Source: Escherichia coli
GTDB lineage: Bacteria > Pseudomonadota > Gammaproteobacteria > Enterobacterales > Enterobacteriaceae
NCBI RefSeq assembly: GCF_003334355.1
Contig: NZ_QOWP01000028.1
Reading direction: 5' to 3' (one strand)
Length of the DNA: 53,280 bases
Shown here: piece after piece, positions 1 through 53,280 of the stretch
Layout of the letters: each line of letters opens with the position of its first letter
Position numbering within the stretch: position 1 is the stretch's first letter
Program-made: the position numbers and the translations under genes
The notes under the pieces: model-generated
Told to the model about the DNA's origin: nothing
What the model saw: only the letters and a program-made list of their open reading frames with translations
Database searches by the model: none

Positions 1-77
1 CTTTTCAAAAGGGTATTTTGGCTTTGACATATTAGGGGCTATTCCATTTCATCGTCCAACAAAATGGGTGCAGTACA
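1..77 (-). mobile_element. Terminal inverted repeat of an IS3-family insertion sequence (IS150-like), truncated by the window edge
   Basis: Read on the minus strand from position 77 the sequence begins 5'-TGTACTGCACCCATTTTGTTGGACGATGAAATGG, with the TG/CA terminal dinucleotide typical of IS3-family ends. It matches my recollection of the IS150 end, and IS150 is known to sit next to hokA in K-12. Not verified by alignment. Confidence 0.4.
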
Positions 78-109
78 TACTCGTTGGAAATCAACACAGG
101 GGGCTGGGA

Positions 110-262
110 ATGCCGCAGAAATATAGATTACTTTCTTTAATAGTGATTTGTTTCACGCTTTTATTTTTCACCTGGATGATAAGAGATTCACTGTGTGAAT
201 TGCATATTAAACAGGAGAGTTATGAGCTGGCGGCGTTTTTAGCCTGCAAATTGAAAGAGTAA
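110..262 (+). CDS. hokA: Hok-family type I toxin HokA (50 aa small membrane peptide)
   Basis: ORF translation MPQKYRLLSLIVICFTLLFFTWMIRDSLCELHIKQESYELAAFLACKLKE is a Hok/Gef family peptide with a single TM helix and conserved Cys. ATG at 110 verified. A perfect 8-bp stem hairpin at 271-290 follows the stop. Confidence 0.9.
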   Translation: MPQKYRLLSLIVICFTLLFFTWMIRDSLCELHIKQESYELAAFLACKLKE

Positions 263-383
263 GAGTCTTCGGCGGGAAATTATTCCCGCCTTACTTACGG
301 CGTTGCGCATTCTCATTGCACCCACATTTATTCTTCACAAAAATAATAATAGATTTTATTACGCGATCGATTATTTATTTCCT

Positions 384-420
384 GAAAAACAAAAAAAATC
401 CCCGCCAAATGGCAGGGATC
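384..420 (-). terminator. Rho-independent terminator of cspA
   Basis: On the minus strand, GC-rich hairpin (gatccctgcc attt ggcggggat) followed by a run of 8 U, immediately downstream of the cspA stop. Confidence 0.7.
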
Positions 421-446
421 TTAGATTCTGTGCTTTTAAGCAGAGA

Positions 447-659
447 TTACAGGCTGGTTACGTTACCAGCTGCCGGGCCTTTAGCGCCGCTTTCGATGGT
501 GAAGGACACTTTCTGACCTTCGTCCAGAGATTTGTAACCATCGTTCTGGATAGCAGAGAAGTGTACGAACACATCTTTAGAGCCATCGTCAGGAGTGATG
601 AAGCCGAAGCCTTTGTCAGCGTTGAACCATTTTACGATACCAGTCATTTTACCGGACAT
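447..659 (-). CDS. cspA: Major cold shock protein CspA
   Basis: 70-aa translation [70 protein letters not shown] matches CspA, including the RNP1/RNP2 motifs. Confidence 0.98.
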
Positions 660-819
660 AGTGTATTACCTTTAATAATTAAGTGTGCCTTTCGGCGATA
701 TGGCGTGCTTTACAGATTTTGAAGCGTTAAAGGAATGTGCACTACGAGGGGTATCAACGATAACTCTTGAAGGGACTTGCCTTACTACACTGCTTTAATG
801 GTCTGTACGTCAAACCGTT
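660..819 (-). promoter_or_regulatory. Long cspA 5' UTR (about 160 nt, cold-regulated leader)
   Basis: Reverse complement of 660-819 reads ACGGUUUGACGUACAGACCAUUAAAGCAG...UAAUACACU-AUG, matching the known long cspA leader that mediates cold induction. Confidence 0.8.
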
Positions 820-826
820 GATGTGC

Positions 827-855
827 ATTAAGCCACGCATTGGCGGGTGATTCAA
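827..855 (-). promoter_or_regulatory. cspA promoter (-10 CTTAAT, 17-bp spacer, -35 TTGAAT) with AT-rich UP-like element just upstream
   Basis: Hexamers read on the minus strand at 827-832 and 850-855; AT-rich tract at 856-880; position fits a transcript start near 819. Confidence 0.55.
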
Positions 856-939
856 CAATTATTTTTCATATTTATGATTAATCGGTTGGAAAACGGTCCT
901 GTCATCAGGACCGTAAACAGCAATAAAGTGGATAAAAGT

Positions 940-1230
940 CTATTCCATCAACTGCTTACTTAATGCCGGGTTGGCTTGAATCAAACGCATCAATTTTAGT
1001 TCGGCACTTGAAGGCTTCACGCGTCTGGATTCCCATTCCTTTACCATGGCGACTGATACGCCCAAAACCCGGGCGAAATCATCGATTTTTAACCCTGTCC
1101 CTTTTCGTAACTGCTCAATTTCGGTACAGGACGTTGTTCTGTGCGTCAGGGTAATTTTCTGCGTTTCATCTTTAAAAACAATCTGTTCCAGGCTGCTCAA
1201 CAGCTCATGCATTGGATCTTTATATTCCAT
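940..1230 (-). CDS. yiaG: XRE-family HTH transcriptional regulator YiaG
   Basis: 96-aa ORF with a C-terminal helix-turn-helix (…DFARVLGVSVAMVKEWESRRVKP…); conserved position beside cspA. Confidence 0.9.
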   Translation of the reverse strand: MEYKDPMHELLSSLEQIVFKDETQKITLTHRTTSCTEIEQLRKGTGLKIDDFARVLGVSVAMVKEWESRRVKPSSAELKLMRLIQANPALSKQLME

Positions 1231-1663
1231 TGAAAACTCCTCAAATCACACTGCGGGATCGTGAATTGCATCGAAGCTCATTAAGAATAGTCGGGAAAAG
1301 CAGACACAGCGGGGTGAAGTCAGGGCATGCTCTGGCTATGATTCGATTCAGCCTGTCATTTAGCGTGACTTATAGCCACCTAACGATCTGATAAATGCCG
1401 ATATATCTCTTACCACTCCTGTTTTGTAAAGATTTCGAAAATCTAACCTTCTGCGAAGGCGTAAATCTCTGGCTACAAAAAAGGCAACGGCACTATCATT
1501 TTTTAACAATGAAACAACAAATTAACCTTGTTTCATTTTCTCCATGATTTTACCAGGAAGATTACGTAGAAAGGGTATCCTGCAAGCCTGTCCTGGACTA
1601 TCCTTGTCACGTCAGACACGCGTGTGTCGTTGTGCGCTTTTTTTGGGTGAAAGGAGTAAGAAA

Positions 1664-2374
1664 ATGGCGACAGGAAAGTCCTGCTCTCGCTGGTTTGCGC
1701 CTCTTGCGGCGTTATTAATGGTAGTTAGCCTGAGTGGGTGTTTTGATAAAGAAGGCGATCAGCGTAAAGCGTTTATCGACTTCCTGCAGAATACAGTGAT
1801 GCGTAGCGGTGAACGTCTACCAACCCTGACTGCCGATCAGAAAAAACAGTTTGGTCCTTTTGTCTCTGATTACGCGATTCTGTATGGTTATTCTCAGCAG
1901 GTGAATCAGGCGATGGATTCCGGTCTGCGCCCGGTTGTAGACAGCGTTAACGCAATTCGCGTACCGCAGGATTACGTTACGCAAAGCGGTCCGCTGCGTG
2001 AAATGAACGGTTCGCTGGGTGTGCTGGCGCAACAACTGCAAAATGCGAAGTTGCAGGCCGATGCTGCGCACTCTGCGCTAAAACAGAGCGATGATTTGAA
2101 ACCGGTCTTTGATCAGGCATTCACCAAAGTGGTAACGACGCCAGCTGATGCATTGCAACCGTTGATTCCGGCGGCACAAACTTTCACGCAACAACTGGTG
2201 ATGGTTGGAGACTACATTGCTCAGCAAGGTACTCAGGTGAGCTTTGTCGCAAATGGCATCCAGTTCCCGACTTCACAGCAGGCAAGTGAATATAACAAAC
2301 TGATTGCGCCATTACCGGCACAGCATCAGGCGTTTAATCAGGCCTGGACTACAGCAGTTACTGCAACCCAATAA
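1664..2374 (+). CDS. yiaF: Lipoprotein YiaF (DUF3053)
   Basis: Start set at the ATG at 1664, preceded by AAGGAG (1651-1656); product MATGKSCSRWFAPLAALLMVVSLSGCF… has a lipobox (LSGC). The longer track ORF starting at 1544 lacks a ribosome-binding site. Confidence 0.88.
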   Translation: MATGKSCSRWFAPLAALLMVVSLSGCFDKEGDQRKAFIDFLQNTVMRSGERLPTLTADQKKQFGPFVSDYAILYGYSQQVNQAMDSGLRPVVDSVNAIRVPQDYVTQSGPLREMNGSLGVLAQQLQNAKLQADAAHSALKQSDDLKPVFDQAFTKVVTTPADALQPLIPAAQTFTQQLVMVGDYIAQQGTQVSFVANGIQFPTSQQASEYNKLIAPLPAQHQAFNQAWTTAVTATQ

Positions 2375-2380
2375 AGAGTA

Positions 2381-2405
2381 AAAGCCCGAGCGATTATCGG
2401 GCTTT
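2381..2405. terminator. Hairpin between convergent yiaF and ghrB (probable bidirectional terminator)
   Basis: aaagcccg-(loop)-cgggcttt inverted repeat with flanking A/T runs on both strands. Confidence 0.5.
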
Positions 2406-2423
2406 ACTCTACGCAGTCGCGGC

Positions 2424-3398
2424 TTAGTCCGCGACGTGCGGATTCACACAGTTCTTCTCAACCTTTCCTTGTAACGCATCAATCAAATTATCCACGGCAC
2501 AGGCGGCCATGCCATAACGCGTCTCATGGGTGGCAGATCCAATATGCGGTACTGCGACGACGTTGGCCATTGAGAGCAACGGCGAATCTACGGACAGTGG
2601 CTCTTGTTCGAAGACATCCAGCCCGGCAGCGTGAATTTCGCCTTTCTGCAATGCTGCGATCAGTGCATTTTCGTCAACCACCGGGCCACGTCCGGCATTA
2701 ATGAAAATGGCGGAGGATTTCATTTTGGCGAATTGTTCTGCGCCAAACAGATGATGCGTCTCATCAGTTAACGGCAGGATCAGGCAAACGAAATCTGACT
2801 CTTGTAACAGAGTATCCAAATCGCAGTAGCGGGCGTTGAAGCGTTCTTCTGCTTCTTTATGGTGGCGGCGCGCGTTATAGAGGATGGGCATGTTGAAGCC
2901 AAAGTGCGCACGTTGTGCCAGCGCCATGCCGATCCGTCCCATCCCGACAATGCCCAGTGTTTTATGGTGAACGTCAGTGCCGTACCAGTCCGGGCCTATG
3001 CTCGCGGTCCATTCGCCTGCTTTTACCCGTTCTGCTACCTCCACAACCCGACGAGCGGTAGACAACACCAGCGCCATCAGCGTATCGGCGACGGTTTCTG
3101 TTAATACGGTTGGCGTGTGCATCAGCAGAATTTTTCGGGCGGTAAGCGCATCGACATCAAAATTGTCATAGCCGACGGAGATCGTTGATGTGGCACGCAG
3201 TTTCGGCATTTTTTCCAGCAATGCGGCATCAACATTCTCGTTTGAACCCAGTAAACCTTCAGCTTCGGCAAAAATTGCTGCATTTTGTTCGACGGTTTGT
3301 GGGCTGAGGTTTGCCACCTGGTGAACGGTGAAATGCTCTTGCAGGCGTTGCAGTAAATCATCAGGTAAGGCTTTGTAGAGGATAACGGACGGCTTCAT
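2424..3398 (-). CDS. ghrB: Glyoxylate/hydroxypyruvate reductase B (2-ketoaldonate reductase; D-isomer 2-hydroxyacid dehydrogenase family)
   Basis: 324-aa product from MKPSVILYK… with NAD-binding motif [16 protein letters not shown] and catalytic His region; start chosen as the third in-frame Met to match the family N-terminus. Confidence 0.93.
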
Positions 3399-3450
3399 GC
3401 TTCTCTCCATTCACTGATAAGGCGATCACCTTAGCCTGAAATATGATGAA

Positions 3451-3491
3451 GGAAAACTGAAGAATGCCAGGTGATTTCTGCATCACCTGGC
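3451..3491 (-). terminator. Putative terminator hairpin downstream of yiaD
   Basis: Perfect 10-bp inverted repeat gccaggtgat/atcacctggc (3466-3491) followed on the minus strand by a U-containing tract. Confidence 0.45.
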
Positions 3492-3501
3492 ATGAAAGGG
3501 A

Positions 3502-4161
3502 TTACAGCGGGCTTAAGGTAATTTCTACACGGCGGTTTTGCGCCTTACCTTCTGCGGTGCTGTTGCTGGCGATTGGGTTAGCCGGGCCAAGGCCCTGAGT
3601 ACGGATGCGGCTGGCGTCCACGCCCTGGGTGATCAACGCGCTGGCAACGGAATCCGCACGCTGCTGGGAGAGACGCATGTTCAGGTCGTGACCCCCCGTG
3701 CTGTCGGTATAACCAATCACGTTAACCGCCGTTTTCGGATACTCTTTCAGCACCATTGCCACGCCGGTCAGGGTGTTAGCGCCTGCCGGTTTCAGGGTCG
3801 CGCTGCTGCTGTCGAAGGTCACATTGTTCGGCATATTGAGGATAATGTTATCCCCGCTGCGGGTTACGCTAACACCAGTGCCGCGCATTTTGTCACGCAG
3901 CTTCGCTTCCTGCACATCCATGTAATAACCCACGCCGCCGCCCAGAGCTGCGCCTGCTGCTGCGCCAATCAGCGCGCCTTTACCGCGATCTTTCTTCGAA
4001 GAAGAGAGCGCACCAATACCCGCGCCCACGAGAGAGCCCAGACCTGCGCCGATAGCAGATTTGCCTGCTTCGCGTTCGCCGGTGTAAGGGTTAGTTGTGC
4101 AGCCAGATACCGCCAGAGCGCCACTCACTACGGCGGCAATAAGATAAACACGTTTCTTCAT
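3502..4161 (-). CDS. yiaD: OmpA-family outer-membrane lipoprotein YiaD
   Basis: 219 aa; lipobox (VSGC), Gly-rich region, C-terminal OmpA-like peptidoglycan-binding domain (…NRRVEITL…). Confidence 0.9.
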   Translation of the reverse strand: MKKRVYLIAAVVSGALAVSGCTTNPYTGEREAGKSAIGAGLGSLVGAGIGALSSSKKDRGKGALIGAAAGAALGGGVGYYMDVQEAKLRDKMRGTGVSVTRSGDNIILNMPNNVTFDSSSATLKPAGANTLTGVAMVLKEYPKTAVNVIGYTDSTGGHDLNMRLSQQRADSVASALITQGVDASRIRTQGLGPANPIASNSTAEGKAQNRRVEITLSPL

Positions 4162-4313
4162 TGTTAATCCTTAATAACCTTTTTATTCTTTGCCACGGGT
4201 TCCGTGGCGGGAGATTATGCCGCGTGAACATGAAGATTATTCCTGGGAATACTCGGAAATTTGTAAGTAATATTTAACTGCTCAATACATCTAACCTTTC
4301 AGGAGTCTTCGGT

Positions 4314-6647
4314 TTGGCCAACTCATCCTCACGATATTCCGTTCTGACTGCCGCCCACTGGGGGCCCATGCTGGTTGAAACCGACGGCGAAACCGTGTTT
4401 AGCTCGCGTGGCGCGTTAGCCACAGGAATGGAAAACTCCTTGCAGAGCGCGGTTCGCGACCAGGTTCACAGCAATACGCGGGTACGATTTCCAATGGTGC
4501 GCAAAGGCTTTCTCGCGTCACCGGAAAACCCGCAAGGCATTCGTGGGCAGGATGAATTTGTTCGCGTGAGTTGGGATGAGGCGCTGGATCTTATTCACCA
4601 ACAACATAAACGCATTCGTGAGGCTTATGGTCCGGCATCGATTTTTGCTGGTTCCTACGGCTGGCGTTCAAACGGCGTGCTGCATAAGGCCTCGACATTA
4701 TTACAACGCTATATGGCGCTGGCAGGCGGTTATACCGGGCATCTGGGGGATTATTCGACCGGCGCGGCACAGGCGATCATGCCGTATGTCGTGGGTGGTA
4801 GCGAAGTTTATCAACAGCAGACCAGTTGGCCGCTGGTGCTGGAACATAGCGATGTCGTGGTGCTGTGGAGTGCTAATCCACTCAATACGCTGAAAATTGC
4901 GTGGAATGCATCCGATGAGCAGGGGCTTTCTTACTTTTCTGCACTGCGTGACAGTGGGAAAAAGCTGATCTGCATTGATCCAATGCGATCGGAAACCGTC
5001 GATTTCTTTGGCGATAAAATGGAGTGGGTGGCACCGCACATGGGCACCGATGTTGCGCTGATGCTGGGGATCGCCCATACGCTGGTGGAAAATGGTTGGC
5101 ACGACGAAGCGTTTCTGGCGCGTTGCACCACAGGTTATGCCGTCTTCGCCTCTTATTTGCTGGGCGAGAGTGACGGAATAGCGAAAACCGCCGAATGGGC
5201 AGCAGAGATTTGTGGTGTTGGCGCAGCGAAAATCCGCGAGCTGGCGGCTATTTTCCACCAAAATACCACCATGCTGATGGCAGGCTGGGGAATGCAGCGC
5301 CAACAGTTTGGTGAGCAAAAACACTGGATGATCGTCACGCTGGCAGCAATGTTGGGGCAAATCGGCACACCCGGCGGCGGTTTTGGTCTTTCTTACCATT
5401 TTGCCAATGGTGGTAACCCCACGCGGCGTTCTGCGGTGCTCTCTTCCATGCAGGGCAGCTTGCCGGGTGGCTGCGATGCGGTAGATAAAATCCCTGTGGC
5501 CCGCATTGTTGAAGCACTGGAAAACCCTGGTGGCGCATATCAACACAACGGTATGGACCGACATTTTCCGGATATTCGTTTTATCTGGTGGGCGGGCGGT
5601 GCCAACTTTACTCATCATCAGGATACCAACCGCCTGATCCGTGCCTGGCAAAAACCGGAGCTGGTGGTGATCTCCGAATGTTTCTGGACGGCGGCGGCGA
5701 AACACGCGGATATCGTTCTGCCTGCGACCACCTCGTTTGAGCGTAATGATCTCACCATGACCGGCGATTACAGTAATCAGCATCTGGTGCCCATGAAGCA
5801 AGTGGTGCCGCCACGCTATGAAGCGCGTAATGATTTTGATGTTTTTGCCGAGTTAAGTGAACGCTGGGAGAAGGGCGGTTATGCACGTTTTACGGAAGGA
5901 AAAAGTGAGCTGCAATGGCTGGAAACGTTTTATAACGTTGCCCGACAGCGCGGGGCAAGCCAGCAGGTTGAATTGCCGCCATTTGCTGAGTTCTGGCAAG
6001 CCAACCAGTTAATTGAGATGCCGGAAAACCCGGACAGCGAGCGGTTTATTCGCTTCGCTGATTTTTGCCGCGATCCGCAGGCGCATCCATTAAAAACCGC
6101 CAGCGGTAAGATTGAAATCTTCTCGCAGCGTATTGCCGATTACGCTTATCCGGATTGCCCGGGGCATCCAATGTGGCTGGAGCCGGACGAATGGCAGGGC
6201 AATGCCGAACCAGAACAGTTGCAGGTACTTTCTGCCCATCCGGCGCACCGCCTGCACAGCCAGCTGAATTACAGTTCTCTGCGCGAATTGTACGCGGTAG
6301 CAAACCGTGAGCCTGTCACCATTCATCCTGACGATGCTCAGGCGCGCGGCATAACCGAAGGGGATATGGTGCGGGTGTGGAACTCCCGTGGGCAGATCCT
6401 TGCCGGAGCGGTCATTAGCGAGGGAATTAAACCTGGCGTGATTTGCATTCACGAAGGGGCATGGCCGGATCTGGATTTAACCGCTGACGGTATTTGTAAA
6501 AACGGCGCAGTGAACGTGCTGACCAAAGATCTCCCCAGCTCGCGGCTGGGGAATGGCTGTGCGGGTAATACGGCGCTGGCATGGCTGGAAAAATACAACG
6601 GTCCGGAACTGACACTTACAGCGTTTGAACCACCGGCCAGCTCATAA
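4314..6647 (+). CDS. bisC: Biotin sulfoxide reductase (molybdopterin oxidoreductase, cytoplasmic)
   Basis: 777-aa product of the DMSO reductase family with no signal peptide; TTG start at 4314 preceded by AGGAG (4301-4305). Confidence 0.93.
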
Positions 6648-7056
6648 TCCAGGTGGGTAGTTGGGTTTCATCCTGCCATGCGCAATCGACAATGTGAAAA
6701 CCCTGCGCACGGTAAAAATCTATCGCCGGTTGATTTTTTTGATAAACCTCCAGCATCAGATGGGGATAGCGCTGCTGCACATACTGCATCAGCGCCTTAC
6801 CAATACCGCGTCTGACGGCCTTCGGTGCGACAAACATTGCTGCCAGAAATCGGCCTTCCATAATGCTGACAAAACCGAGAAGCTTACCGTCCTCTTCCCA
6901 GACCCAGTTTTGCGCATTGGCAAGATAGGCATCCCGCACCAGCGGAATGCAGTCACGCCAGTAATTCGCTTTTATAAAGGGATGCCCCCAGGTTGTACTT
7001 TCCAGCCACAGTTCGAGGATCGCGGGGAGTTCTGAACGTTGCGCTTCCCGAATCAT
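6616..7056 (-). CDS. yiaC: GNAT-family N-acetyltransferase YiaC
   Basis: 146-aa product with acetyl-CoA binding motif (…RRGIGKALM…); its 3' end overlaps the bisC 3' end by 32 bp on the opposite strand. Confidence 0.9.
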
Positions 7057-7616
7057 GGTTTATTTCCCGGATAGCAACAGCAGCCAACCACATGATCATT
7101 CACCAGCCCACATGCCTGCATAAAGGAGTAACAGATTGTGGTGCCGACAAACTTAAAACCACGTTTTTTCAGTGCCTTAGATAGGGCGTCGGAGGCGGAC
7201 GTAGATGTGGGAATTTCGCTCAACGTTGTGGCTTGTGTCACCTGTGGCTGATGATTTACAAACGACCAGACAAAGTCGGCAAACGGTTCGCCGTTCTGTT
7301 CCATTTGCAGGTACGCCCGCGCATTACCAATAATTGCCTGAATTTTCCCTCGATGGCGGATAATCCCGGCGTCCTGTACCAGTCTTTCGACATCCTCTTC
7401 CTGCATTGCGGCAACCTTCACCGGATCGAACTGATGAAAGCAGGCGCGATAGTTTTCGCGTTTTTTGAGGACGGTGATCCACGATAACCCAGCCTGCTGC
7501 CCTTCAAGGCAGATCATTTCGAACAGTTTTTTACTGTCAGTTTCAGGCACGCCCCACTCATTATCATGGTAGGCAATATAAAGCGGGTCCTGACTCACCC
7601 AGCCGCAACGTTCCAT
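7053..7616 (-). CDS. tag: DNA-3-methyladenine glycosylase I
   Basis: 187-aa product MERCGWVSQDPLYIAYHDNEWGVPE…; start ATG at 7614-7616 verified. Stop overlaps the yiaC start (ATGA), so the two are probably co-transcribed. Confidence 0.95.
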   Translation of the reverse strand: MERCGWVSQDPLYIAYHDNEWGVPETDSKKLFEMICLEGQQAGLSWITVLKKRENYRACFHQFDPVKVAAMQEEDVERLVQDAGIIRHRGKIQAIIGNARAYLQMEQNGEPFADFVWSFVNHQPQVTQATTLSEIPTSTSASDALSKALKKRGFKFVGTTICYSFMQACGLVNDHVVGCCCYPGNKP

Positions 7617-7773
7617 ACTTTCCCTCGCTATGTACCCGATCGTAAAAATTTCAGCCGCTTTTCTTGACGCATCGGTGAAAAAGTCAATATTTAATACAGG
7701 GCTACTATGCCCGATATCCTTCATACAATGACAATAATATTGCCGAATTCGGCTCTTCCCTGGAGTCGTGTTA

Positions 7774-8472
7774 ATGATCATAAAAAAAAGCGGTGGTCGC
7801 TGGCAGCTAAGCCTGCTGGCGAGCGTGGTAATCAGTGCCTTTTTTCTCAACACAGCTTACGCCTGGCAACAAGAATATATCGTTGATACGCAACCCGGAC
7901 TTTCCACAGAGCGTTACACCTGGGATAGTGATCATCAACCTGATTACAACGATATTTTGTCGCAACGTATTCAAAGTAGCCAAAGGGCGCTGGGACTGGA
8001 AGTCAATCTGGCGGAAGAAACCCCTGTGGATGTGACCAGCAGTATGAGTATGGGCTGGAATTTTCCTTTATATGAACAGGTTACAACCGGCCCGGTCGCG
8101 GCATTACATTACGATGGCACAACCACCTCGATGTATAACGAGTTTGGCGACAGTACTACCACGCTGACCGATCCGTTATGGCATGCCAGCGTGAGTACCT
8201 TAGGCTGGCGTGTTGACTCCCGGCTTGGCGATCTCCGACCCTGGGCGCAAATCAGCTATAACCAGCAATTTGGCGAGAATATCTGGAAGGCGCAATCAGG
8301 CCTGAGCCGGATGACGGCGACAAACCAGAACGGCAACTGGCTGGATGTCACCGTAGGCGCTGATATGTTGCTCAATCAAAATATTGCCGCCTATGCCGCG
8401 CTAACTCAGGCAGAAAATACCACTAATAATAGCGACTATCTGTATACGATGGGGGTTAGCGCCAGATTTTAA
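7774..8472 (+). CDS. yhjY: Small outer-membrane beta-barrel protein YhjY (autotransporter beta-domain-like)
   Basis: 232 aa; signal peptide ending AYA, alternating hydrophobic beta-strand pattern, C-terminal Phe (…GVSARF). Confidence 0.85.
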   Translation: MIIKKSGGRWQLSLLASVVISAFFLNTAYAWQQEYIVDTQPGLSTERYTWDSDHQPDYNDILSQRIQSSQRALGLEVNLAEETPVDVTSSMSMGWNFPLYEQVTTGPVAALHYDGTTTSMYNEFGDSTTTLTDPLWHASVSTLGWRVDSRLGDLRPWAQISYNQQFGENIWKAQSGLSRMTATNQNGNWLDVTVGADMLLNQNIAAYAALTQAENTTNNSDYLYTMGVSARF

Positions 8473-8586
8473 CGTAACAGTCACAATTGAAACCATTAAA
8501 TAACAATAGTTGTGGCGATAGTGGGTGCTAACTTACCAAATAATAAATTTGGTGAATAATTGTCGCGTCATTCATTCCTGAACTAA

Positions 8587-8617
8587 GGCATTTCATTCCG
8601 TTCTGATGGCATTTCAT
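8587..8617 (+). promoter_or_regulatory. YpdB (LytTR response regulator) binding site in the yhjX promoter
   Basis: Two exact copies of GGCATTTCAT (8587-8596 and 8608-8617) separated by an 11-bp spacer, about 85 bp upstream of the yhjX ATG; matches the published YpdB motif. Confidence 0.65.
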
Positions 8618-8700
8618 GCCGTTTTTCCCCAGGCATAAAGTGCACTTCGTTATGGTTGTCGGCAGAGATTTTTCCTTTTTATTACTGCAGGAATACTGCC

Positions 8701-53280: not shown

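What the first reader, a model, noticed from the sequence alone, without database searches (positions are those of the whole stretch)
110..300. hokA toxin ORF is intact but appears orphaned from its antitoxin and leader
The 50-codon Hok-family frame is complete with a strong 3' hairpin (271-290, perfect 8-bp stem), yet only 109 bp precede it in the window, and the first 77 of these look like IS sequence. A complete hok/sok locus needs roughly 200 bp of upstream leader (promoter, mok frame, sok gene). An intact toxin frame without a visible antitoxin is either silent through loss of its promoter or potentially expressed from IS read-out. The in-frame upstream extension to position 68 in the ORF track crosses the putative IS junction and is likely an artefact rather than a Mok frame.
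Basis: partly seen in the sequence, partly recalled or inferred. Interest (0 to 1): 0.35.

Follow-up and report, generated by a model that had tools for sequence, protein, structure and literature searches.

The report
IS150-disrupted hokA toxin locus
This is the well-known E. coli K-12-type hokA toxin gene, cut off from its promoter, leader and antisense antitoxin by an IS150 insertion plus a small deletion; it is an ordinary, already annotated gene remnant.

Summary
Window 110-262 is an intact 50-codon hokA gene (NCBIfam HokA equivalog, Pfam Hok/Gef). It is followed by a perfect 8-bp hairpin at 271-290 and preceded by 32 bp of native leader (78-109). Positions 1-77 are the left end of IS150.

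About two thirds of complete E. coli genomes have an uninterrupted locus. There, a ~150-nt leader (Rfam sok model, 120 bits) carries the 5' tac element, the SokA target and gene, and the mokA start codon. In this window only the last ~33 nt of that leader remain.

In genomes with the same junction (one identical to window 1-700, plus MG1655), the rest lies 1,443 bp away, beyond IS150. A further 38-39 bp are deleted: the mokA ATG, the sokA -10 box and the SokA 5' end.

MG1655 RefSeq already annotates this arrangement: hokA, mokA pseudogene, IS150 and sokA pseudogene. The literature attributes inactivation of the K-12 hok loci to IS elements.

One correction: 78-109 is a genuine in-frame mokA remnant; only 68-77 of the upstream extension is spurious. 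The toxin is most likely silent. It has no promoter and no mok-coupled translation, and its ribosome-binding site is predicted to be sequestered. Low interest; already known.

The parts
1..77 (-). Left end of IS150: the terminal inverted repeat ends at 77, and the insJ start codon is at 30-28 on the minus strand (MSKPKYPFEK...). The window begins inside the element.
   Evidence: (IS150 copies on plasmids match 1-77/78 at 100%), and 14 (MG1655 IS150 3720633-3722075, 1,443 bp).
78..109 (+). Remnant of the hokA leader. It holds the last 10.7 codons of the mokA-specific frame, in frame with hokA, and the hokA Shine-Dalgarno region (AGGGGG; AGGAGG in MG1655). It corresponds to about positions 125-154 of the 157-position Rfam sok/hok-leader model.
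   Evidence: (mokA pseudogene b4647 = window 78-262).
89..94 (-). Inferred -35 box (TTGATT) of the sokA promoter, now orphaned. In intact loci the matching -10 (TAACCT, 17-nt spacer) and the SokA 5' end lie in the 38-39 bp that are deleted here.
   Evidence: Inference from the alignment with the R1-type locus and the sequences. The simple promoter scan did not call this site.
110..262 (+). hokA, an intact 50-codon Hok/Gef-family membrane toxin gene. It carries the two cysteines, C29 and C46, that the literature describes as forming a disulfide essential for HokB toxicity.
   Evidence: annotated as hokA; cysteines per bioRxiv 10.1101/2025.08.07.668861.
99..247 (+). Predicted long-range helix (99-116 pairs with 230-247) that sequesters the hokA Shine-Dalgarno sequence and AUG. 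It is predicted in both the intact mRNA and the truncated window RNA.
   Evidence: prediction only; z = -6.3 for 78-292.
271..290 (+). 3' stem-loop with a perfect 8-bp stem. It is the positional homologue of the R1 hok hairpin GGCGGGCGCAGGCCCGCC, the last stem-loop of the processed (truncated) hok mRNA.
   Evidence: The R1 role (protection from 3' exonucleases) is from PMC9841398.
307..323 (+). fbi (fold-back inhibition) element. Positions 311-323 pair with the 5' tac (GGGUGC.UGAGA) of the intact hokA mRNA, and 307-310 pair with the mokA AUG. In this window it has lost its partner.
   Evidence: intact mRNA MFE -136.7 kcal/mol, z = -8.2, 5'-3' end pairing.
239..310 (-). ysaE, an annotated 23-codon small ORF. 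It is antisense to the hokA 3' end, the hairpin and part of the fbi, and lies downstream of the cspA terminator.
   Evidence: b4793; ribosome-profiling ranking in PMC8921622; ysaE-hokA listed as a convergent excludon in PMC12288877.

Best explanation
Window 1-330 is the toxin-proximal half of a chromosomal hokA/mokA/sokA type I toxin-antitoxin locus. It was broken by an IS150 insertion into the sokA/mokA region, together with loss of 38-39 bp.

What remains in the window (shown):
- the last 32 nt of the leader
- the intact hokA ORF
- the internal helix predicted to mask the hokA ribosome-binding site
- the 3' stem-loop
- the fbi element

What is missing (shown by comparison with uninterrupted loci):
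- Displaced 1.44 kb away, beyond IS150: the hokA promoter region, the 5' tac element, and the SokA target/terminator.
- Deleted outright: the mokA Shine-Dalgarno sequence and ATG, the sokA -10 box, and the first ~22-25 nt of SokA.

Consequence (inferred): hokA is silent at three levels.
1. Its own promoter no longer feeds it, and no sigma-70-like promoter is seen reading out of IS150.
2. In the hok family, Hok translation requires translation of mok through the hok initiation region, and mokA has no start codon here.
3. The hokA SD and AUG are predicted to be sequestered in a 17-bp long-range helix that lies wholly within the retained sequence.

The antitoxin is also destroyed, but it is not needed because the toxin is not made. 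This is the state long described for E. coli K-12.
For: - Toxin identity.
- IS150 boundary at 77/78.
- Upstream arrangement in genomes sharing the junction: full IS150, then the leader remnant, then glyS.
- Intact allele L002: the Rfam sok model RF01794 matches 1884-2035 over its full length, at 120 bits, ending at the hokA ATG. It also matches an R1-type plasmid locus at 87 bits. It finds nothing in the window.
- Alignment A1 shows the window starting at the TAC of 'CCTCTTACTCG', and 39 nt of the intact locus present on neither side of the IS.
- mokA is 70 codons and in frame with hokA in the intact allele, as in the R1-type locus.
- The intact mRNA folds with tac/fbi end-pairing, z = -8.2. 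The SD/AUG helix persists in window-only RNAs.
- No promoter-like site was found in window 1-460. In L001 2400-3320, the only promoter-like site is on the strand reading away from hokA.
- MG1655 RefSeq annotates hokA, mokA (pseudogene), IS150 and sokA (pseudogene) in exactly this arrangement.
- Literature: the five K-12 hok loci are inactivated by IS elements, point mutations or rearrangements (Pedersen & Gerdes 1999, as cited in PMC2654758 and PMC7232551). In R1 hok, mutations of the promoter, the mok start codon or the 3' stem-loop abolish toxicity (PMC9841398).
- Population: the junction is present in about 1,480 of 5,426 complete E. coli genomes, and the locus is uninterrupted in about 3,680.
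Against: - No expression data were available for this strain.
- The promoter scan is a crude consensus match and could miss weak or non-sigma-70 promoters.
- MG1655, which has the same allele, has ysaE-hokA listed as a convergent excludon in at least 50% of 58 stranded RNA-seq samples (PMC12288877). This suggests some sense-strand coverage over hokA.
- The sequence upstream of window position 1 is not visible and is inferred from genomes sharing the junction.
- The dependence of hokA translation on mokA is extrapolated from R1 hok/mok, not shown for hokA.
Confidence: 0.92

Rival explanations
1. The orphaned hokA is still expressed. Transcription reads out of IS150, or starts at a cryptic promoter, and HokA is translated from its own SD (AGGGGG here, AGGAGG in K-12). 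It would be held in check by something other than SokA, for example antisense transcription from cspA read-through/ysaE across the hokA 3' end.
For: The ORF, its SD and its 3' stem-loop are intact. The HokA CDS amplified from MG1655 is toxic when overexpressed (bioRxiv 10.1101/2025.08.07.668861). ysaE-hokA is listed as a convergent excludon in MG1655 RNA-seq, and ysaE shows strong ribosome-profiling signal. Antisense RNA over 239-310 therefore exists, and some sense coverage is likely.
Against: No promoter-like site reads toward hokA in window 1-460 or in L001 2400-3320, which covers the last ~680 bp of IS150 and the hokA region. The mokA start is deleted, and in R1 Hok is not made without mok translation. 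The hokA SD and AUG are predicted to be buried in a 17-bp helix even in a read-through RNA. About 1,480 genomes carry the allele without an antitoxin, which is easier to explain if the toxin is silent. An intact 153-nt ORF is expected by neutrality after a recent insertion.
Confidence: 0.06
2. The locus is complete within the window: a sok gene and a mok frame lie in positions 1-109, and positions 1-77 are not IS-derived.
For: An in-frame ORF extends upstream to GTG 68.
Against: Positions 1-77 are 100% IS150. The Rfam sok model gives no hit, while it matches the intact allele over its full length. The intact mokA ATG lies in the deleted 39 nt.
Confidence: 0.01
3. The ORF and hairpin are chance features, not a real gene.
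For: None beyond the small size of the ORF.
Against: The ORF scores above the curated cut-off of the HokA equivalog model and matches Pfam Hok/Gef at E = 1.6e-21. It is conserved and annotated at the same glyS-cspA position in at least 5,398 of 5,426 genomes. The hairpin aligns with the R1 hok 3' hairpin.
Confidence: 0.01

Closest known systems
E. coli K-12 MG1655 hokA/mokA'/IS150/sokA' locus (b4455, b4647, insJK b3557-b3558, b4614)
   Same: Identical architecture and identical IS150 junction. The same 38-39 bp are missing, with the same neighbours (cspA, ysaE, yiaG on one side; glyS beyond the IS).
   Different: The window is not MG1655 itself. There are four substitutions and two 1-nt indels in the first 900 nt. 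They include G instead of A at window 101, which changes the hokA SD from AGGAGG to AGGGGG. The window is 100% identical over 1-700 to strain OW1E2.
Uninterrupted chromosomal hokA/sokA loci (e.g. strain OkiPb01705, L002; about 3,680 complete E. coli genomes)
   Same: Same hokA protein (WP_001135732.1), the same 3' region, and 100% identity from window 78 onward.
   Different: These loci have the full ~150-nt leader: tac, SokA target and gene, and the mokA start. Their mRNA is predicted to close by tac/fbi pairing. The window lacks all of these. Per the literature, even an intact hokA locus (E. coli C) did not mediate post-segregational killing.
hok/sok of plasmid R1 (the type I toxin-antitoxin paradigm)
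   Same: Same element order: tac, sokT/sok, an in-frame 70-codon mok, hok, 3' stem-loop, fbi. The same Rfam leader model matches both.
   Different: R1 is a complete, functional plasmid-stabilisation module. The window copy is chromosomal, and its 5' third is displaced or deleted by IS150.
Other IS-inactivated hok loci of E. coli K-12 (attributed to Pedersen & Gerdes 1999)
   Same: Inactivation of a hok locus by an IS element close to, but not inside, the toxin frame. From my own recollection of that paper, these are hokC and hokE with IS186.
   Different: Different loci. The identity of the IS and the side of insertion in those loci rest on my recollection of the paper and were not checked here.

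Membership tests
Hok/Gef toxin family (Pfam PF01848; NCBIfam NF007290 HokA equivalog) | Protein of about 50 aa matching the family profile above the curated threshold | tested here: met
   NF007290: 129.7 bits against a cut-off of 89, covering 1-50 of 50. PF01848: E = 1.6e-21.
Hok/Gef toxin family (Pfam PF01848; NCBIfam NF007290 HokA equivalog) | Hydrophobic N-terminal helix and the conserved cysteine pair (C29/C46 in HokB numbering) | tested here: met
   The sequence LLSLIVICFTLLFFTW, with C29 and C46, can be read directly. The role of the cysteines is from the literature.
Hok/Gef toxin family (Pfam PF01848; NCBIfam NF007290 HokA equivalog) | Toxicity on expression | not testable with these tools
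   The literature reports that the HokA CDS from MG1655 is toxic on overexpression. This was not tested for this allele.
Complete hok/mok/sok type I toxin-antitoxin locus | hok mRNA 5' leader with the tac element, contiguous with hok | tested here: not met
   The Rfam sok/leader model gives no hit in the window, and only about 33 of its 157 positions remain. In genomes sharing the junction, tac lies beyond IS150.
Complete hok/mok/sok type I toxin-antitoxin locus | Antisense Sok RNA gene with its promoter | tested here: not met
   Only the inferred -35 box remains (89-94, minus strand). The -10 box and the SokA 5' end are deleted. The 3' 35 nt are annotated as the sokA pseudogene beyond IS150 in MG1655.
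Complete hok/mok/sok type I toxin-antitoxin locus | mok frame with its own start codon, read through the hok initiation region | tested here: not met
   The mokA ATG (L002 1973) lies in the deleted 39 nt. Only the remnant 78-109 is retained.
Complete hok/mok/sok type I toxin-antitoxin locus | 3' stem-loop and 3' fbi element complementary to tac | tested here: met
   Hairpin at 271-290. Positions 311-323 pair with nt 1-12 of the intact mRNA.
Complete hok/mok/sok type I toxin-antitoxin locus | Post-segregational killing, or SokA-dependent repression | not testable with these tools
   Requires experiments. The literature reports no PSK even for the intact hokA locus of E. coli C.
IS150 (IS3 family) insertion | Terminal sequence identical to IS150, and a full 1,443-bp element with a frameshifted transposase | tested here: met
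   Window 1-77 is 100% identical to IS150 ends. The full element is seen in L001 and MG1655. Only 77 nt are visible in the window itself.
IS150 (IS3 family) insertion | Short (3-bp) target-site duplication flanking a simple insertion | tested here: not met
   In the K-12-type allele the flanks are CAAAGT(T) on one side and TACTCG on the other, with 38-39 bp of the target missing and no duplication. This indicates an insertion plus an adjacent deletion or rearrangement. The separate E94-type allele does show an AAG duplication.

The most novel reading that the evidence does not exclude
The orphaned but intact hokA may not be a dead remnant. It could be transcribed at a low level from IS150 read-out, and it may now be controlled by convergent antisense transcription from the very strong cspA promoter (read-through past the cspA terminator, carrying ysaE). 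That would act as a surrogate, condition-dependent antitoxin, for example one responsive to cold shock. It would also help explain why the ORF is kept intact in about 1,480 sequenced genomes.
Probability: 0.04. Interest if true: 0.45.

Novelty: already known. Interest (0 to 1): 0.07.

Why it matters
It matters little. The finding re-discovers the annotated K-12-type hokA::IS150 arrangement, one of the inactivated chromosomal hok loci attributed to Pedersen & Gerdes (1999). Its use here is as a correct annotation: the toxin gene should be labelled as an intact ORF within a disrupted locus, with mokA and sokA as pseudogenes. It does not indicate an unguarded toxin. The population figures and the second IS150 allele are minor additions: about 27% of complete E. 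coli genomes carry this allele, about 2% carry a second IS150 allele 2 bp away, and about 68% are uninterrupted.

Tried and rejected
1. **IS150 end as a tac mimic.** The fold of a hypothetical read-through RNA (window 1-326) pairs the IS150 terminus UGGGUGCAGU (65-74) with the fbi AUUGCACCCA (315-324), a 10-bp helix. The duplex energy of -16.8 kcal/mol is reached by 35% of 2,000 dinucleotide shuffles of the IS end. Rejected as chance.

2. **Hairpin 271-290 as an intrinsic terminator.** The scan did not call it, because no T-run follows. It is better explained as the homologue of the R1 hok 3' stem-loop.

3. **Promoter scans for IS read-out.** Nothing reads toward hokA. The scan also fails to call the inferred native sokA promoter in the intact allele, so its sensitivity is limited.

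4. **Primary literature.** Pedersen & Gerdes 1999 (PubMed 10361310) and a type I toxin review that I tried by a recalled id (PMC2593563) are not held. Secondary citations were used instead. Keyword searches for hokA+IS150 and for hokA+sokA returned mostly irrelevant papers.

5. **Another sok-like RNA in the window.** None was found. The only other type I antitoxin is rdlD at 20339-20404.

Full report
**Observation**

- ATG at 110 opens a 50-codon frame ending at TAA 260-262.
- Its product scores 129.7 bits against the NCBIfam HokA equivalog NF007290 (cut-off 89). It scores E = 1.6e-21 against Pfam PF01848 Hok/Gef.
- The hairpin GGCGGGAA/AUUA/UUCCCGCC pairs 271-278 with 283-290, with no mismatches.
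- Only 109 nt precede the ORF. A 700-nt query splits cleanly at 77/78. Copies of IS150 on plasmids match 1-77/78 at 100%. Thousands of chromosomes match only from 78 onward.
- On the minus strand, 30-1 encodes the start of the IS150 insJ product (annotation).

**What lies upstream**

The window begins inside the IS, so I used genomes that share the junction.
- Strain OW1E2 (L001) is 100% identical to window 1-700. MG1655 (L004) has the same junction.
- Both show a full 1,443-bp IS150, then about 250 bp of non-coding sequence, then the 3' end of glyS.
- MG1655 RefSeq annotates the arrangement explicitly:
  - hokA b4455
  - mokA pseudogene b4647 (= window 78-262)
  - IS150 with insJ and insK
  - a 35-nt sokA pseudogene b4614 on the glyS side
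- The window is not MG1655 itself. It differs at window 101 (G versus A, which changes the hokA SD from AGGAGG to AGGGGG), and at 325, 390 and 852. There are also two 1-nt indels near 389-391.

**The uninterrupted locus**

- Strain OkiPb01705 (L002) is 100% identical to the window from 78 onward and has no IS.
- There the Rfam family RF01794 (sok/hok leader, 157 positions) matches L002 1884-2035 over its full length, at 120 bits, ending on the hokA ATG. The same model matches an R1-type plasmid hok/sok locus (L005) at 87 bits.
- It finds nothing in window 1-3000 at E <= 1, and nothing in the whole window at gathering score. Only about 33 of its 157 positions survive, at window 78-112.
- In L002 an ATG at 1973 opens a 70-codon frame that is in frame with hokA: MPEHHKVSLLLVGNQHRGLG followed by HokA. 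The R1-type locus has the equivalent in-frame mok.

**Anatomy of the break**

- Alignment A1 and the raw junctions give three sequences:
  - Uninterrupted: ...ATCAAAGTGTGGCTACCCTATGCCTGAACACCATAAGGTTAGCCTCTTACTCGTTGG...
  - glyS-side flank of the IS: ends ...ATCAAAGT(T)
  - hokA-side flank, in the window: begins TACTCGTTGG
- Thus 38-39 nt are on neither side, and there is no target-site duplication.
- The lost segment contains the mokA ATG.
- By alignment with the R1-type locus, it also contains the sokA -10 box (TAACCT; R1-type TATCCT) and the first ~22-25 nt of SokA. That part is inference.
- The inferred sokA -35 box (TTGATT) survives at window 94-89 on the minus strand, and now faces into IS150.

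**RNA structure**

- The intact 364-nt hokA mRNA (L002 1884-2247) is predicted to close on itself:
  - nt 1-6 and 8-12 (GGGUGC.UGAGA, tac) pair with window-equivalent 311-323 (fbi)
  - the mokA AUG pairs with 307-310
  - MFE is -136.7 kcal/mol, with z = -8.2 against shuffles
- This is the end-pairing design described for R1 hok (PMC9841398).
- The 271-290 hairpin aligns with the R1 hairpin GGCGGGCGCAGGCCCGCC. In R1 the last stem-loop of the processed mRNA protects it from 3' exonucleases.
- The hairpin is not followed by a T-run and is not called as a terminator.
- A 17-bp helix (99-116 with 230-247) covers the hokA SD and AUG. It lies entirely within the retained sequence and persists in folds of window-only RNAs.

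**Mechanism**

Shown: the toxin ORF, its 3' stem-loop and its fbi are intact. The promoter region, tac and SokA target are displaced by 1.44 kb. The mokA start, the sokA -10 box and the SokA 5' end are gone.

Inferred: hokA is silent, for three reasons.
- No sigma-70-like site reads toward hokA in window 1-460. In L001 2400-3320, the only site found is on the opposite strand.
- In R1, mutations of the hok promoter or the mok start codon, and stop codons in mok upstream of hok, all abolish toxicity.
- The hokA initiation region is predicted to be base-paired.

The literature states that the five K-12 hok loci are inactivated by IS elements, point mutations or rearrangements (Pedersen & Gerdes 1999, as cited in PMC2654758 and PMC7232551). 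The HokA CDS from MG1655 is still toxic when overexpressed. An intact hokA locus from E. coli C did not mediate post-segregational killing (bioRxiv 10.1101/2025.08.07.668861).

**Caveat and rival**

- ysaE, a 23-codon ORF annotated antisense at 239-310, has strong ribosome-profiling support.
- ysaE-hokA is listed as a convergent excludon in at least 50% of 58 MG1655 RNA-seq samples. Some transcription over hokA on both strands is therefore likely.
- Low-level read-through from IS150 is not excluded. I give about 6% to a still-expressed toxin.

**Population**

- A junction-spanning query covers at least 80% in 1,579 of 5,426 complete E. coli genomes.
- The uninterrupted mok/sok segment is covered at least 80% in 3,777.
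- A second allele (strain E94, L003) has IS150 in the same orientation, 2 bp away. It has a clean AAG duplication and no deletion. It occurs in 96 genomes, including O25b:H4-ST131 strains.
- This second allele is counted in both of the figures above: H31, and NZ_AP022064.1 in both.
- The approximate totals are therefore 1,480 K-12-type, 96 E94-type and 3,680 uninterrupted.

**Rejected idea**

The IS150 terminus can form a 10-bp helix with the fbi in a read-through RNA. However, 35% of dinucleotide shuffles do as well, so this is chance.

**Verdict**

The feature is already known and annotated. Interest is low.

Noticed in passing
window 239-310 (-): ysaE is an annotated 23-codon small ORF (MRNAVSKAGIISRRRLLLFQFAG). 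It runs antisense to the hokA 3' end, the 3' hairpin and part of the fbi, just downstream of the cspA terminator. It has no NCBIfam match. It ranks high in ribosome-profiling benchmarks, and ysaE-hokA is listed as a convergent excludon in MG1655 RNA-seq.
   Followed up: partly
L003 (E. coli E94) 1085-2560; equivalent to window junction 77/78: There is a second, distinct IS150 allele in the same locus. It has the same orientation, and its glyS-side junction is 2 bp from the K-12-type one. It has a clean 3-bp AAG target duplication and no deletion, so mokA, hokA and the sokA promoter stay contiguous while the hokA promoter and tac are cut off. It is present in 96 complete genomes, including O25b:H4-ST131 strains. 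This suggests recurrent IS150 hits in sokA.
   Followed up: partly
window 101: The window and the uninterrupted allele have G here (hokA SD AGGGGG), while MG1655 has A (AGGAGG, a stronger consensus SD). The effect on translation or on the 99-116/230-247 helix was not examined.
   Followed up: no
window 65-74 and 315-324: A hypothetical read-through RNA would have 10-bp complementarity between the IS150 terminal repeat (UGGGUGCAGU) and the hokA fbi (AUUGCACCCA), mimicking tac/fbi pairing. The duplex energy is at chance level: 35% of shuffles do as well.
   Followed up: yes
window 20339-20404 (-): An rdlD antitoxin RNA (Rfam RF01813, 87 bits) marks a separate ldr/rdl type I toxin-antitoxin locus in the same window. 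Other Rfam hits are naRNA4 at 12186-12265 (-), a tRNA at 12016-12089 (+) and ES036 at 14501-14543 (-).
   Followed up: no
window 447-659 (-) and 392-819 (-): The neighbouring gene is cspA, with its full thermoregulator mRNA (Rfam RF01766, 500.8 bits). Many RefSeq genomes label this same gene 'cspE', which is an annotation inconsistency.
   Followed up: no
plasmid collection hits H72-H74: Several records of 4.8-4.9 Mb in the plasmid collection are evidently chromosomes. 'Plasmid' hits to hokA at about 97% identity there are therefore not evidence of a plasmid-borne hokA. The nearest real plasmid relatives are about 78% identical (Klebsiella CP052389.1, E. coli CP088471.1).
   Followed up: no

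Follow-up and report, generated by a model that had tools for sequence, protein, structure and literature searches.

Convergent genes that share their 3' ends within the coding sequences have been catalogued in prokaryotes (PMC2174442, PMC2478687). In E. coli, 58 convergent coding-sequence overlaps were counted (PMC2174442), and overlaps of this kind make up about 7% of those between well-characterised genes (PMC2478687). The commonest phase for convergent overlaps of at least 5 nt is (123:132), at 49% (PMC2174442). Those longer than 60 bp that were judged possibly real are conserved only in very close species (PMC2478687). Two other groups of described systems concern the transcripts of convergent genes. 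Convergent excludons (PMC12288877) are recognised by overlapping transcripts, the class being otherwise defined by mutually exclusive expression. In Rho-terminated antisense read-through, a bicyclomycin-sensitive region lies antisense to a convergent gene (PMC7815308, PMC6061677), and it has been described that stem-loops upstream of rut sites block exonucleases in Rho-terminated mRNAs (Dar and Sorek, PMC6061677).

The window, by which we mean the whole stretch of E. coli chromosome analysed (53,280 nucleotides), holds a pair that can be compared with all three. bisC, coding for biotin sulfoxide reductase, occupies 4314-6647 on the plus strand (777 aa, TTG start, TAA stop at 6645-6647), as supported by the open reading frame list, RefSeq and homologue alignment. 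On the minus strand, yiaC (6616-7056; 146 aa; TAA stop at 6618-6616) codes for a GNAT protein assigned from the open reading frame list, RefSeq, Pfam and its match to YjaB; the function of YiaC as a lysine acetyltransferase and lactylase has been described (PMC6199490, PMC9636275). Its upstream partner tag, the gene for 3-methyladenine DNA glycosylase I, lies at 7053-7616 on the same strand (RefSeq, PMC6199490). The original prediction held that the last 10 codons of bisC and of yiaC are encoded on opposite strands of the same 32 bp and that tag and yiaC form an operon. Both statements were borne out. The open reading frame list and the RefSeq annotations of strains 214-4 and MG1655 all give the convergent 32-bp overlap of the 3' ends, and the figure of 10 codons is near enough, as the shared stretch takes in, for each gene, the stop, nine complete codons and two bases from the tenth. 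In the RefSeq annotation tag ends 4 nt inside the beginning of yiaC, and the same 4-nt overlap, together with the polycistronic nature of the tag-yiaC operon, has been reported (PMC6199490).

The dual-coding stretch (6616-6647, both strands, 32 bp), supported by the sequence and by the per-site variation in 79 species, encodes BisC from part of L768 to S777 plus the stop on the plus strand, and YiaC from part of I137 to L146 plus the stop on the minus strand. In strain 214-4 the 901 nt tested are 100% identical to the window, and RefSeq gives the same coordinates for bisC and yiaC. The K-12 MG1655 annotation, with yiaC at 3713652..3714092 and bisC at 3714061..3716394, contains the same 32-bp overlap, and the region is present at a coverage of at least 80% in 5420 of 5426 complete E. 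coli genomes. The overlap is thus already part of the standard annotation, and it is known both in kind and in this instance. Seven convergent gene pairs occur in the window, and a second one, hokA/ysaE, likewise overlaps, by 24 bp.

The bisC-yiaC pair resembles the catalogued convergent overlaps (PMC2174442, PMC2478687) in its shared 3' ends, its length below 60 bp, its phase and its conservation across species. There is no qualitative difference, although bisC-yiaC is kept more widely, across a family and in 79 species, than most of the possibly real overlaps of more than 60 bp. It is one of the roughly 58 pairs of this kind counted in E. coli, and by its sequence features it stands among the conserved convergent overlaps in every structural respect.

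One genome per species was scanned, and 80 loci of Enterobacteriaceae were returned, from genera that include Escherichia, Salmonella, Citrobacter, Klebsiella, Enterobacter, Raoultella, Kosakonia, Kluyvera, Mangrovibacter, Atlantibacter and Siccibacter. bisC was convergent to yiaC and overlapped it in all 79 loci that carry both genes. The overlap measured 32 bp in 42 species, 38 bp in 32 and 23 bp in 5, and not one of the 79 loci had an indel within it. The bisC stop holds a fixed position relative to yiaC throughout (79/79), and the yiaC stop takes three positions. Alternative stops in orthologues, which the original prediction had raised as something to look for, do therefore exist, as yiaC can end earlier (23 bp) or later (38 bp), and none of them separates the genes. 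A chance extension of an open reading frame was ruled out as an origin by the same loci, all 79 of which overlap at 23, 32 or 38 bp. The sole exception among the 80 was Intestinirhabdus alba, where bisC has been lost and yiaD follows yiaC; here yiaC keeps the same tail (WQADQTP) and the same stop, and just downstream a piece of the 3' end of bisC is left over. Outside the family, three outgroup look-ups gave tag-yiaC pairs without bisC downstream, with YiaC proteins 41-45% identical. These retain the core motif [IV]MxW/YQ, beyond which their tails, 6-10 residues long, are unrelated.

The two reading frames meet so that bisC codon positions 1/2/3 are opposite yiaC positions 1/3/2, i.e. (123:132) in the notation of PMC2174442. 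Third codon positions of either gene are thereby set against second positions of its partner; therefore, nearly every base change alters one of the two proteins, and for this reason the arrangement has stayed fixed. The effect can be read from the mean per-site entropy at third codon positions in the 79 species, with the flanking 150 nt taken as the outside. For yiaC this value was 1.15 bits outside the overlap versus 0.17-0.21 inside, and for bisC 1.19 bits outside versus 0.46-0.55 inside. At the protein level, the BisC residues T769-A770-F771-D772-P773-P774 are almost invariant, with A770, F771, P773 and P774 fully invariant in the 79 species. Opposite T769-P774, residues 141-146 of YiaC are limited to Q/P/R/S, A/V, D, Q/R, T/M and P/L/R, respectively, and vary only as far as the third positions of bisC permit. 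In turn, M138 and W140 of YiaC are invariant, and the BisC residues 775-777 opposite them vary as A/T/P, S/N/T and S/A/P. These patterns show a split constraint, in which BisC T769-P774 fixes the distal tail of YiaC, and M138 and W140 of YiaC limit the last three residues of BisC. Both C-termini are constrained parts of their proteins, and the least constrained extreme terminus of each overlies a more constrained part of the partner. This layout alone is enough to explain the stability of the overlap. The locus can serve as a clean, family-wide example of dual coding that freezes third positions and protein tails.

Since there is no intergenic DNA, each full-length mRNA carries the complement of the last 32 nt of its partner. 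The original prediction had stated that the convergent transcripts must overlap and had left to strand-specific RNA data how far each extends into the other gene. Published data support the statement by three routes (an excludon list, a Rho region antisense to bisC and an RNase III duplex) and also answer the question of extent for tag-yiaC, whose RNA reads about 252 nt past its stop into bisC. yiaC-bisC is among the 165 convergent excludons found with ExcludonFinder in at least 50% of 58 MG1655 transcriptomes (PMC12288877). Rho-dependent termination has been mapped on the sense strand of yiaC, in a region that is classed as bisC antisense and peaks at MG1655 3714344 (PMC7815308 Supplementary file 2), with a Rho score of 7.3 and p = 5.5e-14; when bicyclomycin is present, downstream/upstream coverage goes from 23/90 to 112/60 (PMC7815308). 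This position corresponds to window position 6364, 252 nt past the yiaC stop, by a colinear transfer of coordinates from MG1655 (2743 nt versus 2743 nt, 98.0% identity). For RNA antisense to yiaC or tag, neither a Rho region nor a Term-seq end is reported in PMC7815308, and no discrete 3' end is entered in its curated Term-seq list between MG1655 3710464 and 3717247.

The RNA that is read past the yiaC stop forms an untranslated, C-rich and G-poor tract antisense to bisC (6316-6615, minus strand), within which the Rho peak at 6364 lies. Over these roughly 300 nt the C/G ratio is 1.15-1.94 in every 80-nt window, with C at 0.29-0.40 and G at 0.19-0.26, and in the 252 nt between the yiaC stop and the peak C amounts to 0.33 and G to 0.23. 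C-rich and G-poor RNA upstream of a termination zone is what one would expect where Rho loads. The locus is thus like the Rho-terminated antisense read-through described previously (PMC7815308, PMC6061677) in its bicyclomycin-sensitive region antisense to a convergent gene, in its untranslated C-rich/G-poor RNA, and in a stable hairpin without U-tract upstream of the C-rich tract. It differs in that this hairpin, taken up below, is absent in about 30 of the 79 species and has no listed 3' end.

Pairing of the two RNAs is on record as well. A perfectly paired 21-nt duplex with 2-nt overhangs, retained by p19, is listed in PMC7373196 (Table S3, row 'bisC yiaC') and spans window positions 6628-6650, with the plus strand at 6630-6650 and the minus strand at 6628-6648. 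Its strands, CCACCGGCCAGCUCAUAAUCC and AUUAUGAGCUGGCCGGUGGUU, are represented by 90 and 184 reads, both p19-captured (PMC7373196 Table S3), and both map exactly to the window, where they lie in the overlap and extend over the bisC stop. These low read numbers (about 1-2 RPM) were obtained from cells with ectopic expression of p19. Published data confirm that bisC and yiaC transcripts coexist and pair and that RNase III cuts the duplex. The locus is in this sense a documented site of convergent pairing, and could be a simple test case for asking if excludons regulate anything at all.

We consider, with a probability of roughly 0.8, that the locus is an old tail-to-tail overlap of two unrelated coding genes, accounted for by gene packing, dual-coding constraint, clean-up of read-through by Rho and incidental cleavage of the duplex. 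The tag-yiaC pair would be the older one, since more distant relatives have it with no bisC beside it, and bisC would have come to adjoin yiaC convergently on the line of descent to the Enterobacteriaceae. The three look-ups in outgroups are compatible both with an insertion of bisC in the ancestor of the family and with its loss from the outgroups. With no intergenic DNA left, there is no space between the genes in which either could have its own terminator. The RNA of tag-yiaC runs past its stop, untranslated and antisense to bisC, until Rho stops it about 250 nt downstream; the bisC transcript must read into yiaC likewise, to an end point that we can only infer. Over the shared region the two RNAs pair, and RNase III cuts the duplex. 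Because both genes are weakly expressed, the overlap has most likely been tolerated as a by-product of gene packing rather than serving as a dedicated switch for regulation. The by-product view rests on an absence of evidence for regulation, and the perfect conservation is equally compatible with a selected coupling.

An unlikely alternative is that the overlap has been kept as a useful convergent excludon, in which a rise of tag-yiaC transcription would lower bisC expression and vice versa, owing to collisions of the polymerases and to cleavage of the mRNA duplex by RNase III. We counted in favour of this alternative that oxidised biotin and methionine are repaired by BisC. YiaC is upregulated under oxidative stress (PMC6199490), and the place of the pair on the published list, the RNase III duplex within the overlap and the retention of the overlap in 79 of 79 species with both genes point the same way. 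The locus is indeed like the convergent excludons of PMC12288877 in being listed, in its overlapping transcripts and in its RNase III-cut duplex, and published data place it in the class as far as overlap of transcripts is concerned. However, the transcript overlap is here forced by the coding overlap and not by long UTRs, and any convergent pair with overlapping coding sequences must land on a list of transcript overlaps. The conservation, in turn, is fully explained by the dual-coding constraint acting on two constrained C-termini. Compared with 5' overlaps, 3' overlaps showed an about 38-fold lower density of dsRNA in the p19 study (PMC7373196), and the bisC-yiaC duplex is of low abundance. 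In Intestinirhabdus alba, moreover, bisC was lost and yiaC shows no visible change. A literature search on bisC and yiaC found no report of reciprocal or mutually exclusive expression for the pair; the original prediction had gone no further than to see scope for antisense interference.

Quite unlikely, in our view, is that tag-yiaC has an intrinsic terminator hidden within bisC, so that the transcript overlap would be short (about 90 nt) and defined instead of diffuse and Rho-dependent. The only candidate is a G+C-rich hairpin with a 9-bp stem, UUCCCCAGC-CGCGA-GCUGGGGAG, at 6531-6553 on the minus strand, which came up as a match in a scan for terminator-like sites. In the tag-yiaC read-through RNA it lies 63-85 nt past the yiaC stop, and in BisC it falls within the codons for LPSSRLGN; six of the nine pairs of its stem are G-C. 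A predicted Rho-independent terminator has been found in 20% of the E. coli genes with convergent overlaps (PMC2174442), and the hairpin is stable in many species (-16 to -20 kcal/mol), with some two-sided changes that preserve the pairing. Against this, the U-tract that follows is poor (AUCUUUGGUC), and the scan returned seven sites compared to 5.0 +/- 2.1 in shuffles, i.e. no excess. A hairpin of -14 kcal/mol or better was present in about 49 of the 79 species and lost in about 30. The two-sided cells that preserve pairing numbered 14 versus 3.5 in shuffles, but controls with slid partners reached similar counts; RNAalifold gave no consensus pairs downstream of the yiaC stop in 80 sequences, and the 116-nt region of the hairpin folded no better than shuffles (z = -0.30). 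Neither does a Term-seq 3' end fall at the hairpin, and the bicyclomycin-sensitive region is located further downstream (PMC7815308). The combination of a compensatory structure with a mapped 3' end was accordingly not found in the 79 species and the data of PMC7815308.

On the bisC side, the scan found no site like an intrinsic terminator on the plus strand from the bisC stop to 8700, and RNAalifold downstream of the bisC stop gave only a weak pairing of an A-tract with a U-tract (-2.6 kcal/mol), which arises because the codons are conserved. No Rfam family matched the region 3500-9000 at E <= 1. The hairpin at 6531-6553 can be regarded as a candidate for either a stem-loop that protects the 3' end or a weak intrinsic terminator, and it might fit the exonuclease-protecting stem-loop of a Rho-terminated RNA better than an intrinsic terminator. 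Very unlikely is a reading that goes one step further, in which the overlap fixed in the Enterobacteriaceae would be a selected cis-antisense device, with the protein acyltransferase YiaC and the DNA-repair gene tag expressed inversely to the sulfoxide-repair enzyme BisC, and with the palindromic hairpin at 6531-6553 setting the extent to which the tag-yiaC RNA persists as antisense.

The original prediction had noted that a misassigned stop codon in either gene would remove the overlap. Neither stop proved to be misplaced, as the C-termini of homologues and the length of YiaC agree with the annotation. The alignment of BisC with DMSO and TMAO reductases of solved structure covers about residue 7 to residues 774-775 of 777, with E values down to 2e-278. 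The alignments with Rhodobacter DMSO reductase and with TorZ/TorA stop 2-5 residues short of the C-termini of these homologues, with the exception of the TorA entry 9h4t, where the alignment ends 16 residues before the C-terminus; for the DMSO reductases it reaches within 2-3 residues of the C-terminus on both sides. The overlapped tail of BisC (13 residues) aligns to GPAVTLTGFVAPK of the Rhodobacter enzyme. YiaC, with 146 aa, matches its paralogue YjaB (2KCW, 147 aa) with an E value of 4.6e-13, and 792 representatives were found at E <= 1e-10, the homologues carrying GNAT Pfam domains. Dozens of homologues of about 140-150 aa, with 35-45% identity, are aligned through YiaC residue 140-141, and therefore the core of the protein already extends into the overlap, the W140 codon being located at 6637-6639. 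Neither gene is extended at its 3' end relative to its orthologues, each stop lying inside the coding sequence of the partner. That one stop is misassigned or one tail untranslated is extremely improbable and already refuted at the level of sequence: although many convergent overlaps in annotations are errors of 3'-end extension, this one measures 32 bp and not above 60, the same stops close both open frames in 79 species, both tails are conserved at the protein level, the match of BisC to solved homologues runs to their C-termini, and the core of YiaC (up to W140) extends into the overlap.

The meaning of the overlap is foremost practical, and it opens no new question: deleting or tagging the 3' end of bisC or yiaC alters the other gene. 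A standard Keio-type deletion is said to retain only the last 21 nt of its target. If this is true, a ΔyiaC strain loses the last three codons of bisC together with its stop, and a ΔbisC strain loses the last three codons of yiaC together with its stop. The work on acetylation made use of the Keio ΔyiaC strain JW3519 (PMC6199490). In the engineered strain BE104, which carries a custom deletion of bisC, about 40 nt were deliberately kept and yiaC is intact.

Besides the RNase III duplex that maps to the bisC-yiaC overlap (6628-6650), another p19-captured duplex, labelled bisC in Table S3 of PMC7373196, was placed at 5519-5541, inside bisC. This position precedes the bisC stop codon by 1.1 kb and is far past the published Rho termination peak at 6364, which is antisense to bisC. 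Therefore, antisense RNA is present deep within bisC, well beyond the Rho peak, and its source could be either read-through or an antisense promoter within the gene. Two more rows of the same table also carry the label 'bisC'.

When bisC was compared with its K-12 counterpart in bins of 200 nt, the bin at 6314-6513 showed an identity of just 92%, against 97-100% in the adjacent bins. A cluster of amino acid differences from K-12 falls within this bin, where K-12 reads ARGIQDGDTVRLWNARGQ and the window differs. The bin looks like a small patch of recombination or divergence. The published Rho termination peak (6364; PMC7815308) falls within it. The bisC start codon at 4314 is TTG, on which the ORF list and the RefSeq annotation concur.

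In E. coli BE104 (NZ_CP040643.1, locus L083, 2416-2500), an engineered bisC deletion with an FRT scar retains approximately 150 nt of the 5' end and approximately 40 nt of the 3' end of bisC, and, because the latter was retained, the stop codon and tail of yiaC are intact. The loss in Intestinirhabdus alba (locus L068, 4380-4716) is natural: bisC is gone, and the genes immediately after yiaC are yiaD and ghrB. Despite this loss, the tail and stop codon of yiaC are unchanged; just downstream of the gene lie a short residual piece of the bisC 3' end and a GGTGCGC/GCGCACC hairpin. Outside the Enterobacteriaceae, in tag-yiaC loci L085/L086 and L088/L089, whose YiaC proteins are 41-45% identical, yiaC is separated from the next gene, which is either ghrB-like or GDT1 plus a yiaD-like gene, by 450-550 nt of non-coding DNA. 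Only one terminator-like site, a weak one, was found in these gaps.

Another convergent overlap of coding sequences is annotated in the window by RefSeq, where hokA (108-260, plus strand) and the small gene ysaE (237-308, minus strand) have 24 bp of their 3' ends in common (237-260); the pair ysaE-hokA is included in the published list of convergent excludons of K-12 MG1655 (PMC12288877). At 20453-22009, the same annotation has a tandem array of four type I toxin genes of the Ldr family with a spacing of approximately 483 bp; three of them encode one and the same protein, WP_001295224.1, and ldrD comes after these.

Follow-up and report, generated by a model that had tools for sequence, protein, structure and literature searches.

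The yhjY locus

The window analyzed here, a stretch of 53,280 nucleotides of Escherichia coli DNA, carries a chromosomal segment with the gene order bisC-yiaC-tag/yhjY-yhjX-eptB. The yhjY coding sequence (positions 7774 to 8472, plus strand; defined by its open reading frame and the RefSeq annotation) runs from an ATG codon at 7774 to a TAA codon at 8470 to 8472 and comprises 232 codons plus the stop. An alternative in-frame GTG start at 7768 would extend the protein to 234 amino acids (aa). The open reading frame (ORF) is 100% identical to the RefSeq-annotated yhjY, located between tag and yhjX, and its product is named [quoted passage not shown] in RefSeq. The divergent neighbor tag (7053 to 7616, minus strand), identified by translation and annotation as the gene for DNA-3-methyladenine glycosylase I, served as the syntenic anchor. 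A 2-kb query spanning the yhjY region matched 5423 of the 5426 complete E. coli genomes; most of its length is present in 5422. The ORF is unbroken in all 81 Enterobacteriaceae species examined (81/81; more than 15 genera), with lengths of 226 to 237 aa. Shortened yhjY alleles of 146 to 176 aa are common in Shigella and in some E. coli clusters.

The original prediction described YhjY as a protein with a cleavable signal peptide, an alternating-hydrophobic strand pattern, and a C-terminal Phe, and each of these features was recovered. The signal peptide (residues 1 to 30; positions 7774 to 7863, plus strand), called by reading the translated sequence and not with a dedicated predictor, has the n, h, and c regions of a Sec signal peptide such as type Va autotransporters carry: a positively charged n-region (MIIKKSGGR), a hydrophobic core (WQLSLLASVVISAFFL), and a predicted cleavage motif, A-Y-A/W, with the cut after residue 30. 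Strong period-2 alternation of hydrophobicity was detected in six 9-residue windows within residues 91 to 232 and in none within residues 31 to 70. The protein ends with YTMGVSARF, its last residue being Phe, and the C-terminal strand (LYTMGVSARF; positions 8440 to 8469, plus strand) resembles the beta-signals recognized by the BAM complex. Among 31 family members, no variation occurs at G227 and F232 and very little at Y224, S229, and A230. On established knowledge, we take this strand to be a BAM beta-signal. YhjY has the generic set of outer-membrane barrel features, namely, a signal peptide, amphipathic antiparallel strands, and a C-terminal aromatic beta-signal.

YhjY corresponds to the two ends of a GDSL-esterase autotransporter

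A Pfam scan of the 31 family members gave no match to any family besides Autotransporter, and Lipase_GDSL was not among the matches. The match to the autotransporter beta-domain is significant and partial. Residues 88 to 209 of YhjY correspond to positions 119 to 253 of the 255-position PF03797 model (E = 1e-11), and residues 88 to 232 correspond to positions 285 to 432 of the 432-position TIGR01414 model (NCBIfam). Because only part of each model is covered, YhjY holds just the C-terminal half of an autotransporter barrel. The linker helix is missing, as is the initial 46% of the Pfam beta-domain model.

An exhaustive HMMER search for relatives returned short proteins of 209 to 240 aa and a few long ones of about 660 aa. 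GDSL-esterase autotransporters of 662 to 665 aa are encoded at the tag locus of Serratia, Winslowiella, and Duffyella. One of the long proteins from the search, P0135 (665 aa), contains a full Lipase_GDSL domain (residues 35 to 348) and a complete Autotransporter domain (residues 396 to 643), and it has a homologue of solved structure in the esterase autotransporter EstA (PDB 3KVN). BLASTP aligned YhjY with P0135 in two collinear matches: residues 57 to 232 with 486 to 665 (39% identity, E = 1e-40) and residues 1 to 66 with 1 to 69 (35% identity, E = 1e-6). The N-terminal match makes the signal peptide of YhjY homologous to that of the long autotransporter.

The C-terminal match was placed more precisely by comparing the profile alignments A4 and A6 with hhalign, which equated the barrel part of YhjY with residues 513 to 665 of P0135 (probability 100%, E = 3e-44). 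In the strand pattern of the long-form alignment, these residues make up strands 6 to 12 of 12. The barrel-derived part of YhjY (residues 88 to 232; positions 8035 to 8469, plus strand) is thus homologous to beta6 to beta12, the last seven strands of a 12-stranded barrel, and a complete 12-stranded barrel in the sense of a full PF03797 or TIGR01414 domain is absent.

These alignments bear on the view, taken in the original prediction, that YhjY is an autotransporter beta-domain without its passenger. Descent from an autotransporter and the absence of a passenger are both supported by the homology and the domain scans. A complete 12-stranded beta-domain whose passenger was simply deleted would agree with the RefSeq name and with autotransporter barrels being the only Pfam and NCBIfam families matched, and such forms do exist in relatives (P0196, 330 aa; P0203, 370 aa). 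However, the matches to both models begin well inside them (at 119 of 255 and 285 of 432), so that only about the last 7 of the 12 strands are kept. The domain takes up 248 to 270 residues in P0135 (396 to 665), plus a linker of about 45 residues, compared with about 145 homologous residues in YhjY, and residues 31 to 69 of YhjY are homologous to the passenger N terminus, not to the barrel. On domain coverage, we regard a complete beta-domain as refuted. P0196 and P0203, which are related to the long forms of Xenorhabdus and Pantoea ananatis, respectively, resemble YhjY in having kept the signal peptide and in being GDSL autotransporter derivatives that lost their enzyme domain. As read from their sequences, they retain the linker and a C-terminal region of about 270 residues, of which YhjY has barely half.

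Nor was the passenger lost cleanly, as its first 40 or so residues persist, fused to the signal peptide. This remnant of the esterase N terminus (residues 31 to 69, WQQEYIVDTQPGLSTERYTWDSDHQPDYNDILSQRIQSS; positions 7864 to 7980, plus strand), detected by BLASTP and hhalign, is all that is left of a type Va passenger domain. Its link to the lipase N terminus was assessed with hhalign against alignments of the long forms: a profile of the remnant without the signal peptide (A2) matched residues 30 to 69 of P0135 in the alignment of long autotransporters (A3) with a probability of 88.7% (E = 2.6e-6). Searched against a large protein collection, the same profile returned 197 candidates, which were short YhjY fragments only, with no full-length proteins among them. 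At GDSL block I, the FGDSLSD of the long form is replaced by IVDTQPG in YhjY (family consensus, I-V-x-D-x-x-S-N), so that the G-D-S with the nucleophilic Ser that defines block I of the SGNH/GDSL family (PF00657) is gone. The blocks that carry Gly, Asn, and the catalytic-triad Asp-x-x-His (II, III, and V) are lacking as well, and the counterpart of P0135 residues 70 to 512 is absent. The type Va linker helix (P0135 residues 349 to 395) has no counterpart either; the helix predicted at residues 58 to 70 of YhjY stems from the esterase N terminus and not from the linker.

Between the two homologous parts lies a junction segment (residues 70 to 87; positions 7981 to 8034, plus strand), the least conserved part of the mature protein, which may hold a short eighth strand at residues 74 to 78. 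For the 18 to 21 residues of the junction, hhalign detected no homologous stretch anywhere in the long forms (probability, 0.1%). Specific assignments of residues 66 to 92 to beta5, to the region past passenger residue 70, or to the DAPxQV motif preceding the linker were likewise unsupported, at the same probability of 0.1%. The borders of the deletion are bracketed between P0135 residues 69 and 513. The long form contains a pair of D-Y-D-D-I motifs (residues 61 to 65 and 486 to 490), but recombination between them is unsupported as the route of the deletion. An 8-bp identity, GACGATAT, occurs at both motif sites in the Winslowiella-type contig L003, where chance alone would give about 0.3 matches of this kind. 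Since the family consensus ILAERI following the motif resembles ILAEKI of the N-terminal copy, the junction lies downstream of the D-Y-D-D-I motif.

Long and short forms share one chromosomal position

The short-form gene adjoins tag in 81 of 81 Enterobacteriaceae loci, with tag divergent upstream at a distance of 142 to 271 bp; in Cronobacter, too, the short form lies beside tag. The original prediction had suggested looking for longer orthologues with passengers; at the corresponding locus, Serratia, Winslowiella, and Duffyella have the 662- to 665-aa forms. In the Winslowiella-type contigs (L003 and L004), the long form stands divergent beside tag, with a spacer of 157 bp that is equal to that of E. 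coli. It also lies beside tag at two further loci (L091 and L092), those of Serratia liquefaciens (Yersiniaceae) and Duffyella gerundensis, so that the tag-side location of the long gene extends over Yersiniaceae and several genera of Erwiniaceae.

The tag-yhjY spacer contains invariant blocks common to long- and short-form loci, including a promoter-like site and the Shine-Dalgarno region. In the spacer alignment (A5, seven genera), CTTGA and ATA.TTA are invariant. The promoter-like site, TTGACG-16-AATATT (positions 7664 to 7691, plus strand), overlaps these blocks; it came from a consensus scan whose number of sites did not exceed that in shuffled sequences, and the scan is therefore weak by itself. 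No RNA family was found in an Rfam scan of positions 7000 to 9200. The gene downstream of the short form varies, being yhjX in E. coli and Cronobacter and a fimbrial operon in Salmonella. In Erwiniaceae, the ORF that follows the long or short gene was considered as a second YhjY-like copy; it encodes an unrelated membrane protein.

Judged by sequence and position, YhjY is the positional orthologue of an EstA/Lipase 1-type GDSL-esterase autotransporter of about 660 aa. The homology at both ends and the shared locus are most simply explained by the loss of about 440 codons, in frame, from within an ancestral gene for an esterase autotransporter. This deletion removed nearly the whole esterase, the pore-spanning linker helix, and strands 1 to 5. 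The promoter region, 5' untranslated region, signal peptide, about 40 passenger residues that no longer include the catalytic Ser motif, and the last seven strands with the terminal Phe were left in place.

Under the opposite polarity, the ancestor would have been short, and insertion or fusion would have produced the long esterase autotransporters; this is favored only by the greater number of short than of long forms in the genomes sampled. The outgroup family, represented by Serratia, has the long form at the same locus; distant taxa have long forms as well (Pseudomonas EstA, Xenorhabdus, and Neisseriaceae), and the short form bears a degenerate GDSL block I and a partial Pfam barrel. Neighbor-joining trees of the barrel part placed all short forms together (bootstrap values of 94% and 74%), on long branches and nested within the long forms. 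We give almost no credence to this polarity.

Origin by internal deletion may have happened more than once. Pantoea has a 236-aa short form at the locus that holds the long gene in Winslowiella and Duffyella, with the same downstream genes, and this protein matches P0135 at both ends, as YhjY does. The trees group the Pantoea protein with the other short forms; the species relationships instead suggest two independent deletions, one in Enterobacteriaceae and one in Pantoea.

The truncated gene is under purifying selection

Ratios of nonsynonymous to synonymous divergence (dN/dS) were calculated by the Nei-Gojobori method for 185 species pairs with dS between 0.1 and 1, and tag was evaluated in the same pairs. 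The ratio was 0.10 for the whole of yhjY, with 0.061 for the barrel part (residues 89 to 232), 0.084 for the esterase remnant (residues 31 to 70), 0.21 for the junction (residues 71 to 88), and 0.40 for the signal peptide (residues 1 to 30). The value for tag was 0.054. By this measure, purifying selection on yhjY is now comparable in strength to that on the neighboring repair gene, and this applies to every Enterobacteriaceae genus examined. As the fragment has been kept intact across the family of E. coli, YhjY must do something new.

The original prediction offered two descriptions, a decayed autotransporter and a stand-alone small barrel. The first is apt insofar as YhjY was derived from an autotransporter by loss, but a gene with an overall dN/dS of 0.10 and an intact ORF in every species examined is not decaying. 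The second holds as regards a conserved, stand-alone short protein, with orthologues uniformly short (226 to 237 aa) across the 81 species, a uniformity that the original prediction had listed among its refuting outcomes.

YhjY might yet be a nonfunctional relic, a slowly decaying pseudogene whose ORF was kept by chance or by a constraint unrelated to the protein. The large deletion destroyed both known activities, no function is on record for YhjY, the 146- to 176-aa alleles are frequent in Shigella and in certain E. coli clusters, and the oddly low synonymous divergence at the 5' end of yhjY hints at a constraint at the RNA level there. Such a constraint cannot account for the conservation of the barrel part, because synonymous divergence in that part is high (dS, 0.98) alongside a dN/dS of 0.06. 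Together with the 81 of 81 intact ORFs and the regulation of expression by RpoS and RybB (see below), this makes a relic very unlikely.

The rate of change was uneven over time. Over the last 150 residues, Erwiniaceae long forms are 69 to 77% identical to the Serratia long form and short forms only 36 to 43%, whereas short forms from different Enterobacteriaceae genera share 74 to 83% identity with each other. The short forms being far from Serratia yet mutually similar points to a burst of change after the deletion, followed by stasis. We infer that the burst was a reoptimization for a new structure or role.

Predicted fold and location

Structure prediction and strand counting, proposed in the original prediction as a check on the barrel, gave a low-confidence count of seven or eight strands and no barrel that was clearly closed; by homology, the count is seven. 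The first AlphaFold run (31 sequences, signal peptide included) gave a model with a pLDDT of 52, a helix at residues 58 to 70, and seven strands between residues 89 and 231. The best model of the second run (46 sequences, mature protein) had a pLDDT of 66, a pTM of 0.58, a helix at residues 58 to 68, and eight strands; the remaining four of its five models had pLDDT values of 43 to 48. The eighth strand (residues 74 to 78, or 44 to 48 of the mature protein) appeared in only one of the five models of the second run. It spans only 5 residues, has a modest beta-moment, and is weakly conserved, and in Cronobacter it is shortened. The C-terminal strand also had a low pLDDT (about 58). Foldseek searches returned only meaningless avidin-like matches for model 1 (E values of at least 0.2) and no match at an E value of 0.001 or below for model 2.

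YhjY is included in a curated E. coli "OMP-ome," and a published I-TASSER model depicts it as a "deformed or broken" barrel (PMC7383365). No protein-level support for its outer-membrane location was found in the searchable literature. In the mechanism that we propose, Sec would export YhjY and the C-terminal strand would hand it to BAM. Its final place would be the outer membrane, where it would form a small beta-sheet or barrel and neither hydrolyze esters nor secrete a passenger. The preferred fold would be an eight-stranded barrel in which the weakly conserved junction gives a short first strand, with the conserved 40-residue remnant and its amphipathic helix (residues 58 to 70) placed on the periplasmic side.

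Alternatively, the retained strands may be unable to close alone, and YhjY would either form a homo-oligomer or pair as a sheet with another outer-membrane protein, the remnant serving as a plug, a contact element, or a surface mini-passenger. The odd number of strands expected from homology, seven, speaks for this arrangement, as do the AlphaFold monomer models, which are of low confidence, mutually inconsistent, and reminiscent of segments of 12-stranded barrels. From the strand order, seven strands would put the segment before beta6 outside the cell, and the strong conservation of the remnant suggests a specific contact. Against it, no linked partner gene is present, the downstream neighbors differing between genera, and joining seven-strand units head to tail would require parallel strand seams. 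To our knowledge, such seams do not occur in bacterial outer-membrane proteins. On balance, an oligomer or a partnered sheet seems rather unlikely. The account that we prefer, comprising the origin by deletion, the retained ends, selection, export through Sec and BAM, and a small outer-membrane sheet or barrel, preferably of eight strands, is probably correct as a whole.

Regulation of yhjY

Two studies of E. coli O157:H7 list yhjY among RpoS-dependent genes (PMC2907692) and among genes whose expression rises at a growth transition in glucose minimal medium (PMC2241611). A TRIC-seq study identified the yhjY mRNA as a new target of the small RNA (sRNA) RybB, alongside other outer-membrane-protein mRNAs (bioRxiv 10.1101/2025.09.11.675593). 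Using the RybB sequence of strain MG1655, we predicted with RNAduplex a pairing site for the 5' end of RybB at positions 7776 to 7798 (plus strand), which lies within codons 1 to 9 (yhjY +3 to +25). The duplex with RybB nucleotides 1 to 20 has an energy of -19.3 kcal/mol, a value matched or bettered by only 17 of 1418 windows taken from the 53-kb window and by 2 of 500 shuffled sequences. A CAGTGG-like core at the site was found in most orthologues, as counted by eye. According to the literature, yhjY is thus expressed in the stationary-phase, RpoS-dependent program and damped by the envelope-stress sRNA RybB, as other outer-membrane proteins are. This control fits a protein that the cell handles as an outer-membrane protein.

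Relation to known proteins and implications

YhjY shares with EstA of Pseudomonas aeruginosa (3KVN), Lipase 1 of Photorhabdus and Serratia, and ApeE of Salmonella a homologous signal peptide, about 40 passenger residues, and the last seven strands with the terminal Phe, and it occupies the same chromosomal position as the GDSL-esterase autotransporter genes of Serratia, Winslowiella, and Duffyella. Unlike EstA, Lipase 1, and ApeE, it lacks the esterase (the block I Ser and everything past about residue 69), the linker helix, and strands 1 to 5; because these are missing, YhjY cannot be an esterase or a self-translocator. PagP and the eight-stranded barrels of the OmpX/OmpA type resemble YhjY in size (202 mature residues) and in the terminal aromatic residue, and the best AlphaFold model suggests a PagP-like order, with a helix at the N terminus ahead of about eight antiparallel strands. 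YhjY differs from them in having no sequence or Pfam relationship to these proteins, and its closed barrel is a candidate only. Three of the four type Va features (passenger, linker, and complete barrel) and all GDSL catalytic features are absent, and neither name fits. YhjY is better called a truncated descendant of the EstA/Lipase 1 family.

A domain-level link between YhjY and Photorhabdus Lipase 1 has been reported (PMC6637259), and the gene and its domain annotation were already known. The origin by internal deletion is new and well supported. The parts that we consulted of the literature naming yhjY contained no account of an internal-deletion origin, an esterase N terminus, a half barrel, selection, or function, and nothing relevant was found under b3548.

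In current models, outer-membrane barrels change their strand number through the gain or loss of hairpins. Natural pairs of a barrel ancestor and its derivative identifiable at one orthologous locus are, as far as we know, rare. Here, the 12-stranded ancestor persists in Serratia and several Erwiniaceae genera, and the derivative with seven or eight strands is found in all Enterobacteriaceae examined. The long and short forms offer a concrete pair in which to ask how a barrel can lose five strands and persist. They also show the sequence changes that followed, namely, the burst on the short-form branch, and they raise the question of how BAM handles such a truncated substrate. We regard as doubtful the proposition that YhjY represents a selected natural "half-barrel" of seven or eight strands, either reclosed as a smaller barrel or completed by oligomerization or a partner, in which the esterase relic was recruited and truncation perhaps occurred twice. 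If truncation did arise or become fixed twice at the orthologous locus, selection for the truncated product itself would be implied.

For annotation, the widely used names "lipase" and "autotransporter beta-barrel domain-containing protein" imply activities that YhjY cannot have and are corrected by these results. For E. coli, YhjY is flagged as an uncharacterized core envelope protein under the control of RpoS and RybB.

Short forms and passenger-less barrels among GDSL autotransporter relatives

The Pantoea short form, a protein of 236 aa, is encoded at positions 4001 to 4711 of the Pantoea loci L086 and L087. This is exactly the locus occupied by the long GDSL-esterase autotransporter gene in Winslowiella and Duffyella, where a gene encoding 662 to 665 aa is retained (Winslowiella-type locus L003, 4001 to 5998; Duffyella locus L092, 3001 to 4989). 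In neighbor-joining trees, the Pantoea short form clustered with the Enterobacteriaceae short forms (bootstrap values of 74 to 94%, with long branches). The species tree instead suggests an independent deletion for the Pantoea short form; the short forms may stem from one deletion or from two. All four Pantoea-type short forms (P0259, P0173, P0179, and P0198) also carry a C-x-x-C pair (LTCPQCDF, LGCPDCDF, MNCLQCDY, and NGCLSCDS, respectively) in a long inter-strand loop equivalent to YhjY residues 115 to 138. No such pair was found in that loop in the Enterobacteriaceae short forms or in the long forms. The pair may form a loop disulfide.

True passenger-less barrels derived from GDSL autotransporters are present in other lineages. 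P0196, with 330 aa, and P0203, with 370 aa, each have their own signal peptide, the linker, and a full-length barrel region, with the esterase absent. P0196 clustered with the long form of Xenorhabdus, and P0203 clustered with that of Pantoea ananatis. The 658-aa P. ananatis "lipase" autotransporter P0157 is encoded at a locus that is not linked to tag (L088/L089, 4001 to 5977; contigs 248 kb and 259 kb in length), between genes for a SIS-domain regulator and a pseudouridine synthase. P0157 is a paralogue and distinct from the tag-linked gene.

Conserved sequence blocks upstream of yhjY

In the seven-genus alignment (A5), which runs from E. coli to Serratia, blocks of the tag-yhjY spacer were invariant across short-form and long-form loci alike. 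A promoter-like site (TTGACG-16-AATATT; window 7664 to 7691, plus strand) coincides with these blocks, and the Shine-Dalgarno region GGAGTCGT is likewise common to both types of loci in A5. The RefSeq start of yhjY is the ATG at 7774, with GGAG located 8 nt upstream. An alternative in-frame GTG start (window 7768 to 7773, plus strand) lies two codons 5' of this ATG and would give a product of 234 aa.

Possible RNA-level constraint at the yhjY 5' end

Synonymous divergence in codons 1 to 70 of yhjY (window 7774 to 7983) was far below that in the barrel part, with dS values of 0.30 for codons 1 to 30, 0.44 for codons 31 to 70, and 0.98 for the barrel part. This low divergence suggests RNA-level constraint on the 5' end, for example through sRNA pairing, translation initiation, or signals of the divergent tag promoter. 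RybB is a sigma-E-dependent sRNA. Codons 1 to 9 (window 7776 to 7798, plus strand) have near-perfect predicted complementarity to its 5' seed (-19.3 kcal/mol). A CAGTGG-like core at the 5' end was present again in most of the 81 Enterobacteriaceae orthologues (counted by eye), and it recurs while the residues encoded there differ. The predicted pairing is consistent with the listing of yhjY as a RybB target by TRIC-seq (bioRxiv 10.1101/2025.09.11.675593). At codon 21 (window 7834 to 7836), one identical synonymous change, S21S, was reported in 5 of 12 independently evolved rifampicin-resistant populations, with a fitness effect that was not measurable (preprint, bioRxiv 10.1101/2023.01.13.524028). 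The change may mark a hotspot, stem from a variant that was already present, or act at the RNA level.

Downstream context and broken alleles

The tag side of yhjY is conserved. Its downstream context is not, since a chaperone-usher fimbrial operon (Fimbrial, PapD, and Usher) follows yhjY in place of yhjX in Salmonella enterica (L002, 5211 to 8705). Shortened yhjY products of 146 to 185 aa formed large clusters (P0064, P0082, P0083, and P0086; 116 to 225 member sequences), one of which bears the name of a partial Shigella flexneri protein. Additionally, an IS1 element was found inside the 2-kb yhjY region of one E. coli strain (NZ_CP053720.1). Thus, although conserved family-wide, yhjY is lost or broken in some lineages.

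Follow-up and report, generated by a model that had tools for sequence, protein, structure and literature searches.

The closest described counterpart of the element analyzed here is the yhjX promoter of Escherichia coli K-12, in which two direct repeats are bound by YpdB, the regulator of the pyruvate-sensing YpdA/YpdB system that has since been renamed PyrS/PyrR. In the binding study the repeats are named site A and site B (PMC4847170, citing Fried, Behr and Jung 2013). An oligonucleotide designated 'yhjX YpdB bs' was used in SPR with purified YpdB and YpdB-D53E (Behr 2016, PMC4847170). Site A was described as the high-affinity site that is occupied first (KD ~1.2 nM for YpdB-D53E, with slow on and off rates) and site B as ~10-fold weaker and filled after site A (KD ~21 nM for YpdB-D53E, with fast on and off rates); mutation of site A resulted in no binding at site B (PMC4847170). 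In the 'AB-BA' model of the same study the molecule bound at site B is proposed to recruit RNA polymerase, and release from B and then from A leads to pulsed expression (PMC4847170). Expression of yhjX was up 678-fold with 3 mM pyruvate (PMC7660256). In K-12 the induction of yhjX is credited to YpdA/YpdB (PyrSR), with a threshold of ~600 µM pyruvate or more. The 2013 report by Fried et al. reportedly agrees with these later accounts of the YpdB site at yhjX. Site, regulator, stimulus and binding kinetics are thus already known, having been published 2013-2016, and binding, occupancy order, pyruvate as the stimulus and ypdB dependence are taken here from the literature and not from the present sequence.

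LytTR regulators are described as recognizing two repeats, direct or inverted, that are 9-11 nt long and have spacers of 11-13 nt (PMC4847170). The operators of AgrA, ComE and PlnC/PlnD from Gram-positive LytTR quorum sensing likewise consist of two 9-11-nt direct repeats, 11-13 nt apart, upstream of an activator-dependent promoter, and likewise show cooperative occupancy and DNA bending, but their repeat sequences, peptide signals and regulons are unrelated to the YpdB site. A further related case is the pftAB promoter of Bacillus subtilis, together with the LytSR/LytST-lrgAB systems of Firmicutes, where a pyruvate-responsive LytS/LytTR pair likewise activates a pyruvate-transporter operon via two direct boxes. 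At pftAB (ysbAB) these are two 13-nt LytT boxes, 8 nt apart with a 21-bp period (Charbonnier et al. 2017, PMC5626966), and the authors noted the resemblance of the YpdB site to them (PMC5626966). The target of Firmicute LytST is a LrgAB/PftAB-type transporter adjoining the regulator genes, whereas yhjX encodes an unlinked MFS transporter. Within E. coli, BtsR (YehT) and btsT (yjiY) form a paralogous case, in which a pyruvate-sensing LytS/LytTR pair has one transporter gene as its only target and acts through an operator of direct repeats. The BtsR site is reportedly built from repeats of another sequence, ACC[G/A]CT[C/T]A, with a 13-bp spacer (attributed to Kraxenberger et al. 2012), and no such motif was present at yhjX.

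The stretch of E. coli DNA analyzed here (the window; 53,280 bases) contains the 10-mer GGCATTTCAT at positions 8587-8596 (site A) and 8608-8617 (site B), both on the + strand, as found by direct reading and by pattern search. A third exact copy was not found by pattern search on either strand of the window. The spacer on the + strand at 8597-8607, TCCGTTCTGAT, has 11 bp and gives a start-to-start period of 21 bp; the local context on the + strand reads CTAA GGCATTTCAT TCCGTTCTGAT GGCATTTCAT GCCG. The initial annotation had reported two exact 10-mers with an 11-bp spacer before yhjX, and we confirmed this, with 84 bp between the end of site B and the yhjX ATG at 8701. The pair also fits the repeat and spacer lengths given for LytTR sites. 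The similarity extends beyond the 10-mers, with 15/16 positions equal between 8587-8602 (GGCATTTCATTCCGTT) and 8608-8623 (GGCATTTCATGCCGTT); since the GCCGTT following site B (8618-8623, + strand) matches the TCCGTT following site A, the repeat unit is effectively 16 nt. The same annotation spoke of perfect tandem repeats. The copies are indeed identical in this window, but 'tandem' is a loose term for direct repeats with a spacer between them, and perfect identity is not a conserved requirement, as natural variants show. The pair was missed by a generic repeat search and by Tandem Repeats Finder in the window.

A search for GGCATTTCAT-N11-GGCATTTCAT gave a single match in the window, also when 3 mismatches were allowed, and none in 100 dinucleotide-preserving shuffles (0/100). 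Close repeats as such were not rare: the window held six pairs of exact direct repeats with a length of 10 nt or more and a spacing of 11-40 bp, compared to 1.4 expected under a first-order Markov model, and four of the other five pairs were located in coding sequence. The weight therefore rests on which sequence is repeated, on its spacing, on its place before yhjX and on its conservation. Site B and its flank (8608-8620) form, by inspection, a perfect 5-bp inverted repeat, GGCAT-TTC-ATGCC, and site A with its flank an imperfect one, GGCAT-TTC-ATTCC. This difference between the sites may be linked to the reported difference in affinity and curvature, or may be incidental.

Window positions 8564-8621 were identical in 58/58 nt to the native sequence contained in the 'yhjX YpdB bs' SPR oligonucleotide (PMC4847170), with one match and 0 mismatches. 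The published YpdB binding architecture is thus reproduced as had been proposed, in that repeats, spacer, flanks and downstream gene all match, and there was no difference at the site from sites A and B of the K-12 yhjX promoter. Direct observations of this study are what the sequence of the element is, that it occurs once in the window, where it lies, that it equals the DNA bound in the experiments and that it is conserved. We regard it as nearly certain that the element is the YpdB (PyrR) operator of yhjX, with two cooperative sites and responsiveness to pyruvate, and we see no feature of the sequence that speaks to the contrary. As a discovery this carries little weight, the window reproducing a characterized sequence exactly; its value for annotation is that yhjX of this strain can be assigned to the pyruvate-sensing network. 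Small additions are the variant positions, the fixed spacing, a conserved upstream block, an operator split by IS1 and an identical motif in a Firmicute lytST-lrgAB promoter.

The regulated gene, annotated yhjX in RefSeq E. coli genomes, is encoded on the + strand at 8701-9909 (402 aa). Its upstream neighbour yhjY (7774-8472, + strand) ends 114 bp before site A, and since yhjY is co-oriented with yhjX, the intergenic region that holds the operator (228 bp) has no divergent gene or promoter. The gene order in RefSeq E. coli is bisC, yiaC, tag, yhjY, yhjX, eptB, proK, dppA. Among NCBIfam models, YhjX scored above the curated cut-offs for the oxalate/formate antiport family of the MFS (TIGR00890, 478.5 bits) and for the SfMCT L-lactate MFS transporter (NF049980, 342.1 bits, cut-off 320). 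The RefSeq name 'L-lactate MFS transporter' follows from this equivalog model, which was barely passed, and may claim more for YhjX than has been established.

The region was matched in 5,423/5,426 complete E. coli genomes. Compared with K-12 MG1655 the window showed 99.4-99.6% identity over 50 kb, differing at about 0.4-0.6% of positions, and because this identity is not full the window represents an E. coli strain other than MG1655; the yhjY-yhjX intergenic region was the same as in MG1655 throughout. The 31-mer 8587-8617 was found in 5,387 of the 5,426 complete genomes, counting matches of 100% identity that spanned 94% or more of the query. Nearly all of these genomes had one copy, and none of the copies was located on a plasmid. 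The whole 228-bp intergenic region, in contrast, showed 90-95% identity in 1,231 genomes. A longer 56-mer (8567-8622) was present in exact form, with GGCATTTCAT at site A, in 3,605/5,426 genomes, and with one change, T for G at 8587 giving TGCATTTCAT at site A, in a further 1,627/5,426. Both forms combined account for 96% of E. coli genomes. It follows from the frequency of the TGCATTTCAT form that ~30% of E. coli carry an imperfect pair, with 9/10 positions matching at site A; the perfect repeat is the majority allele and not a fixed feature. Strain DX6 (NZ_CP126345.1) carried an IS1 inside site B (3143-3920 of the extracted locus, equivalent to about 8615 in the window) that had duplicated 9 bp of the target, TGGCATTTC. 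The insertion places site A and a truncated site B ~0.8 kb from the regenerated site B and the core promoter, which makes DX6 a natural operator-split mutant. In several other E. coli strains, insertions of IS1, IS4-like elements or ISVsa5 were seen in or next to yhjY and yhjX.

Conservation beyond E. coli was assessed by a motif scan for GGCATTTCAT-N10-12-GGCATTTCAT in one genome per species, covering 100,044 species. The scan yielded 44 loci, 18 of them enterobacterial and each of these located before a YhjX orthologue. The 18 species belonged to Escherichia (5), Citrobacter (11), Intestinirhabdus and Raoultella, with one match each and a spacer of always 11 bp. The motif was located 70-84 bp before the start of the YhjX orthologue (88-99% identity), the distance in C. 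koseri being inferred because its best YhjX match covered only residues 87-399. One motif per genome in these species fits yhjX as the sole target. Conservation of the 10-mers among the 18 loci is given by construction, since the loci were chosen by the exact motif, and only flanks and positions are independent. Half of the 44 loci (22) were neither enterobacterial nor from Limosilactobacillus; these were repeats within coding sequence, tandem arrays or members of other repeat families, had no gene for LytS/LytT in their vicinity and were set aside as unrelated.

A cross-genus sample independent of the motif consisted of three orthologue proteins at four loci, the homologues listed being almost all from E. 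coli. Among the promoters fetched in this way, that of E. fergusonii had GGCATTTCAT at site A and GGCAGTTCAT at site B, that of a metagenomic relative (89% protein identity) had TGCATTTCAT and GGCAGTTCAT, and that of Scandinavium had TGCAGTTCAT and GGCAGTTCAT, respectively. The 11-bp spacer, the core GCA(T/G)TTCAT and the flanks TCC and GCC were kept in all of them. These alignments suggest (G/T)GCA(T/G)TTCAT-N11-GGCA(T/G)TTCAT as a working consensus, with two positions at which a variant is tolerated, position 1 of site A (T in place of G) and position 5 of site B (G in place of T). In all promoters examined the 21-bp period and 11-bp spacing are the fixed feature, and not the identity of the repeats.

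The remaining four loci of the scan belonged to Limosilactobacillus vaginalis, L. portuensis, L. urinaemulieris and L. avistercoris, in which the identical GGCATTTCAT-N11-GGCATTTCAT was located between lytS-lytT and lrgA-lrgB, ~130 bp upstream of lrgA (at 4427-4457 in one extracted locus). An L-lactate dehydrogenase gene followed lrgA-lrgB in these loci. The Limosilactobacillus LytT was 36% identical to YpdB, and the best NCBIfam match of YpdB was the LytR model, below its cut-off. Unlike the enterobacterial promoters, the Limosilactobacillus motif was not accompanied by the conserved upstream block. Recognition sequence and spacing of the YpdB type are shared across phyla, in agreement with the resemblance noted for LytT and pftAB of B. 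subtilis; the Limosilactobacillus case adds an example to a relationship already described and does not represent a new kind of system.

In the aligned promoters, conserved blocks comprised GTCATTCATTCC at 8567-8578, site A with TCC, CTG in the spacer, and site B with GCC and a T-run. Within the spacer, the first three bases (TCC) and CTG at 8603-8605 were conserved and the rest was variable; the GCC directly after site B was invariant. Further downstream, CTTCG.TAT..T (8645-8656), GCAG (8662-8665) and GCAGGAA (8687-8693) were conserved. The hexamer TATGGT (8651-8656, + strand) is the likely -10 element, because T1, A2, T3 and T6 (TAT..T) were kept in every sequence of this phylogenetic footprint. 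Transcription is accordingly predicted to start near 8662-8665, which would place the centre of site B near -51 and that of site A near -72. With this -10, site B would lie ~10 bp upstream of the -35 position. A recognizable -35 hexamer was not found downstream of site B, and a sigma-70 scan gave no promoter there; lack of a -35 would be expected if the promoter depends on an activator. The scan found neither TATGGT nor the alternative -10 TAAAGT, and returned one consensus-like site at 8533-8560, at chance level. The alternative TAAAGT (8636-8641), which would place site B over the -35, was considered less likely, as it is kept neither in E. fergusonii nor, outside Escherichia and Citrobacter, in Scandinavium, Intestinirhabdus and Raoultella. 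GCAGGAA on the + strand represents the ribosome-binding region, its AGGA ending 8 nt before the ATG. It was kept in Escherichia, Citrobacter and Intestinirhabdus, reduced to AGGA in Raoultella, and missing from Scandinavium and from the metagenomic orthologue of 89% identity, the two most distant of the sample independent of the motif. A CsrA-type hairpin, GCAG-GAAUA-CUGC (8687-8699), that could present GGA over the ribosome-binding site was also considered and set aside; by inspection, several Citrobacter sequences and one from Escherichia cannot form the middle pair. The literature consulted describes control by CsrA for btsT and cstA, and not for yhjX. A 13-nt inverted repeat, 85% complementary, joins DNA 5' of site A (8574-8586) to the ribosome-binding region (8682-8694) 95 nt apart, and is probably due to chance because its upstream arm lies outside the predicted transcript.

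The upstream block GTCATTCATTCC (8567-8578, + strand) precedes site A by exactly one period of 21 bp and agrees with the core GCAKTTCAT at 6/9 positions. It was nearly invariant in Escherichia, Citrobacter, Intestinirhabdus, Raoultella and Scandinavium, and both of its flanks diverged. A relaxed motif gave a second in-register match at 8567-8596 with 3 mismatches, where 0.18 matches are expected in the whole window. The block is a candidate for a third, degenerate half-site. Based on register and conservation we tentatively propose an operator in three parts, with GTCATTCATTCC acting as a third weak YpdB half-site or as an auxiliary contact that helps to load site A, a reading that we consider rather unlikely at present. 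The block lies within the SPR oligonucleotide but was left unmutated in that study (PMC4847170). If true, a three-part operator would extend the published two-site 'AB-BA' model; an influence of the flanks on expression has already been reported, and the idea of a third site may be partly known.

The excess of close 10-mer repeats in the window, six in place of 1.4, would be compatible with the pair having arisen by chance or as a neutral 21-bp duplication without a regulatory role. We regard this as extremely improbable, given that the 31-mer is kept in 99.3% of E. coli genomes, against variation of up to ~6% in the intergenic DNA around it, that the position of the motif before yhjX is fixed in 18 species, and that SPR binding and mutagenesis have been published for the identical sequence (PMC4847170). 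Direct binding of the repeats by the paralogue BtsR (YehT) instead of YpdB is conceivable in so far as the two proteins are close paralogues (YpdB scored 150 bits on the NCBIfam model of BtsR) and the BtsSR and YpdAB systems affect each other's targets. However, the BtsR-type motif in its reported form gave, at up to 3 mismatches, only chance-level matches in the window and none in 8400-8700. PyjiY DNA moreover served as the specificity control for YpdB in SPR (PMC4847170), and a role for BtsR at these repeats is very unlikely.

A different matter is which kinase acts on YpdB. The initial annotation had described yhjX as wired to YpdA/YpdB, with that system encoded elsewhere. The latter was corroborated: a tblastn search of the window with the YpdA and YpdB proteins of K-12 detected no ypdA/ypdB and returned only noise (E-values 1.2 or higher), and in MG1655 pyrS/pyrR (= ypdA/ypdB) at 2,498,671-2,501,117 are located ~1.21 Mb from yhjX at 3,710,799-3,712,007. 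A candidate autoregulatory YpdB site at pyrS-pyrR of K-12, a single match with 3 mismatches inside the pyrS CDS, was dismissed as chance since such a match also occurred in 8/200 shuffles. The wiring is supported, with qualifications. The known YpdB site is present, but the sequence reveals a site and not its wiring, which is taken from published experiments, and the kinase can be BtsS. In uropathogenic UTI89, induction of yhjX was attributed to the non-cognate pair BtsS-YpdB (PMC9765748), so that the site reports phosphorylated YpdB and not necessarily YpdA. The site may accordingly be a YpdB operator whose input is not, or not only, YpdA, with the high-affinity pyruvate sensor BtsS phosphorylating YpdB. 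In favour of this, UTI89 mutated in both btsS and ypdB showed no PyhjX activity (PMC9765748, citing Steiner et al. 2018 for cross-regulation) and an interconnected BtsSR/YpdAB network has been described (PMC5552118, PMC5431176). Studies in K-12, however, credit YpdA/YpdB (PyrSR) at pyruvate concentrations of at least 600 µM, a double mutant leaves the contributions of kinase and regulator mixed, and sequence cannot tell the kinases apart. We consider an input from BtsS a serious possibility for this strain, if not the one we favour. The kinase question refines the YpdA/YpdB wiring and leaves the identity of the DNA element, as the YpdB operator of yhjX, unchanged.

Taken together with the published work, the YpdB operator would function as follows. 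At high extracellular pyruvate, a LytS-type kinase (YpdA/PyrS, or BtsS in uropathogenic strains) would phosphorylate YpdB, and one activated YpdB would bind tightly to site A. A second YpdB would then bind cooperatively to site B, 21 bp downstream, and since 21 bp correspond to two helical turns both molecules should face the same side of the helix. Of the two, the YpdB nearer to the core promoter, whose -35 region is weak, would recruit RNA polymerase to it, leading to transcription of yhjX, and fast release from site B followed by site A would result in the pulse-like output of the published 'AB-BA' model. To this scheme we add, as our own inference, where the -10 element lies, where transcription starts and that 8567-8578 may be a third weak site.

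Further differences between the window and other genomes were seen outside of the yhjX promoter. The interval from proK to the naRNA4/REP region (12074-12181) differed in length by ~46 bases from that of MG1655. Compared with strain 720632, the window had ~98 extra bases in bcsG, at about 21245-21332, this gene being frameshifted in 720632, and it was without the IS1 that is found next to bcsQ in 720632. Rfam matches above the gathering score in the window were all known features of this E. coli region: the cspA thermoregulator (392-819, - strand), tRNA-Pro (proK; 12016-12089, + strand), naRNA4 (12186-12265, - strand), the ES036 sRNA (14501-14543, - strand) and the rdlD antitoxin RNA (20339-20404, - strand). 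The sole other intergenic close 10-mer repeat of the window was an exact pair of GTAACTATTT at 48503 and 48519, 16 bp apart (48503-48528). According to the annotation of strain 720632 it is located between rcdB and yhjB, two regulator genes in divergent orientation, and it could represent a transcription-factor site.
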